From Capsulimonadaceae bacterium (GTDB taxonomy: Bacteria; Armatimonadota; Armatimonadia; Armatimonadales; Capsulimonadaceae), in the NCBI GenBank assembly GCA_965215505.1, contig OZ244065.1:4960001-5024000 (forward strand): 64,000 bases of DNA. The letters are read 5' to 3'. The position numbers and the translations under genes were made by a program. The notes below the pieces were generated by a model. It was not told the origin of the DNA. It was given only the letters and a program-made list of their open reading frames with translations, and did no database searches. The first letter of the stretch is position 1; the number at the start of each line of letters is the position of its first letter. Below are positions 1 through 64,000 of this stretch, one piece after another.

Positions 1-375
1 CGCTGGGGGACGAAATACCTGTCACTGCGGCAGGCGGACGAAGTCGCCCACGCCCAGAAGGTCGGGCTTTACAACGCGCAGGGGTGGGGGGCACACCTCA
101 CCGACGAGCAGGCGTTCATCATCCAGATCGCGCCCGCCCCAGGCGGCCCTGACGTGCTGACGGACATGGGCAGCAACTTCGAGACGTTCACCAAGGCCGC
201 CTTCCAGGAACTGGAAACGCTCGGCCCGCTTACGCTCCTGGAGCCGGGCCGGTCCGTGACGCACACGGAACACTGGTTCCTGGCGAAGACCGGGCCGGTC
301 CCGGACACCGATGAGGCGCTGGATGCCTCCCTCCTGCCGATCGTGCGGGACGCCCAGGCGCAGGCAGTCAGCTAA
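1..375 (+). CDS. 3' part of a hypothetical protein (DUF4380-like), truncated by window start
   Basis: Frame is open from base 1 (RWGTKYLSLRQ...QKVGLYNAQGW...NFETFT...ELETLGPL...HTEHW) to TAA at 373-375; followed by a terminator. Confidence 0.6.
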   Translation, partial: RWGTKYLSLRQADEVAHAQKVGLYNAQGWGAHLTDEQAFIIQIAPAPGGPDVLTDMGSNFETFTKAAFQELETLGPLTLLEPGRSVTHTEHWFLAKTGPVPDTDEALDASLLPIVRDAQAQAVS

Positions 376-384
376 GGCGCACCG

Positions 385-422
385 AAAAGGCCCCCCGATT
401 TTGGAAACCGGGGGGCCTTTTT
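385..422. terminator. Bidirectional intrinsic terminator
   Basis: AAAAGGCCCCCCG...CGGGGGGCCTTTTT hairpin between convergent genes. Confidence 0.85.
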
Positions 423-439
423 GCTGACTTCCGAAGAGA

Positions 440-715
440 CTACTGGCCGCCGCCCGCTCCGGCGGGCGCGGGAGCCGTCGGGGGCGTACTCATGCTGCTG
501 GCTCCCGCCGGGCTGCCGGGAGAAGCCAGGGGCGGTGCGCTCGGGGCGGGTGCCGAGGCAGGCGCAGTGAGCGTGATCGGCGTCGCCGGCTTCTGATGGT
601 CGCTGTACAGGGCGACGCCGATGAAGACCGCCACGAATGCCAGCACGACGAGGATCACAAGTGTCCCCCAATTGGCATTTTCGGTGCTGGTGTCGGTGTT
701 TGCGTTGACGCTCAT
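440..715 (-). CDS. Small single-pass membrane protein with Pro/Ala-rich tail
   Basis: 91 aa, hydrophobic segment WGTLVILVVLAFVAVFIGVALY, AGGAGG RBS upstream. Confidence 0.7.
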   Translation of the reverse strand: MSVNANTDTSTENANWGTLVILVVLAFVAVFIGVALYSDHQKPATPITLTAPASAPAPSAPPLASPGSPAGASSMSTPPTAPAPAGAGGGQ

Positions 716-795
716 GGGGCGCCTCCTGACGGGTTGGATTGAGTGCGATTATACCCCATCCGGGCGTACCGATGTCATCCCCGCCCTGCGCTCTT

Positions 796-1326
796 TTAGC
801 GGAAGAAGGTGGAGAAGCCCAGGATCAGGTTGGACGTGCCCGAAGAGTGGCGCGCGGCGCGGTAGTCTGCCTCCAGGTTCAGGGCGATGTTCGGGTTGAA
901 AAAGTACTTCACGCCGCCTTGCCCGCCGACCGAGGCGCTGCTGTCGTTGACGTGCGAATAGCCCACGAACACGCCGAGGTAGGGCAGGAGCGGGTTAGTC
1001 GCCCCGCCGGAGAAGTAGTAGTTCGCGAACCCACCCACGGACGACGCCGTGGTGGAATGCCTGGCCCCCGAGACCTCAGCGACGCCGCCGAACTCCACGG
1101 TGGGGGAGGTGAAGTAGCCGTAGCTGCCCTGCACGGCATAGGGCTTGTTGCCGTTGAAGGAGTAGTTGGCGGCGACGCCAATCTCTTTCGTCCCCGATGT
1201 CGGCAGCAGCAGGGTGTCAGGCGGCGTCAGCGTCGCCTGCGCCCGCGCCGCCGGGGCGAGGGACAGGAATGCAGCGGCCAGGACCGCCCCCAGGGCGCAA
1301 ACGCCCGGCGTCTTGGAAAATGGCAT
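796..1326 (-). CDS. Outer-membrane beta-barrel protein
   Basis: Signal peptide (AARAQA), alternating aromatic strands (GSYGYF, PYLGVFVGY, GGVKYFF), C-terminal FSTFFR; AAGGAG RBS before MPFSK. Confidence 0.75.
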   Translation of the reverse strand: MPFSKTPGVCALGAVLAAAFLSLAPAARAQATLTPPDTLLLPTSGTKEIGVAANYSFNGNKPYAVQGSYGYFTSPTVEFGGVAEVSGARHSTTASSVGGFANYYFSGGATNPLLPYLGVFVGYSHVNDSSASVGGQGGVKYFFNPNIALNLEADYRAARHSSGTSNLILGFSTFFR

Positions 1327-1538
1327 GGTGGTCGTCTCCTTCGGTGGGTCGTGGTTCCCCGGAGGGGGGTAGTGCGGGGAAGCTCCGGGAATAGTCAACA
1401 GCTACTTACCCAAATCTCGCCGGCTCAAACATGACGCGGGACGCGCACACAGGCCACTCGCGGCGCTTTGGGGTCCGTTTGAAGTATAATCGTCCCTGAG
1501 ACTTCGGCAGCCACAGTGCCGACGACAAAGGAACCCTC

Positions 1539-2501
1539 ATGCCTAGAACGCGCCGCCTCAGAATGCCCCGCCTCAGAATGCCCCGCCTCCCCCTCGTGGG
1601 GATATCACTGTTCCTGCTGGTCCTGCTGGCCGTAGCCGCACAGGCCGCCCCCAGGCGCGTCCCGGCCCGGCCCGCCGTGGCCGCCGAGCGGTTCACCTTC
1701 GTCGCCTATGGCGACACGCGCACCGACCCCGCCGCCCACGCGCGCGTCATCCAGGAGATCGTCGGACTGCACCCCGAGTTCGTCCTGCAAAGCGGCGACC
1801 TCGTTTCCAACGGGACCAACCCCAAGCAGTGGGACCTGTTCAACCAGATCACGCAGCCGCTCCGCGCCGCCCACATCGCCTACTATCCGGCGCGCGGCAA
1901 CCACGATTTGGGCACCTTCTATCCTCATTATGTCCCCGGCACGTTTGACTCGGGCGACAAGGTCAACCGCCTGTATTACGCCTTCACCCGCCACAACAAC
2001 CGTTTCATCATCGTGGACAGCATGGAGCCTTACGATCCGGGCAGCGTCCAGTACGTCTGGCTCGAACGCGAGCTGGCCCGCTCGAAGGCCTTCGTCAGCA
2101 CCTTCGTCATGTTCCACGAGGGCCCGTTCTCGGTCGGCCCGCACGGGCCGACGCTGGACGCGCAGAAGTACCTGCACCCGCTGTTCGTCAAGTACCACCC
2201 CCGCGCCGTTTTCTGCGGCCACGATCACCTCTACTACCGGACCAAGCGCGATGGAGTCACCTACATCGTCACCGGCGGCGGCGGTGCCCCGCCCTACCGG
2301 CCCGAGAACGCCCAGATCGCCATCCCCGGCGACGTATTCCAGCGCGACGTGGACAGCGTAGGCCGCCCCCTGAGTGACGTCCAATACGACGCCCTGATCT
2401 ATCACGCCATCCGCTGCGAGGTGGACGGCCCGCGCGTCACGGCGACCGTCATCCGGCTCGATGGCAGCATTATCGACAAATTCACACTGGGATCCAAGTA
2501 G
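1539..2501 (+). CDS. Secreted calcineurin-like metallophosphoesterase
   Basis: GDTR, SGDLV, GNHD, FHE, GHDH motifs and signal peptide; exact start uncertain (three Met in an N-terminal repeat). Confidence 0.88.
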   Translation: MPRTRRLRMPRLRMPRLPLVGISLFLLVLLAVAAQAAPRRVPARPAVAAERFTFVAYGDTRTDPAAHARVIQEIVGLHPEFVLQSGDLVSNGTNPKQWDLFNQITQPLRAAHIAYYPARGNHDLGTFYPHYVPGTFDSGDKVNRLYYAFTRHNNRFIIVDSMEPYDPGSVQYVWLERELARSKAFVSTFVMFHEGPFSVGPHGPTLDAQKYLHPLFVKYHPRAVFCGHDHLYYRTKRDGVTYIVTGGGGAPPYRPENAQIAIPGDVFQRDVDSVGRPLSDVQYDALIYHAIRCEVDGPRVTATVIRLDGSIIDKFTLGSK

Positions 2502-2634
2502 AAGGGCAGACACATCCCTAAGTTTTACTGACAAATCATGTGGGAACAGTACGTTAGCGGAACAAAAACGTCTCTTACTCAGTCATTCGTGTAAGCTGGA
2601 CAAGACAAAAACCCGCTATAAGGAGCGCCCACCG

Positions 2635-3222
2635 ATGTCAGTAGCACAAGCACCCGCCCGAAACCCTTATCACAAACCTAGAACCGTGGACGAGCTGACC
2701 GAGCGCAACGTGGAGCTTGTCGCACAACTCGACGAAACCGCCCGGTCCAAGCGGACGCCCACGGACCGCGTCGTGGACACCATCACGGGCTTCTGCGGCA
2801 AGATCGCATTCATCTGGGTGCATGTGCTTTGGTTCAGCGCCTGGATGGTTTACAACTTCCTGCCGCACCTGCCTAAAGGGTGGCGGTTTGATCCCTACCC
2901 GTGGCCGCTCCTGCTGATGATCGTGAATCTGGAGGCGATCTTCCTGTCAACGTTCATCCTGATCAGCCAGAACCGCCAGAACCGGCTAGCAGAGCGCCGT
3001 TCGCATCTGGATTTGCAGATAAATTTGCTATCTGAGCAGGAAAACACCAAAATGCTGACGATGCTGGAGGCTATCGTCCACCACTTCGACATCCCCGACG
3101 GCGACCCGGAGGTCTCGGTCCTGGCCGCGTCCACCGAGCCAGAGCGGCTGGTGAGGCAGATCGAGAAGGTGATCGACAAGGAAGCGCAGTCGAAGAGGTC
3201 GGACGACGGCAACGAGCCGTAA
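2635..3222 (+). CDS. DUF1003 membrane protein
   Basis: FDPYPW..L...VNLEAIFLSTFILISQNRQ...LDLQINLLSEQE signature; AAGGAG RBS. Confidence 0.85.
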   Translation: MSVAQAPARNPYHKPRTVDELTERNVELVAQLDETARSKRTPTDRVVDTITGFCGKIAFIWVHVLWFSAWMVYNFLPHLPKGWRFDPYPWPLLLMIVNLEAIFLSTFILISQNRQNRLAERRSHLDLQINLLSEQENTKMLTMLEAIVHHFDIPDGDPEVSVLAASTEPERLVRQIEKVIDKEAQSKRSDDGNEP

Positions 3223-3237
3223 CAGAAGGACGAAACC

Positions 3238-3798
3238 TTGACCGTACCCGCCGAAGCCCTGCCGGAACACGTCAGCCAGCATGTAGACACGGTCGCCGCG
3301 CTCCACGCGCGGGCCGAAAGCGGCGTCAGTATCCATCAGCGGGTGGTGGAGGCCGTCACCTCGAACCTGGGCCGGCCCCTGTTCCTGAACCTCACTTTGG
3401 CCGCTCTCGCCCTCTGGATGCTGGTCAACGTCTTTCCCAGGCGCTTCGGCATCGCCGCGTTCGACCCGTTCCCGTTCCCCCTGCTGGCCGGGGCCGTCAG
3501 CACCGGCGGGCTGCTGCTGGCGATCGTCATCCTGATCACGCAGAACCGGCAGGCGCGGGCCGCCGAGCGGCGGGCGCAGCTCGACCTTCAGGTCAGCCTC
3601 CTGACCGAGCAGAAGATCGCCAAGCTGATCGCGCTCGTGGAGGAGCTTCGCCGCGACATGCCCACGGTCCGGGACCGTCTGGACCCCGTCGCCGCCGCCA
3701 TGTCCGAGGCGACCGACCCCCACGCCATCCTGGACGCCCTGGAAGAGAAGCTGGACGAGGCGGTGGAGCTGGTAGAAGAGGCACAGGGGCAGGTGTGA
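3238..3798 (+). CDS. DUF1003 membrane protein (tandem paralogue)
   Basis: FDPFPFPLL...ILITQNRQ...LDLQVSLLTEQK signature. Confidence 0.85.
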   Translation: MTVPAEALPEHVSQHVDTVAALHARAESGVSIHQRVVEAVTSNLGRPLFLNLTLAALALWMLVNVFPRRFGIAAFDPFPFPLLAGAVSTGGLLLAIVILITQNRQARAAERRAQLDLQVSLLTEQKIAKLIALVEELRRDMPTVRDRLDPVAAAMSEATDPHAILDALEEKLDEAVELVEEAQGQV

Positions 3799-3896
3799 GG
3801 GAAGGGAGCGCGTCCTTACGGAGCGCCGTGTTCTCGTTCGCAGAACGCTTTTCCTAGCGAGTGGTTTTCAACCACTCGTCCTTGCCGCCGTGCTGC

Positions 3897-6587
3897 TCAC
3901 CGCGCCCCCGCCTTGGTCTCCCGCGCCGCCGCGTCAACAAGCCCCGCCAGCGGATGCTCGCCGCGCGTGGCCTCCGCGTCCGCGAAGTCCAGGACGAAGC
4001 CGCCCCAGGCGCTTTTGCCGCCCGCCATCTTCCCCGCGAGGTCCGTTTGGAGTGCGCGGGCCAGAGCGTCGGTGTCGGCGGAGTTGCTGACGCGCTCGCG
4101 CAGCAGAGCGGCCTTGCCCTGCTTCTGCGCTCCAACGGCGATCCGTTCGGGCTTCGGGTAAAACTCGCCGACGAACAGCGTCCGCAGGGGCGGCGGGAGT
4201 TGCCTCGGGTCGTCCCAGCTTGCCAGCCATTCGGTGCGGACGGCGCTCTGCTCCATCAGAATGGGCCGCGCGGACACGCGCGCCTGACGCATCGCGCCCA
4301 GCAGGGCGGCATTGGCCCCGGCCCGCGCCTTGTCCCACAATGCGGGCAGAGCCTTGTCCGCCGCCGCGTCGTCGAAGGCAGGTAGGCTGACGTCGGCCCT
4401 CAGAGATAACGCTGGCGTGATGTCCAGCGGGTCGGCGTGGGCGAAGCGCAGGAAGGCCAGGCGCATCGCGGGCGTGTAGCCCAAGTCGCTGCCCGCCTCG
4501 GCGTCTTCCCAGACGAACCCGGCCAGGCCGGGCCGGGCGGACAAGCCCTGCACCAGCGCCGTCAGAGTACCGCGCACCGTCTCCGCCGCCGGGCTGACCA
4601 GGACAGGGGGCGGCGCGAACACGACCGGCTTGCCCGCGTCGTCGTACTCCGCCTCCTGCATCCGGTCGCGGGCGTGTACGCCCACTTCCTGACTGTTCTC
4701 TCCCTCGATGGAGAGGTCGCGAGCGGCCTCGGGCGGCGCGTCCCCCCAGGGCAGCAGGCTCAGGTCGGCGTACATGGTGATGCCGGTGCCTGCCGTCTGC
4801 TTCAAGGCTTCCCCCAAGATGTCTGGATCTTTGCCGCCGACGTGCGAGACGCCGCCGGAGAACACGTCCAGCCACAGCTCATTCAGGCCGACCTTCCGCA
4901 TCGCCGCGACTAAGGCGTCCACAGACGCCGCCGTGCGCGGGTGTCCGATTACGGCCCGCCGGAGCCGGGAGCGCAGCAGAGGTATCAGCGCGGGGAGCGG
5001 CACTGACTTTGTCGTCTCCTGTGGGTGGAAGGCTTCGGGGTGACGTTCTGCGGCAATGGCCTCGCCAGGCCAGAACAGCATCCACATCGGCTGCTGAAGG
5101 CCCGACTCTACCAGTGTGTTTATCGTTGGTATCAGCATCTCGACCTTGTATTCCATCCTGAGATCCACCGGCCCGGTCGGGTCCGCCTCCTGGGGATCGC
5201 CTTCCGCAAGATACTGCGGCAAGGTGCTGCTCGCGCTCCGCTCCTCGTAATCGGCGGCGGTCCGGCGAGCCAAGTCCTGCTGTGCCGCCGTCAGCTTCGC
5301 ATAGGGGTAGCGGCCCTCTTCGCCGGGCAGCTCAGGGATCATGATATCTCTCTTCATGGCCGTCATTTGGCTAGGTGTGAGGGCTATAGGATCGCCGAAT
5401 GCCGGCAGGGCGCGCGCCTGATTGATGCGGCGCTTGAGCAGCGCCGCCCCGGCCCGGTCGCCCAGAGCGTGCTGGCCGTCTTGCGCCGCCTCCTCCCACT
5501 CCGCTAGTCGCTGGCGGCGCGCGCCGACGCCAGCCAAGGCGTCCGTCAGGACAAAGGCCGGGCCGACCTGCCGGTAGGTGCCCGCCACGGCGAGGGCCAG
5601 TGCGCCGAGTAGGTCGCCCGCCGGGGCGGACGGCGCGGGGCCGATCACCATCAGCGTCCGTCGCGCGTAGTGCGGGTCGGCGTAGACCTCCTTGTGTGAG
5701 AGTGCCGCAATCCGCTCGGTCATGTCTTCCACCGTCCGCAGGCCCGCCACCGGAACCGCCACCGCAAGCGCCGGGTCATCCAAGTGCAAATCGCCCGGCC
5801 GGGGCGTGTTGATGACGGTGGCCCGCAGGGCGACGTTGTGCTGGGCGGCGGGAGAGTCCAGCTTCGGCGACCAGGTGTGCAGCCGCTTCGCTTCGTCCGC
5901 CGCCTTCACAGAGAAGTAGATGGTCTGCCCCGCACGGTCATGAACATAGAGGTGCGTAGTCTGCCCCAACCGGATGCGGACGCCGTCGATCTGGTCTGAA
6001 ACGTCGCGCGTGTCCGTGCGCTGGTCGTCGGGCAGCTTCGCCATCTCCGGGTCCTGCGAGGCGACCCACAACCGCCCTCGAGGGAACAAGGCGTGGAACA
6101 AGGCCTGCTGCGTCCTGTCCGGCAGGTCTGTCAGGCCCAGGCCGCGCTCCGAGGTTAATGCCGCCCACTGCGAGTCGTCCAGGCTGGCCGCCAGCATTCT
6201 GAAAGCCGGACGGGGGCTGAGATCTGCCGTCACGTCCGGCGGCGCGGGGTCCTCGTTCAGCACGACGCGCGTTGCCGGGGCGACGGCGGTAACAGTCCCG
6301 AACGGTTGCGCCTGTTCGCCGAACGCCGCCGCGACAGTGCCGAGGTCTACGCCGCCCGTCGGCGGTGCTTCTGCCCCGGCGGACAGCTTCACCTTGTCTG
6401 CCCCGACCGCCAGCAGGACGCCTTGCGTCGGCGGCGGCATGGACGCCAGCGCCCCGGCCAGCGTCAGGCCGGGCGGCGTGGGCGGCTTCGTCTGCGCCCC
6501 GGCAGGCCCCAGCAGCAGCAAGGACGGCAGGAGTGCCAGGAACGCGCGGGAGCCGCCTCGCCCGCTTGCATGGCCTTTGCTCCGCAT
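3897..6587 (-). CDS. Large secreted hypothetical protein, paralogue of 11291-13918; possible C-terminal TIM-barrel (GHL10/DUF187-like) domain
   Basis: ~896 aa with signal peptide; GLNELWLDVF, LAGFVW, DLGYTPAMRLAFLR..H.DPLDI motifs shared with the 875-aa ORF. Confidence 0.75.
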   Translation of the reverse strand: MRSKGHASGRGGSRAFLALLPSLLLLGPAGAQTKPPTPPGLTLAGALASMPPPTQGVLLAVGADKVKLSAGAEAPPTGGVDLGTVAAAFGEQAQPFGTVTAVAPATRVVLNEDPAPPDVTADLSPRPAFRMLAASLDDSQWAALTSERGLGLTDLPDRTQQALFHALFPRGRLWVASQDPEMAKLPDDQRTDTRDVSDQIDGVRIRLGQTTHLYVHDRAGQTIYFSVKAADEAKRLHTWSPKLDSPAAQHNVALRATVINTPRPGDLHLDDPALAVAVPVAGLRTVEDMTERIAALSHKEVYADPHYARRTLMVIGPAPSAPAGDLLGALALAVAGTYRQVGPAFVLTDALAGVGARRQRLAEWEEAAQDGQHALGDRAGAALLKRRINQARALPAFGDPIALTPSQMTAMKRDIMIPELPGEEGRYPYAKLTAAQQDLARRTAADYEERSASSTLPQYLAEGDPQEADPTGPVDLRMEYKVEMLIPTINTLVESGLQQPMWMLFWPGEAIAAERHPEAFHPQETTKSVPLPALIPLLRSRLRRAVIGHPRTAASVDALVAAMRKVGLNELWLDVFSGGVSHVGGKDPDILGEALKQTAGTGITMYADLSLLPWGDAPPEAARDLSIEGENSQEVGVHARDRMQEAEYDDAGKPVVFAPPPVLVSPAAETVRGTLTALVQGLSARPGLAGFVWEDAEAGSDLGYTPAMRLAFLRFAHADPLDITPALSLRADVSLPAFDDAAADKALPALWDKARAGANAALLGAMRQARVSARPILMEQSAVRTEWLASWDDPRQLPPPLRTLFVGEFYPKPERIAVGAQKQGKAALLRERVSNSADTDALARALQTDLAGKMAGGKSAWGGFVLDFADAEATRGEHPLAGLVDAAARETKAGAR

Positions 6588-6729
6588 GAAGATAGTGTAT
6601 AGCATATCCCTAATAACGGGCGGCGCACGAGAACGGTTCGCGGCTGACGTTGACAGCGGGCGGCGCGATTCGGGTACACTGAAACGCCTGACAACCAGCC
6701 AATAAGAGCGATATAAGAGAGATCAAGCC

Positions 6730-7857
6730 TTGTCCAACCCAAGCCCGAATGCTGCCCCCCCGAACATCGCCGTCGTCATCCCCGCCGGGGGCGGCGGGAC
6801 GCGCCTGTGGCCTCGCAGCCGCCGCGAGACGCCCAAGCAGTTCCTCGACATCGTCAGCGAGCGCACCATGCTCCAGGAAACCACCGATCGCGTGCAGGGG
6901 CTTGTCCCGCCCGAGCGGCTGTACGTCATCACCAACGCCCAACATGCGCCCGCCGTCCGCGCCCAGCTTGAGGGGGTCCCGCCCGGCAACGTCGTCGGCG
7001 AACCTGAAGGCCGCGATTCCGCCCCGGCCATCGGCCTGATGGCGGCCATCTTGGAAAAGACGCAGGGGCCGGAGGCGGTCATGGCGACCCTGCCCGCCGA
7101 CCACGTCATCCTGAACGAACCGCAGTTCCGGGACATCCTGCGCGCCGCCGCCGAGGTCGCCGCCGACGGCTACCTGGTCACGCTGGGCATCCCGCCGACC
7201 GGGCCGGACGTCGGCTTCGGCTACATCCAGAGCGGCGAGACGGTCCGCGAACAGACCGAGGCCGGTGTTCCCGCCTTTCTGGTCAAGCAGTTCAAGGAGA
7301 AGCCCAGCCGCGAGGTCGCCGAGCAGTACCTGCGCGACGGCGGCTACTACTGGAACGCGGGCATGTTCATCGCCTCGGTCAAGACCCTGCGCGACCTGTA
7401 CAAGACCCATCTGCCCCAGATGGAAGCGGGCTTTGCCCAAATCGTCGCCGCCCACGGGACCGACGGCTTTGAATCCACACTGGCCGCCGTCTTCCCGACA
7501 CTGGAAAAGGTTTCAGTAGACTACGGCATCGCCGAGAAGGCGGACCGCGTGGCCGTCATCCCCGCCGACATCGGCTGGAACGATGTGGGCTCCTGGGAGC
7601 GGCTGGCCGAAGTGCTGGAAACGGCGGGCAAGCACGACGCCGAAACCGGCAACGTCGTCGTCGGCCACCACATCGGCGTGGACACCCACGCCTCGCTCAT
7701 CTACAGCCCTGACCGCCTCATCGCCACCATCGGCATGGAAGACATCATCGTCATTGACACGCCCGATGCGACGCTCATCTGCCCCAAGTCGCGCTCGGAG
7801 GACGTGAAGAAGATCGTCGAGGAGTTGAAGGCGCGCGGGCGGCATCACCTTCTGTGA
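6730..7857 (+). CDS. manC: Mannose-1-phosphate guanylyltransferase
   Basis: AGGGGTRLWPRSRRETPKQF, EPEGRDSAPAI, PADH, FKEKP, WNAGMF, GWNDVGSW. Confidence 0.9.
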   Translation: MSNPSPNAAPPNIAVVIPAGGGGTRLWPRSRRETPKQFLDIVSERTMLQETTDRVQGLVPPERLYVITNAQHAPAVRAQLEGVPPGNVVGEPEGRDSAPAIGLMAAILEKTQGPEAVMATLPADHVILNEPQFRDILRAAAEVAADGYLVTLGIPPTGPDVGFGYIQSGETVREQTEAGVPAFLVKQFKEKPSREVAEQYLRDGGYYWNAGMFIASVKTLRDLYKTHLPQMEAGFAQIVAAHGTDGFESTLAAVFPTLEKVSVDYGIAEKADRVAVIPADIGWNDVGSWERLAEVLETAGKHDAETGNVVVGHHIGVDTHASLIYSPDRLIATIGMEDIIVIDTPDATLICPKSRSEDVKKIVEELKARGRHHLL

Positions 7858-7891
7858 GCGGTCCCCGCCCGCGCAGGCATCGGCAAGAACC

Positions 7892-7915
7892 GTAGGGGCG
7901 CGATTCGTCGCGCCC
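7892..7915 (+). repeat. GTAG-type REP-like palindrome
   Basis: GTAG-GGGCGCGA-TTCG-TCGCGCCC. Confidence 0.6.
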
Positions 7916-7935
7916 TCCTTCCTGCCGCGCCCTCC

Positions 7936-8550
7936 TCAGCGCTTCAAGGGGTAATCAATCAGCGGAACGCCCACCGTCTGGGCAACTTGCTCGGCCAGAG
8001 ACCGCGCCGCTACCTTTGAGGCGGTGCCACTCAATACACAGCCGCTTACCAACCGGTTGGGCTTTTTTGGCACGAGCGCAACATTGTTGGTCGGTGTGAC
8101 GCACACCCCTTTGAAGTCGTCCAGGGGGCCGCTGCGCGTCTTGGGCCGCCACGGCCAACCTTCCGTTCTCTCGTAGACCCGGCGCTGCCCGTCCAGGCGG
8201 TAGTCGGCCGGCCCACCCAGATAGATAAAGAGCGCGCTCAGGCACAGAACGCTCACCGTCATCTGAGCCTTAATCAGCGTGTTTGCCAGCGTAGTCTGGT
8301 GGTTCCGGTGGCCGGCGGGTAGGCCGTAAAGTATCGGGAACAGCATCAGCATGAACACGCCAGGGACCATCAGGCTGCTCCGCCGGAGGGATCGGGGCCT
8401 GCGGAACGTCAGAACCCGCCCCTCGGCCCGCTCCAGCCAGCTCCCTTTTGACCTCGTCTCCCCTCGGACCCCGTAAACGAGCATCGTCACCGCGTAAAGC
8501 ATGAAAGTGACGAACCACCAGCCTTGCCATGAATGAAATAGTTTGGTCAT
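7936..8550 (-). CDS. Hypothetical multi-pass membrane protein
   Basis: Three hydrophobic segments; TACAAT 6 nt upstream of the ATG at 8550. Confidence 0.6.
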   Translation of the reverse strand: MTKLFHSWQGWWFVTFMLYAVTMLVYGVRGETRSKGSWLERAEGRVLTFRRPRSLRRSSLMVPGVFMLMLFPILYGLPAGHRNHQTTLANTLIKAQMTVSVLCLSALFIYLGGPADYRLDGQRRVYERTEGWPWRPKTRSGPLDDFKGVCVTPTNNVALVPKKPNRLVSGCVLSGTASKVAARSLAEQVAQTVGVPLIDYPLKR

Positions 8551-8639
8551 GCCGCGATTGTACCACAGCCCAAAAGCCTGTAACAAACGCCCGTCCCGGT
8601 TGTCAATGGTCCCAAGAGAACCACTGATAAGGACGAGGA

Positions 8640-9755
8640 ATGATTGTTCCGATGGCGGACCTCCAGGCGCAGCACCGCGCGCTGAAGGACGAGTTGACGG
8701 GGGCGTTTGAGCAGGTCATGGCCGCCTGCGACTTCGGCGGGCTGGGCGAGAATACGACCAAGCTGGAGCGGGAGATCGCCCAGACGTGCGGCGCGAAGCA
8801 CGGCCTGGGCGTCAACTCGGGGACGGACGCCCTGCTGCTGTCCCTGCTGGCATTGGGCGTGGGGCCGGGCGATGAGGTCATCACCTCGCCGTTCACCTTC
8901 ATCGCCACCGGCGAGACGATCTGCCTGGCGGGCGCGACCCCGGTCTTCGCGGACATTGACCCGCACACCTTCAACCTCGACCCGGAGGCGGCCCAGGCGA
9001 AGATCACGGATCGGACCAAGGCCATCCTTCCCGTTCACCTGTTCGGCCAGATCGCCGACATGACGCGGCTGCAACAGATCGCCCGCCCGCGCGGGATCGC
9101 CCTGCTCGGGGATGCCGCCCAAGCCATCGGCGCGACCCACCAGGGGCTTCCCCTCGGGGCATGGGGGGACATCAACACCCTGTCGTTTTATCCCACCAAG
9201 AACCTCGGTGCCTGCGGCGATGGCGGCATGGTCCTGACCGACCGGGACGACCTGGCCGAGCAGATCAAACTGCTGCGCTTCCACGGGTCCGGCGGCGGCT
9301 ACTTCCACAAGCGCATCGGCTACTGCTCCCGGCTCGACGGCATGCAGGCCGCCCTGCTGCGGGTCAAGGCCCGTCGGCTGAAGGAATGGAACGAGGCCCG
9401 GCGCCATAATGCCGCCCGCTATGACACCGCCTTGTGCGGCCTGGAAGGGCCGCTTGTCCTGCCCTGCGCCGAACAGGGAAACTACCACATCTATCACCAG
9501 TACACCGTGCGCGTCCCCGAGGGACAGCGTGAGGCTCTGCAAAAGCATTTGGCATCGCGCAACGTACAGTCGGCCATCTACTACCCACTCCCGATCCACT
9601 TGCAGGAGGCTTACGCCTTTCTGGGCTACAAGTCCGGTGACCTGCCTGAAAGCGAGAGGGCGGCACGCGAAGTCCTGTCGCTGCCGGTGCATCCCGAGTT
9701 GTCCCCGGAACAGGTCGAGTACGCGGCGGAGTCGGTGCGGGCGTTTTTCGGGTAG
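8640..9755 (+). CDS. DegT/DnrJ/EryC1/StrS PLP-dependent sugar aminotransferase
   Basis: NSGTDAL, PFTFIAT, PVHLFGQ, DAAQAIG, SFYPTKNLGACGDGG, LSLPVHP. Confidence 0.93.
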   Translation: MIVPMADLQAQHRALKDELTGAFEQVMAACDFGGLGENTTKLEREIAQTCGAKHGLGVNSGTDALLLSLLALGVGPGDEVITSPFTFIATGETICLAGATPVFADIDPHTFNLDPEAAQAKITDRTKAILPVHLFGQIADMTRLQQIARPRGIALLGDAAQAIGATHQGLPLGAWGDINTLSFYPTKNLGACGDGGMVLTDRDDLAEQIKLLRFHGSGGGYFHKRIGYCSRLDGMQAALLRVKARRLKEWNEARRHNAARYDTALCGLEGPLVLPCAEQGNYHIYHQYTVRVPEGQREALQKHLASRNVQSAIYYPLPIHLQEAYAFLGYKSGDLPESERAAREVLSLPVHPELSPEQVEYAAESVRAFFG

Positions 9756-9779
9756 ACTAGAGCCGAGGAGACACCCAAT

Positions 9780-10832
9780 TTGAAGGCCATGATACTTGCG
9801 GCGGGCGTCGGCTCCCGCCTGGACCCCCTGACGCGCGCGATCCCCAAGCCGATGGTGCCGGTCGTCAACCGGCCAGTCATCGAACACATCGTCCTGGACC
9901 TCAAGAAGCACGGCTTCGACGAGGTCATGGTCAACCTGCACTATCTGGGTGACGTCATCCAGCAAGGGCTGGGCGACGGCTCGCGGCTGGGCGTCCACAT
10001 CTCCTACGCGCAGGAAGACAAGCTGTGGGGCGACGCGGGCAGCGTCAAGCGCTCGCAGGCGTTCTTCGGCGACGAAACCTTCTTAGTCGTCGGCGGCGAC
10101 GACATCTCCGACATTGACCTGTCGGGCCTAATGGCCCTCCACCGGGAAAAACAGGCCGCCTCCACCATCGCCACGACCGTCGTGGACGACCCCTCGCAGT
10201 TCGGCATCGTCGTCACCGACGGGAACGGCCGCATCACGCGCTTCCTGGAAAAGCCCAAAGGCGGCGACGTGTTTTCCAACACCGCCAACACCGGCGTCTA
10301 CGTCTTCGAGCCGGACGTCTTCGAGCTGATCCCGCCGGACACCTTCTGGGGCTTCGGCAACAACGTCTTTCCCAGCCTCCTCGCCGCCGGTCGTCCCCTG
10401 TACGGCTTCGCCACGACCTCCTATTGGAAGGACGTGGGCAACCTGCAAGTCTACCGCCAGACCAACTTCGACGCCCTCGCCGGGCTGGTCCATCTGGACA
10501 TCCCCTTGCATCAGGAAGCGCCCGGCGTCTGGAAGGGCGAGAACGTCACCCTGGACCCAAGCGCCGAGATCGGCTCCCCCGTCGCCATCGGCAGCAACGT
10601 CACCATCGGGGCCGGTGCCAAGATTCTGGAAAACACCGTCATCGGCGATGGCTGCATCATTGGGGCAAACGTCACCCTCAAAGACACCATTCTGTGGGCC
10701 GGTGCGCGCGTCAGCGAAGGCACCTATCTGGAGCGCTGCGTCGTCGGCACGAACGCCCATGTCCAGTCCAATGTTGCCATCTTCGACGCCAACATCGTGG
10801 ACCCCACGCGGCGGATGACGGCGAAGACGTAA
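9780..10832 (+). CDS. NDP-sugar synthase (nucleotidyltransferase plus hexapeptide repeats)
   Basis: MKAMILAAGVGSRLDPLT..IPKPM, FLEKP, YWKDVG, left-handed beta-helix repeats. Confidence 0.9.
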   Translation: MKAMILAAGVGSRLDPLTRAIPKPMVPVVNRPVIEHIVLDLKKHGFDEVMVNLHYLGDVIQQGLGDGSRLGVHISYAQEDKLWGDAGSVKRSQAFFGDETFLVVGGDDISDIDLSGLMALHREKQAASTIATTVVDDPSQFGIVVTDGNGRITRFLEKPKGGDVFSNTANTGVYVFEPDVFELIPPDTFWGFGNNVFPSLLAAGRPLYGFATTSYWKDVGNLQVYRQTNFDALAGLVHLDIPLHQEAPGVWKGENVTLDPSAEIGSPVAIGSNVTIGAGAKILENTVIGDGCIIGANVTLKDTILWAGARVSEGTYLERCVVGTNAHVQSNVAIFDANIVDPTRRMTAKT

Positions 10833-10837
10833 GGCGG

Positions 10838-11272
10838 ATGGCTTCCACGATGAGCCAACATGATAATCAAGCAAATGATGAAGCAGATGCAGCATCATGG
10901 CCGCCCCCGCCCCAGTGTCACCCGCCTCGGCCTAGAAGAAAACCGAAGCGGAAGTTGTTGACCGGCTATGAACCTGTAGACGCTCTCGCCTGTCTTGTGG
11001 CAGGGGCGGTTCTCCCATCGCTGCTTTTCTTTGGCCTGCTGTTTCTCGGTCGTTTTGTCGTAGCCATGCCGCCACATCATCCTGCTACGGCCTTGACTGA
11101 CCTGGTTTGCTACGGGGCGTGGGGTGCCGGTGCTGCCGCAACACTTCTTGTGCCTGTGTTCTTGGTCCGCCGTTCCTGGCTGTTCGTAGTGACCTTTCTG
11201 TTCGCTGCACTACCCGTGGATGCTTGGACATTCTCGGAGGCACACTCCCTTAGTTCGGCACAGTTGATGTAG
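10838..11272 (+). CDS. Hypothetical membrane protein
   Basis: 3' part of ORF 10424-11272 starting MASTMSQHD; WPPPP motif then three hydrophobic segments. Confidence 0.55.
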   Translation: MASTMSQHDNQANDEADAASWPPPPQCHPPRPRRKPKRKLLTGYEPVDALACLVAGAVLPSLLFFGLLFLGRFVVAMPPHHPATALTDLVCYGAWGAGAAATLLVPVFLVRRSWLFVVTFLFAALPVDAWTFSEAHSLSSAQLM

Positions 11273-11290
11273 GCCAAAGGCGTAACCGTC

Positions 11291-13918
11291 ATGATACAGC
11301 ATCCCAAGCGTGTGAAGCGTGTCGCCTATTGCCTTGCTGGTGTTGTCCTCTTCTTCTGCCTCTCGCCGTCCGTGCAGGCACAAGCCGCCGCGCCGCCTAT
11401 GGGAAACACGGCTCAGGCCGCGCGGCCTGCGTACCCCCTTGCCGATGCCCTCCGCACGGCAAAACAGCCGCCCGGAAGTCTCGCGCTGGCCGTCGGCGCA
11501 CAGTCCGTCACCCTGCCGCCGGCGGCCGTCCTGGGAGCCGGGGCCACAGTGGCGGAGACTGCCGCCGCCTTCGGCCAGATCACTCAGACCTTCGGGGCTG
11601 TCGCCGCCGTCGCCCCGCCCACCGCGACCGTCCTCAACACGAAACCTGCCTTTTCCAACCTGTATGACGGGCTGGCCCCCGAGGAAGCCCTGAAGCTGCT
11701 GGCGGTGAACCTCGACGACGCCCAGTGGCAAAGCCTCGTGAGTGCCCAGGGCCTCGGCCTCGGCGACCTCTCCAATGAGGCCCAGCGCGCCCTCTTCCTG
11801 GACCTCCTGCCGCCTGAGCCGTTCCAAGTCAAGAGCATCGCGTTTGACCGGGACGAGAACGCCCCACCGCGCGCCGTCACCGGCGGCCGTGCCGATGCCC
11901 GCCTGCGCCTTGGTCAGACCGTGCAGTTCCAGCTCCCCTCGAAAGGCAACGCGGACTTTCGAGGCATCATCGTCCCCACGCCGATCCTGCCGGGGCAGCC
12001 GCCGCAGTATAGTTTCAAGGGGAACGGGGTACGGTGGTCCCCGACGCTGGACGGCATTCCCATTCGCGCCGAAGTGCCGAACGTCCTGAAAAGCGGCCAG
12101 CTCGACTACCGGCAGCCTGCGCTCCAAGTACCGGTCCCCGTGGCCGGGCTGAGGCGTGTCGGCGACTTAGTCGGCCGCGTCGGGGCGCTCGCTCACTTTG
12201 AGCTGTATGCCGACAGGCGGTACGAGGGCAGGCTCCTGACGATCACCGGCCCCGCCCTCAATGCCCCGGCGGCTGATCTGCTGCGCGCCCTCGCACTATG
12301 CCTCACAGGGACATGGCGGCGGGTCGGACAGGCGTATGTCCTGACGGACGATGTTCAAGGGGCGGGGACACGACGGCAGATCCTGGCCGACTTCCACAAA
12401 GGCGTCGAGGCTCAGCGCCGGACGCTTCTGGCCTCCGCCGGAACACGGCTCGCTTCGGCGCACGGCCTGAGTGACCTGAGCGGGTTCGGCGATCCTCTGG
12501 CCCTCAGCCCCTCCGAACGGGAGCAGGCTTCGCACACTCCCTGGGCCGCGCGCTACCATTCCTCCTTGGCGGTCGGCGTTGCGTTCGCCCGGATGACCGC
12601 CCCGCAGCAGGAGGAGGCTCGGCGCATCACCCAGGTGTTCGAGCAGGCGAACCAGGAGAACCCCAACGATGTCGCCTTCCAGTCGGACCTTGCCGGCAGC
12701 ATTCAGCTAATCGCCCGGCCCGTCCTTCAAGTCATGCTGCCCTCCCTCGATGGCCCCGTGACGCTGCCGCTCGACCTGACGGAGCTGCTTGAAGGGATCG
12801 TGCCACCCGTCATCCCCGCGCCCGCAGCGCCCGCCAAACAGGCCGCATTCGCCCTGACCCCCTGGCGGGCAGTGCTGGCCGCGCCCAAGACGACAAAAGA
12901 TGTGGACGCCCTGGTCGCGGCCATGAAGCCCCTGGGCCTGAACCAGCTCTGGCTGGCGACCTCCCCGCCATCAGACGGGCCGGACCTCGTCGCCTACGCC
13001 TTGAAGGCCACCAAGGGCACGGGCATCGGAGTCTTCCCTACGCTGGACCTGCTGACCTGGGAAACGCCCAGGGCCGCCGCTGACGCCGACCTGGACCTCC
13101 TGGACCGGACCTCCGTTCAGGACGGCGGCAAGGCCCGCACCGCCGTCAGCGCGTTCTCGCCGCGCGTCGCCTCCGACCTCGCCGCCTCGGTCCGCGCCAT
13201 GTCGGCGGAACCCGGCATCGCCGGGCTGGTCTGGCGCGAAACCGCACCCCCCGGCTACGCCCTGCCCGCCCACAGCCTGCTGCCCGACTATGACGCCCCT
13301 CCCGACCTCGGCTACACGGAACCCGCCCGCCTGGCCTTCCTGCGGCTCACCCACACTGACCCCCTGGACATCACGGACACGGACCGCCTCAACCTCGCCG
13401 AGACTGAAGACACGCGCCTGCCCGGCTTTGACGGGACGGGGGAGGACTCGGCCCTGGCGACCCAGTGGCGTCAGTTCCGGTCGGACGCCGACACGGCCCT
13501 GCTGCGCGGCCTCTACAACGTCGCAGGCACGACATCCGGCGCGGCCCGCCCGCGCATCTTCATCCACCAGCAGCGCCCCGGCCCGTCCGGGGTTGACTGG
13601 TACGGCTCCTGGGACGACCCGAAGGCCCCACTCCCGACGGCCCGCAAGTCCTGGGACGACCTCCTTCCGGGCCAGACACCCGCCCCGCCACAGGACGCCT
13701 TGACGCAGGCCCGGCGGCAGTCGCAGCTCGTCTACCTCAGCGTCCCCCTCGGCGACGCCGTGGCCGCCTCCGAGATCGCCGCCCATCTCCCAATGCCGGT
13801 GCCGGGCAAGGCATGGGACGGCGTCGTCTTCGACCTGACCGCCGCCGCGTCCGGCGTGGAACACCTGGACACGCTCAAGGCCCTCGTCGGCGTGAGCGCG
13901 GCAGATGGGAAGAAGTAA
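11291..13918 (+). CDS. Large secreted hypothetical protein, paralogue of 3897-6587
   Basis: 875 aa, signal peptide (VQAQA); colinear similarity to the minus-strand ORF (LAVGA, LDD.QW..L.S..GLGL.DL, RLGQT, LYAD..Y, GLNQLWL, SWDDP, WDGVVFD). Confidence 0.78.
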   Translation: MIQHPKRVKRVAYCLAGVVLFFCLSPSVQAQAAAPPMGNTAQAARPAYPLADALRTAKQPPGSLALAVGAQSVTLPPAAVLGAGATVAETAAAFGQITQTFGAVAAVAPPTATVLNTKPAFSNLYDGLAPEEALKLLAVNLDDAQWQSLVSAQGLGLGDLSNEAQRALFLDLLPPEPFQVKSIAFDRDENAPPRAVTGGRADARLRLGQTVQFQLPSKGNADFRGIIVPTPILPGQPPQYSFKGNGVRWSPTLDGIPIRAEVPNVLKSGQLDYRQPALQVPVPVAGLRRVGDLVGRVGALAHFELYADRRYEGRLLTITGPALNAPAADLLRALALCLTGTWRRVGQAYVLTDDVQGAGTRRQILADFHKGVEAQRRTLLASAGTRLASAHGLSDLSGFGDPLALSPSEREQASHTPWAARYHSSLAVGVAFARMTAPQQEEARRITQVFEQANQENPNDVAFQSDLAGSIQLIARPVLQVMLPSLDGPVTLPLDLTELLEGIVPPVIPAPAAPAKQAAFALTPWRAVLAAPKTTKDVDALVAAMKPLGLNQLWLATSPPSDGPDLVAYALKATKGTGIGVFPTLDLLTWETPRAAADADLDLLDRTSVQDGGKARTAVSAFSPRVASDLAASVRAMSAEPGIAGLVWRETAPPGYALPAHSLLPDYDAPPDLGYTEPARLAFLRLTHTDPLDITDTDRLNLAETEDTRLPGFDGTGEDSALATQWRQFRSDADTALLRGLYNVAGTTSGAARPRIFIHQQRPGPSGVDWYGSWDDPKAPLPTARKSWDDLLPGQTPAPPQDALTQARRQSQLVYLSVPLGDAVAASEIAAHLPMPVPGKAWDGVVFDLTAAASGVEHLDTLKALVGVSAADGKK

Positions 13919-14090
13919 TAGGCAAAAGTGGTACAGATGCGGAGATTGTAGAGGCGATGGTTCTCCTCATGGACCCAGCCGGCGGCGGGAGAGCCGCGCC
14001 CGTTGCTGGGCGCGGTTGTCACTACCGGCCTCATGTACGGGTTGGGTTCGAGTCATCGGAACCGGCACAGTCATCCGGCGGCAGGAAGAT

Positions 14091-14245
14091 GCCACGGGTT
14101 GAAACCCGAGGCTGCCAAGTTCCCAGCGTCCAGGGGACGCAAGACCAGACGGTGCAAGAAAGGTTTAGAGCTTTCTGCCCTTCGGCTTCTTTCTGCCGTC
14201 CCTGGGACGGTGGGCTTTTCGGAGCCTCGGGTTTCAACCCGTGGC
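14091..14245. mobile_element. REPIN/MITE-like element, 155 bp
   Basis: Perfect 23-bp terminal inverted repeat GCCACGGGTTGAAACCCGAGGCT (14091-14113 / 14223-14245), each arm itself palindromic; imperfect inner inverted repeat. Confidence 0.75.
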
Positions 14246-14260
14246 GATATGGACTGAGCC

Positions 14261-14683
14261 ATGAATCTACGCCCGATTAAAACCGAAGACGACTACAGGG
14301 CGGCACTCGCAGAGATCGAAGGCATATTTCAGGCCGGGCCGGAGACGCCCGAGGGCGACCGCCTAGATATTCTGACCCTGCTGGTGGAAGCCTACGAGGA
14401 GCAGCACTACCCGATACCGCCGCCGGACCCTCTGGGCGCTCTGGAATATCATCTGGAGAGTAGGGGCCTGACGCGGCGCGATCTTGAGCCGTACCTGGGC
14501 AGTCGGGCGCGCGTCGCCGAAGTGATGAACCGCAGGCGTGCATTGACTATAGACATGATTCGGCGGCTGCATCAAGGCTTGGGCATTTCCGCCGAGATTT
14601 TGATCCAGCCCTATCCACTCGTTAAGCCGCCGAGCAGAACGCGGCGAACGGCGGCGACAGCCGCCGCGCCAGTGGCAGGATGA
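14261..14683 (+). CDS. higA: HigA-family HTH antitoxin (no adjacent toxin)
   Basis: MNLRPIKTEDDYRAAL...PEGDRLDILTLLVEAYE...PDP...RRALTIDMIRRLHQGLGISAEIL. Confidence 0.85.
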   Translation: MNLRPIKTEDDYRAALAEIEGIFQAGPETPEGDRLDILTLLVEAYEEQHYPIPPPDPLGALEYHLESRGLTRRDLEPYLGSRARVAEVMNRRRALTIDMIRRLHQGLGISAEILIQPYPLVKPPSRTRRTAATAAAPVAG

Positions 14684-14702
14684 GAAACGGAACGAAAGAG
14701 CA

Positions 14703-14734
14703 AAGCGGCCCGGTGCAGATGCACCGGGCCGCTT
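14703..14734. terminator. Hairpin between convergent genes
   Basis: AAGCGGCCCGGTGCA-GA-TGCACCGGGCCGCTT. Confidence 0.7.
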
Positions 14735-14766
14735 CCATGTCTCCGACTACTTCCTCGCGTCGCCGA

Positions 14767-16677
14767 CTACTTCCTGACGATGTACTCGGTCTTGCTCTTG
14801 TCGAAGCCCTCCGGCTCCTTCTTGGCGTCGAAGGTCCAGCGTCCCGCGCGGGGATGGAAGGCCGAGTAACCGCTCAGGACGCTCGCCAGCAGGCGGCGCG
14901 GGGTGCGGCGGACAAAGTTCACCTCGGTCAAGAGGGTCAGGAACGAGGTGCCCTTGCGGTAGTGGTCCAGGATGCGCCGGACGATGTCGTAGGTGGAAAT
15001 CGCGGCCCCCCCTTCGACCTCATTACGGAACTCCAGCAGTTCCTCCATGCGCGGCGGCGTGACGAAGACACCGGGGTCGCTCTCGTTCTGGTCCACGAAC
15101 TTGAACTCGTCGGGCTTGTCCGTCTTCTCCAAATAGACGACCGCGCCGGACTCGGCGGCGATCTCCGCGTACAGGTCGAACAGGCCGTAGGCGAGCTGGA
15201 CATTGTGATCCACATAGACCGGGTAGCCGGTCCCCTCCGCGTCCCGCACCGTCAGCTCGACGATGTTCGGCTCGGCGGGGAAGAAGCCGGGCGGGACCTG
15301 TGCCAAGGGGAACGTTCCGATCTCCTTGTGGTAGGCCTTCAGGACAAGGCGCAGGCGCGAGGCCTCGGCCGTCGCCCCTTCCGGCCAGCGGGTCGCGCCG
15401 GCGGGTTCCTGGTCGTTGACGTCCTGGGCGACCGGGTCCAGGATTTCGTCCTGCAAGCCGTCTTCAAAGCCCTCGTCGGCCAGCATCTGGTCCAGGATCT
15501 CGCCGTCCGCCGTCTCGAAACGCGGCAGGGTGGGGAAGGTCAGGGACTCGGGCACCTGCCCGATATACAGCGGCAGCGAGTCGGGCGCGCGGAACCGGTC
15601 CGCACCGACCCACAGATACTGATCGGGGCGGGCGCGCAAATACTCGGCCAATGTCTCCGCGTCGGCGGCGAAGGTACGCGAGCCGGGCCGAATCTCGAAG
15701 ACGTGCGTGAGCAGATCGCCCACGGGGACCGTCTCTTCGCGGCCCTCGAAGTAGGAGGCAAGCTCCTCCGCGTCCTCCTCGGTGACCTCCAGCGGCTTCG
15801 CGGCGGCCTCGACGATAGGGGCGGTCTCGATGGTCGGCTCTTCCACGGGGTTCTCTGCGGCCGAGGCCGCCTGCGCCCGCCACACGGCCCGCAGAGGCTC
15901 CAAAGCCTCGCGCAGCAGCCAGCGGTGATCGGGCAGGGCCAGGAAGGTTTCCCGGTCGGTCGCCACGGCGTCATAGAGAGCCACGCCGTCGAAGTCCTCG
16001 CCCAGAGCCTTCCAGGCGAAGTACTGGATGACCCGGTTGTCCACCGGCTGGCCCTGGCTCACCGTGAGCAGGGCGAGAGTCGCTCCGGTGGGATTGTCCG
16101 CCCAGTCCAGGCCCTTGGCAGCGTTCTGGAATGGGGCCAACTTCTCCGCGCTGAGGTAGTTGTAGAACAGCAGGTCCGCTTCGCGCTCCGAGGTCATATC
16201 GAGCAGCCACGACCGCAGGCCGTAGGACAGGCCGCCCGCAATGGGGAAGAACGGGGTGCCACGAAGCAGGCGCGGGGCGACCTCGGCGTAATACTCCTTG
16301 ACGCGGCCGGTGATCTGGGCAAGTTCCCCCGCCACCTCATTGATCGGGATGGGCGCCCCATACTGGGAAATCACTTCGCTCAGGATGTGTTCCAGGGGCC
16401 GGGTCTTGTCCAGGTAGCGGCTCCTGACATCCCAGCGTCGGTCTACGGCGACGAAGCGGCGCGGGTCGGCCTCCATGCGCTGCCGGGCCAGGGCGGGCGT
16501 CACGACATCGTCGCCGACCTCGCGGGCGACTTCGCCGACGCGGGCCGGCTCGCCCAGGCGGACCAGGGCGCGGTGCAGCAGGGTCGTCAAAGTCTCCTGC
16601 GCGAGCGCCTGCGTCGGGTCCGGGCCGGGGGCGGGTTTCTTGGCGGTGGTTTTCTTGTCGGTTCGGGTGGTCGCCAT
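14767..16677 (-). CDS. Hypothetical protein with several winged-helix (HARE-HTH-like) repeats
   Basis: 636 aa, AAGGAG RBS; recurrent motif RFVAVDRRWDVRS / FFPIAGGLSYGLRSW / TFLALPDHRWLLRE / QYLWVGADRF. Confidence 0.7.
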   Translation of the reverse strand: MATTRTDKKTTAKKPAPGPDPTQALAQETLTTLLHRALVRLGEPARVGEVAREVGDDVVTPALARQRMEADPRRFVAVDRRWDVRSRYLDKTRPLEHILSEVISQYGAPIPINEVAGELAQITGRVKEYYAEVAPRLLRGTPFFPIAGGLSYGLRSWLLDMTSEREADLLFYNYLSAEKLAPFQNAAKGLDWADNPTGATLALLTVSQGQPVDNRVIQYFAWKALGEDFDGVALYDAVATDRETFLALPDHRWLLREALEPLRAVWRAQAASAAENPVEEPTIETAPIVEAAAKPLEVTEEDAEELASYFEGREETVPVGDLLTHVFEIRPGSRTFAADAETLAEYLRARPDQYLWVGADRFRAPDSLPLYIGQVPESLTFPTLPRFETADGEILDQMLADEGFEDGLQDEILDPVAQDVNDQEPAGATRWPEGATAEASRLRLVLKAYHKEIGTFPLAQVPPGFFPAEPNIVELTVRDAEGTGYPVYVDHNVQLAYGLFDLYAEIAAESGAVVYLEKTDKPDEFKFVDQNESDPGVFVTPPRMEELLEFRNEVEGGAAISTYDIVRRILDHYRKGTSFLTLLTEVNFVRRTPRRLLASVLSGYSAFHPRAGRWTFDAKKEPEGFDKSKTEYIVRK

Positions 16678-16730
16678 GCGGTCTCCTTCTGGATACGGAA
16701 ATGGAAAATGAGGGAAAAGTCTTGCGGCGG

Positions 16731-18074
16731 CTAGGCGGGGACGGCGTACAGGTCGTAAGGCTCGGCCTCCACGACGCGGGCGGCGACGAGCGTGCCCGGC
16801 GCGGCCTCGCAGCCGCGCACGACCACCGCGCCGTCTATCTCGGGGGCGTCGCGGAAGGAGCGGCCCACGGCGTCCGTCCGCCCTTCCTCGGCGCGCTGTG
16901 ATTCAACCAGCACGTCCAGGGTTCGCCCCAGCCACTTCTGGTTGTTCGCTAAACTGAGGGGCTGCTGCGCGGCCATCAGGGCATCCCGGCGGGCGCGCAT
17001 CACCTTCGGCGGGACGGCACCGGGCAGATCAAAGGCGGGCGTGTCCTCCTCGGCGGAGTAGGTGAAGACGCCCACGCGGTCAAAGCGCATCTCTTGAACA
17101 AAGCCGAGCAGGTTCTCAAACTGCGCGTCCGTCTCGCCGGGGAAGCCGACCAGGAACGTCGTCCGCAGGGCAAGGTCGGGCAGGGCCTGCCGCATCTTGC
17201 CGAAGAGCCGCTTGTACTGCTCGACCGACCCGCCGCGCTTCATGGCTTTGAGCATGACATCGTCGCCGTGCTGCAAGGGCATGTCAATGTAGGGGATCAC
17301 CTGCGGCAGATCGCGCAGGGCGTCAATCAAGGGCTGGCGGACCATCGTCGGGTAGCAGTAGAGCAGCCGCAGCCACTTGATGCCCTCCACCTCGGCCAGC
17401 GCCCGCAGCAGCTCGGGCAAGGCCAGCCGGCCGTACAGGTCCATCCCATAGGCGGTGGTGTCCTGCGCGACCAGGTTGAGTTCCGATGCGCCCGAGGCCG
17501 CGAGCTGCCGCGCCTCCTGCACCAGCCTTTCGATGGGCTTGGACCGGTGCTTGCCCCGGATGCCGGGGATCGCGCAGAACGTGCAGGTGTGGTCGCAGCC
17601 CTCGGAGATCTTGAGGTAGGCCGTCCACGGCGTCGCGGTCGCGCGCAGTCGGGTCTGGGGAATAAGAGGATACTTGTCGGCGACCTGCTCCACCAGGTTG
17701 ATCTGGCGGGGTCGCGCCCCGAAGACGACATTGCCGATAGCGGGCGCGCTCTCGATCCCCAGGAACGCATCCACTTCGGGAATCTCGCGGGCAAGGTCCG
17801 CCCCGTAGCGTTGGGCGAGGCAGCCGGTGACGATCACCTTGGACACCTGCCCGCGCCCCTTGCGCTTCACGGCGTCCAGGATGGCCGCGATGCTTTCTTC
17901 CTTCGCCGGCCCGATGAACCCGCAGGTGTTGACGATCAGCACGTCCGCGTCGTTCTTGTCCGCGACGAACTGCACCGCGCGTCCGTCCGCGCCCGCGAGC
18001 GCGCCCAGCATCTCCTCGCCGTCCACCTGGTTTTTCGCGCAGCCAAGCTGCACCAGACCTACTTTGGTCGCCAA
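16731..18074 (-). CDS. rimO: Ribosomal protein S12 methylthiotransferase
   Basis: LGCAKNQVD, VNTCGFI, VTGCLAQRY, AYLKISEGCDHTCTFCAIP, GRSFRDAPEIDG; TTG start chosen from RBS position. Confidence 0.93.
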   Translation of the reverse strand: MATKVGLVQLGCAKNQVDGEEMLGALAGADGRAVQFVADKNDADVLIVNTCGFIGPAKEESIAAILDAVKRKGRGQVSKVIVTGCLAQRYGADLAREIPEVDAFLGIESAPAIGNVVFGARPRQINLVEQVADKYPLIPQTRLRATATPWTAYLKISEGCDHTCTFCAIPGIRGKHRSKPIERLVQEARQLAASGASELNLVAQDTTAYGMDLYGRLALPELLRALAEVEGIKWLRLLYCYPTMVRQPLIDALRDLPQVIPYIDMPLQHGDDVMLKAMKRGGSVEQYKRLFGKMRQALPDLALRTTFLVGFPGETDAQFENLLGFVQEMRFDRVGVFTYSAEEDTPAFDLPGAVPPKVMRARRDALMAAQQPLSLANNQKWLGRTLDVLVESQRAEEGRTDAVGRSFRDAPEIDGAVVVRGCEAAPGTLVAARVVEAEPYDLYAVPA

Positions 18075-18209
18075 ATTCCCAACTTCCTCTGCACCAAACA
18101 ACGTAAAAGCACAAAAATTGCCGGTTTAGTGTACCCGAGAAAGGAGGAAATAGTCAATCGGCTGGGTGTGAACTGTCAGGCAATCGCCCAGGACGGGCAG
18201 GCACGGGGA

Positions 18210-18272
18210 GGGCAGGCACAGGGGCCTGCCCCTACGCCGGCGGTCGGTAGGGGCAACCCCCCGTGGTTGCCC
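18210..18272. repeat. Divergent pair of GTAG-type REP-like palindromes
   Basis: GTAGGGGCAGGCCCCTGTGCCTGCCC on minus (18210-18235) and GTAGGGGCAACCCCCCGTGGTTGCCC on plus (18247-18272). Confidence 0.7.
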
Positions 18273-18330
18273 TCTTTTCGGCTTGCGGTTGCTTGGCGGG
18301 CGCGGCTGCCCTGCCTCCCCCTGCTGTGCT

Positions 18331-18856
18331 TTAGCCTTCCACCTCGCGCCCCATGTCGTCCAGGTGCTTTGGCTTGAGCGCGTTGTAATCTTTGCCGCCC
18401 CCGATCCACTCGAAGGCAATGCCATCGTCGGATGGCAATTCGCGGTAGCCCATGCTCCACAGATCCTTTTGTTCAGGCCGCCAGTGAGTAAAGCCACGCA
18501 TCTGCGCTGCCATCCCGTCGTCGCAGACGGTCGCCGCTTCTTCAAGCATCTGAAGAACGTCCAAGCCAGCGCACAGGGCCGCGTGGTAACAGAGGCGGCC
18601 GCGCCTCAATCCGTGCCTGCGCGTCAAGACCGTCGGCGTCGTTGCCCACAAGCGGGGCGAACACGATGCGGTTGCCATCCGAATAGTCCGGGCCGGGGAT
18701 AGACCAGCCTCGCCCAAACGGCCAGCCCTCACGGATCGCGGCGCGCTGTTCGGCGTCCGCCAGCCGGTAGAACTCCTCCCGGCGCAAGAAGGCGCGCAAG
18801 GGGTTTCGCTCGTTCTGAACGATGTCCGACACGGCCGGCGGGAGGTCCACGCTCAT
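18331..18856 (-). pseudogene. Frameshifted hypothetical gene
   Basis: MSVDLPP...AQARIEA in one frame continues as RLCYHAALCAGLDVLQMLEE...GREVEG in another; switch near 18597-18605. Confidence 0.55.
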
Positions 18857-18860
18857 GCCT

Positions 18861-19337
18861 CTACTCCGCGCGCAGGACGGCCCATCCGCTTCCGAAGGCC
18901 AATACGTCCTCAACCGCGCCCCAAACAGGATCGGGAATGACCGTCTTCTGCCCCAGCGTCCGCCGCAGGTGGTAGAACCCGAAAGCGCCCGCGACGGCGG
19001 CGGCCACGCCGATGGCAGCCCCAACCTCGGCGCGCTTCCCATCATGCACACACAGGGTCGCCCCGGACAGCCCGCCCGACAGGATGCGCCCGAACAGCGG
19101 GCCGGGCGCGATGCGGTTCGGGGTGAAGGGCATTTTGTCCCCGACGATCTCCCCGGCCGCCAGGAACTTCGTGACGTTCGCCGCCTTCGCCGTTCCCAGC
19201 CACCGCAGCGGTGACTGCTCCAGGTCAGGCGACGGAGTGCGCGCTAGGTGGTCGCTCACCAGGGCGGGCGCTCCCATGCTCCGCATTCCAGCGATGACGC
19301 CCAGGCAGGCGGCTTGGAGGTAGGTGATAGGCATCAA
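18861..19337 (-). CDS. DUF4126-like membrane protein
   Basis: GMRSM.APAL, GEIVGDKMPFTPNRI.PGPLFGR, GAVED. Confidence 0.75.
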   Translation of the reverse strand: MMPITYLQAACLGVIAGMRSMGAPALVSDHLARTPSPDLEQSPLRWLGTAKAANVTKFLAAGEIVGDKMPFTPNRIAPGPLFGRILSGGLSGATLCVHDGKRAEVGAAIGVAAAVAGAFGFYHLRRTLGQKTVIPDPVWGAVEDVLAFGSGWAVLRAE

Positions 19338-19382
19338 TGGTCTTTCCAGAGAAGATCAGCGAGTGACAAGTGACAGTAGATG

Positions 19383-19757
19383 TCAGGACAGGGCGAGAGA
19401 AGCCTTTATCGGCCCTTGCCGCACGGGTGTCAGCTCCCCCGCCTCCATAGCCTCGACGATGACGCCTTCTTCCGGCAGGATCACCACGCGCGCGTTGAGC
19501 GCCTGCGCGATGCGGCGCAGGGTGGGGAGGGTCGGCATCTGGCCGCGCTCGATGCGGGCGAGCATCGGTTGCTTGATGCCGGTCTTCTCGGACAACTCCC
19601 GCTGAGTCAGGTTGCGGGCCTCGCGCGTCTCGGTCAGCGCCAGACCCAGGCGCGTGCCCTCGCGTGCATGAGTCAGTTCTTCGGCGAACGTAGGACTAGC
19701 CGCGATCTGTTCGGCGACGTATTGCTGGAGTGACTTGTACGGATCTTGGGTCTGCAT
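19383..19757 (-). CDS. XRE-family HTH antitoxin
   Basis: REARNLTQRELSEKTGIKQPMLARIERG..PTLPTLRRIAQAL; directly downstream of toxin. Confidence 0.85.
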   Translation of the reverse strand: MQTQDPYKSLQQYVAEQIAASPTFAEELTHAREGTRLGLALTETREARNLTQRELSEKTGIKQPMLARIERGQMPTLPTLRRIAQALNARVVILPEEGVIVEAMEAGELTPVRQGPIKASLALS

Positions 19758-20139
19758 GGTCTTTCTCTGCTTTCTCAACTGCCTCCCGCCGCTCTGCTTC
19801 TCGGCGGCGTACCTCCTCAACGCGGCTCAGAGCCAGTCGCGTATCACCCGGCTTGAGCCGCTGTGACTTCTTGCTGATGGCATGAACGATGACGATCTGT
19901 TCCTCAACATAGGTAAAGTAGAAGTAGCGGTACTCGATGCCGCCAAACTCAGGCCTCAGTTCCCACAAGTCGTCCTGAACCTTGCTGGCGTAGTTGCTAG
20001 GCAAACGGTTGCCCCGTTCTTCCAAAAGAAGCATGTAGTCAACGCACTTCGCCCGTGCCTTCTCCGAGAGGGACGCCAGGAACTCACCTACGGGGCTGTC
20101 GCCTCGCTCCGACTGGTAGAAGACGACCTCCCATGGCAT
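19696..20139 (-). CDS. RelE/ParE (Gp49/HigB-like) toxin
   Basis: WEVVFYQSERGDSPVGEFL, LWELRP, YRYFYF, IVHAISKKSQ. Confidence 0.88.
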   Translation of the reverse strand: MPWEVVFYQSERGDSPVGEFLASLSEKARAKCVDYMLLLEERGNRLPSNYASKVQDDLWELRPEFGGIEYRYFYFTYVEEQIVIVHAISKKSQRLKPGDTRLALSRVEEVRRREAERREAVEKAEKDHADPRSVQVTPAIRRRTDRG

Positions 20140-20147
20140 GATGACGC

Positions 20148-20176
20148 ATTATAACTCTTGTGTTATCAGAAGTCAA
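20148..20176 (-). promoter_or_regulatory. Sigma70-type promoter of the TA operon with overlapping palindromic operator
   Basis: TTGACT-17 bp-TATAAT; ATAAC-N6-GTTAT palindrome at 20151-20166. Confidence 0.7.
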
Positions 20177-20215
20177 TGCTGATCTGATCGGGTCTGCCTC
20201 AATTAGTGCGTCACC

Positions 20216-21531
20216 GATAGTGTCAAGTTGTTTCTGTAAAAGCTGGGAGCATCCTTGCGTGTCTACGGGTTCGTGATGGCCTGTTCCGCGAAGGTCAGGT
20301 AGGCTTTGTCCGCCTGCCAGTCGTCGCTGATCTCCATCAGTACCGCGCTCGCCAGCCGCAGGCACGACGCCTCGTTCGGGAAGATGCTTGCCACCCGCGT
20401 CCTGCGGCGCACTTCTCGGTTGACCCGCTCGACGCCGTTAGTCGTCCGTAGCAGGCGACGATGCGGCTCAGGGAACGCGAACACCGTCAAGCCTTCGGGC
20501 AGGTTCTCTTCCAGCCAGGCCGAGAGTCTGGGTGCCGCCGCTTCGTACTTCTGGATGGCCCGCTTCAGTAGCGCGTCGGCTTCGGCTCTGTCCTGGGCGC
20601 TGAAGACGGCCCTGATGTCTGCCGCGGCCTGTGCCTTGGCGTCCTGACGTGGCACATAGGCCGAGGCGTTCTGCTGAAGATGGAACTGGCAGCGCTGCCA
20701 CGGGATGCCGCCGAACACGGCCAGCCGCGCCGCCTTCAGCCCCTCGTGGGCGTCGCTGACGATCAGGCGCACGCCCCGCAAGCCGCGCTGGACGAGGCTT
20801 TGCAGGAACGAGCGCCAATGCACTTCTTTCTCGGACAGGGCGACGGAGACGCCCAGCACCTGCCGCTTGCCCTGCGCGTCCACGCCCACGGCGATCAGCA
20901 CGGCGGCATCCTGCACCAGTCCGCCCTGGCGCACCTTCTCGTAGCGGGCGTCCAGCAGCAGGTACGGACATCCGCCCAGTGGGCGCTGCCGCCAGGCTTC
21001 CAGAGTGGCGTCGAGTTCTTTGGCGGCCTGGCTGACCTGGCCGCTGCTGACCGAGAAGCCGCACAACTGCTCGGTGATGGCGGCCACCTTGCGGGTGGAG
21101 ACGCCCTGCATGTACATCTCGGCCAAGGCCAGCTTCAGGGCGCGCTCGGAGCGGGTGCCCCGTTCCAGGCTCTGCGGATAGAAGCCGCCCTCTCGCACCT
21201 GGGGGACGGCGACGGTGATCTGTCCCAGGCGGGTGTTGAGTGTCTTATCTTTGTAGCCGTTGGCGTGGCCCGTGCGCTGCTCGGTGCGCTCGTGCAAAGC
21301 CGCACCGAGGTGGTTCTGACGCTCGATCTGCATGGCGGCGTTGAGCAGGACGCGGAACAGATCGGGCAAAGCGTCAAGCCCGTGCGCGGCAAGCTGCTCC
21401 AAAAGAGGCGCTGGTAGTGTAGAATCTTCGTGGTAGGTCATGGGTAGTTTCCTTGTGGTGTGGTAACTCCAAGGATACTCCCTGACCTACTATTTCAGGC
21501 CATCAATTTACAGAAAACATTTTACACTAAC
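20216..21531 (-). mobile_element. IS256-family insertion sequence (copy 1), no target-site duplication
   Basis: Imperfect terminal inverted repeats GATAGTGTCAAGTTGTTTCTGTAAA / TTTACAGAAAACATTTTACACTAAC shared with copy 2; flanks GCGTCACC and AACCCGCG differ. Confidence 0.9.
20263..21441 (-). CDS. IS256 (Mutator-type) transposase
   Basis: EMYMQGVSTRKV, LDARYEKVR, SDAHEGL, WQRCQFH, RTTNGVERVNRE, FPNEASCLRL. Confidence 0.96.
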   Translation of the reverse strand: MTYHEDSTLPAPLLEQLAAHGLDALPDLFRVLLNAAMQIERQNHLGAALHERTEQRTGHANGYKDKTLNTRLGQITVAVPQVREGGFYPQSLERGTRSERALKLALAEMYMQGVSTRKVAAITEQLCGFSVSSGQVSQAAKELDATLEAWRQRPLGGCPYLLLDARYEKVRQGGLVQDAAVLIAVGVDAQGKRQVLGVSVALSEKEVHWRSFLQSLVQRGLRGVRLIVSDAHEGLKAARLAVFGGIPWQRCQFHLQQNASAYVPRQDAKAQAAADIRAVFSAQDRAEADALLKRAIQKYEAAAPRLSAWLEENLPEGLTVFAFPEPHRRLLRTTNGVERVNREVRRRTRVASIFPNEASCLRLASAVLMEISDDWQADKAYLTFAEQAITNP

Positions 21532-21647
21532 AACCCGCGTTTACCCACGTTCAACTTGACACTGGAACCCTTTTCCACCCATACTGTTTATTCTAACGGC
21601 GATAATCATTGACTCCAAAATGACGGATTTAGAAGCGGGGCGTAGAC

Positions 21648-22664
21648 GTGAACCAAGTGGACTCAGGCGAGATTTTTGATGTGGCGATCATCGGCGGCGG
21701 GCCGGTCGGGCAGTATGCCGCCTATTATGCGGGCCTGCGCGGCATGAAGACGAAGGTTATTGACAGCCTGCCGCAGCTCGGTGGGCAGCTCGCGGCCCTG
21801 TACCCCGAGAAGTACATCTTCGACGTGGCCGGGTACGCCAAGGTCTACGCGCGGGACCTAGTGGAGAACCTGACCGAGCAGATGATGCAGTACGGGCCGA
21901 CCCTGGCCCTCGACGAGAAGGTCTCCGGCCTCACCTCGGAAGACGGCTTGGTCACCATGACGACCGAGAAGGGCCACACGCACTACGCCAAGTCCGCCAT
22001 CATCGCGGCGGGCGTCGGGGCCTTCATGCCGCGCAAGATCGCGCAGGCGGGTCTGGACGAGCTGGAAGGGCGCGGCCTGCACTACTTCGTCACCGACAAG
22101 AGCATCCTGGCCGGGAAGCGCCTCCTGGTCGTCGGCGGCGGCGACAGCGCCTTCGACTGGACTTTGAACCTGTACGACTCGGCCCAGAGCATCATGCAGA
22201 TCCACCGCTCGGACAAGTACAAGGCCCACGAGGACACCATTCAGAAGGTCATGGCCTTGCCCATCGAGTTCAAGACCTTCCATGAGGTCAAGCAGGTGCA
22301 TGGCGAGGAGCATGTCGAGGGCGTCACCATCTTCGACAACCGCACCAAAGAAGAGTTCTACTATGAGTGCGACGAGATCCTGTTTTCGCTCGGCTTCCTG
22401 ACTAACTTAGGCCCCATCAAGCAGTGGGGGTTCGACATCGTCGGCAACTCCATCGCGGTCAGCAACACGCGCATGGAGACCAACATCCCCGGCGTCTACG
22501 CGGCGGGCGACATCATCACCTATGACGGTAAGCTGAAGCTGATCGCGACCGGCTTCGGCGAGGCGGCAACCGCCGTCAACCACGCCAAAGCGCATGTGGA
22601 CCCCGCCGCCAAGGTCAATCCGGGCCACTCCTCGGAGAACGTGCCCGAGAAGAAGCCGCACTGA
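21648..22664 (+). CDS. Ferredoxin--NADP+ reductase (TrxB-like, YumC type)
   Basis: GGGPVG, GGQLAALYPEKYIFDVAG, GGGDSA, AAGDI..YDGKLKLIATGFGEA, PGHSS; no CxxC. Confidence 0.9.
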   Translation: MNQVDSGEIFDVAIIGGGPVGQYAAYYAGLRGMKTKVIDSLPQLGGQLAALYPEKYIFDVAGYAKVYARDLVENLTEQMMQYGPTLALDEKVSGLTSEDGLVTMTTEKGHTHYAKSAIIAAGVGAFMPRKIAQAGLDELEGRGLHYFVTDKSILAGKRLLVVGGGDSAFDWTLNLYDSAQSIMQIHRSDKYKAHEDTIQKVMALPIEFKTFHEVKQVHGEEHVEGVTIFDNRTKEEFYYECDEILFSLGFLTNLGPIKQWGFDIVGNSIAVSNTRMETNIPGVYAAGDIITYDGKLKLIATGFGEAATAVNHAKAHVDPAAKVNPGHSSENVPEKKPH

Positions 22665-22681
22665 GCGAATCTGGAGCCGCC

Positions 22682-23155
22682 ATGCTGACCGAGTACCCCT
22701 ATGCCCGGAACTACCTGTTCAACGCCCTGGAATCGGCCCCCGTGCTGTTCGACCACCTGCTGGATGGTCTGACCGAGGAGGAGGCCGACCGGCGGCCGGA
22801 CGCGGACCGGTTTACCATCCGCGAGGTCATGGCGCATCTGGCCGATTGGGAGCCGGTCTTTCTGGAGCGCCTGACCCGGATGCGCTCCGAAGACCATCCC
22901 ACCCTGCCCGGCTATGATGAGGGGCAGTGGGCGATTGACCACGGCTACGCCCAAACGGACTGGCGCGCGCAGAGCCGCCTGTTCGCCGCCCGGCGGCGGG
23001 AATTGACTGCCTTCCTCCGCGCCTGCGCCCCCAACGAATGGGCGCGCACTGCTGACCGTCCCGAGATCGGCGTCCTCACGATCGAGGCGCAGGCCCTGCT
23101 CATCCCCCTGCACGATGCCTACCATCTGCATCAGGTGGTCGAATGGCGCGGGTGA
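22682..23155 (+). CDS. DinB/YfiT-family protein
   Basis: FTIREVMAHLAD.E, LPGYD, HDAYHLHQ. Confidence 0.85.
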   Translation: MLTEYPYARNYLFNALESAPVLFDHLLDGLTEEEADRRPDADRFTIREVMAHLADWEPVFLERLTRMRSEDHPTLPGYDEGQWAIDHGYAQTDWRAQSRLFAARRRELTAFLRACAPNEWARTADRPEIGVLTIEAQALLIPLHDAYHLHQVVEWRG

Positions 23156-23528
23156 CGTGTGTTCAGATGGAAGCTGCGCTTTGCCTCAGGGCGATTGCAC
23201 ATCAGGCCCAGCCGTGCCATTCATGGGACGGCTGTTCAGCGAAGACGCTACAACCCCCGCTTCTGCACTGGCAGACTGCCCCAATAACTGAGACGCGGAG
23301 GGCGCGGGGCTAGGGGATGCTCATTCTGAGTGCCGCGAAGCGGTACTTCTTGGCGTTCGCGCCGCGTAGCCGTGCGTTGCAACGCATGGTCGGGTTTATG
23401 CGCGGTTGCCCCGCGCTTCGCCTCACGGAAATAGCGCGTTTCGTGCTTCTTGTGATATAATGGGTGTAAGTCGGCCTCCCATAAACTTTGTACGCCGTGA
23501 CCGACCGTTTCTCAGAAAGCCGAGAAAT

Positions 23529-24515
23529 ATGCCCACCTTCAAAATGCCCCGCAAGGCGCTCCCCGTGCGTGGCTCCCGCCAAGCCTTCACTCTGATCGAG
23601 CTGCTCGTGGTCATCGCCATCATCGCGATTCTCGCCGCCATCCTCTTCCCCGTCTTCCAGAACGTCCGCGAGAACGCCCGCCGGGCCGCCTGCGAGTCCA
23701 ACATGAAACAGCTCGGCTTGGCCTTCACGCAGTACCTACAGGACAGCGACGAACGCCTGCCGATGGGGTCGTCGGCGGGCCGGGACAACCTGGGCGCGGG
23801 TGACGGCTGGGCGGGGCGCATCTACCCTTTCGTCAAGAGCGCGGGGGCGTTCGCCTGCCCGGATGATGCCGCGTCCCCGGTGCAGAACACGTTCGGTGGG
23901 TCGGCTTATACTCTCTCCCCCGTCTCATTTGCCTATAACGCCGACTTGGCGGGCAGCGGCTCCCTCGGCATCCAGGGCGCAGCCCCCCTCCTGAATGCCC
24001 CCGCTAAGACCGTCCTGCTGTGCGAAGTGACGGCGGCGCCCTTCGCCGCCTCCGCTCAGGACGCGCAGGCCGTGGCGGACCTCTCCACGGTTGACGAGTG
24101 GGGCGGGCAGGGCGCCGGCGTGTCGCCCTGCATGGACGGCTCCCCGGCCTCCGATGGGGAATCGGCCTTCGTCCTCGCGCCCGGCGGCACCTCCTGCTCT
24201 CTGCCCCTCGCCACCGGCTTCATGGGAGTTTCCGGCCCGCGCACCATGAACTTCCAGGCGGGCGTGGGCAAGTTCTACCTCGCGCCGACGGGCCGGCACA
24301 CGGGCGGCTCCAACTTCCTCTTCTGCGACGGACACGTCAAGTGGCTGCGCGGGAATCAGGTGTCCACGGGGCCGGTCCTCGGCTCCGACTCGCCGACGAA
24401 GGGGGCCGCAGAGCAGCCGACGGACTCCCAGGACAGCAATCCCAACCTCAAGCGCGGGAACGCCGCCGGGACGCAGAGCGCCCAGCCCTGGGCCGCGACG
24501 TTCAGCCCGATCTAG
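23529..24515 (+). CDS. Prepilin-type N-terminal cleavage/methylation protein (DUF1559, H-X9-DG)
   Basis: [25 protein letters not shown]...[32 protein letters not shown]. Confidence 0.92.
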
Positions 24516-24603
24516 TCCACCGGTCTTACTCCTCCATCGTCCGCAGGACGCCTGGCCTAGCGAGCGGTTTTCATCCGCTCACGAATTCAGGTATCATGCC
24601 CCC

Positions 24604-25146
24604 ATGACGGACGACACACTAGACGAGGTACTACTAGCCCATTATACCGGACGGCTCGCCGGGCTGCGTTACCAGGCGGTCGGCATGGTCGAGACGCTGA
24701 CGTTCTCGCCGGAGATGGACCGGCACGTCACGATGACGACACTGCAAGTGCTTCCCGAGAGTGGCGTCTGCGGCCAGTACCCCGGCAAGCAGTGGTGGCA
24801 GGGCCGCCGCATCCCCGGCCGGCAGATTTCCGCCGTCAGCGCCGACGTCCTCGATGCCCTGGACATCCCCCATGACGTGCCTGGAGACAACCTGATCATC
24901 CGGGGCATTGACCTGGGCCGGTTCGTCCCCGGCGACACCCTGCGCGTCGGCGATGCTCTGCTCTCAGTCACCCCGACCCTGCACCGGCCCTGCGCGAAGC
25001 TTGCGCGGCGGACGAGCCTGACCCGGATGAAGGCGATCAGCGCCGGCCGCCTGCGTGGCCTCCTGCTGGACGCCCGCGCGCCCGCGACGATCCGGGTCGG
25101 CGACCCGGTCGAGCTGATCCTGCTCCCCTCTGACAGCGTTGTTTAA
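24604..25146 (+). CDS. MOSC domain protein
   Basis: RQIS, PGDNLIIRG, GDTLRVGDALL.VT...RPC.KL, IRVGD.V. Confidence 0.8.
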   Translation: MTDDTLDEVLLAHYTGRLAGLRYQAVGMVETLTFSPEMDRHVTMTTLQVLPESGVCGQYPGKQWWQGRRIPGRQISAVSADVLDALDIPHDVPGDNLIIRGIDLGRFVPGDTLRVGDALLSVTPTLHRPCAKLARRTSLTRMKAISAGRLRGLLLDARAPATIRVGDPVELILLPSDSVV

Positions 25147-25193
25147 AGCGGCCTTGCTTTCCGGTATAATGACGCCGGAAAGTTTTCTCCCCC

Positions 25194-25646
25194 ATGCCAA
25201 CACGAACCACTAAGACCGGCCTCCTTCTGCTCGCCATCGCCGCCCTCGGCGCGGGATGTTCGCGGCCCCAGCCCACCGTGGATCAGGTGGGGGGTGTCAC
25301 CACGCCTCCCGACCTGCGCGTCGGTGCCAACCCCCCCGGCGGCCCGAGCGAGGCCCCCACCGGCGCGGGCGCGGGCGGCTCGGCGGCGGCGGGCTATGAG
25401 GGCGGGCGCGTCGGCTCCACGCGCGAGCAGCCAACCCTGCCGCCCCAGCCCCAGGGCATCACCCAGAGCCGCATGTCCCCCGTCGGCAGCAGCGGCTCCG
25501 GGCTGGGCGACCGGGGCAACCCGATTCCCCCGGACGTCTCCCTCACTGCCCCGCCCGATCCCGCCGCCCCCGTGCGCCTGGCCCCGGCCAGCACTGCCAT
25601 CCCCAACAGACTGCCCGAGGGGAACGCGCGGGTTCGGAAGCCCTAA
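25194..25646 (+). CDS. Pro/Gly-rich putative lipoprotein
   Basis: Lipobox-like LGAGC after a hydrophobic stretch. Confidence 0.65.
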   Translation: MPTRTTKTGLLLLAIAALGAGCSRPQPTVDQVGGVTTPPDLRVGANPPGGPSEAPTGAGAGGSAAAGYEGGRVGSTREQPTLPPQPQGITQSRMSPVGSSGSGLGDRGNPIPPDVSLTAPPDPAAPVRLAPASTAIPNRLPEGNARVRKP

Positions 25647-25780
25647 CCCGCCCCGCGGCGAGTCACTTCTCCTATGTTCCGTCTTTGATGGCATTCGGTA
25701 AGCCGGCAGGAGCATCCCAACCGCCGCCCCTCCGCCCCCGCCCGTCTCGGGAAGGGAAGCGACTCGTCGCGGGGCGGGTT
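25645..25780. mobile_element. MITE/REPIN-like element, 136 bp
   Basis: 25-bp inverted repeat with 2 mismatches: AACCCGCCCCGCGGCGAGTCACTTC (25645-25669) / GAAGCGACTCGTCGCGGGGCGGGTT (25756-25780). Confidence 0.6.
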
Positions 25781-25861
25781 CCTTGACTCCTCTTCCCCTT
25801 TCGACTATAATGTACGGCAGCAGACCGGCCCATTCCGCCGCCACTTCCAGGAGACTCCCCC

Positions 25862-26974
25862 ATGCCTTACGAAGGCCAAGCCGCCGTCCTCAACGAAGAC
25901 GGGCGCGACGTTGAAGTCGAAGACATCACCATTGACGACCCCGGCCCCGGCGAGGTGCTGGTCAAGCTGGCCGCGTCTGGCGTCTGCCACACCGACCTGA
26001 CTGTCAAGAACCTCCACGGCAACGGCATGACCTTCCCCATCGTGCTGGGCCATGAGGGCGCGGGGTATGTTGAGGCCGTAGGCGAAGGAGTCAAAGGCCT
26101 GAAAAAAGGCGACCCGGTCGTCATTGCCTACCGCGCGCCCTGCGAGCAGTGCCCCGCCTGCAAGCGCGGCGACCCGCGCCACTGCTACATGGCCCTGCGG
26201 CCCGGCCCGCGCGTCCACCGCAAGCGCGACGGCGCGGTCTGCTCCCAGGTGCTGCGCTGCGGGACCTTCGCCACCCATACCGTCGTCCACTCCAAGGCCG
26301 CCATCAAGATGCCTAGGGAGATGCCGCTCGACCGGGCCTGCCTGCTCGCCTGCGGCGTCGTCACCGGCGTCGGCGCGGCCATGAACACCACGCCCGTCTT
26401 TGCCGGGTCGCGCGTCGCCGTCATCGGCTGCGGCGGCGTCGGCCTGTCCGTGATCCAGGGCGCGAAGCTCCAGAACGCCCGGCAGATCATCGCCGTGGAC
26501 GTCAGCGCCAACAAGCTCCGTCAGGCTTTGGACTTCGGCGCGACCCACACGGTCAACGCTAAAGAAGGCGACCCCGTGGTCCAGGTGCGCGCCCTGACCG
26601 AGGACGGCTGGGACGGCGGCGTCGAGTACGCTTTCGAGGCGACCGGCATCCCCGTCTGCACCGAGCAGGCCGTCAAGATGCTCTCCTACGGCGGCACGGC
26701 GACCACCATCGGCTTCCCGGCTGCTGAGGACGCCGTGACCCTGAACCTCGGCGACATGGCGACCGGCGTCTACTGGAACAAGGCGGGCCTGCGCGTCTGC
26801 CACTGCGGCGACGCCCTCCCGTCCCACGACTTCCCCCTGCTCGCCCAGCTTTATCTGACCGGCCAGCTAAAGCTCGACGAGATGGTGACCAGCCGCATCA
26901 CGATCAACGACGTGAACGAGGCCTTCGAGGCCATGCACGGCGGCGACGTCCTGCGAAGCGTCATCATGTTCTGA
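25862..26974 (+). CDS. Zn-dependent alcohol/formaldehyde dehydrogenase (MDR family)
   Basis: GVCHTD, GHEGAG, CEQCPAC...C, CGVVTGVGA, GCGGVG. Confidence 0.9.
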   Translation: MPYEGQAAVLNEDGRDVEVEDITIDDPGPGEVLVKLAASGVCHTDLTVKNLHGNGMTFPIVLGHEGAGYVEAVGEGVKGLKKGDPVVIAYRAPCEQCPACKRGDPRHCYMALRPGPRVHRKRDGAVCSQVLRCGTFATHTVVHSKAAIKMPREMPLDRACLLACGVVTGVGAAMNTTPVFAGSRVAVIGCGGVGLSVIQGAKLQNARQIIAVDVSANKLRQALDFGATHTVNAKEGDPVVQVRALTEDGWDGGVEYAFEATGIPVCTEQAVKMLSYGGTATTIGFPAAEDAVTLNLGDMATGVYWNKAGLRVCHCGDALPSHDFPLLAQLYLTGQLKLDEMVTSRITINDVNEAFEAMHGGDVLRSVIMF

Positions 26975-26992
26975 GGAAGGCCGGGAACAGCT

Positions 26993-27568
26993 ATGGAAGG
27001 CGAGCTACAGCTTAACCTGCGTCAGATTGTTCAAGTGCTGGAAGACCTTCTCGGCAGGCCCTCCCGTTGGAATGGCAAGGCGTTCCTGGCAAGGAGTTTA
27101 TCATTTGCTGGGGCCGCGCATTATGACGGCAGCATCAGCGTCAGCGAACTGGTCTATTCGGAGCCGGACTTACGCTGGCGGACTATGATCCACGAGGCAC
27201 TACACACCTTTTCTCCGCCGTACACGCGCTTGGAGTACAACGCGGCTCAAGGCTGGGAAGAGGGGGCGGTCGAATAGATGCAGCGCTTGCTGCGGCCACA
27301 AGTCCTCGCTGCGCTTGGGGTCACAGTGCGGGAAGCAGTGCTGATAGATGCCGAAGCAGGCCATCAGTACAACGTCTATATTGCGTTGCTGGAGGATCTA
27401 CGCCTCCAACTGGGTGATGCGCCCCTCACTTTCTACCGGATGCTTTTGTCAACCCCGTTGCCAGAACGCGCCCTGGTATTGAGGCAAAGCGGTATTATGT
27501 TAGAGGAACAAGAGCGTCAGGCGTTCAGGATGGCATTGCTGAAAGCCGTCTTCGCTCTCAGCCGATGA
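26993..27568 (+). pseudogene. HEXXH zinc-metallopeptidase-like gene interrupted by an in-frame TAG
   Basis: ORFs 26993-27277 and 27278-27568 share a frame and are separated only by TAG; IHEALH...GWEEGAVE*MQRLLRP. Confidence 0.7.
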
Positions 27569-27789
27569 ATAGGAAGCTCAGAATGGGATGGAATGAAACC
27601 GAGCGCGATGAGATCATCGCCACTGTACTGACCGCCAACACGCCGGAGAAGTACGAGCAGGCCGAAGAACTAATCATCGGCTGGATGAAGCAGCACCCGC
27701 GAGACTTCGGGATGCTGGATGCGGGCGAGCAACTGGCTATGATGAGCGGCAAATATGAGCCTGCCGCAGAGGATGCGACGACGGTTTAG
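27565..27789 (+). CDS. Small hypothetical protein, coupled to upstream gene
   Basis: 74 aa, ATGA overlap at 27565-27568. Confidence 0.55.
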   Translation: MNRKLRMGWNETERDEIIATVLTANTPEKYEQAEELIIGWMKQHPRDFGMLDAGEQLAMMSGKYEPAAEDATTV

Positions 27790-27858
27790 CGAAGTTGAGG
27801 ATGATGTGTCATGAAGTACGCTGTTCATCCTCAGCCGGCAGGAGAAAGCGGGCCGCTG

Positions 27859-29277
27859 ATGACCACGACGAACGACACACATTCTGCCAAAACGAACCCC
27901 GGCATCCCGCCCCTGGCCGGGCTAGCCACCCACGCTGAGGCGTCGGTCGTCGGGCTGGGCGTGGACGAGAACGTGGAACGGATGCGGCGGCTGAACTACG
28001 TCGAGGCGCGGCTTTACGAGATTTCGGCGGCGTTTATGAACCCCACGCCGGAGTGGGAGGTCAAGGGCGCCCTCAGCCTGCACCTGTACCTCGACGGCGA
28101 GCATTCGCAGGCGCTCAGGGCGCGCGTGGCCGAGCTGCGCCGCCCGCCGCTCTACCTGGACGAAGCGCCCGACGACGCCCTGGAAGCCTTGATGAACGAG
28201 GCGATCCGGGCACGGAACACGGTCGAGCTGCTGGCGGGCGTCTTCGGCGTCATCCGTCCGGCCCTGCTGGATGCCTACCGGGGACATATGGCCGATGTCA
28301 ACCCACTCTTCGACTTCCCGACCGTTCGCCTGATGCGTCAGGCCGCCGCCGAGGAGGAGCAGATGGTGGGGTGGGGGCGGCAGGCTCTGGCCGCCGTCAC
28401 TCAGGCCGAAGAAGATCAGGCCGTCGCCGTCGCGTGGCAGGAACACCTGCGGACCTATCTCGCGGCGGCGGGCGGCATCACGGGGCAGGAAGAAGTTCCC
28501 TCAGACACGGCACTGCCCGCGCCGCGCGCCGTAGGCGAGTTCGCCCCGGACGTGGACCCTCGGCGGGACGCGCGCTCGGGCGAGATCTACAACTTCCACT
28601 ACCGGGCCAACGACGTCTACTCGGACCCCGTGGCCGGGTGGGACGAGCGCAATCTGGCCCTGATGTTCAAGCGGTTCCACGAGATGGACGTGCCCGAGAT
28701 GATGGCGAGCATCGTCGCCCAGACGAAGGGCAAGCCGTGGGAGTATTACCGCGACATGGGCCGGCAGCTATGGGACGAGGCCCGGCACTCCATGATGGGC
28801 GAGGTCTGGTTCGCCAAGTATAACGTGGACTGGAGCCGCTACCCGAACCACGTCGGCTGGTCCATGCACCTGAACCTGGACCGGACGCCCCTGGAGCGGC
28901 ACGTCATCCTGTACTACATCGAGCAGAGCCTGATGAACGGCAAGACCGGCAAGCGCCAGGAGTGGCTGATCGCCCAGCAGGCGAATGACCCGCTGGCGAC
29001 CTACTTCCAGGACTATGACTGGGCCGACGAGGTCCTGCACGCCCAAATCGGCCGCCGCTGGCTGAAGCCGGATCTCGGCACCGTCAAAGACATTCTGGAC
29101 AAGGCCGGCGAGATCATCGCCCGTTCCACGCCTTCGCTCGACGCGCGAAGCCGGGAGACGCCGCAGGAGGACTGGTGGCCCCGCTACGTCCAGGACGTGC
29201 TGGGTCGGCCCAGCACGTCGGTGGCGGGTTCGGACAACCCGGTCATCCCAAAGTTCGAAACCGTCGCGTCAGGATAG
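27859..29277 (+). CDS. Ferritin-like (DUF455-like) double-domain protein
   Basis: E/D-x-x-H motifs: DGEH, WDEARH, ADEVLH; start may be 27811. Confidence 0.65.
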   Translation: MTTTNDTHSAKTNPGIPPLAGLATHAEASVVGLGVDENVERMRRLNYVEARLYEISAAFMNPTPEWEVKGALSLHLYLDGEHSQALRARVAELRRPPLYLDEAPDDALEALMNEAIRARNTVELLAGVFGVIRPALLDAYRGHMADVNPLFDFPTVRLMRQAAAEEEQMVGWGRQALAAVTQAEEDQAVAVAWQEHLRTYLAAAGGITGQEEVPSDTALPAPRAVGEFAPDVDPRRDARSGEIYNFHYRANDVYSDPVAGWDERNLALMFKRFHEMDVPEMMASIVAQTKGKPWEYYRDMGRQLWDEARHSMMGEVWFAKYNVDWSRYPNHVGWSMHLNLDRTPLERHVILYYIEQSLMNGKTGKRQEWLIAQQANDPLATYFQDYDWADEVLHAQIGRRWLKPDLGTVKDILDKAGEIIARSTPSLDARSRETPQEDWWPRYVQDVLGRPSTSVAGSDNPVIPKFETVASG

Positions 29278-29290
29278 ACAAGGACAAGAA

Positions 29291-30118
29291 ATGCCGGAAC
29301 TGCCGGAAGTGGAGACGCTGCGGCGCGGGCTGGAGCAGCATTTGACGGGGCGGACCATCGGCGGCGTGCGCGTGTACGTCGCCAAAATGATCAAGGGAAC
29401 CTTCCCCGATCCCGACGTGTTTGGATACCGTCTGCAAGGCGCGCGAATCGAATCCGTTGGCCGCCGCGGCAAGCACTTGATTATCGCGCTACATTCGGGG
29501 TATTATCTACTGCTTCACTTGAATATGCGCGGCCAGTTGCTCGTGACGCCTTCGGACACGCCGGAGGCGAAGTATTTGGCGGCGGCCTTCGTTCTGGACG
29601 ACGGGCAGGAGCTTCGCTTCCACGACATGTGGACCTGGGGCGAGATGCGGCTGGTGTCCCGGGAAGAGCTGGCGGCACACCCCGCTCTAGCCGCGATGGG
29701 GCCGGAACCGTTCTCGGAAGAGTGGACGCCCCGGCAGTTCTCGGAGGGCCTGGCGCGGCGGCCTAAGACCGCGATAAAAACTATTTTGCTGGACCAGGGT
29801 CTTGTCGCCGGGGTTGGCAACATTTATGCAGATGAGTCACTGTACCGGTCGGGAATCCACCCGCTCCGTCCGGCGGCTTCGCTGAACGAAGCCGAAACTG
29901 AGCGGCTGCACCGCGAGATCCGGGCCGTTCTGCACGAAGCGACGGACGGCGGCGGGACGACGAGCGACAACTATGTGGACGCGGAAGGGCGAGTCGGGCG
30001 GTATGTGCCGCGCGTGTATGACCGGAATGGTCAGCCCTGCCTTTCCTGCGGACGGCCGCTCACGAAGATCCGCGTGACCGGACGCGGGACCGTCTACTGC
30101 GAGTCCTGTCAGACATAA
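29291..30118 (+). CDS. mutM: Formamidopyrimidine-DNA glycosylase
   Basis: MPELPEVE, RRGKHL, GVGNIYADESL, C-terminal C4 zinc finger. Confidence 0.96.
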   Translation: MPELPEVETLRRGLEQHLTGRTIGGVRVYVAKMIKGTFPDPDVFGYRLQGARIESVGRRGKHLIIALHSGYYLLLHLNMRGQLLVTPSDTPEAKYLAAAFVLDDGQELRFHDMWTWGEMRLVSREELAAHPALAAMGPEPFSEEWTPRQFSEGLARRPKTAIKTILLDQGLVAGVGNIYADESLYRSGIHPLRPAASLNEAETERLHREIRAVLHEATDGGGTTSDNYVDAEGRVGRYVPRVYDRNGQPCLSCGRPLTKIRVTGRGTVYCESCQT

Positions 30119-30190
30119 GAAATCTACGAGAACGAACACTGAACAATCCTGGGACAATCGTGTCCCTATGCTGAGGAGCACTACGAAATT

Positions 30191-31864
30191 ATGCCGGCCG
30201 TATCTGAAGATGTTGTGACGAGTGAGCAGACTGCCGCCCCGGCAGCGGGGGCAGCCCCCGAGTCCGTGGCGCAGGCGGCTTCCCCCGCCCCTGAAACTAA
30301 TGGGACGGCTCCTGCCGCCGGCCAGTCGAGCGCAAGCCCGATCAACAATGGTCAGCCCACCCCCGTGCCGGTCGCCCCTGCGCCGACCCCGCCGCCCGCC
30401 GCCCGTGAAGAGCAGCCCATGAGCCAGTCCGACTTTGAAAGCATGTTCAAAGAGCTGGCCGAGGGCGATGTCGTCATCGGGACCGTCGTCCACATAGACA
30501 AGGACGGCGTCCTGGTGGACGTCGGCAGTAAGAGTGAGGGCATCATCCGGCCCAACGAGCTTTCCCGTGAGCCTTACGACAACATCGAGGATGTCGTCAA
30601 GGTGAACGAGGAAGTCAAGGTGGTCGTCATCGGGCGGACCGACGAAGGCCAGCTCCTGCTGTCCAAGAAGCGTGCCGACTTCGAGAAGGCCTGGGACAAG
30701 GTCATCGAGGCCCTCAACAGCGGCGTCCTCCTGCACGCGATGGTCACCGAGCGCGTCAAGGGCGGCTTGGTTGTGGACCTGGGTATCCGGGGCTTTGTCC
30801 CCGCCTCTCACGTCGGCTCGGGCGACTTCAAGCACCAGAACCTGGACAAGTATGTCGGCCAGAGCATTGCCCTCAAGGTCATCGAGGTGGACCGCGACCG
30901 CCGCAAGGTCGTCCTGTCCAACCGTGAGGCGACCGAGGACGAGCGTCGGCAGCGCAAGGACGCCACGCTGGCCTCGCTCAAGGAAGGCGAGGTCCGCAAG
31001 GGCATCGTCCGCCGCGTCACCGACTACGGTGCCTTCATCGACCTGGGCGGCATTGACGGCCTGCTGCACGTCTCTGAGATGTCCTGGTCACGGGTCAAGC
31101 ACCCGAACGAGGTCCTGAAGAACGGCCAGGAACTGGACGTCATGATCCTCAAGCTCCGGCTGGATCAGGGCCGCATCAGCCTCGGCCTGCGCCAGATCCT
31201 CCCGGACCCCTGGACGCAGATCGGCGAGAAGTACAACGTCGGCGATGTCGTCAAGGTGGAAGTCTCCCGCCTTGTCCCCTTCGGCGCGTTCGTCGAGCTG
31301 GAGGAAGGCGTCGAGGCGATCATCCCGACCAGCGAGCTGGCCGAGCGCCGGATTGCCAAGCCGTCTGACGCAGTCAACCCCGGCGACATCGTCGAGGCGC
31401 GCATCATCGAGATGCGGACCGAAGAGCGCAAGATGACCCTCTCCATCCGCAGGATGGTGGAGAACGCCGTTCCCCAGCCGTATGTGCCCGAACCGGACCT
31501 CGGCGGGCGCGGCGGCGAGCGTAGCGGGCGCGGCGGCGAGCGTGGCGGACGTGACGGCCGGCCCGTCATCGGCGGCGAGCGCGAAGGCGGTCTGGCCCCT
31601 GCCCCGCCGCGCGACCGGCCCCGGCGTGAGCGCAGCGGCGGCGGTGGCGGCGGACGGAGCCGCGACATGAACTACGGCGGGGACTCGGAGGACGATTACA
31701 AGGAGTTCAAGAACTACCGCGCCAACCAGCGTGAGGAGACTTTCGGCACCAGCCTTGCCGATGTCTTCGGGAAGCTCGGGGCCGACCTCGGCGTGACCGA
31801 AGCCGAGCCGGAGGCTGACGCGGCAGCCGGGACGCCGACCGAAGGGACGTCAGAGAAAGAGTAA
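30191..31864 (+). CDS. rpsA: 30S ribosomal protein S1 (four S1 domains, low-complexity extensions)
   Basis: VDVGSKSEG, KGGLVVDLGIRGFVPASH, DYGAFIDLGGIDGLLHVSE, PFGAFVEL. Confidence 0.92.
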   Translation: MPAVSEDVVTSEQTAAPAAGAAPESVAQAASPAPETNGTAPAAGQSSASPINNGQPTPVPVAPAPTPPPAAREEQPMSQSDFESMFKELAEGDVVIGTVVHIDKDGVLVDVGSKSEGIIRPNELSREPYDNIEDVVKVNEEVKVVVIGRTDEGQLLLSKKRADFEKAWDKVIEALNSGVLLHAMVTERVKGGLVVDLGIRGFVPASHVGSGDFKHQNLDKYVGQSIALKVIEVDRDRRKVVLSNREATEDERRQRKDATLASLKEGEVRKGIVRRVTDYGAFIDLGGIDGLLHVSEMSWSRVKHPNEVLKNGQELDVMILKLRLDQGRISLGLRQILPDPWTQIGEKYNVGDVVKVEVSRLVPFGAFVELEEGVEAIIPTSELAERRIAKPSDAVNPGDIVEARIIEMRTEERKMTLSIRRMVENAVPQPYVPEPDLGGRGGERSGRGGERGGRDGRPVIGGEREGGLAPAPPRDRPRRERSGGGGGGRSRDMNYGGDSEDDYKEFKNYRANQREETFGTSLADVFGKLGADLGVTEAEPEADAAAGTPTEGTSEKE

Positions 31865-31876
31865 GCACCGACGCGC

Positions 31877-31906
31877 AAAGCCCCTGCATCCGCAGGGGCT
31901 TTTCTT
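31877..31906 (+). terminator. Intrinsic terminator after rpsA
   Basis: AAAGCCCCTGC-ATCC-GCAGGGGCTTTTCTT. Confidence 0.8.
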
Positions 31907-31916
31907 ATGGAACCCC

Positions 31917-32525
31917 ATGCGTATATTGGGCATCACCGGCGGCATCGCTACCGGAAAAAGCACTGTCACGCGGATGCTTGGTGATCTCGGCGCACCGACG
32001 ATCAGCGCCGACGCCCTCGCCCATGACCTGCTCGCACCGGGTACGCCGGCCACCCGCTCTGTCCTGGCCGCCTTCCCCGCCTGTGCCGACCCTGCTGACC
32101 CTGAAGGGCTGACCGTTGATCGCCGCGCCCTGGGCCAAACCGTCTTCGCCGACCCCGCCGCCCGCGCCCGGCTTGAGTCGTTGACCCATCCCGCCATCAT
32201 CGCCGCCCTGCGCGAGCAGATCGCCCTCTGGCGTTTATCGGGCGAGGCAAAAGCCGCCGCCGCTGAGATTCCCTTGCTGTTCGAGGCCCGCCTGGAGTCC
32301 CTCGTGGACCGCATCGTCGTCGTCACCTGCTCCCGCTCAGACCAGCTCTCTCGGATGCTGGCACGGGGAAGGTCCAATGCGGAAGAAGTCCATCGCCAGC
32401 TCGCCGCCCAGTGGCCTCTCGCCCGGAAAGAGGCACGTGCCGATTACCTCATCACGGCCGATGACTTTGATGATGGCATGAAAAATACGCGCCGCCAAGT
32501 TGAGGCGCTTTGGGACACCCTATGA
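31917..32525 (+). CDS. coaE: Dephospho-CoA kinase
   Basis: [34 protein letters not shown]. Confidence 0.95.
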
Positions 32526-33079
32526 CCGACACACAAGCCCATCAAGGCTTCACGCTCTGGCTGACCGGCCTGTCCGGGTCCGGCAAGTCCACGCTGACCG
32601 GCCACCTCGCCCGGCTCTTCCGAGAGCGCGGCTACCGGGTGGAGCTGCTCGACGGCGACGAGGTGCGGACGCACCTGTCCAAAGGGCTGACCTTCTCCAA
32701 GGAAGACCGGGACATCAATGTCCGCCGCATCGGCTATGTCGCCCGCCTCCTGGCCCGCAACGGCGTCATCGCCCTGACGGCAGCCATCTCCCCCTACAAA
32801 GACGTTCGCGCCGAGGTCCGCGCCGAACACAAGGCCGACGGCGTCCCCTTCATCGAGGTATACGCCGAGGCCACTCTGGACGCCCTGGCCGAGCGGGACG
32901 TGAAGGGGCTTTACAAAAAAGCTCTGGCGGGGGAAATCCCCCACTTCACCGGCGTCTCCGACCCCTACGAGCCGCCGACGCACCCCGAAGTCTCCGTCCG
33001 CACGGACCGGGACACGGTGGAGCAGTCACTAAAGCAGATATTGGAAGAGCTAACGCGGCGGGGACTGATTGGGGAATAG
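32522..33079 (+). CDS. cysC: Adenylyl-sulfate kinase
   Basis: [45 protein letters not shown]. Confidence 0.95.
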
Positions 33080-33084
33080 GCAAA

Positions 33085-33116
33085 GAAAAAGAGGACCATT
33101 TCTGGTCCTCTTTTTC
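33085..33116. terminator. Bidirectional terminator between cysC and tRNA-Glu
   Basis: GAAAAAGAGGACCA-TTTC-TGGTCCTCTTTTTC. Confidence 0.88.
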
Positions 33117-33121
33117 CGTCA

Positions 33122-33193
33122 TAGCCCGTAGGGGAGTCGAACCCCTCTTACCGGCGTGAAAAGCCGATGTCCTAACCGATGAACGAACGGGCC
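33122..33193 (-). tRNA. tRNA-Glu (TTC), CCA not encoded
   Basis: GGCCCGT acceptor stem pairing with ACGGGCT, D-loop GGTTAG, anticodon arm TCGGC-TTTCACG-CCGG region with TTC, T-loop GGTTCGACTCC. Confidence 0.95.
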
Positions 33194-33837
33194 GTAAGTG
33201 CAAGGGTCATCCAGCGCCCTAGCTTCTGTCGTATTTCAGTGTGAGAAGCACCTATTTGGCAAGTGCCATGAGCCTGCAAATTGCCTTTTTTGCCGTCACT
33301 CGCGCGGCTGACAGCCCTGCTCGTTTGATGAAACTGTGTTTCCGGCAGTCCAGTGACTCCGCGCCAGTAGCTTTCTACACTCTCCACCGAAATTCCAGGG
33401 TGCAGATGTATGGCGCATCGCAGAGAAGAATATGGAACACCAATCATCAGGAAGAACTCTAAAGCCTTCTGAATGACGCGCGGGTCGCAGTTGGCAATGC
33501 ACATATCATTCTGCTTCGTCTTGCTACCTTCACCAATGTAAAGTGCAAGTCCGAACATGAACTGTGCATCCTGCGAGAGAGTTATGTACTCCTCTTCCGC
33601 TTGGCGGTGATAGCCCGCCCAGCGCGTGTCGCGCCGAACACGCATCTTGTGGATGAACTTCTCGCGACCCGCCCGGAACTTGCAGGCGAGGGCGGCGATT
33701 TGCTCCTCCGTCAGCGGAATATCGCGCAGCCATAGGCTTAACGTGCTTTTGGAGACGCCGACTTCCTTAAGGATGTCGTTGTAGCTCCAGCCCAACCCGC
33801 GCAGCTCCCGCGCCCTCTGCTTTTCCTCGAACCTCAT
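33172..33837 (-). CDS. HTH plus LAGLIDADG-like domain protein overlapping the tRNA-Glu 5' end
   Basis: ARELRGLGWSYNDI...GVSKSTLSLWLRDI (HTH); GLALYIGEGSK, ANCDP, YWRGVTGLP..QF, HGTC; lower GC than neighbours. Confidence 0.75.
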   Translation of the reverse strand: MRFEEKQRARELRGLGWSYNDILKEVGVSKSTLSLWLRDIPLTEEQIAALACKFRAGREKFIHKMRVRRDTRWAGYHRQAEEEYITLSQDAQFMFGLALYIGEGSKTKQNDMCIANCDPRVIQKALEFFLMIGVPYSSLRCAIHLHPGISVESVESYWRGVTGLPETQFHQTSRAVSRASDGKKGNLQAHGTCQIGASHTEIRQKLGRWMTLALTARSFIG

Positions 33838-33877
33838 GTCCCCAGCGGCCTCCCTGGCACGAAAACGCGGCAGGAGA

Positions 33878-33907
33878 ATGATACCCAAACCGCCCGGCCT
33901 TTGTCAA
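33878..33907 (-). promoter_or_regulatory. Sigma70-type promoter upstream of the ORF/tRNA-Glu unit
   Basis: TTGACA-18 bp-TATCAT. Confidence 0.6.
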
Positions 33908-33964
33908 CTCCTGGGGAGAAAACAAAGCCGGGCGGCAGGGTAGGGGGCCTCCGAAGTCTGCTGT

Positions 33965-34534
33965 TTAAGGTAGGGTAGCGGCGAGACGCATCTGCGCGGG
34001 CAGGACGCGGCGGGCGCCCGCATAGTGGGCGACGTAGTAGCCGTCGCCGAGGCTGTCCATGCGGACGCCCTTATGGGCGTTGGCCGCGTGGATGAACTTG
34101 CCCCCGCCGGCGTAGATGCCGACATGGGAAATGCCGCGCTTGTAGGTGTTCTTGAAGAAGACCAGGTCGCCCGGCTGGAGCTGGTCGTTCGAGATCGGCG
34201 TCCCGTGGATGTACTGCTCGGTCGCCGTGCGCGGCAGGGCCACGCCGTCGGTCGCGCCGAGGATGTAGCGGACGAAGCCGGAGCAGTCGAAGCCCGAGCG
34301 GGACGTGCCGCCCATCACATAGCGCGTTCCGCGGAAGGCATAGGCGGCCTGGACGGCGTTGCCGCTGGCGATGGCCCTGTTCTGGTCCTGCCGGTGGGCG
34401 AGCGTCGCCGTGTGGGTGGCGGCGGAGTGGTGGGAGCGGTGGGCGAGGCCCGCCTGGGCGGGGAGCAGGAGCGAAGCGGCACAGGCCAGCAGCGCCGCTG
34501 GCTTGCGGTCAAAAGTCAGTCGAGACAAAAGCAA
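33965..34534 (-). CDS. NlpC/P60 (C40) cell-wall peptidase
   Basis: GTRYVMGG...GFDCSGF, LPRTA..Q, LQPGDLVFF, SHVGIY.G.GKFIHA; signal peptide. Confidence 0.93.
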   Translation of the reverse strand: MLLSRLTFDRKPAALLACAASLLLPAQAGLAHRSHHSAATHTATLAHRQDQNRAIASGNAVQAAYAFRGTRYVMGGTSRSGFDCSGFVRYILGATDGVALPRTATEQYIHGTPISNDQLQPGDLVFFKNTYKRGISHVGIYAGGGKFIHAANAHKGVRMDSLGDGYYVAHYAGARRVLPAQMRLAATLP

Positions 34535-34647
34535 AAGTTCCTTTCGGGTTCATCTTTGGATCGCCGGCCGTAAATCTTAGGTGGCCGACGTGGGAAAGAC
34601 TATCCGCGAAGGCGGCACAGTCCGTGAGAGGGTCGGAAAAGGTGCGG

Positions 34648-34718
34648 CGAACACATTATAGTGTTCGTGCAATTTTTCACAACCAGGACATTCTAACACA
34701 AACAAGACGTTTTTGCAA
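34648..34718 (-). promoter_or_regulatory. Tandem promoter candidates and palindrome upstream of the NlpC/P60 gene
   Basis: TTGCAA-17-TAGAAT (34718-34690); TATAAT (34660-34655) centred in CGAACAC-N6-GTGTTCG (34648-34667). Confidence 0.5.
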
Positions 34719-34870
34719 GCCGAACCCGGTAAATTTGCGGATTCGCCCGAAACCGGGGCCTGGCCTCGTCCGCCTCGGCCATATGCGTCCGGGGGCTTGG
34801 CCTTGCTATATGGGCACGTTTGCGATATAATAGCCGTATTCAGTTACGGCAGGAAAAGAACACGCGCCTT

Positions 34871-35566
34871 ATGTCTGAAGATGTCGGCTTCCTGCTCCGG
34901 GGCGGCCCCGTGATGTGGCCCCTGTTTCTCTGCGGCGTGGTCAGCGTCGCCGTCATGATCGAGCGTTTCCTCGCCATCGGCGCCGCCGTCCGGGACAACG
35001 AAGCTTTAATGAGCCGCATCTCCACACTGCTCAAGGCCGGGCAGGCCGCCGACGCCCTGGCCTTCTGCGAGCAGTCGCCGGGGCGGATCGCCAAAGTGGT
35101 CGCGGGCGGCCTGCGCTCCGCCCACCTGGACCGCGACCGGATCGAGCGTTCGATGGAGGAGTCGGCCCTGAGAGAGCTGCCCACCCTCTATGACCGCCTG
35201 GGCGTGCTGGACACCATCGTCACCCTCGCCCCCCTCCTGGGGCTACTGGGGACAGTCACCGGCATGATCCACGCCTTCCACGTCGTCGGCTCGGCGGCGG
35301 GCCTGGGCGGCAACCCGAACGCCATCACCAGCGGCGTCTCCGAGGCCCTGGTCGCCACCAGCGTCGGCCTGACCATCGCCATCGTGACCCTGCCCGCCTA
35401 CAACTTCCTGACCGAGCGTGTCAAGGAGAACGTCGGCGAGATGGAGCTGCGCGCCGCCCAGTTCCTGAACGTGGTCGCGGCGATGGACTACGACGAGGCC
35501 CAGAAGACTCAGGCCGAGGCAACGGCTCAGAAGGACGGAGAAACCCATGAAGCTGTCGCGCGGTGA
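34871..35566 (+). CDS. exbB: MotA/TolQ/ExbB proton channel protein
   Basis: GGPVMWPL, APLLGLLGTVTGMI.AF, GVSEALVAT.VGL.IAI. Confidence 0.92.
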   Translation: MSEDVGFLLRGGPVMWPLFLCGVVSVAVMIERFLAIGAAVRDNEALMSRISTLLKAGQAADALAFCEQSPGRIAKVVAGGLRSAHLDRDRIERSMEESALRELPTLYDRLGVLDTIVTLAPLLGLLGTVTGMIHAFHVVGSAAGLGGNPNAITSGVSEALVATSVGLTIAIVTLPAYNFLTERVKENVGEMELRAAQFLNVVAAMDYDEAQKTQAEATAQKDGETHEAVAR

Positions 35567-35963
35567 GATGAAGCGGGCACGGATCGAGATCATCCCGATG
35601 ATCGACACGATCTTCTTCCTGCTAGTCTTCTTCATGATCACCAGCCTCTCCATGGTGCCCATGTCCGCCCACCGGGTGGACCTGCCCTCCAGCGAAACCG
35701 CCGCGCTGAAGCCGCAGGAGAAGGTCGTCGTCACCATCTCCAAAGAGGGCGACTTCTATGTGGACCGGGAGCGCGTGGCCGAGGGCCAGATCAAGCCGCT
35801 CGTCGCCGCCCGCGTCAGCGAGAACCCGGCCGTCGCCGTCATCATCAACTGCGACAAGGACCAGAAGCTGGACAAGTTCCAGCGCGCCTTCGACCTGATC
35901 AAGCAAGCCAACGCCGGCACCGTGATGATCGCCACCGCGCCCGAAGCGCCTTCGCAGCCTTAG
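35547..35963 (+). CDS. exbD: ExbD/TolR protein
   Basis: [19 protein letters not shown] with conserved TM Asp; VDLP; INCDK. Confidence 0.92.
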   Translation: MKLSRGEMKRARIEIIPMIDTIFFLLVFFMITSLSMVPMSAHRVDLPSSETAALKPQEKVVVTISKEGDFYVDRERVAEGQIKPLVAARVSENPAVAVIINCDKDQKLDKFQRAFDLIKQANAGTVMIATAPEAPSQP

Positions 35964-35988
35964 AGTATCAGAGGATGCCGAGACCACG

Positions 35989-36492
35989 ATGAAGTTCCCG
36001 CCCCGCCAGATCAAGCGCGCTCGGATCGAGATCATCCCGATGATTGATACGATCTTCTTCCTGCTGGTCTTCTTCATGATCACCAGCCTCTCCATGGTCC
36101 GCATGAAGGCCATGACCGTCGTCCTGCCCCGCAACACGCCCCCCGCCGCCGCGAACGCCCCCGCGGGCAACGCCGCCGACCGGCAGCACCTCGTCATCCT
36201 GACCGTCAGCGACGCGGGCGGCTACTACCTGGGGACGCGCCGGATCGCGCCCGAGGCTTTGGGGGCCGCCCTGCAATCGCGGGCCACCTCGGACCCCCAC
36301 GCTGTGGTCGTCCTGAACGTCGCCAAGTCGCAAACCGCCCAGACGCTCATCAAGATCATGGACGCCGTCAACCGTGTCCGCACCCCCGACGGGCAGCCCG
36401 TCTCGGCCCTGATGGCGACGGAACCCGTGGACCAGACGGGACACGCCCTCACTGTGCCGCCCCTGCCGAGTGGAAACCAAGCAAGCCCATGA
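35989..36492 (+). CDS. exbD: ExbD/TolR protein (second paralogue)
   Basis: Identical TM segment [29 protein letters not shown]; divergent periplasmic domain. Confidence 0.9.
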
Positions 36493-39400
36493 ACAAAAAG
36501 AAGCGGATCGCCGTCGCCTACCTGGCCTCGTTCCTGCTCAACGGGGTCTTCTGGCTGGTCTACGCCCGCGAGCTGCGTCAGGCGGGGGCCACCCCGCCCA
36601 AGCCCGCCCCCGCCGCCAGCAGCTTCAAGCCCCTCGTCCTGGGCCAGTTCAAGCCCCTCCCGCGCCGCGAACTCCCGCCGCCCGCCACGCGCGCGGCGAA
36701 TGCGCCCAGCGGGATGAAGGCCGGCGAAACCGGCGCGAATGGCAGGCCCGGTACGGCGGACGCCTCCCGCTCCGCTTCCCTAGACAGCCGCCCGGACCAG
36801 GCCGCGTCCGCTTCGGGGGCCGCCGCCCAGGCCGCCGGGCTGTCCGCGGGCGCAAACGCTTCCCGCCCTGGCCTCACGGCGTCGGGTGCCGCCGGTCAGG
36901 CCCCGGCCGCTTCGGCAGGCCTCGCCCCGGCGGGGCTGAAGGCGGCCGTCCAGGGCGGGAAGCAGGCCGTGGGAGGCAGCCGCGCCTCGCTGACGGCGCA
37001 CGGTCAGGCAGGCAAGACCGGGGCAGCAGTCCGGGTGGCGTCCGCGCAGACCCCGTCCGGCACCTCCTCCAGCCATGACGACTTGGCCGCCTCCGAGAAC
37101 GGCGGCGACAGCGCCGCGTCCGCCGCCGCCGTCCGCGCGCAGGCCCTGGCCGCCGCCCGCCTGGCCCTGCTCCAGTCCGCCGCACTCAAGGCGGCCATTC
37201 CGACCGACAAAGACGGCAGCGATAAAGACGGCAAAGACGCGAAGAACCCCGAGCCGGAGAAGGCGAAGGCCGACAAGCAGAAGCCCCCGCCCCCCGGCCA
37301 GAAGGTCGCCCTCAAAGTCATCAAGATGTGGACCCCCCGGCCCGGCCAGAAGTTCAACCTGGCGACGAGTCTGAACATTACCCTCCCGCCGACCCTGACG
37401 CTGGTTCCCGGCCCCCCGCTGACCCCGGAGCAGATGGAAGAGATCCAGAAGCTCCTGCGCCAGCAGAAGCTCAAGCATGTGACGCTTGACCGCAAGCAGC
37501 TCAAAAAGCTGATCGCCGCCCAGCGCATCGCTGAGGACACCAAAAAGCCGGACCAGAAGCAGCCCGGCGACGAGGGCCGCAAGCGCGAAGCCAAGCGCGA
37601 GCAGAAGCCGCGTGTCGCCAAGCCGCGCACCGCCTCCGCGCGCCGCCCCGCCCCCGCCAAGATCGCCATGGCGCGGCCCCGGTCGCCGTTCACCTACAAG
37701 CAGTGGAACAGCGACATGCTCCGCCGCTGGCAGCCGACCTCGCCTGCCGCCGAAGCCGCCCAGGGCGGTGCTGCGGGTGATCCTTCCCAGCGAGTCGCAA
37801 GCAACGGACAGCCCGGCCAAGACCCGGCCTCCCCCCTGGCGCTCCACCCGCCGGACGGTCAGGCGGACGGAGTCCCTGGCACGAATGCCGAGCCTCAGCC
37901 CGGCGCTGCGGGGACGCCCGGCGCTGCACCCGTTGGACCGCCAGGGGCAGACGGAACTCCGAACGCCGCTAACAATCCCCCCGCGTTGGGAACACCTGCC
38001 AACCCCACGACAGGCCAAGCAGGAGCGCAAGGCCAAGCAGGAGCGCAACCTGGTGCTAACGCAGGGCAGCCCGGCGCACCGGCAGGGCAGCCCGGTCAGG
38101 CAGGAGCGCAGGCGGGTCAGCAAGGTTTAGCCGGTCAACAGGGCGTACAGGGCCAGCCTGGAGGGCCAACGACGGGGGCCGCAGGCAATCCATCAAACCA
38201 GGGGAACACCCAGAACGGCCAGCCTGGTGCGCCGCCCGCGTCACCTGCCAATCCCGGTGGTGCCGCTGGGTCAGCGGGCCAGCCCGTGACTCAGGGCACC
38301 CCGCCCACAGCGAGTCAGGGCGGCCAGCCTGGTGCGGCTGGTGGGCCAGCAGGCCAGCCCGGCGGACAAAACACACCGCCGACGGGACAGCCAGGGCAGC
38401 CAAACAACCCGGCCGGTCAGGCCGGTCAACCTGGCCAGCCAGGGGCGCAAGGCCAGCCAGGGGCGCAAGGCCAGCCAGGGGCGCAAGGCCAGCCAGGGGC
38501 GCAAGGCCAGCCAGGGGCGCAAGGCCAGCCAGGGGCGCAAGGCCAGCCAGGGGCGCAAGGCCAGCCAGGGGCGCAAGGCCAGCCAGGGGCGCAAGGCCAG
38601 CCAGGGGCGCAAGGCCAGCCAGGGGCGCAAGGCCAGCCAGGAGGAGCGGCAGGACAGCCGGGCGCGGCGGCGGGTTCTCCAAACCCGCCCGCGCCCGGCA
38701 ATCCGGGTCAGCCCGGCAATCCGGGTCAGCCCGGCAATCCGGGTCAGCCCGGCAATCCGGGTCAGCCCGGCAATCCGGGTCAGCCCGGCAATCCGGGTCA
38801 GCCCGGCAATCCGGGTCAGCCCGGCAATCCGGGTCAGCCCGGCAATCCGGGTCAGCCCGGCAATCCGGGTCAGCCCGGCAATCCGGGTCAGCCCGGCAAT
38901 CCGGGTCAGCCCGGCAATCCGGGTCAGCCCGGCAATCCGGGTCAGCCCGGCAATCCGGGTCAGCCCGGCAATCCGGGTGGCAACCCTCCTGCCGGTCAAC
39001 AAGGCGGGCAAGGACAGCCTGGTCAGCCGGGGCAACCGGGCGGTCAGCCGGGTGCTAACGCTGCTCCGCAAGGTGTGCCGGGCGGACCAGCAGGACAGCA
39101 GGGGCAACCTGGGGCGCAGGGTAATCAACAGGGCGCGAATGAAGGCCAGCCCGGAGGCCAGCCCGGAGGCCAGCCCGGAGGCCAGCCCGGAGGCCAGCCC
39201 GGAGGCCAGCCCGGAGGCCAGCCCGGAGGCCAGCCCGGAGGCCAGCCCGGAGGCCAGCCCGGAGGCCAGCCCGGAGGCCAGCCCGGAGGCCAGCCCGGAG
39301 GCCAGCCCGGAGGCCAGCCCGGAGGCCAGCCCGGAGGCCAGCCCGGAGGCCAGCCCGGAGGCCAGCCCGGAGGCCAGCCCGGAGGCCAGCCCGGAGGCCA

Positions 39401-41273
39401 GCCCGGAGGCCAGCCCGGAGGCCAGCCCGGAGGCCAGCCCGGAGGCCAGCCCGGAGGCCAGCCCGGAGGCCAGCCCGGAGGCCAGCCCGGAGGCCAGCCC
39501 GGAGGCCAGCCCGGAGGCCAGCCCGGAGGCCAGCCCGGAGGCCAGCCCGGAGGCCAGCCCGGAGGCCAGCCCGGAGGCCAGCCCGGAGGCCAGCCCGGAG
39601 GCCAGCCCGGAGGCCAGCCCGGAGGCCAGCCCGGAGGCCAGCCCGGAGGCCAGCCCGGAGGCCAGCCCGGAGGCCAGCCCGGAGGCCAGCCCGGAGGCCA
39701 GCCCGGAACTAACACTCCCAGACAATCCGCTCCAGGACAGCCGGGTCAAGGACAGCCGGGTCAAGGACAGCCGGGTCAAGGACAGCCGGGTCAAGGACAG
39801 CCGGGTCAAGGACAGCCGGGTCAAGGACAGCCGGGTCAGGGACAACCTGGGCAGGGACAACCTGGGCAGGGACAACCTGGGCAGGGACAACCTGGGTCGC
39901 AGGCTGGTCAGCCTGGCCAGCAAGGGGCACAGGCCGGACAGCCGAGTGATGCCGGGGCACAGGCCGGACAGCCGAGTGATGCCGGGGCGCAGGCAGCGGA
40001 TGGGAACCTGGATGCGCCTGCCGCAGCGGCAACACCGGGAACTTCGGGCGCGACGGGCGGCGTCTTGAGCGGAGAGCAGAATGATGGCATGTCGGACACC
40101 GCCGACCCGACGCAGATCACGGCGCAGAACACCGAGTCCACGGGCTTTGACACGCCCGAAACCCGTGCCTATCCTGACCTTCCCTCCGACCCGGTGGGCG
40201 GCGACAAGAAGGGCATTCCGGGCGCTCTGATCCTGCCGCCCTCGCCGCCGATGGGGACCGAGACGGGGAAGGACCCGACGCCGCACCCCGTCAAGACCAA
40301 CATCATCACCCGCGCCACCGGCAAGACGGCGACGCGCGTCAGCCCGGTCACGCAGCCGACGCCCACGAGCCGCGCGCAGGCCGCGCGCAAGGCCACGCCC
40401 GCCCCCATCGGCATGGCGAAGAAGACTGACGCCAAGCCGATCGCGCCCGCCCTGACCGTCGGCTCGACCAGCGCGCGCGGCACCGTCCCGGTCGTCGTCC
40501 TGGCCCGACCGCACCTCGCTCTGGGGACGGTGGCAGACACGATTGACCCGCCGCTGCCGCCCGCCAAAGGCACGCCGCGTTCGCACACCCTCGCGCTCAA
40601 GCAGGAGCCGGTCCGCGCCCTGGCCGCCGCCCGGACTCCCCCGCCCGCCGCACCCGCGCCGCCGACGGAGAGCGTCAAGAAGACCCCGCCCATCGTCCGG
40701 CAGGTCAAGAACAGCGAGGGCATCAAGGAGGGGACCGAACAGCCCTTGCCGCCGACCCCCCTGCCGGACAGCGACATGGAGATCGGCGACGGCTCCGGCC
40801 TGAAGGGCGACTACTACCAGGGCCGTCGTTTCGACCAGTTCCAGTTCACGCGGGCCGACCCGAACATCAACTTCGTCTTCACCGACCTGCCGGACCGGTC
40901 GCCCAGCCCCAAGATCCCCTCGGGCAGCGACTACACCGTCCGCTGGACCGGCAAGATCGCGGCGAAGTATTCCGAGACGTACACCCTCTACACCACCGTA
41001 GACGACGGCGTCCGCGTCTGGATCAACCACAAGCTGATCATCGACGACTGGACACTGCACGGGGCGACCGAGTTCTCCAACCGCTTCACCTTCAAGGCCG
41101 GGGAACAGTACCCTATCAAAGTGGAGTATCTGGAAAGCGCGGGCGGGGCCGCCCTCGTCCGGCTCTACTGGTCCAGCCCGAGCCAGCAGAAGCAGTACGT
41201 CCCCGAGGATGCCTTCTTCTACCCGCTGCCGAGCGACGAGGACGACCTGAAGAAAGACAAGGCCCCGCTGTAA
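36489..41273 (+). CDS. 1594-aa membrane-anchored protein: TonB-like anchor, Gly/Gln/Pro repeat stalk, C-terminal PA14 domain
   Basis: MNKKKR+TM (ASFLLNG); tandem GQP repeats; PA14 motifs [49 protein letters not shown]. Confidence 0.88.
38433..38630 (+). repeat. 18-bp tandem repeat x11 (GQPGAQ)
   Basis: GGCCAGCCAGGGGCGCAA exact copies. Confidence 0.95.
38694..38963 (+). repeat. 18-bp tandem repeat x15 (PGNPGQ)
   Basis: CCCGGCAATCCGGGTCAG exact copies. Confidence 0.95.
39144..39707 (+). repeat. 12-bp tandem repeat x47 (GQPG)
   Basis: GGCCAGCCCGGA exact copies. Confidence 0.95.
39735..39896 (+). repeat. 15-bp tandem repeat, about 11 units (GQPGQ) in two synonymous variants
   Basis: GGACAGCCGGGTCA(A/G) x7 then GGACAACCTGGGCAG x3 plus a partial unit. 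Confidence 0.9.
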
Positions 41274-41297
41274 AACGCGGCGGATGACGCAAGCACC

Positions 41298-42887
41298 ATG
41301 ACGTTACGATCTTCGTTCGCCTGGGCGCGGCCCGCCGCTGCGCTTGGCCTGCTCCTCTGCACCGGCCTCCCCCCCGCTTCGGCCCAGATCGTGGGGGGCC
41401 AGGCGGACGAAGAGGGCACCGCGCCGGTGCAGGTGGCGAAAGTCCCCGCGTCGGCCCGGCTCCAGCCCGTCATCCTGCCCGCTGACCCGAAGCCGGCCAT
41501 CCACGGCCCGCAGATCGTGGGTGCGACGCCTGGCCACCCGTTCCTGTTCCGCATCCCCGCGACGGGTGAGGAGCCGCTGACCTTCGCCTGCGCCGATTTG
41601 CCCCCCGGCCTCACTTTGGACCCGAAGACGGGCATCCTCTCCGGCACCGCCCCGGCGGCGGGCGATCACATCCTGCACCTCACGGCTTCCAACACACAGG
41701 GGAAGGCCACGCGCGCCCTCACCCTCAAAGGCGGCGACCACCCGCTCGCCCTGACCCCGCCGATGGGCTGGGACGCCGTCAACCTCTATGCCAACACCGT
41801 GGACGACGCCAAGACGCGGGCGGCGGCGGACGCCCTAGTCAAGTCCGGCCTGGCCGCGCACGGCTGGTCCACCATCCACATCAATGACACCTGGCAGGGT
41901 GTCCGGGACAAGAAGACCGGCGAGATCCTGCCTAACCGCCGCCGCTTCCCGGACATGAAGGCGCTGGCGGACTATGTCCACGGTCAGGGCCTCAAGTTCG
42001 GCCTGGAATCCTCCGCGACCGAACACACCTGCGCCGGGTTCCCCGGCAGCCTCGGCCACGCCTCCCAGGACGCCGCCACCTATGCCGGCTGGGGCGTGGA
42101 CTATTTGCAATACGACTGGTGCCCCGTGCCGACGCTCGACGAGAAGCCGCCGCCCGACGACCAGACCGCCGCCTTCAAGCAGATGCGGACCGCCCTGGAC
42201 AAGACGGGCCGGGACATCGTCTTCGGCGTGGACAACTTCGGCGCGGGCGATCCCGGCGACTGGGCACCAGGCGCGGGCGCGAACACCTGGGTCACCAGCC
42301 GCGAGGTGTTCGACGACTGGCCGATCATGCTGCGCGCCCTGTTCGCGCAGCCCTGGACCGCCGACCGGGCCGGGCCGGGCCACTGGGGCAATCCCGGCCT
42401 GCTGATGGCGGGCAAATTCGGCGTCGCCGCCGTGCATCCCACCCGCCTGACCTTCCCCCAGCAGATGGCGCAGATCTCGCAGTGTGCCCTGCTCGGAGCG
42501 CCCCTGTGGCTCTCCTGCGACCTGACCTCGCTCGACCCAAACGCCTTCCACCCGTCCGTCACGGCCATGCTGACCGACGACGAGGTGCTGGACGTGGACC
42601 AGGACCCCGCCGGGCACCCCGCCGCCCAGATCACCGGCAACCGGTTGGTGCAGATATGGTCCAAGCCGCTCGCCGACGGCACGTTCGCCGTCGGCCTGTT
42701 CAACCTCACCGACACGCCCCACCAGCTCTGGGTCAGCCTCCCGAAAGTAGGACTCACCGGCGCGCAGCCGGTCCGTGACCTGTGGCTGCATCAGGACTTG
42801 GGCGACTTCACCGGCACGTTCGCCACCGACCTCCCCGCCTACGGGGTGGCACTGATCAAGGTCGGCAAGCCGGCCGCGCCGAAATAG
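41298..42887 (+). CDS. Secreted Ig-like + GH27 (alpha-galactosidase-fold) protein with degenerate active site
   Basis: LALTPPMGW, FPDMKALADYVH.QGLKFG, WGVDYLQYDWC, VRDLW; LPPGLTLDPKTGILSG Ig-like domain. Confidence 0.85.
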   Translation: MTLRSSFAWARPAAALGLLLCTGLPPASAQIVGGQADEEGTAPVQVAKVPASARLQPVILPADPKPAIHGPQIVGATPGHPFLFRIPATGEEPLTFACADLPPGLTLDPKTGILSGTAPAAGDHILHLTASNTQGKATRALTLKGGDHPLALTPPMGWDAVNLYANTVDDAKTRAAADALVKSGLAAHGWSTIHINDTWQGVRDKKTGEILPNRRRFPDMKALADYVHGQGLKFGLESSATEHTCAGFPGSLGHASQDAATYAGWGVDYLQYDWCPVPTLDEKPPPDDQTAAFKQMRTALDKTGRDIVFGVDNFGAGDPGDWAPGAGANTWVTSREVFDDWPIMLRALFAQPWTADRAGPGHWGNPGLLMAGKFGVAAVHPTRLTFPQQMAQISQCALLGAPLWLSCDLTSLDPNAFHPSVTAMLTDDEVLDVDQDPAGHPAAQITGNRLVQIWSKPLADGTFAVGLFNLTDTPHQLWVSLPKVGLTGAQPVRDLWLHQDLGDFTGTFATDLPAYGVALIKVGKPAAPK

Positions 42888-42892
42888 ACACT

Positions 42893-44395
42893 ATGGACCG
42901 TACACATTACCTCCCGCTGCTGGCACTCTCGCTCTGGGGCGTACAGGTCCCCGCTGTCGCCCAGCGTGTCCCGCCGACCCCATCACCCGCCGACCCTGCC
43001 GCGCCCGCCACGCCGACTAGGCCGGTCAAGCCGCCGGACCCCAAAGTCGCCGCCCTCATGGACGCCTTGCGCGCCAAGGATTTGGCCCAGGTCAAGCGCA
43101 TGCTGGCGGCGGGGGACAGCGCGAACAGCGCCCTTGACGACGGCACCTCCGCCCTGATGACGGCTTCGGGGACGGGCGACCCCGCCCTCGTCAGCCTGCT
43201 GCTGTCGCGCGGCGCGGACGTCAACGCCCGCGCCTATGACGGCGACAGTGCCCTTCTGGAAGCCGCCCACAAGGGCAGCGTCCCCGCCCTGACGCTGCTG
43301 CTGGCGCACGGTGCGGATGTGAAAGCGGCCGACAAGCTCGGCGTCACGCCGCTCATGGAGGCCGCCCATTCCGGCAACCCCGCCGCCGCCGCGCTGCTGC
43401 TGGCGCGCGGCGCGGACGCAAACACGCTGGACACCAAAGACGGCTACTCGGCCCTGATGATCGCCGCCTACTCCGGCTATTCCCGGACGGTGCAGGTCCT
43501 GCTCGACCACGGCGCGGACCCGAAAGCCTCGGACCTGAACGCGCGGACGCCGCTGATGAACGCCGCCTACTCCGGCGACGTGCCCAGCCTCACGCTGCTT
43601 CTGGCGAAGGGGGCAGACCTGAACGGCCGCGACCGGGACGGCTTCACGCCGATCGCGCTGGCCGCCGGCGCGGCCCGGCTCGCCGCCACCCAGGCATTGC
43701 TGGCAAAAGGGGCGGACGTGAACGCCCGCACCGTCACCGGCTTCACGCCGCTGATGCAGGCCGCCGCAGCGGGCAGCATCCCCGTCATGCAGCTCCTGCT
43801 CGACAAGGGCGCAGATAAGGACGCCGTGACGACCGGCGGGGCGACGGCGGCCATCGTGGCGGCCTATGGCGGGCGCGGGTCGGCCGTCAAGCTGCTGCTA
43901 GACCAGGGGGCCGACGTCAACGCCTCAGACAGCGCCGGCCACACCGCCCTCATGGGCGCGGCCTTCGCCGGCGATGCCCCGCTCGCCAAGCTGCTGCTGG
44001 GCCGGGGGGCCGAGGTCGCCACCAGGACCGAAACCGGCTTCACCCCGCTGATGCAGGCCGCCTACGTCGGCAGCGCCGCCATCGCCGGCATGCTGCTGGA
44101 CAAAGGGGCGGACCTGGAAGCCAAGAACAACCTGGGCTACACCGCCTTGATGCAGGCCGCCGCCTCCGGCAGCCTGCCCACCGCCCGCCTCCTGCTGGAG
44201 CGCGGCGCGGACGTCGGCGTTGAAGACAACAAAGGGAATAATGCCCTCTGGTGGGCCTTGCGCCACCGCCACGACGACGTCGCCGCCCTGCTCCGCAAGG
44301 CCGGGTCGCCCGAGCCGGCCACCCTGCCGGATGCACCGCCCCCCGCCCCCGCGCCGCCGGTCAGTCCCTTCAATCCCTATTCGCGCTCTGTGTGA
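42893..44395 (+). CDS. Secreted ankyrin-repeat protein
   Basis: Roughly a dozen G.TPLM.AA..G....V..LL..GAD.N repeats after a signal peptide. Confidence 0.92.
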   Translation: MDRTHYLPLLALSLWGVQVPAVAQRVPPTPSPADPAAPATPTRPVKPPDPKVAALMDALRAKDLAQVKRMLAAGDSANSALDDGTSALMTASGTGDPALVSLLLSRGADVNARAYDGDSALLEAAHKGSVPALTLLLAHGADVKAADKLGVTPLMEAAHSGNPAAAALLLARGADANTLDTKDGYSALMIAAYSGYSRTVQVLLDHGADPKASDLNARTPLMNAAYSGDVPSLTLLLAKGADLNGRDRDGFTPIALAAGAARLAATQALLAKGADVNARTVTGFTPLMQAAAAGSIPVMQLLLDKGADKDAVTTGGATAAIVAAYGGRGSAVKLLLDQGADVNASDSAGHTALMGAAFAGDAPLAKLLLGRGAEVATRTETGFTPLMQAAYVGSAAIAGMLLDKGADLEAKNNLGYTALMQAAASGSLPTARLLLERGADVGVEDNKGNNALWWALRHRHDDVAALLRKAGSPEPATLPDAPPPAPAPPVSPFNPYSRSV

Positions 44396-44483
44396 CGCTT
44401 CCCGCCGAAGAAACAAAAAAGACTCGCCGCGCCCGGAACTTTTGGAGCGCGCGTTTCGCTGTGACCTGTGGAGGATACAAACC

Positions 44484-44780
44484 ATGATCATTCGCACCCG
44501 CAAGGCTATGCTCGCCCTGCTCCCGGCCACCCTGGCCCTGTTCGCGCCCGTCGCCCCGTCGTTCGCCCAGATGGCGCACAAGCCCAACTTCATCCAGCGG
44601 CACCCGACCATGACCGGCATCGCCGCAGGCGTCGCCACCCACCACGCCCTCAAGGTCGCCGCGCGCAACCGCAAGATGCATGGCCAGAAGCTGGACTTCG
44701 CCCAGCGGCACCCCACCATGTCGGCCATCGGGGCCGGTGCGCTCACCCGCCACGAGATCAAGGCGCATACGGCCCACTAG
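44484..44780 (+). CDS. Small basic secreted protein with internal repeat
   Basis: GGAGG RBS, signal peptide (SFAQ), NFIQRHPTM / DFAQRHPTM repeats. Confidence 0.75.
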   Translation: MIIRTRKAMLALLPATLALFAPVAPSFAQMAHKPNFIQRHPTMTGIAAGVATHHALKVAARNRKMHGQKLDFAQRHPTMSAIGAGALTRHEIKAHTAH

Positions 44781-44804
44781 GCCGCCGCCTTTCAAGCCGA
44801 AGCC

Positions 44805-44838
44805 GCCCGCCGCTCTCTGACAGCGGCGGGCTTTTTTT
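44805..44838 (+). terminator. Intrinsic terminator
   Basis: GCCCGCCGCT...AGCGGCGGGC-TTTTTTT. Confidence 0.85.
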
Positions 44839-44957
44839 GTCACTCTCCCGCCGCCCCCTGCCTTCGCAGGCCGCTTTTTTCGGGCCGCTTATGGTATAGT
44901 AAGCGTAACTGCTTGCGGCCTGCGAAGTGACCGGGCGCGCGGAAAGACACCTCCACC

Positions 44958-45890
44958 ATGCCGATTGTCGTCGGAGTGGCCTTCAAGCCGCTCGGGAAGA
45001 TCACCCTCTGCGATCCGGGGCCGCTGGAACTGGCCCTCGATGATGCCGTGATCGTCGGCGGCGAGGCCGGGCCGGGCGCGGCAGGACTGGAATTCGGATT
45101 CGTGAAGACCCCCGCCCGCGCCGTCCCTGACGAAGACGCCCCGCCCCCCCTGCGCCCCGTCTTGCGCGCCGCGCAGCCCGAAGACTGGGCGCGGCGCGAG
45201 CGCGGCGAGCGGCGGCAGGCCGAGGCCTACAAGGTCTGTCTGGAGAAGATCGGCCGGCTCGGCCTCCCCATGAAGCTGGTGGAAGCCGAGTGGGCCTTCG
45301 ACGGGGCGCAGGCCACCTTCCACTTCACCGCCGAGGGCCGCGTAGACTTCCGCGCCCTCGTCCGCGAGGTGGCCGCCGCCCTGCACGTCCGCGTCCAGAT
45401 GCACCAGGTCGGCGCGCGCGACCACGCCCGCGTCTTCCCCGGCGTCGGCCCCTGCGGGCGGCCCACCTGCTGCTCGACCTTCCTGCGGGAGTTCCAGCCC
45501 GTCTCGATGAAGATGGTCAAGAGCCAGAACCTGGCCCTGAACCCCTCCAAGTTCTCCGGCCTGTGCGGCAAGCTGATGTGCTGCCTGCGCTACGAGCAGG
45601 ACGGCGACGAGCCGGGGCGGCCCGCCATGCCCCAGCCCGGCATGGTCGTCATGACTCCCATGGGCCGGGCCAAGGTGGAGGAAGTCAACGCCGTCCAGCA
45701 GATGGTGACCGTCCAACTCGAGTCTCAGCGGTTTGTGGAGGTGCGGGCGAAGGACGTCGGCGAGGTCCCCGGCTGCGTGGACCACGCCGAGGGCGGCTGC
45801 ACCGACTGTGCCGCAAGCGGCGCGCTCTCCGCCTGTGAGGTGCCGACCCGCGACAAGCCGGTCGGCGGCACGTCCCTCCCGGTGTTTTGA
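44958..45890 (+). CDS. ricT: PSP1-domain protein (RicT/YaaT)
   Basis: FTAEGRVDFR.LV, GVGPCGRPTCCSTFL, SMKM.K.QNL.LNP.K.SG.CGKLMCCLRYE. Confidence 0.88.
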   Translation: MPIVVGVAFKPLGKITLCDPGPLELALDDAVIVGGEAGPGAAGLEFGFVKTPARAVPDEDAPPPLRPVLRAAQPEDWARRERGERRQAEAYKVCLEKIGRLGLPMKLVEAEWAFDGAQATFHFTAEGRVDFRALVREVAAALHVRVQMHQVGARDHARVFPGVGPCGRPTCCSTFLREFQPVSMKMVKSQNLALNPSKFSGLCGKLMCCLRYEQDGDEPGRPAMPQPGMVVMTPMGRAKVEEVNAVQQMVTVQLESQRFVEVRAKDVGEVPGCVDHAEGGCTDCAASGALSACEVPTRDKPVGGTSLPVF

Positions 45891-45976
45891 CCTGATTATC
45901 CGCGCCCGCGCATCAACCCCGGCCCGTTTGGGTACGCTGTCTTTACCTTGACCCGTAACGCAAAGGACACTGCGGA

Positions 45977-46816
45977 ATGACCCCCATGCCTCCTCTCAGC
46001 GCCGGATCGCCCTCCACCGAGCGGCGGCGGCTCCTGGCCCGCGCCCGCCGCCTCGCCCAGCGCGCCGAGACGCTGGCGGAGAAGGGGCGCTTCGCCGAGG
46101 CTATCGTCTGCCAGAGCGAGGTCACCAGCCTCCGCCCCGAGGATGCCGTCGCCTTCTTCCGGCTGGGCCTCCTCTGCCGCGAGGCCCGGCGCACCGACCA
46201 GGCCGTCCAGGCCCTGCGCCGGGCGACCGACCTCAGCCCCGCCGACCGCGACCCGCGCGAGGCGCTGGCCGAAACCCTGGTCGAAGCCGGCCGCTACGAG
46301 GAGGCCGTGTCGGAGGCGCGCGCCCTCATCAAAGTCGCACCCCGCAGCCTGTTCGCCCGCGATGTCCTCAGCGTCTCCTACCTCCAGCTCGGGCAGTTCG
46401 ACCGGGCCTTGCAGGTGACCGGCGAGATGCTCTGGCTGGACCCCATGAACCCGAACCACCACTTCCGGCGCGGCCTCCTGTTCCAGCAGCAGGGCAGCCT
46501 GCGGGCCGCCGTCGGTGCCTATTCCCGTGTGCTGGACATGGCCCACCCCGAGAGCGACACCTACGAGGATGCCGGAGAAGCGATCCAGGAACTGGACGAC
46601 ACCCAGACCCGTCACATTCTCCTGCTGGCCTCCGAGGACCGCCTGTTCCTCCTCAAACTGCGCCGCGACCTCGCCGAAGCCGTCCACGAGCGCGGCTTCT
46701 TCCTCAGCGAAGACGGCATGGCCCGCCTGGGCCACCTCCTGCCGCACGAGTTCCCCGACTGGATCGGCGACCGGCCCACGCCCACTTCCTGGGGCAGCAT
46801 GGGCCTCTACAACTAG
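45977..46816 (+). CDS. Tetratricopeptide-repeat protein
   Basis: Repeated TPR-like helical pairs (AFFRLG...QAVQALRRATDLSP). Confidence 0.8.
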   Translation: MTPMPPLSAGSPSTERRRLLARARRLAQRAETLAEKGRFAEAIVCQSEVTSLRPEDAVAFFRLGLLCREARRTDQAVQALRRATDLSPADRDPREALAETLVEAGRYEEAVSEARALIKVAPRSLFARDVLSVSYLQLGQFDRALQVTGEMLWLDPMNPNHHFRRGLLFQQQGSLRAAVGAYSRVLDMAHPESDTYEDAGEAIQELDDTQTRHILLLASEDRLFLLKLRRDLAEAVHERGFFLSEDGMARLGHLLPHEFPDWIGDRPTPTSWGSMGLYN

Positions 46817-46820
46817 CTTT

Positions 46821-47675
46821 ATGAACACCGACTGGTTGGCGCTACGCGGCGGGCGGACCCTCGTGATGGGCGTCCTGAACGTCACCCCCGACTCCTTCTC
46901 CGATGGCGGGCTGTACCAGGGCGTCGAGGCCGCCGTCGCCCACGCCCACTCCCTCGTTCGGGACGGCGCGCACCTGCTGGACATCGGCGGCGAGAGTACC
47001 CGCCCCGCCACCTTCGGCGACAAGTCCCCCCTGCCGCCCGCCGAAGAGATGCGCCGCATCCTCCCCGTCATCGCCCGCCTCGCCGCCGAGATGCCCTCCG
47101 TCCCCCTGTCCGTGGACACCTACAAGGCCGAAGTCGCCCAGGCCGCGCTCGACGCCGGGGCCTCCCTCGTCAACGACATCAGCGGACTGACCTATGACCC
47201 CGCCATGGCCGCCCTTGTCGCCGCCCGCAACGTCCCGCTCCTCCTGATGCACTTGCCCGGACGCCCCCGCGACCTGCCCCTGAACCCTGTCTACCAAGAC
47301 GTCGTAGCCGACGTGCTGGCCTTCTTCAAGCGTCAGGTCGCCTACGCCGAAGGGCAGGGCGTCCGCCGCGACCAGCTCTGGCTCGACCCCGGCCTCGGCT
47401 TCGGCAAGACCGCCGCCCACAACCTCGAACTCCTGCGCCGCCTGCCCGAGCTGACAGTCCTCGGCTTGCCCCTCGTCGTCGGGGCCTCCCGCAAAAAGTT
47501 CCTCGGCCGCATCCTCGGCACCGATGACCCCGACGACCGCAAGGAAGGCACGGCCGCCACCGTCGCCCTCAGCATCGCTTATGGGGCCGCCATGGTCCGC
47601 GTCCACGACGTCCGCGAGATGGCCCGCGTCGCCAAAGTCAGCGACGCCATCGTGCGCGGCTGGGACGAGGGCTGA
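46821..47675 (+). CDS. folP: Dihydropteroate synthase
   Basis: MGVLNVTPDSFSDGG, DIGGESTRP, SVDTYK, DPGLGFGK, GASRK, VRVHDV. Confidence 0.96.
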   Translation: MNTDWLALRGGRTLVMGVLNVTPDSFSDGGLYQGVEAAVAHAHSLVRDGAHLLDIGGESTRPATFGDKSPLPPAEEMRRILPVIARLAAEMPSVPLSVDTYKAEVAQAALDAGASLVNDISGLTYDPAMAALVAARNVPLLLMHLPGRPRDLPLNPVYQDVVADVLAFFKRQVAYAEGQGVRRDQLWLDPGLGFGKTAAHNLELLRRLPELTVLGLPLVVGASRKKFLGRILGTDDPDDRKEGTAATVALSIAYGAAMVRVHDVREMARVAKVSDAIVRGWDEG

Positions 47676-49248
47676 ATGGCCCTCCCGCTCAACATTGACG
47701 ACGTTCTGCTCGGCCGCTCCGTCGAATGGGAGCGCCTGGAGTTCAAGCAGAACTGGAACCCGGAGGACGTGCTGCACACGCTCTGTGCGTTCGCCAACGA
47801 CTTCCATAACCTCGGCGGGGGCTATCTCTTTATTGGCATCGCTGATCAGGACGGGCCGCCCGTCCTGCCGCCGTCCGGCCTCAACCCCGCCGCCCTGGAC
47901 CGGCTGCAAAAGGATGTGCTGGAGATCGGCCACCGCCTCGTGCCCGCATACCACCCTCTGATGGACCCCTGCGTCATCCAGGGCCGGCACGTCCTGATAC
48001 TCCGCGCCCCCGGCGGTCAGAGCCGCCCCTATAAGGCGCCCGTCTCGCTCTCCAAAGACGGCAAGGTCTACGGCTACTACATCCGCAAGGGGTCGAGTAC
48101 GGTCCGGGCCAATGCCGATGAAGAGGTCGAGCTGTTTTCCCTGGCGGCGCAAATCCCCTACGACGACCGCATGAACCAGCGCGCCTCCGTTCTGGACTTG
48201 AGCCTGCCGTTGATTAAGGCATTCCTGCGTGACACCGGCGGTGCCCTCGCGGACCAGGCCGACACGATGCCGTTCGGCGACCTCTGCCGCCGGATGGCGA
48301 TCACGGACGGCCCGACTGAATACACGCTGCCGCGAAACGTCGGGCTGATGTTCTTCAACGAGTCGCCCGAACGCTTCTTCCCGCAGGCCCAGATCGACGT
48401 CGTCCTCTTCCCCGACGGGCCGGCGGGCGGCAGAATCATCGAGCGAGTCTTCAAAGGACTTTTGAGCCAGATGCTCCGGGATGCGCTGCTCTTCATCAGC
48501 AACTCCGTCCTGGAAGAAACCGTTGTCAAGCGCCCCGACCGGGCGGAAGCGGACCGGTTCTTTAACTATCCCTATGCGGCAATCGAGGAGATCCTGGTCA
48601 ACGCCGCCTACCACCGCAGCTACGAAATCCGCGAACCCGTCGAAGTGCGCGTCCTCCCCGAGTGCATCACCATCACCAGCCACCCTGGGCCGGACCGGTC
48701 CATCTCGCTCACAGACCTGGAGAACGGTCGGCTCGTCGCGCGCCGCTACCGGAACCGGCGTATCGGCGAGTTCCTGAAAGAACTACGCCTGACGGAAGGC
48801 CGGGGGACCGGCATCCTGACCGTCATCCGCGCGATGCGCGGAAACGGCTCGCCCGCCCCCGCGTTCAATACCGACGCCGACCGGACCTACTTCACGGCGA
48901 CTTTGCCGGTACACGCCCTGACGACCCCCCAAGTACCCCCCAGTAACCCCCCAAGTAGCGCAGAAAGCAGGGCGGGGAAAGATGCGCGTCATGCTGGACT
49001 ACTGCGTCAGCCCGCGTGACCGCGCCAGCATCCAGGTCAGGCTGAACCTAAGAAACCAGAAGGACGCGCGCCAGCGTTATCTCATGCCCGCCATGGCCGC
49101 CGGCTGGCTGACGATGACCGACCCCGCGCACCCCAACTCTCCCGCACAGAAGTACCGCACAACACCACTTGGGTTGGCACTCCTGAATGTGGAAGAAGGC
49201 CAGGAGGAGGCAGACGCCCTTGCCTCCCCGCCGCCCCGCGTGTTATAA
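47676..49248 (+). pseudogene. AlbA_2/Schlafen-like + HATPase_c_4 (RecG C-terminal-like) + winged-helix protein, frameshifted before the last domain
   Basis: LEFK, CAFAN...GGYLFIGI, EILVNAAYHRSY, YRNRRIGEFLKELRLTEGRGTG; wHTH with YLMPA...MT.P..PNSP.QKYR lies in another frame after TPQV repeats (~48924-48957). Confidence 0.8.
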
Positions 49249-49361
49249 TTCTCCCATAATCAATTCCCTGTCACCGTTGGCTCTAATGTCTCCTCCATGT
49301 CCGCCGCCTCGGTCGCGGCGGCGGCCGGCCAGGCCGGACTGGATTTGTAGGCGACCAAAGA

Positions 49362-49486
49362 ACCCACCCGGCGAACAAGTTCGCCCCCTCCTGCACCGGC
49401 AGACGGGAAGAGGCAAAGACCGAAGTTCTTCCCCCTCTCCCGCTTGCGGGGGAGGGGGTGGCGAGGAACGAGCCGGGGGTGGGGGC
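49362..49486. repeat. Degenerate inverted pair of GC-rich REP-like hairpin elements
   Basis: CCCCCTCTCCCGC-TT-GCGGGGGAGGGGG hairpin at 49431-49458 followed by GGGGGTGGGGG; decayed mirror copy from about 49362. Confidence 0.45.
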
Positions 49487-49823
49487 CTCTTTCCCTTCCC
49501 ATATGCTATAATTTCGGCATGGCTGCCCCAAACGCTTTGACCACTGAAACCACACAAGCCTCCGCGCCGCCGCAGGACGCGCCCGCCCCGCCCGCCTACT
49601 TCCTGTCACTGACGGTGGAAAACTTCCGCTGCTTCGGCCCGGCCCAGACGCTTGACCTCTCCCGTGGCGACAACCGGCCCGCCCCGTGGACGATCATTGT
49701 GGGAGAGAATGGCGTCGGTAAGACCACACTGCTCCAGTGTGTTGCCGCATTCCAGCCGGATACAAAGTATGGACTTCCCTTATCTACAGATATTTTCTCC
49801 TTGATGGGGGCTAGCGGTTCCCT

Positions 49824-51141
49824 GATAGTGTCAAGTTGTTTCTGTAAAAGCTGGGAGCATCCTTGCGCGGCTGTTATTCTGTGGTCGCCCGTTCTATGAA
49901 GGTCAGGTAGGCTTTGCCTGCCTGCCAGTCGTCGCTGATCTCCATCAGCACCGCGCTCGCGAGGCGCAGGCAGGACGCCTCGTTCGGGAAGATGCTCGCC
50001 ACCTGTGTGCGCCGCTTCACCTCGCGGTTGACCCGCTCCACGCCGTTGGTGGTCCGCAGCAGACGGCGGTGCGTCTCGGGGAAGGCGAACACGGCCAAGC
50101 CTTCGGGCAGGGTTTCCTCCATCCAGGCCGAAAGCTTGGGCGCAGTCGCCTCGTACTTCTGCACCGTCCGCTTCAGCAGTGCGTCGGCCTCGGCCCTGTC
50201 CTGAGCGCCAAAGATGGCGCGGATGTCTGCCGCCACGGGCACCTTCATGTCCTGTCTGGGGACGTGGGCTGAGGCGTTCTGCTGCAAGTGGAACTGGCAG
50301 CGCTGCCACGGCACGCCGCCCAGCACCGCCAGCCGTGCGGCTTTCAGCCCCTCGTGGGCGTCACTGATGACGAGGCGCACCCCGCACAGGCCACGCTGGA
50401 TCAGGCTTTGCAGGAACGCGCGCCAGTGGACCTCGTGTTCGGACAGAGCAACCGAGACGCCCAGCACGGAGCGTTTGCCCGTTTCATCCACGCCGATGGC
50501 GATCAGCACGGCGGCTTTCTGGACAAGCCCCGACTGGCGCACCCGTTCGTAACGGGCGTCCAGGTAGACGTAGGGCTGCGGCGCAAGCGGGCGACTGCGC
50601 CACGCCGCAAGAGTCGCGTCGAGTTCCTTCGCCGCCTGGCTGACCTGGCCCGAGGAGACCTCGAAGCCGCAGAGCCGTTCGGTGATGGCGGCCACCTTGC
50701 GGGTGGAGACGCCCTGCACATACATCTCGGCCAGAGCCAACTTCAGGGCGCGCTCGGAGCGCGTGCCTTTCTCCAGGCTCTGTGGGTAGAACCCGCCCTC
50801 CCGCACCTGGGGCACGGCGACGGTGATCTGGCCCAGGCGGGTAACAAGCGTCTTGTCCTTGTAGCCGTTGGCGTGGCCTGTGCGCGCCTCCGTGCGCTCA
50901 TTGGGGGCCGCGCCCAGATGCTTCTGGCGCTCAATTTGCATGGCGGCGTTGAGCAGGACGCGGAAGAGATCGGGCAGAGCGTCCAGCCCTTGCGTCGTGA
51001 GCTGCTCCAAAAGGGGCGCGGACAGAGTAGAATCGTCCTGGTAGGTCATGGGTGGTGTTCCTTGCTGTGTGGCAACTCCACGGATACTCCCTGACCTACT
51101 ACTTCAGGCCATCGCTTTTACAGAAAACATTTTACAATAAC
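49824..51141 (-). mobile_element. IS256-family insertion sequence (copy 2) with 8-bp target-site duplication
   Basis: GGTTCCCT at 49816-49823 and 51142-51149; ~27-bp imperfect terminal inverted repeats. Confidence 0.95.
49874..51049 (-). CDS. IS256 (Mutator-type) transposase
   Basis: Same motifs as 20263-21441, similar but non-identical protein. Confidence 0.96.
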   Translation of the reverse strand: MTYQDDSTLSAPLLEQLTTQGLDALPDLFRVLLNAAMQIERQKHLGAAPNERTEARTGHANGYKDKTLVTRLGQITVAVPQVREGGFYPQSLEKGTRSERALKLALAEMYVQGVSTRKVAAITERLCGFEVSSGQVSQAAKELDATLAAWRSRPLAPQPYVYLDARYERVRQSGLVQKAAVLIAIGVDETGKRSVLGVSVALSEHEVHWRAFLQSLIQRGLCGVRLVISDAHEGLKAARLAVLGGVPWQRCQFHLQQNASAHVPRQDMKVPVAADIRAIFGAQDRAEADALLKRTVQKYEATAPKLSAWMEETLPEGLAVFAFPETHRRLLRTTNGVERVNREVKRRTQVASIFPNEASCLRLASAVLMEISDDWQAGKAYLTFIERATTE

Positions 51142-52206
51142 GGTTCCCTTGCAAGAAGACAAAGAACAACGGAATGCTCATTTGAGATGGCTTGTCGAGT
51201 TGGTGATGAATTAAAGGCTTCCCGGCCGAAGGGAACGACAGGTACGCTAGGTTTTGTAGGACGGCGTGACGGTGGCGCTTATGGCGGTTTGGCATTAGAC
51301 AGGCAGAGTTTGATCTGCTACGGCTACGGCGCGAGCCGCCGCATGGGCAAAGCGTCACTCTCGGAACAGCGCACCGATGACACGACTGCCAGCCTCTTTT
51401 CGGATGACGTTGACCTAATCAACGCCGAAGAATGGTTACTGCAAGCCGACTACGCCGCCAGCAGAGCGCCCAAAGATAGCACACGCGCCCAGGAGCGCCG
51501 GGACCAAGTTGTCGGCATCCTGAAAGAACTTCTGCCGGATGTCTTAGAGGTGCGGTTTAGCGCCTCTGAGGAGGAAATCGGCCCACCCATCGTCGAGTTC
51601 CACACCCCCTATGGCTGGGTACGCCTGAAAGACCTGAGCCTCGGCTACCGGACGCTCCTCACCTGGATGGTGGACCTCGCTAGCCGCCTCTTTGACCGCT
51701 ACCCCAAGAGCAAGAACCCGCTGGCGGAACCTGCCGTCGTGCTGGTGGACGAGATTGATCTGCACCTGCACCCGCGCTGGCAGCGGACACTGATGAGTTT
51801 CCTCAGCGAGCGATTCCCCAACACGCAGTTCATCGCCACCGCCCACAGCCCCCTCGTCGTCCAGGCCGCTGCGGACGCCAACATCGTCCTGCTGCGCCGC
51901 GAGGGCGACCATGTGGTGATTGACAACGACGTGGAGCGCATCCAGAACTGGCGCGTGGATCAGATACTCACCTCCGAGCTGTTCGGCCTGGAAAGCGCCC
52001 GCCCGCCGCAGGTCAGCCCCGCGCTGGAAGAGCGCAAAAAGATACTCGCCAAGCCGCGTCTGACCAAGGTGGACGAGAAGCGGCTGGCGGAGCTAGAGGC
52101 GCAGATCGGGGACCTGCCGACCGGCGAGACGCCGGAAGACTTGCAGGCGATGGACATCATCCGGCGCGCGGCGGCCTTGCTGGAAGCGCAGTAGGGGCGA
52201 CCGGCG

Positions 52207-52965
52207 TTGATTAAGATCACCAAACCGGCGGCCCCCGATCTGCTGCGAGGGCGCGGGCAGACAAAGCGAGCGAAACACTGCGCCGACTATGACCGCGTCC
52301 CTGCCGACCATGACGCAGGGGTGAAGACATTCAACTTCGACGCCGCACTCTACGGCGACCCAACGGTCAAGCAGGCGCTTGTCGCCGCCCAGCACGGCAA
52401 GTGCTGTTTCTGCGAGCGCGAGATCGGCGGGGAAGGGGACGTGGAACACTTCCGCCCCAAAGCGAGTTTCTGCCAGGGAGAGGGCCAGCCACTTGAGCGG
52501 CCCGGCTACTACTGGCTCGCCTACGAGTGGGATAACCTGCTGCTGGCCTGCCCCATCTGCAACCAGCGGTTCAAGCGGAGCCTGTTCCCACTCTTCGACC
52601 CGGCCAGGCGCGCGAGAAACCATCACGGTGACGTAACTCAGGAGAAGCCGGTGTTCATTCACCCCGCCGAAGAGGACCCCGTCTGCTTCATCGGCTTCCG
52701 TCAGGAGGTTGCCTACGCAAAGCGTGGCAGCAGGCGTGCGAAGGAGACGATCAAAGCCTTTGGGCTGAACCGGGAGAACCTGACCGAAGAGCGGCGCGAC
52801 CATCTCAGCCGCCTGGTTTATCTGCGGAAGGTTCTGGACCAGGAGGCGAAGTTGGCCGGAACTGCGGAAGGGCGGCGGCTCTTGAAAGAGGCCGATGCCT
52901 ACCTTCGAGAAGCCACCCAAGCCTCTGCCAAGTTCGCCGGTATGGCAAGAGCGGTGGCAGCCTGA
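52207..52965 (+). CDS. HNH endonuclease (Septu PtuB-like)
   Basis: QHGKCCFCE, VEHFRPK, YYWLAYEWDNLLLACPICN, TI..FGLNR..L...R; immediately downstream of the ATPase. Confidence 0.85.
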   Translation: MIKITKPAAPDLLRGRGQTKRAKHCADYDRVPADHDAGVKTFNFDAALYGDPTVKQALVAAQHGKCCFCEREIGGEGDVEHFRPKASFCQGEGQPLERPGYYWLAYEWDNLLLACPICNQRFKRSLFPLFDPARRARNHHGDVTQEKPVFIHPAEEDPVCFIGFRQEVAYAKRGSRRAKETIKAFGLNRENLTEERRDHLSRLVYLRKVLDQEAKLAGTAEGRRLLKEADAYLREATQASAKFAGMARAVAA

Positions 52966-53297
52966 ATCCATGAGTGGAGCGGGTATAATAGTAGACAGAA
53001 TGACTGTACGAGGGAGAGGCGAAAAGGCGGCAAAACAGCAGCAACGAAATTTGCAAAAACGAACTGCCTGCCGCGTAAGGTCCATGCCATGAATAGCACG
53101 GTCGCCTGAACGATTGGGGCACCTGTTCGGGAAGGGCAGCAAGGCAGCGAGAAATGCAGCAGCAAATTTGTCAAAACGAACTAGTCACCGCCTTCCTCGG
53201 CCTGCGCCCATGAAACTTCCCGCGCACGGCAGCGTATCTCTCTGAGACGCTGATGCCCTTTGGGGGGCATGATCTCGCAACCGAGGAGGAACCTCTG

Positions 53298-54254
53298 ATG
53301 ACCCTGCGCCCGCCCTGTCGCTCCGCCTGCGTTCCCGTACTGACCATGCTGCTGTCTTGCGCCGTCGCCGGCCTGCCCGCTGTCGCCGCCCCCGCCAGGA
53401 AGGCGAAAGCCACCGTCAAGACCAAAGCCGCCGCCCCGCCTCCCTCCGCGCATCCGGCCCCGCCTTCGGACAAGAAAGGGGCGACGCCACTGATGCTGGC
53501 CGCCGCCGGTGGCAAGACCGAGATCGTCTCGAAGCTGCTCGCCGGGGGCGCAGACGTCAACGGCCCGTCCAAGACCGGCAACACGCCCCTCACTTACGCC
53601 GTCTTCGCCGGACAGGAGGCCGTCTGCAAGCAGCTCCTCGCCCACGGGGCCGACCCGAACCGGGTGAACGCTGACGGCTACGGACCCCTGGCCGTGGCCG
53701 TATTCAAGGACCGTCCCATACTCGCCGCCCTCCTCCTGGACCACGGCGCGGCCGTGGACCTCGCCGGCAAGAAGGGCGGGACGCCGCTGGTCATGGCCGC
53801 CATGCTGGGCCACGCCCCCATGGTAAGTCTGCTGCTGGCGCGCGGCGCGAAGCCCGAGGCCGTCACCCCCGGCGGCTATACGCCGCTGATGGTGGCTGCC
53901 CTCAGCGGCAGCGTCCCCGTCGCCCAGGCCCTCCTGGACGGGGGCGCAGACCTGGACGCCGAGAGCGACCAGGGCCAGACCGCCCTGCTGCTGGCCGCCG
54001 CGAAGGGCCGGACCGAGGCCGTCAAGTTCCTGCTGGAGCGCGGCGCGGACCTGGGCGGCTCGGACATCAACGGCACCACCCCCCTCATGGCCGCCGCCGT
54101 CAGCGGCAGCCTCCCCACCGTCCAGCTCCTTCTCGACCACGACGCCGACCCCAATGCCCGCAACAACGACGACTTGACGGCGGCGGCCATCGCCACCTAC
54201 CTCAAAAAGCCAGCCGTCGCCGACCTGCTGCGGAAGGCGGGTGGGGGAGAATAG
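53298..54254 (+). CDS. Secreted ankyrin-repeat protein
   Basis: GATPLMLAA, GNTPLTYA, GYTPLMVAA repeats; GAGGAGG RBS; signal peptide. Confidence 0.9.
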   Translation: MTLRPPCRSACVPVLTMLLSCAVAGLPAVAAPARKAKATVKTKAAAPPPSAHPAPPSDKKGATPLMLAAAGGKTEIVSKLLAGGADVNGPSKTGNTPLTYAVFAGQEAVCKQLLAHGADPNRVNADGYGPLAVAVFKDRPILAALLLDHGAAVDLAGKKGGTPLVMAAMLGHAPMVSLLLARGAKPEAVTPGGYTPLMVAALSGSVPVAQALLDGGADLDAESDQGQTALLLAAAKGRTEAVKFLLERGADLGGSDINGTTPLMAAAVSGSLPTVQLLLDHDADPNARNNDDLTAAAIATYLKKPAVADLLRKAGGGE

Positions 54255-54274
54255 GCGCAGGGGTAGAGTGAAGC

Positions 54275-55006
54275 ATGGACAGAAAGCTTTGGATCGGCAC
54301 ATCGGGTTGGAGCTATGACCACTGGCACGGCGTCCTGTACCCCCACGGCCTGCCGGCTGGGGACCGTTTGGGTTACTACTTGCAGCGGTATCCGACTGTG
54401 GAGGTCAACAGCACTTTCTACCGCTGGCCGCCGGATGCCAGTTTCGAGCGCTGGCGGCAGCGTCTCCCTGAAGGCTTTCAGATGACCGTCAAGGCCCCGC
54501 GCGGCTTGACCCACGGCAAGCGCCTGTATCAGCCGGAAGCCTGGCTGGCACGGGTCGAGTCTGGCCTGCGCGCCCTCGGCGACAAGCGCGGTGTCCTGCT
54601 CGTGCAGCTCCCGCCCGACTTCGAGTGCGACCATGCCCGCCTGGAGTATTTCCTGCGTCACCTGCCGCCGGGGCGGAAAACGGCCCTGGAGCTGCGCCAC
54701 CCCTCCTGGAACCGCGAGGACGTCTTCGCCCTGTTGGAAGAGACGGGCACCGCCTACTGCGTCATGAGCGGCGCGCACCTGCCCTGCATCCTCCGCGTGA
54801 CCGCCCCGTTCGTCTATGTCCGCCTGCACGGTCCGGACACCGGTCACCTGTACGCTGGCTCCTACTCTGACGATGACCTGCGCTGGTGGGCGGACCGCAT
54901 CCGGGAATGGCTGGGCATGGGGAAAAAAGTCTTCGCCTACTTCAACAACGACGGCGAAGGCAATGCCGTCCGCAACGCCGACACCCTGACCGCGCTCCTG
55001 CGCTGA
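54275..55006 (+). CDS. DUF72 family protein
   Basis: IGTSGWSY, TVEVNSTFY, LVQLPP, ELRH.SW, YVRLHG, YFNND. Confidence 0.92.
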   Translation: MDRKLWIGTSGWSYDHWHGVLYPHGLPAGDRLGYYLQRYPTVEVNSTFYRWPPDASFERWRQRLPEGFQMTVKAPRGLTHGKRLYQPEAWLARVESGLRALGDKRGVLLVQLPPDFECDHARLEYFLRHLPPGRKTALELRHPSWNREDVFALLEETGTAYCVMSGAHLPCILRVTAPFVYVRLHGPDTGHLYAGSYSDDDLRWWADRIREWLGMGKKVFAYFNNDGEGNAVRNADTLTALLR

Positions 55007-55018
55007 GAGCCGCGCCCG

Positions 55019-55558
55019 ATGTCCTACATCCTGAATGCACCCATCGTGATCGCGCCCTACGACCCGGCGTGGCCGGCCTGGTACGAGGCCGAGCGTCGGC
55101 GATTGGATGGTGTGCTGGCCTCCGCCGTCCGGGTGGAACACATCGGCAGCACGTCCGTTCCCGGCCTCGCCGCCAAAGCCATCCTGGACATCTCCGCCTC
55201 CGCCGCCGCCCTGGAAGACACGGACGCCCTCATAGGTCCCCTGCGCGATCTGGGGTATGAGGACGCGAAGATCGATCCGGTCTTCCAGCGCCGGATGTTC
55301 TCCTGCGGCCCGTGGCAGGAGGCCGGCTCCGTCCACCTGCACTTCACCATCCACGGCTCCGACACCTGGGCCGAGCCGATCCTGATGCGCGACTACCTCC
55401 GCGCCCACCCCGAAGCCGCCGCATGGTACGCCGCAGTAAAACAGGCCAGCGCCGCCGCCCACGGCAGCGACCTGAACGGCTATCACGAGGGCAAAAGCGA
55501 GTGCGTCTTGACACTGATAGGGCGGGCGCGGGTCTGGCAGGGCAGCGTCTCCGGTTGA
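55019..55558 (+). CDS. GrpB (UPF0157) family protein
   Basis: YDPAWP, EHIGSTSVPGLAAK.ILDI, RDYLR.HP, Y..GK. Confidence 0.9.
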   Translation: MSYILNAPIVIAPYDPAWPAWYEAERRRLDGVLASAVRVEHIGSTSVPGLAAKAILDISASAAALEDTDALIGPLRDLGYEDAKIDPVFQRRMFSCGPWQEAGSVHLHFTIHGSDTWAEPILMRDYLRAHPEAAAWYAAVKQASAAAHGSDLNGYHEGKSECVLTLIGRARVWQGSVSG

Positions 55559-55665
55559 CTTTGGGCCGCCCGGCGTGTCATACTAAGGGCGACTTTCCAG
55601 GAGAACCAGACATTGCGGTCGGCCTCCGGGCTGGCTGAGGATTGAAACAAGGAGACCTACCCATC

Positions 55666-56685
55666 ATGGCAGTGCGAGTTGGCATCAACGGCTTCGGCCG
55701 CATCGGGCGCATCACCTACCGCGCCATCCAAGAGCGCTTTCCCAACGGCGAGATCGAGGTCGTCGCGCTCAACGACCTGACGGACGCCAAGACCAACGCC
55801 CACCTGCTCAAGTACGACAGCAACTACGGCCCCTACAAGGGCGGCGACGTCCAGGCCGAAGGCGACAACATCGTCGTGGACGGCAAGAAGCTCACTGTCT
55901 TTGCTGAGAAGAACCCCGCCGACATCCGCTGGGACGCCGAGGGCGTGGACGTGGTCATCGAAAGCACCGGCTTCTTCACCGACGCCACCAAGGCCGTCGC
56001 CCACCGCGAACACGGCGTCAAGAAGGTCGTCATCTCCGCCCCCGCCAAGAACGAGGACCTGACCATCGTCCTGGGCGTCAACCAGGACGTCTACGACCCG
56101 GCCAAGCACAACGTCATCTCCAACGCCTCCTGCACGACCAATGGCCTGGCCCCCGTCGCCAAGGTCCTCAACGACACCTTCGGCGTCGAGAAGGGCCTGC
56201 TGACGACCATCCACGCCTACACCAACTCCCAGCGCACCGTGGACACCGCCGCCAAGGATCTGCGCGACGCACGCGCCGCCGCCCAGAACATCGTCCCCAG
56301 CAGTACCGGCGCGGCCAAGGCCGTCGGCCTGGTCATCCCCGAGCTTGCCGGTAAGTTCACCGGCATGGCCTTCCGCGTCCCGACCCCCACCGTCTCGGTC
56401 GTGGACTTCACCGCCCTCCTGGGCCGCGACGCCTCCATCGCGGAGATCAACGCCGCCATGCTGGCCGCCGCCTCCGACGGCCCCATGAGGGGCATCCTCC
56501 AGTACTCCGACGAGCCTCTGGTCTCCACCGACCTGAAGGGCAACCCGCACTCGTCCATCTTCAGCGCCCTGGACACCATCGGCATCGGGTCCTTCGTCAA
56601 GGTCGTCGCCTGGTACGACAACGAGTGGGGCTACTCCTGCCGCGTCGCCGACCTGATCAAGTTCCTCGGCGACAAGGGACTCTAG
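55666..56685 (+). CDS. gap: Type I glyceraldehyde-3-phosphate dehydrogenase
   Basis: GINGFGRIGR, SNASCTTNGLAP, STGAAKAVG, RVPTP, WYDNEWGY. Confidence 0.97.
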   Translation: MAVRVGINGFGRIGRITYRAIQERFPNGEIEVVALNDLTDAKTNAHLLKYDSNYGPYKGGDVQAEGDNIVVDGKKLTVFAEKNPADIRWDAEGVDVVIESTGFFTDATKAVAHREHGVKKVVISAPAKNEDLTIVLGVNQDVYDPAKHNVISNASCTTNGLAPVAKVLNDTFGVEKGLLTTIHAYTNSQRTVDTAAKDLRDARAAAQNIVPSSTGAAKAVGLVIPELAGKFTGMAFRVPTPTVSVVDFTALLGRDASIAEINAAMLAAASDGPMRGILQYSDEPLVSTDLKGNPHSSIFSALDTIGIGSFVKVVAWYDNEWGYSCRVADLIKFLGDKGL

Positions 56686-56702
56686 GCCGCCCGATAGAAC
56701 GA

Positions 56703-56734
56703 AAGAGGGGGCGCGGCGTCTGCCGCGCCCCTTT
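56703..56734 (+). terminator. Intrinsic terminator after gap
   Basis: AGGGGGCGCGGC-GTCT-GCCGCGCCCCTTT. Confidence 0.75.
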
Positions 56735-56820
56735 AGGTTTCTGACTTTGCGGGTATAACCGTAGGGTGGCAGGCAGGCGGGCGCGAACGGCCCAAATCGC
56801 TGCCATGAGGGACCAACGTC

Positions 56821-58896
56821 ATGCGCCTCTTCGGTCAGTCCAGCGGCAACCCCTACATGTCCTCCGACCGGGGGCTTGCCAACCCGCGCTTGGACCTCCT
56901 TGCGGGTGTGCGGTATCAGATCATCCCCAGCGCGCGCGGCCTGCCGATGGCGCAGCTCGACCTGCGTTTCCGGCGCGAGCTGCCAACCGTCGCCAACCCG
57001 GACATGACGCTGGCCGTGCTGCTGGACCGCAGCGGCTCCATGCGGGACGCATTCCGGGAGGGCCACGTCCTCAACGTCGCCGCCGCCATCCTCGGCCACG
57101 TCACCCAGGCGGGGGTCGGGTACGACCTAGCCTTTTACGATGACCGCGTCTCCTACGCCGGCCACATCGGGAGCCTTCCCGCCCTCCGCACGGCGATCAC
57201 GCAGAACGGCCCGCGCGGCGGCACCTATGTTACGGATGCCCTGCGTGGGGCGACCCAAAAGTACCGCACCCGGAGCGGGCTGTACGTCATCGTCATCACC
57301 GACGGCGAGTTCACCGACAAGGTCGAGGTGCGGCGGCTCGTACTCCAAGAGCTGCTGCCGCAGGTCACGCCGGAAAACCCTTATGCCTTCCGCCTCCACT
57401 TCGTCGGCGCGGGTGAGGGCGTGGACCACGCCTTTCTGCGACAGATCGAGGCGGACGCCGCCGGACAGGGCATCCCCCTGGTCACGCAGCACCATCACGC
57501 CCACCTCAGCCACAGCCACGCCAGCATCCTGGATGAATTGGACCGCGCCTTTCTGGGCGTGGGGACCGGGGCGACCTTCGGCACACCGGAGCTGCTGGAC
57601 GGCCCGGCCCAGACGTCGCCGCCGGACCCTCTCATCCTGCACACCGCCGATCCCACGACGCGCCGGGCCTGGGACGGCGCGGTCGGGGCACCCGGCTTCC
57701 TGCCGCGCCGCGTCCTGCTCGGCTGTGAGTACGCCCCGCTCCACCCCGAGAGCCTGCCGGTCGCCCTCAAGTTTCAGGGCGCGGGTGGCATCTCCCAATG
57801 GCTCGATTTTTCCGTCCCGCTGCCACGCCAGGAGTCGGCCCCTCCCACACTCGGCCCGTCACGCAAGCCCGGCTTTCACCTCCCCTGGGGGAACCGTTCG
57901 CCCGAGGAAGAAGCCGCGCGGGTCGAGGCGGACCGGCAGCGGGCCGCGCTGGCGCAGCAGGTCCTCGAAACCCATCAGGCGGAGGTGCAGAGGCAGGGGC
58001 GCGACCTGCAACTGCTGGGCCAGGGCGGCATCCCGACCCAAGCCACCGAGCGGCTGAAGGAGATCGGTAGCGGGGGCGCTGAGGGCATCCTGTTCACCAG
58101 CGACCTCTCCCCGGACGAGGCCGCATTGCTGCGCCGCGAAGGATGCCGGCCGCGCGGGCTGGTGACGGGCAGCGCCATGTACCACGTCGGCCAGGCCTAT
58201 GCGTCGTCGCAAGGCGACTGCGAGGTGGAGGTTCTGTCCAGGGCCTATGACGCGGCGACCGGCCTTGCCGTCTCGCGGATGGCGCAGGAGGCGCGGCTGA
58301 TCGGCGCGCACGGCGTCGTCGGCGTCCGCCTGTCCGTGGTGCGGCACGAATGGGCGGACAAGACGGTCGAGGTCCAGGTGATCGGGACGGCCGTTCAAGG
58401 GCCGGGGGCCGCGCCCGCCGACCCCTGGATGAGCGACCTGTCGGGGCAGGAGTGGTGGGCCTTGCACCGGGCCGGCTATGAACCCGCCGCCCTGGTGTGG
58501 GGGCACTGCACCTGGTTCATCCTCACGACCCAGCAGGACGAATGGATCGAGGGGTCGTTTTCTAACCAGGAGTTGACGCACTGGAGTGCCGCCCTGGGCC
58601 GGGCGCGGACAATCGCGATGGGCCACCTGACCGCCGAGGCCCGGAAGCGGCGCGCGACCGGCATCACCGGCGTCCGGATCGCGCGCCGCATGGATGAGGT
58701 CCGCCTGTCCGGGCCGGGCGAGGACCCGGCCTACGAGCGGGAGCATCACAACCTGGTCATCAGCATCATCGGGACGGCCATCCGCCTGCGGCCCGATGCG
58801 CCGCCCGGCGTGACGCCGACCGTGCAGATCCTGTCGCTGCGCGACGGCAAGATCACCGCCGTCGGCCTGGGCGCGACCGATGTGAAGATCGAGTAA
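56821..58896 (+). CDS. vWA domain fused to two YbjQ-like (heavy-metal-binding) domains
   Basis: LDRSGSM MIDAS, GGT, VITDGE; FTSDLS...GLVTGS..YHVG, GAHGVVGVRL, IGTAV and second SDLSGQ...IGTAI unit. Confidence 0.8.
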   Translation: MRLFGQSSGNPYMSSDRGLANPRLDLLAGVRYQIIPSARGLPMAQLDLRFRRELPTVANPDMTLAVLLDRSGSMRDAFREGHVLNVAAAILGHVTQAGVGYDLAFYDDRVSYAGHIGSLPALRTAITQNGPRGGTYVTDALRGATQKYRTRSGLYVIVITDGEFTDKVEVRRLVLQELLPQVTPENPYAFRLHFVGAGEGVDHAFLRQIEADAAGQGIPLVTQHHHAHLSHSHASILDELDRAFLGVGTGATFGTPELLDGPAQTSPPDPLILHTADPTTRRAWDGAVGAPGFLPRRVLLGCEYAPLHPESLPVALKFQGAGGISQWLDFSVPLPRQESAPPTLGPSRKPGFHLPWGNRSPEEEAARVEADRQRAALAQQVLETHQAEVQRQGRDLQLLGQGGIPTQATERLKEIGSGGAEGILFTSDLSPDEAALLRREGCRPRGLVTGSAMYHVGQAYASSQGDCEVEVLSRAYDAATGLAVSRMAQEARLIGAHGVVGVRLSVVRHEWADKTVEVQVIGTAVQGPGAAPADPWMSDLSGQEWWALHRAGYEPAALVWGHCTWFILTTQQDEWIEGSFSNQELTHWSAALGRARTIAMGHLTAEARKRRATGITGVRIARRMDEVRLSGPGEDPAYEREHHNLVISIIGTAIRLRPDAPPGVTPTVQILSLRDGKITAVGLGATDVKIE

Positions 58897-58918
58897 GCCG
58901 ACGAAAACCGAGGAACCC

Positions 58919-59749
58919 ATGGATCAAACAACAAACGACCCGCCCATCGCCACCCTGCCGCAGCACGCGACGGAGCGGCTGGCCGAGATGCGCGGGCGCG
59001 GCGAGCAGAACCGCCTGTTCACGAGCGACCTGTCCACGAGCGAGCTTCTCCTGGTCAAAGAAGCCGGTTTTGATCCGGTCGGCCTGGTCGTCGGCAGCTC
59101 GATCTACCACGTCGGCTACCAGCAGTCCGCCTGGTCGCAGAACCAGGAGATGACCGTCTTGACCCAGGCGATGTACCACGCGCGCGAGCTGGCGATGGAC
59201 CGCATGGAGGAAGAGGCCCATCAGCTCGGCGCGGACGGCATCGTCGGCGTCCGCCTGGAGGTCAACCACAAGGAGTGGGGCAGCCACATCGCCGAGTTCG
59301 TCGCCATCGGCACGGCCATCGTCCACCGCAACGACCCGCACCGCTACAAGAACAAGCACGGCCGCCCGTTCACCTCGGACCTGTCCGGCCAGGACTTCTA
59401 CATCCTCCTTCGCTCAGGCTACCGGCCCCTGGGCATGGTCATGGGCAACTGCGTGTACCACATCGCCTCCCAGTCGTTCGGCAACTTCATGCGGACGTTC
59501 AGCCAGAACACCGAGCTGACCCAGTACACCCAGGCCCTCTATGACAGCCGCGAGCTGGCGATGGAGCGGATGCAGAAGGAGGCCGAGGACCTGGGGGCTA
59601 AGGGCGTCGTCGGCGCGAACATCCACGAGCGGACACACGCCTGGGGTGCCCACGTCATCGAGTTCTTCGCCATCGGCACCGCCGTCGAGGAGATCAGCGC
59701 CGACCATGTGATCGAGCCGCCCCTCGTCGTGCTGCCGCTGAATAGCTAG
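58919..59749 (+). CDS. Tandem YbjQ-like (heavy-metal-binding) domain protein
   Basis: Two FTSDLS...ARELAM.RM..EA..LGA.G.VG...EF.AIGTA units. Confidence 0.85.
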   Translation: MDQTTNDPPIATLPQHATERLAEMRGRGEQNRLFTSDLSTSELLLVKEAGFDPVGLVVGSSIYHVGYQQSAWSQNQEMTVLTQAMYHARELAMDRMEEEAHQLGADGIVGVRLEVNHKEWGSHIAEFVAIGTAIVHRNDPHRYKNKHGRPFTSDLSGQDFYILLRSGYRPLGMVMGNCVYHIASQSFGNFMRTFSQNTELTQYTQALYDSRELAMERMQKEAEDLGAKGVVGANIHERTHAWGAHVIEFFAIGTAVEEISADHVIEPPLVVLPLNS

Positions 59750-59765
59750 AACACCAACGGGGCAG

Positions 59766-59800
59766 AAGGGGGCGCGGCAGATGCCGCGCCCTTTTTGTTT
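59766..59800 (+). terminator. Intrinsic terminator
   Basis: AAGGGGGCGCGGC-AGAT-GCCGCGCCCTTTTTGTTT. Confidence 0.8.
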
Positions 59801-59874
59801 TCGGCTCCGCCGATAGATTTGAGCCGCGCACGCGAACTAATCCCTGTACAGACGGAGGAGAAAGGACGGGCACC

Positions 59875-60495
59875 ATGACCCAGGGAGGACAAGCCTTGAT
59901 GAACTGGCTGGCGCTCAGGCGGACGGACGGGGCGCGCACCGGAGGCGAGGCTGACAGAGGGGAGCAGGAACACGCCCGGACGGCAGGTGCCCTGCACCAG
60001 CGGTATCTGGCCGACGTATTTTCCTATGTCGCCCGCCGCGTCCCCGACCGGCAGGAGGCTGAAGACGTGACGGCGGAGGTCTTCGCGGCGGCCTTCGTCG
60101 CCCTGCCGCGCCGGAACGGACTGAACGGCCCGTACCCCTGGCTGCTCGGCATCGCCCGCTGCAAGATCGCCAACTCGCTCCGTCGCCGTAGTCGCCGCGA
60201 GGGCCGGACATCGGCGCTGACCGAGGAGACGCCCGCTGCATCCTCCGACCAGCCCGAAGCCACTCTCGCGCGGCAGGAGCGGGCATTGCTGATCCGTGAG
60301 ATGCTGGCCGTCCTCCCCGAAGACCAGCGCGAGGCTTTGCTGCTGCATTATGTGGAGGACTTGCCGCAGGCCCATGTCGCCGCCGTCCTGGGCCGCTCCC
60401 CCGCCGCCGTCAACAGCCTCTTGCAGCGGGCGCGGGCCGCCGTCTACCGGCAGGGACACGACTATTTCTTGGGCGAAAGCGGGGCGGACAAATGA
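59875..60495 (+). CDS. ECF RNA polymerase sigma factor
   Basis: AEDVTAEVF, PWLLGIAR, LPEDQREALLLHY, AVNSLLQRAR; start may be 59899. Confidence 0.9.
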   Translation: MTQGGQALMNWLALRRTDGARTGGEADRGEQEHARTAGALHQRYLADVFSYVARRVPDRQEAEDVTAEVFAAAFVALPRRNGLNGPYPWLLGIARCKIANSLRRRSRREGRTSALTEETPAASSDQPEATLARQERALLIREMLAVLPEDQREALLLHYVEDLPQAHVAAVLGRSPAAVNSLLQRARAAVYRQGHDYFLGESGADK

Positions 60496-62195
60496 CGACC
60501 GAACAGGAAACCAATCTGCGAGAGAGGCTACAGGCCGCTTACCCGGCAGCCGAGCCATCCGATGCCCTCCGGCGGCGCGTCGCCGTGCTGGCAGAAAAAA
60601 CGGCAGCCCTGGCACCTGCCCGGCGGTCACGACGCTTGCGGACTGGCCTGCGCCTAGCAGGCGTCGCGGCGACCGTCATTGCCATCTTCGCCTTCCTGCT
60701 GCCCCCAAAGCTGACCGCCGTGCAGGCCTATCAGCGGATGGCCGACTCGGTGCGCGACGTTCGCAGCGCCCACTATACCGTGTGGAACGTCCTTCCTAAC
60801 GGAGCGCAGGTGAAGAAGAACGAGGTCTGGTATCAGGCGGGGAGCTGGCGCAGGGAAAGCATCTACCCACAGTGTCAGCAGGTGCAGGTCAGCCGAGATG
60901 GGACGAACTGGACTTACAACACGCAAACAAACACCGTCACCCAAGACGATGCGACATCTATCCAATGGTTTGACAGGATTTCGGGTTTCTCCGTCGGGGC
61001 GCTTTTGCATCAGGCGGCTCTTCTCGACGAAGACACTCACGTCACCCTGCTGGGGGCGACGACCGTTGCCGGTCGTCCCGCGCACATCATCCTGCTTTAC
61101 TCCCAATGGCGCGGTGACAGGGGGAAACCGCAGAGCACTCTTTGGCGCTCACGCGTCGTCGTGGATGATGCCACCGACCTACCGATCCGGTCGGAAGGGC
61201 AGTCCCGCAAGCCTAACGAAACTCAGTGGGTGACAAACAGTGTCGAGGTGGAGCAGTACAACCAGCCGATTACCGCCGCCGTATTCACGCCCGATTTCCC
61301 GGAAACGGCGCGGCGGATAGATGCGGTCACAGAACGTGAACAGTGGCGCGAACGATTAAGCAGTGGCGTCGCCGCGCAGCAGGTGACTCCGATAGGAGTT
61401 TACCGTCATGCTCGCCCGGTCAAGGTCTTCATCCGTGACTTCCAAGTCAACCCGAAAGGTGACGTGTTCCTGCTGTTCACGGCGGGTTCCGAAGTGGCGC
61501 GGGACTCGAATGTTGGGTCGGTCGAGCTGACGGACGAGTTTGGGACGAAGTACATAGACCCGTCCCATCAGAATAGCGGCGTCGAAGGCCAGGATTTCAT
61601 CCCGACCTGCATGGATCAAACCAACAGTGGCCAGAAGGTCAACGGCTATGTGTTCGGCGGTGAACAACTGGAAGGGATACGGTGGGTGCCCCTGCAAATG
61701 CAGGCCCCATGGAAACCACGTTGGTTCCGGCTGACCCTGCATCTCAGCCATGTGAATGGGAACCTTGTGGATGGAAATGGGCGCGGTGGCACGGCGGTCT
61801 TCGATCTGCCCGTCCGGGAAGCGAAAGTCGAGGTCGTGCCGGAGTACATGCCCTACATGGCCCGGCCACTTTCCGACTATTCCCCCGTGCAGAGCGAAGA
61901 AGAAGCCCAAGTGCGGGCCTCCTTCTATCACGAGGAACACGATCTGCCGCAGGCCCTCGCGGCGTATCGTGAACTGATCGCTGTACGGTCTGAGAAGGCG
62001 AGGAAAGAAAAATCGATTCCCACCAACGGCGAGCAGTGGCTGGCAGTCTATTACATTCTGACGAAGATGGGACGCATGGACGAGGCGAAAGCCGCCCTGC
62101 TCTATGCCAAGAGGGACAACGACATCTACGCCTTTAGTCCGTCTACACACGACCAAATAGAAGCCGCCATGAAGGAGCAGGGGATGACGCCCTGA
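60492..62195 (+). CDS. Putative anti-sigma factor (single TM, LolA-like periplasmic domain, C-terminal TPR-like helices)
   Basis: ATGA overlap with ECF gene; TM near residue 55-70; DG...WTY...NTVT and VDDATDLPIR, FTPDFP motifs. Confidence 0.65.
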   Translation: MTTEQETNLRERLQAAYPAAEPSDALRRRVAVLAEKTAALAPARRSRRLRTGLRLAGVAATVIAIFAFLLPPKLTAVQAYQRMADSVRDVRSAHYTVWNVLPNGAQVKKNEVWYQAGSWRRESIYPQCQQVQVSRDGTNWTYNTQTNTVTQDDATSIQWFDRISGFSVGALLHQAALLDEDTHVTLLGATTVAGRPAHIILLYSQWRGDRGKPQSTLWRSRVVVDDATDLPIRSEGQSRKPNETQWVTNSVEVEQYNQPITAAVFTPDFPETARRIDAVTEREQWRERLSSGVAAQQVTPIGVYRHARPVKVFIRDFQVNPKGDVFLLFTAGSEVARDSNVGSVELTDEFGTKYIDPSHQNSGVEGQDFIPTCMDQTNSGQKVNGYVFGGEQLEGIRWVPLQMQAPWKPRWFRLTLHLSHVNGNLVDGNGRGGTAVFDLPVREAKVEVVPEYMPYMARPLSDYSPVQSEEEAQVRASFYHEEHDLPQALAAYRELIAVRSEKARKEKSIPTNGEQWLAVYYILTKMGRMDEAKAALLYAKRDNDIYAFSPSTHDQIEAAMKEQGMTP

Positions 62196-62199
62196 CGGA

Positions 62200-62232
62200 G
62201 AAAGCCCCGCCGCATTCGCGGCGGGGCTTTTC
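62200..62232. terminator. Bidirectional terminator
   Basis: GAAAGCCCCGCCGC-ATTC-GCGGCGGGGCTTTTC. Confidence 0.88.
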
Positions 62233-62244
62233 TTCAACGCGGGT

Positions 62245-63036
62245 TCAGTCCTCCATCCCGCCCACATACCCGCAGACGCCCGTCCGGGGCGAGTTGACGA
62301 CGGGCAACAGGTGTTCGGTGTCGTAGCCCTTCTTCTCGATGCAGGCGTCGCAGATCGTCTTTGTCTCGTAGGACCCGCCATACGCGCCGATCCAGTCGGC
62401 GCCCTTACCGCACTCGTCGCAGGGAATGACGGGCGGGACGTTGCGGGCGAGGAGGCGGATGTTCCTCCGCCGGGTCGGCTCCTCGTGTTCCGACAGTACG
62501 CGCAGCTTCAGATCGGTCGTGCTGCCAAAATCGTACTCGTGGAAGAAGGTCAGGCCGGGCGCGACCGTGGCGGCCAGCGTGACGTCCATGCGATGCTCGC
62601 GGGGCATGCCGAAGGCGTCATCCAGGCCGTCGAAGAAGTCGTCGTCGCCGAAGCCGCCCGGCGGCTCCCAGCGATAGCGTGTCCCACGGTCGGGCCTGCC
62701 ATATGGGTCGAAGCCCGGCTCCTCGGAGGGGATCGTGAAGGCGCTTAGGTGGCCGCAGCACTCCAGCCAGAAGCGGCGCAGGAAGTCATCTAGGTCCTCC
62801 AGTGTGGCGTCCGCCCGGATGTCCAGGTGGAGCCAGTAGTCCGGCCCCTCCCGGTCCTCGACGACGAGCCGGAAGAAGCGCGTCGGCTGGAGCGGGCCGC
62901 TGCCGTGCTTCTCCTTCGCCGCCAGCGCCTCCCAGCACTTGTCCACATGGCGGGCGATGGTGTTCTTGCTGAACTCCTGGCCGCAGAGGGCGCACTCGCC
63001 GCGCGACATCCGGCGCTTCGGTTCGGGCTTCGTCAT
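62245..63036 (-). CDS. pRiA4b ORF-3-like protein with Cys-rich motifs
   Basis: TLEDLD.FLR.FWLECCGHLSAF, HEYDFGSTT, LPVVNSPRTGVCGY; CxxC pairs. Confidence 0.8.
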   Translation of the reverse strand: MTKPEPKRRMSRGECALCGQEFSKNTIARHVDKCWEALAAKEKHGSGPLQPTRFFRLVVEDREGPDYWLHLDIRADATLEDLDDFLRRFWLECCGHLSAFTIPSEEPGFDPYGRPDRGTRYRWEPPGGFGDDDFFDGLDDAFGMPREHRMDVTLAATVAPGLTFFHEYDFGSTTDLKLRVLSEHEEPTRRRNIRLLARNVPPVIPCDECGKGADWIGAYGGSYETKTICDACIEKKGYDTEHLLPVVNSPRTGVCGYVGGMED

Positions 63037-63047
63037 GGGCATTCTCC

Positions 63048-64000
63048 TCAGACGGTCGCAGTCTCGCGCTCCCGCACCGGTTTCGCCTTGTAGCGCGGGG
63101 CGACCGGCAGGCGGGAGCGGTTGTCTTTGATCCAGGCGTAGGCGCGGCGGCCTAGCTGCGGCACGGGAGGGATGTAGAGAATCGGCGCGAGCAGGACGGT
63201 GACGGGCATCTGCCAGGCGATCTGGCGGAAGGCGTCGAAGCCAGCGAACTGCCGCCCGTCGGGGCGGACGGCGTAGGCGGCCTCCTCGGCGTCCTCAAAG
63301 CGGACGCCGGTCGCGGCCAGGGCGGCGCGGTCGTGCGAGTCCACGAACGTGATCTGCCGGAAGACATCCAGGAACCGGACGACCAGAAGCGAGGAACGGC
63401 AGAAATCGCACTCGCCGTCATAGACCAGCCGCAGGGGCGTCAGGGTCAGGGGCCGCTTGGCCCAAGCCAGGAAGTTCTTGATGTCGTCACCGGTCAGAAA
63501 GTTAAGGTAGGACGTGATCATCAGGGCCGAGAACAGGGGGATGTTGAAGGTGTACTCGATCCCCAGGTGCAGGGCGACGCCTGCCGCCAGAACATACAGC
63601 CGCAGGCGCGGCACCCAGACGAACGTCGCCAGCGCGAACTCCACGACCACCGTCCCCCAGGTGAACAGGTTGATGACGTAGAGGTTGTCCCGGCCCAAGA
63701 TCGGGAAGCGCACCGACTCGCTCAGGTGCATCGGGTAGTAAACCGCCGTCCCGTCCATCCAGGGCGGCCCGGTCGCCTTGCTGAGTGAGGCGCAGAGGTA
63801 CAGCACGGCGATCTGGATCTGCATCAGCCGCTGCGCCCAGGGGACGATCAGGGGCGGCGCGTCGTCCTCCCGGCCCTTGAGGACGCGCCACAGCCGGTCC
63901 AGGGAGCAGGAGGCACCGGCGGGCGAGAGCAGCAGATAGACCGCCAGCACGATCATGACCGTGTCGCCGCTGTTGTGGATCGGGGCGTCCCGGTTGTGGA
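63048..64000 (-). CDS. HTTM-domain membrane protein fused to a DCC1-like thiol-disulfide oxidoreductase, 5'-truncated by window end
   Basis: SLDRL, RLMQIQIAVLY....SK..G..WMDGTAVYY, LHLGI; LVYDGECDFC, GFDAF, YAWIKDNR; frame open to window edge. Confidence 0.8.
   Translation of the reverse strand, partial: HNRDAPIHNSGDTVMIVLAVYLLLSPAGASCSLDRLWRVLKGREDDAPPLIVPWAQRLMQIQIAVLYLCASLSKATGPPWMDGTAVYYPMHLSESVRFPILGRDNLYVINLFTWGTVVVEFALATFVWVPRLRLYVLAAGVALHLGIEYTFNIPLFSALMITSYLNFLTGDDIKNFLAWAKRPLTLTPLRLVYDGECDFCRSSLLVVRFLDVFRQITFVDSHDRAALAATGVRFEDAEEAAYAVRPDGRQFAGFDAFRQIAWQMPVTVLLAPILYIPPVPQLGRRAYAWIKDNRSRLPVAPRYKAKPVRERETATV

Follow-up and report, generated by a model that had tools for sequence, protein, structure and literature searches.

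Genes and features of the operon

The 64-kb window (the whole stretch of DNA analysed) comes from a soil-dwelling member of the Armatimonadota and contains six co-oriented, tightly packed genes. Their products are ExbB, a pair of ExbD paralogs, a protein of 1594 aa, a GH27-like protein and an ankyrin protein with a signal peptide. A cluster of this kind had been claimed in a preliminary description, with which the ORF coordinates and translations agree.

34803..34831, + strand: promoter-like site TTGCTA-17-TATAAT, 40 nt before exbB (consensus match only)
34871..35566, + strand: exbB, 231 aa, pentameric proton-channel subunit (PF01618, 4.1e-31)
35547..35963, + strand: exbD1, 138 aa (PF02472, 1.3e-25)
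35989..36492, + strand: exbD2, 167 aa, second heterologous ExbD (PF02472, 7.7e-21)
36489..41273, + strand: putative TonB-like force transducer with a PA14 head, 1594 aa (ORF, Pfam)
36495..36581, + strand: putative anchor helix, residues 3-31, bearing S14-x3-N18 (AF2 helix pLDDT 77-89; invariant S14/N18)
36624..36662, + strand: motor-box-like stretch of 13 residues, 46-58 (pattern shared with orthologs and the genome's TonBs)
37302..37718, + strand: conserved mid-stalk module with short helices, residues 272-410 (conserved blocks and AF2)
38433..39898, + strand: tandem DNA repeats coding the stalk, perfect and in-frame (a 16-letter protein motif and GQGQP)
40203..40577, + strand: two conserved linear motifs preceding the head (relatives' alignment; modelled disordered)
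40794..41210, + strand: PA14 head, residues 1436-1574, with Asp-Asp calcium motif (PF07691, 3.4e-22; AF2 pLDDT 70-89)
41298..42887, + strand: GH27-like secreted protein, predicted pseudoenzyme, 529 aa (He_PIG, Melibiase_2 and Melibiase_C, Pfam)
42893..44395, + strand: ankyrin-repeat protein with N-terminal signal peptide, ATG start (Pfam ankyrin repeats)
44805..44831, + strand: terminator-like hairpin, strong, 10-bp stem and T run (consensus match only)

The ATG of exbB sits within a TTG frame starting at 34820. The genes exbB and exbD1 overlap by 20 nt, exbD1 and exbD2 are spaced by 25 nt, and the stop of exbD2 overlaps the transducer start in an ATGA at 36489-36492, read directly in the DNA. 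Gaps of 24 nt (41274-41297) and 5 nt (42888-42892) precede the GH27-like and ankyrin genes, respectively. The four junctions named beforehand (all except the exbD1-exbD2 spacing) were found in the sequence, as were the ankyrin repeats and N-terminal signal peptide of the protein described as a secreted ankyrin protein. The six genes are bracketed by the promoter-like site and the terminator-like hairpin, both being consensus matches only. No TonB-dependent receptor is encoded within the 64-kb window, as had been stated, and the PF00593 matches (3.455 and 4.637 Mb) and the Plug protein (5.54 Mb) all lie elsewhere in the genome. The cassette itself encodes no outer-membrane partner, porin or receptor.

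Anchor, stalk and head of the 1594-residue protein

The transducer has a single hydrophobic segment (approximately residues 6-27), in which ASFLLNG supplies S14-x3-N18, matching the one N-terminal transmembrane helix with an S-x-x-x-N pair proposed earlier. Both residues are invariant in seven of seven relatives and then in 11 of 11 full-length relatives (22-59% overall identity), and they are also present in all N-terminal relative fragments displayed. A cleaved signal peptide was considered as an objection. The invariance of S14 and N18, together with the lack of a conserved cleavage motif behind the helix among the relatives, supports reading the helix as a conserved anchor and not as a signal peptide. 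The anchor has Asn where those of TonB and TolA have His; Asn had been put forward beforehand as a tolerated substitute for this His (His20) in E. coli TonB. A cryo-EM preprint describes Ser16 and His20 of E. coli TonB as contacting ExbB and the His as essential (10.1101/2024.10.08.617233). The transducer helix may likewise dock on ExbB; E. coli ExbB TM1 has a Ser-x3-Trp pair, whereas ExbB TM1 lacks it in all cassettes here, and the E. coli docking geometry is therefore not directly transferable. Residues 46-58 show a motor-box-like pattern of alternating hydrophobic residues followed by PLPP, which recurs in the orthologs and in the TonBs of the genome; the term 'motor box' is defined in PMC12204202. 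No strand is predicted at the proposed box in the AF2 monomer model of the N-terminal part, which has low confidence except for the helix.

About 1400 low-complexity residues lie between helix and head, and the protein is rich in Gly (20%), Pro (16%), Ala (13%) and Gln (13%). The GQP repeat stalk claimed previously is confirmed by in-frame tandem DNA arrays of 18 nt x 11.6, 18 nt x 15.9 and 12 nt x 47.1, all with 100% matches, and by a further in-frame array of 15 nt x 10.9. In a comparison with the same-genus ortholog (L015) and with L115, the arrays were absent from both. The mid-stalk module consists of three conserved blocks (residues 272-319, 328-346 and 395-410) with AF2 helices at 313-325 and 335-350 (pLDDT 50-72) and no compact domain. 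The motifs before the head are GIPGALxLPPxPP (residues 1239-1270) and GSTSxRGTVP (residues 1317-1363). In all 11 long forms the stalk has between 870 and 1400 residues.

In the Pfam scan, PA14 was the only match over threshold, accompanied by a sub-threshold GLEYA match, and the 1594-aa protein gave no match to TonB_C or a TolA family. This agrees with the claim that the protein ends in PA14 without a TonB C-terminal domain, and the VDDG noted in the head is present. The best solved match of the head is PA14A of RsgI3 (6qe7; 44% identity, E 3e-66). Clostridial RsgI PA14 modules, to which the head is 44% identical, are pectin/xylan sensors, and the RsgI3 PA14 is described as binding pectin via a calcium ion, which the Asp-cis-Asp motif holds together with a polar residue of CBL2 (PMC6852018). 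In six of six transducer heads, both Asp and the Glu that aligns with calcium ligand Q130 are invariant, and four of five further head representatives keep them; in the relative P0050, the CBL2 ligand position is Ala. The polar CBL2 ligand is Glu in the head described here, in contrast to Asn or Gln in the solved PA14 lectins. In the tree, the transducer heads cluster apart from the PA14 modules of the genome's glycosidases (90/87 support). The head had been proposed to be of a glycan-binding type; its nearest modules are proven polysaccharide binders, and it probably binds glycans itself.

Relatives of the cassette and its partner genes

The same genome contains a cassette B of the order ExbB-ExbD-ExbD-TonB-TBDT, to whose motor proteins those of the PA14 cassette are closest at each position, with 57% (ExbB), 54% (ExbD1) and 45% (ExbD2) identity. 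The ExbB TM1 (VMWPLFLCGVVSVAVMIERF) is nearly identical to that of cassette B, and D20, the transmembrane Asp, shows no variation in ExbD1 (5/5 orthologs) or ExbD2 (6/6). The ExbD1 clade has 84/96 support, and the cassette B D1 is the sister of all PA14-cassette D1s (87/86). The fourth gene of cassette B encodes P0008, which resembles TonB: it has an SVFIN anchor and a Pro-rich linker, and it matches TonB_C weakly (18.5 bits vs a cut-off of 24.6, E 0.0028). The gene for the TonB-dependent receptor comes after that of P0008. This position-by-position motor paralogy and the S-x3-N TonB of cassette B indicate that the PA14 cassette, judged by its sequences, is a Ton cassette with its head exchanged. 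A conventional TonB as the true partner of this motor was also considered. Both ordinary TonB candidates of the genome reside in separate ExbBD cassettes of their own, the remaining two TonB_C proteins are fusions with a Ser/Thr kinase and an alpha/beta-hydrolase, and no spare TonB is left for the motor.

The ExbB-ExbD1-ExbD2-transducer order was found in the window and in nine fetched loci (L015, L016, L017, L025 and L113-L117), with partial or compatible arrangements in L026, L035 and L119. Gene order is conserved in the genus, the order and other Armatimonadota families: the syntenic loci come from families f1, f2 and f5 and range from 53% to 70% GC, an ortholog of the head occurs also in f12, and at least four families of Armatimonadota have the cassette.

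The GH27-like protein retains the nucleophile Asp, has Glu in place of the acid/base Asp, and has lost the sugar-pocket Arg and a second pocket Asp. The acid/base Asp, pocket Arg and pocket Asp are missing in all eight cassette-linked GH27-like proteins, three of which also lack the nucleophile; P0180, a free-standing paralog in this genome, retains all these residues. The 'pseudo-GH27' label given earlier therefore fits, and from its residues the partner is predicted to be a pseudoenzyme. The ankyrin gene adjoins the transducer gene in 10/10 long-form loci, and in nine of them both partner genes lie downstream of the transducer, in either order; the two are fused in L016 and in the database protein P0100. 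The short-form paralogs (L017, L025, L026 and L035) have neither gene, so the partners are not needed by every PA14 transducer.

Another PA14 cassette in the genome has the order TPR-ExbB-ExbD-P0007. P0007 has a PA14 head as well, together with a Lys/Pro linker and an SVLIH anchor of the canonical kind. All 27 database relatives with a complete N-terminus have the S-x3-H of this type, and L028 and L031 share the TPR gene.

Competing explanations and the proposed machine

The anatomy and motor coupling put forward in the preliminary description are backed by the comparisons of anchor conservation, gene order and TonB content. We consider the cassette to encode a proton-motive-force machine of the Ton type in which the energy transducer carries a swapped head, with a probability of roughly two in three.

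A substitute for Tol-Pal, in which a TolA-like PA14 transducer tethers or remodels the outer membrane or wall via an envelope glycan, for example during division, in a lineage without TolB and Pal, is unlikely, although several observations are compatible with it. The absence of tolB noted for the window extends to the whole genome, which has no TolB_N match; ExbB and ExbD1 have the TolQ and TolR models as their top NCBIfam matches, far under the cut-offs; the TPR/YfiO-like first protein of the P0007-type cassette recalls CpoB; and the divergent upstream gene, which is syntenic in L015, encodes a wall hydrolase of the NlpC/P60 type. However, genes for a core envelope function would be expected in nearly all genomes, whereas 5 of 40 close relatives and 13 of 301 phylum-sample genomes, the window's own counted, have head orthologs (at least 54% identity), a patchy distribution that marks the machine as accessory. 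The glycosidase look-alike and ankyrin partners, along with the real glycosidase that follows the L025 paralog cassette, point to carbohydrate handling, and the head is nearest to plant-polysaccharide sensors.

This last similarity, to the anti-sigma factor RsgI3, and the ECF sigma genes that immediately precede the short-form cassettes of L017 and L025 would suit a trans-envelope glycan sensor relaying PA14 binding to gene expression (RsgI or Fec-type) and exerting no force. Such a sensor is a still less probable reading: the cytoplasmic part of the transducer comprises only ~6 residues with no anti-sigma domain, the window has no adjacent sigma factor, only a weak HTH_23 match on the opposite strand, and the invariable ExbB-ExbD-ExbD genes are left unexplained.

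Lower again we rank a surface adhesin or gliding leg, whose stalk would pass the outer membrane so that the motor moves a lectin foot, as compared with Myxococcus Agl-Glt. An extended stalk of 870-1400 residues would far exceed a periplasm crossing, but as a random coil ~1400 residues would measure ~30-35 nm end to end, an estimate from a polymer scaling law that is roughly periplasm-sized. While vWA transducers are suggested in PMC12204202 to act in gliding, the cassette and its flanks lack genes for an outer-membrane conduit, a secretin, an autotransporter or Glt-like proteins. Least probable is incidental linkage of a membrane-anchored periplasmic lectin to a motor serving ordinary TonBs: E. 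coli Ton and Tol motors can cross-complement (10.1101/2024.10.08.617233), but the stop/start-overlapping adjacency is retained across families at 53-70% GC, the anchor residues are invariant, the ordinary TonBs both own motors, and the second, unrelated motor cassette likewise has a PA14 transducer, whose S-x3-H is canonical.

In the preferred Ton-type machine, a pentameric ExbB channel would enclose an ExbD1-ExbD2 heterodimer, and the transducer would dock outside ExbB through the S14/N18 face of its N-terminal helix, with the short, strand-forming motor box behind it contacting the ExbD periplasmic domains. The disordered Gly/Pro/Gln/Ala stalk of ~1400 residues, bearing a few conserved linear motifs, would cross the periplasm to a tip formed by the PA14 head, which may bind polysaccharide in a calcium-dependent manner, and the motor would pull on the cargo of the head. 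The secreted GH27-like pseudoenzyme could serve as a non-hydrolysing, galactoside-type binding module. Together with the ankyrin protein it would be an obligate partner, most likely holding or presenting the glycan ligand or docking on stalk motifs. The net job would be energised capture, displacement or hauling of glycans in the envelope without a TonB-dependent receptor. The cassette points to an unstudied energy-driven machine handling cell-envelope glycans. Non-TonB heads have a published counterpart in the vWA domains on TolA/TonB-like transducers beside tolQ-tolR-tolR, described in 2025 (PMC12204202). Domain II of published transducers has ~100 residues, a length that the stalk exceeds 9-14-fold.

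Gene order and motor genes

The cassette comprises six co-oriented and tightly packed genes, as stated in the preliminary description and re-read here from the open reading frames. The exbB and exbD1 genes overlap by 20 nt, a gap of 25 nt separates exbD1 from exbD2, and the exbD2 stop overlaps the start of the large ORF in the tetranucleotide ATGA. The following gaps are 24 nt (large ORF to GH27-like gene) and 5 nt (GH27-like gene to ankyrin gene).

Features of the window cassette (genes from the ORF listing and translation; the two bracketing sites are consensus matches only)
34803-34831, +, promoter-like site, 5' bracket of the six genes
34871-35566, +, exbB, 231 aa
35547-35963, +, exbD1, 138 aa
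35989-36492, +, exbD2, 167 aa
36489-41273, +, large ORF (transducer), 1594 aa
41298-42887, +, GH27-like gene, 529 aa
42893-44395, +, ankyrin gene, 500 aa
44805-44831, +, strong terminator-like hairpin, 3' bracket of the six genes

Both flanks are unrelated to the cassette, with an S1 protein, APS kinase and a divergent NlpC/P60 hydrolase upstream, and PSP1, a TPR protein and dihydropteroate synthase downstream. An Rfam search of positions 34400-34950 for a riboswitch or leader gave no match at E-values up to 1, and a check of 24 sequencing runs for positions 34600-37800 turned up no RNA data. A few kb 3' of the cassette, the window also encodes a Schlafen AlbA_2/HATPase_c_4 protein (47676-49019, +) and a Mutator-family transposase (49874-51049, -).

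The motor proteins were assigned using Pfam, with ExbB matching PF01618 at 107.8 bits (cut-off 22.9), and ExbD1 and ExbD2 matching PF02472 at 90.4 and 74.9 bits (cut-off 25.4). NCBIfam returned both TolQ/TolR and ExbB/ExbD matches for these proteins, all of them sub-threshold. The transmembrane aspartate D20 (PMIDTIFF), which occupies the proton-binding position, is invariant in all ExbD1 (5/5) and ExbD2 (6/6) proteins compared. The source genome contains five MotA/ExbB loci, whose neighbours were scanned with Pfam.

MotA/ExbB loci of the source genome
Cassette A, about 5.09 Mb, flagellar MotAB
Cassette B, 4.64 Mb, ExbB-ExbD-ExbD-P0008-TonB-dependent receptor
Cassette C, the window, PA14-transducer cassette
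Cassette D, 5.54 Mb, Plug protein-ExbB-ExbD-TonB (P0009, with TonB_C over the cut-off)
Cassette E, 1.32 Mb, TPR-ExbB-ExbD-P0007

Cassettes B and C are reciprocal closest paralogs, gene by gene (57% identity for ExbB, 54% for ExbD1 and 45% for ExbD2), and the sequence of the first ExbB transmembrane segment is near-identical between them. A tree of 27 ExbD proteins gave the D1 clade support of 84/96 and placed the D1 protein of cassette B as sister to all D1 proteins of PA14 cassettes (87/86). The TonB-like protein of cassette B, P0008, combines an SVFIN anchor with a Pro-rich linker, and its gene is followed by one for a TonB-dependent receptor; its assignment to TonB_C is based on this adjacent receptor and on a Pfam match below the threshold (E 0.0028, 18.5 bits, cut-off 24.6). 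BLASTP gave no alignment of P0008 with P0009, the TonB of cassette D. Based on the paralogy of cassettes B and C, the D1 tree, the P0008 anchor and the shared ExbB segment, the window cassette is most readily interpreted as a copy of an ExbB-ExbD1-ExbD2-TonB cassette, with PA14 taking the place of the TonB head and the Ser-x3-Asn anchor retained.

A conventional TonB encoded elsewhere was considered in the preliminary description as a possible partner of this motor. The TonB proteins of cassettes B and D sit with their own ExbB and ExbD, the remaining TonB_C matches of the genome are fusions with a Ser/Thr kinase and an α/β-hydrolase, and no orphan conventional TonB is left to use the window motor. 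In the first of these two odd fusions (locus L013:5238-6968, -), the Ser/Thr protein kinase has a membrane segment and ends in TonB_C; the second (locus L014:3744-5243, +) is a secreted α/β-hydrolase that likewise ends in TonB_C. A comparison of the His or Asn of the anchor with a partner residue in the first ExbB transmembrane segment (Trp38 in E. coli) found the Ser-x3-Trp pair of that segment in no cassette examined. In four loci from other Armatimonadota (L113, L114, L116 and L117), exbD1-exbD2 are preceded by a tandem pair of distinct exbB genes (e.g. L116:5597-6985), which suggests that their channels may be hetero-pentameric.

Anchor, stalk and PA14 head of the transducer

The 1594-aa protein has one hydrophobic segment (about residues 6-27). 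AlphaFold2 modelled a helix at residues 3-31 (pLDDT 77-89), followed by 400 residues of nearly all low-confidence coil with a few short helices. In TonB the anchor motif is Ser-x3-His, the first half of the SHLS motif, and Asn is able to replace its His. The window protein carries Ser14-x3-Asn18 rather than Ser-x3-His, and M1, S14 and N18 are invariant across all 11 full-length proteins. The available text of a recent study describes contacts of E. coli TonB Ser16 and His20 with ExbB (10.1101/2024.10.08.617233). Within the source genome, the Asn variant is also present in P0008, and Ser-x3-His in the type-2 paralog P0007. A conserved 17-letter stretch after the helix is a candidate motor box; the monomer model shows no strand there.

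The protein is rich in Gly (20%), Pro (16%), Ala (13%) and Gln (13%). Its GQP-type stalk is encoded by four perfect or near-perfect tandem arrays (18 nt × 11.6, 18 nt × 15.9, 12 nt × 47.1 and 15 nt × 10.9) within 38433-39898 of the window, all of them in frame and the 12-nt array at 100% identity. In the same-genus ortholog, and likewise in a 1583-aa ortholog from another family, the arrays are missing or degenerate. Since the repeats are perfect and strain-specific, arm length should be prone to slippage. The linker measures 869-1402 residues in all 11 long forms, and conserved blocks in the 11 full-length proteins are found at residues 272-319, 328-346, 395-410, 1239-1270, 1317-1363 and 1402-1590. 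Length and composition of the stalk are conserved, its sequence is not. The stalk also has two uninterrupted collagen-like Gly-X-Y runs (26 and 32 triplets); a conserved collagen triple helix was rejected, because the repeats are strain-specific and the other arrays have periods of four and five residues. By our estimate from polymer scaling of unfolded proteins, a chain of about 1400 residues would span approximately 30-35 nm end to end, which is about the width of a periplasm; thus, the stalk need not leave the cell.

The protein ends in PA14 (residues 1436-1574), the sole family over the Pfam threshold (PF07691, 79.3 bits, cut-off 24), and TonB_C, TolA or related families gave no match at E-values up to 0.01, in agreement with the first account of a C-terminus without a recognisable TonB domain. 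The last 160 residues were modelled as a PA14 sandwich (pLDDT 70-89) preceded by disorder. The solved structures most similar to the head, in sequence as well as in fold, come from clostridial anti-sigma factors, namely the PA14 dyads of RsgI3 and RsgI4 (E 3e-66, 40-45% identity); Foldseek gave a probability of 1.00 for 6qe7 as well as for many PA14 lectins. The RsgI3 and RsgI4 modules are described as binding pectin or xylan via a calcium ion, which is coordinated by a polar CBL2 residue together with the Asp-cis-Asp pair of strand 5, and loss of the Asp pair abolishes binding (PMC6852018, in the text available). The Asp-Asp motif of the window head (VDDG), already pointed out in the preliminary description, aligns with the calcium pair of RsgI3 at the level of residue identity; sequence by itself shows neither a cis peptide nor bound calcium. 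A Glu occupies the position of the RsgI3 ligand Q130. All three residues are invariant in six of six heads, and the Glu is present in four of five further representatives. These alignments support calcium-dependent glycan binding by the head, short of proof.

In a tree of 21 PA14 modules (midpoint root, small outgroup), the 16 transducer heads of both cassette types were separated from five glycosidase modules of the genome (90/87). Among the best 78 PA14-head matches from all phyla, an ExbD gene was found nearby in one only (a Capsulimonas sp. MAG), and none of the seven verrucomicrobial loci among them had ExbB or ExbD nearby. Other motor-linked proteins are therefore not revealed by similarity of the head alone.

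The second PA14 transducer of the genome is encoded in cassette E (L012:10810-15639, -; about 1.3158-1.3206 Mb of the contig), which consists of genes for a TPR/YfiO-like protein (698 aa), ExbB, a single ExbD and P0007. This 547-aa protein has a canonical SVLIH anchor, a motor-box-like stretch (EIELTLEPLPP), a Lys/Pro linker and a PA14 head. Database searches returned 33 relatives of P0007, including 29 close family members, with Ser-x3-His in all 27 that have a complete N-terminus; one relative is labelled as a TonB protein by its source. Cassette E is conserved in six same-genus genomes, and the TPR gene 5' of the motor is conserved in two type-2 loci (L028 and L031). One type-2 ortholog, P0037, bears the source label of a Janthinobacterium lividum MAG, which is probably a binning error, since the protein shares 50% identity with an Armatimonadota-restricted family.

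Conservation of the cassette and its partner proteins

Among 40 close relatives, head orthologs with at least 82% identity were found in four same-genus genomes and one with 54% identity in another family of the order, together with weaker paralogs. We fetched and scanned 20 loci from these relatives.

Loci fetched from close relatives
5 of 20 (L015, L016, L017, L025, L026), ExbB/ExbD genes immediately 5' of an S-x3-N...PA14 protein
2 of 20 (L028, L031), type-2 cassettes
1 of 20 (L034), 2-kb contig with an S-x3-N transducer alone
12 of 20, unrelated secreted PA14 proteins with neither ExbB nor ExbD

In a phylum sample of 301 genomes, 21 genomes (the window's own included) had a head match at E ≤ 1e-33, 13 of these with at least 54% identity over the full 186-187 residues. 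The 13 genomes are spread over four families of the phylum (f1, f2, f5 and f12), with nine of 27 genomes in f5. All seven loci fetched from this sample fit the cassette: five are complete, including four with a tandem pair of exbB genes; of the other two, one is interrupted within the stalk by an assembly gap and one is cut by the contig end. Their GC content is 53-56%, compared to about 70% in the window. A search with the N-terminal 440 residues retrieved 19 cluster representatives among 1.84 billion, and all four full-length ones combine S-x3-N with PA14. The synteny proposed for relatives was recovered for the motor and transducer genes, the transducer being directly linked to exbB-exbD in the window and in nine other full loci; the order of the two partner genes is variable.

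The GH27-like and ankyrin genes are both located 3' of the transducer in nine of ten long-form loci, and in L113 the ankyrin gene is present alone. Their order is GH27-ankyrin or ankyrin-GH27, and in L016 they form one 903-aa fusion; the database protein P0100 is another such fusion. In the same-genus locus L015 (14496-17797), the GH27-like gene is split into three frames and the ankyrin gene into two, and the tail of exbD2 is shifted. These breaks look like assembly frameshifts rather than decay, as this genome is 76% complete in two contigs. All four short-form paralog loci lack both partners; one continues with a six-hairpin glycosidase, and two have ECF sigma genes 5'. The latter genes are located directly upstream of the cassettes in L025 (1096-3087) and L017 (13091-13714). 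The L025 sigma domains form a fusion with CarboxypepD_reg domains, and the six-hairpin glycosidase of this locus is encoded 3' of the transducer; in L017, a PMT_2 glycosyltransferase-like gene comes after the sigma gene.

Pfam identified ankyrin repeats in the ankyrin protein, and He_PIG, Melibiase_2 (144.6 bits) and Melibiase_C (56.7 bits) in the GH27-like protein, whose PDB matches include 4nzj (E 2e-69) and 1uas (E 1.6e-54). In the rice enzyme (1uas), we take D130 to be the nucleophile and D185 the acid/base residue. Compared to 1uas, the window protein has kept the nucleophile Asp, the acid/base Asp is replaced by Glu, and the pocket Lys, Glu/Trp, Arg and second Asp are lost. Among 121 relatives, the acid/base Asp is present in 74 and absent in 47, the latter being the closest to the window protein. 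It is absent, together with the Arg and the second Asp, from all eight cassette-linked copies (a count that leaves out the fragmented copy of L015), three of which have also lost the nucleophile. The free-standing GH27 paralog of the genome, P0180, retains the full catalytic and pocket set. With these losses common to the cassette clade and P0180 intact, the partner is a conserved pseudoenzyme, which is read most simply as a glycan-binding module, and the pseudo-GH27 label given to it at first has held. The degenerate GH27 clade also includes proteins of about 750 aa with an extra Laminin_G_3 domain (P0072 and P0077-P0096; PF13385), and some members lack the nucleophile too; it amounts to a sizeable family of GH27 pseudoenzymes.

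Proposed machine and comparison with known systems

The reading favoured here is a Ton-like force machine, in which an ExbB pentamer and an ExbD1/ExbD2 heterodimer would form the motor, the transducer helix would lie peripheral to ExbB with a motor-box contact, and a disordered tether would be tipped with the lectin head. The pseudo-GH27 and ankyrin proteins may act as partners holding the ligand or docking on the tether, and this pair is conserved enough to be counted, with the rest, as one machine. A Tol-like tether, a sensor, a gliding leg and chance linkage were weighed as rival readings and judged less probable. A bolder reading, to which we give a probability of roughly one in five, is that of a Ton machine without a receptor. 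Its motor would reel in an elastic tether of 1000-1400 residues, tunable in length by in-frame repeat slippage, and the calcium-lectin head, the dead α-galactosidase as a second glycan clamp and an ankyrin scaffold gripping conserved proline motifs of the tether would haul polysaccharide into or through the envelope.

If true, this would represent mechanical glycan uptake or surface-polymer handling without a TonB-dependent transporter. To our knowledge, TonB and TolA were long the sole known means of bringing proton-motive energy across the periplasm from the inner membrane, to which a 2025 survey has added vWA-headed relatives, and here the same motor and anchor occur with a lectin-type head in a distant, little-studied phylum. 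The cassette may explain polysaccharide handling in bacteria with very few TonB-dependent receptors (two or three in this genome), and offers a compact genetic system for asking what a 5:2 motor does when pulling sugar instead of a TonB box, with anchor residues, calcium-site residues and repeat length as experimental handles. Named relatives of the organism are non-pathogenic bacteria of soil and bark. Should the cassette prove to serve common tethering of the envelope, Armatimonadota would thereby gain their first described Tol-like system.

A literature search on PA14 together with TonB and ExbB/ExbD found no description of a PA14-headed TonB-like protein. Akkermansia MUL1 was considered as a studied relative; in the text available, mul1A (amuc_0544) is called a mucin transport gene only, with no mention of ExbB or TonB.

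Among known systems, a close resemblance is to TonB, in particular in cassette B, where the transducer gene also directly follows exbD2 and the motor genes are position-wise paralogs. Shared features include a short cytoplasmic N-terminus, a single Ser-x3-polar anchor helix, a stretch resembling a motor box, and a periplasmic region that is Pro-rich or disordered. In contrast to TonB, the window transducer has a PA14 head instead of TonB_C, a stalk of about 1400 residues and Asn for His in the anchor, the Asn being common to the TonB of cassette B itself. As first described, the window has no TonB-dependent receptor, and the pseudo-GH27 and ankyrin partners are found instead; a cognate receptor was also not detected in the fetched cassettes, and the PF00593 matches of the genome lie elsewhere. 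The transducer shares with TolA a motor-linked anchor helix and a long domain II in the periplasm, parts of which are helical and rich in Lys/Glu, and TolQ and TolR were the best, although sub-threshold, NCBIfam models for the motor. However, TolA domain III, TolB and Pal were not found here (no TolB_N in the genome), and the cassette has an accessory distribution.

The GH27-like partner shares fold, domain order and, in the window copy, the nucleophile Asp with α-galactosidases (rice 1uas, and Bacteroides 4nzj with He_PIG), but its acid/base Asp and pocket Arg, Lys, Glu/Trp and second Asp are replaced, a feature common to the whole cassette-linked clade. The head resembles RsgI3/RsgI4 (6qe7, 6qdi; PMC6852018, as far as its available text goes) in identity over the whole module (40-45%), the strand-5 Asp-Asp, the polar CBL2 calcium position and its location at the far end of a membrane-anchored protein. 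It differs in being a single module rather than a dyad, with Glu at the CBL2 ligand position, and in its carrier, a diderm TonB-like protein instead of a monoderm anti-sigma factor.

TolA/TonB-like transducers with vWA heads, of unknown function, have been described after tolQ-tolR-tolR genes (Williams-Jones et al., Mol Biol Evol 2025, PMC12204202). The window head is not vWA but PA14, a term absent from the main text of that paper, and Armatimonadota are not among the phyla it lists for the vWA family. The window stalk is 9-14 times longer, and the type-1 cassette has an ankyrin gene instead of the upstream TPR gene of the PVC cassettes, which the type-2 cassette does have. Nevertheless, both groups share a three-part build, with a transmembrane helix, a disordered linker and a globular head other than TonB or TolA, encoded after a tolQ-like gene and paired tolR-like genes.
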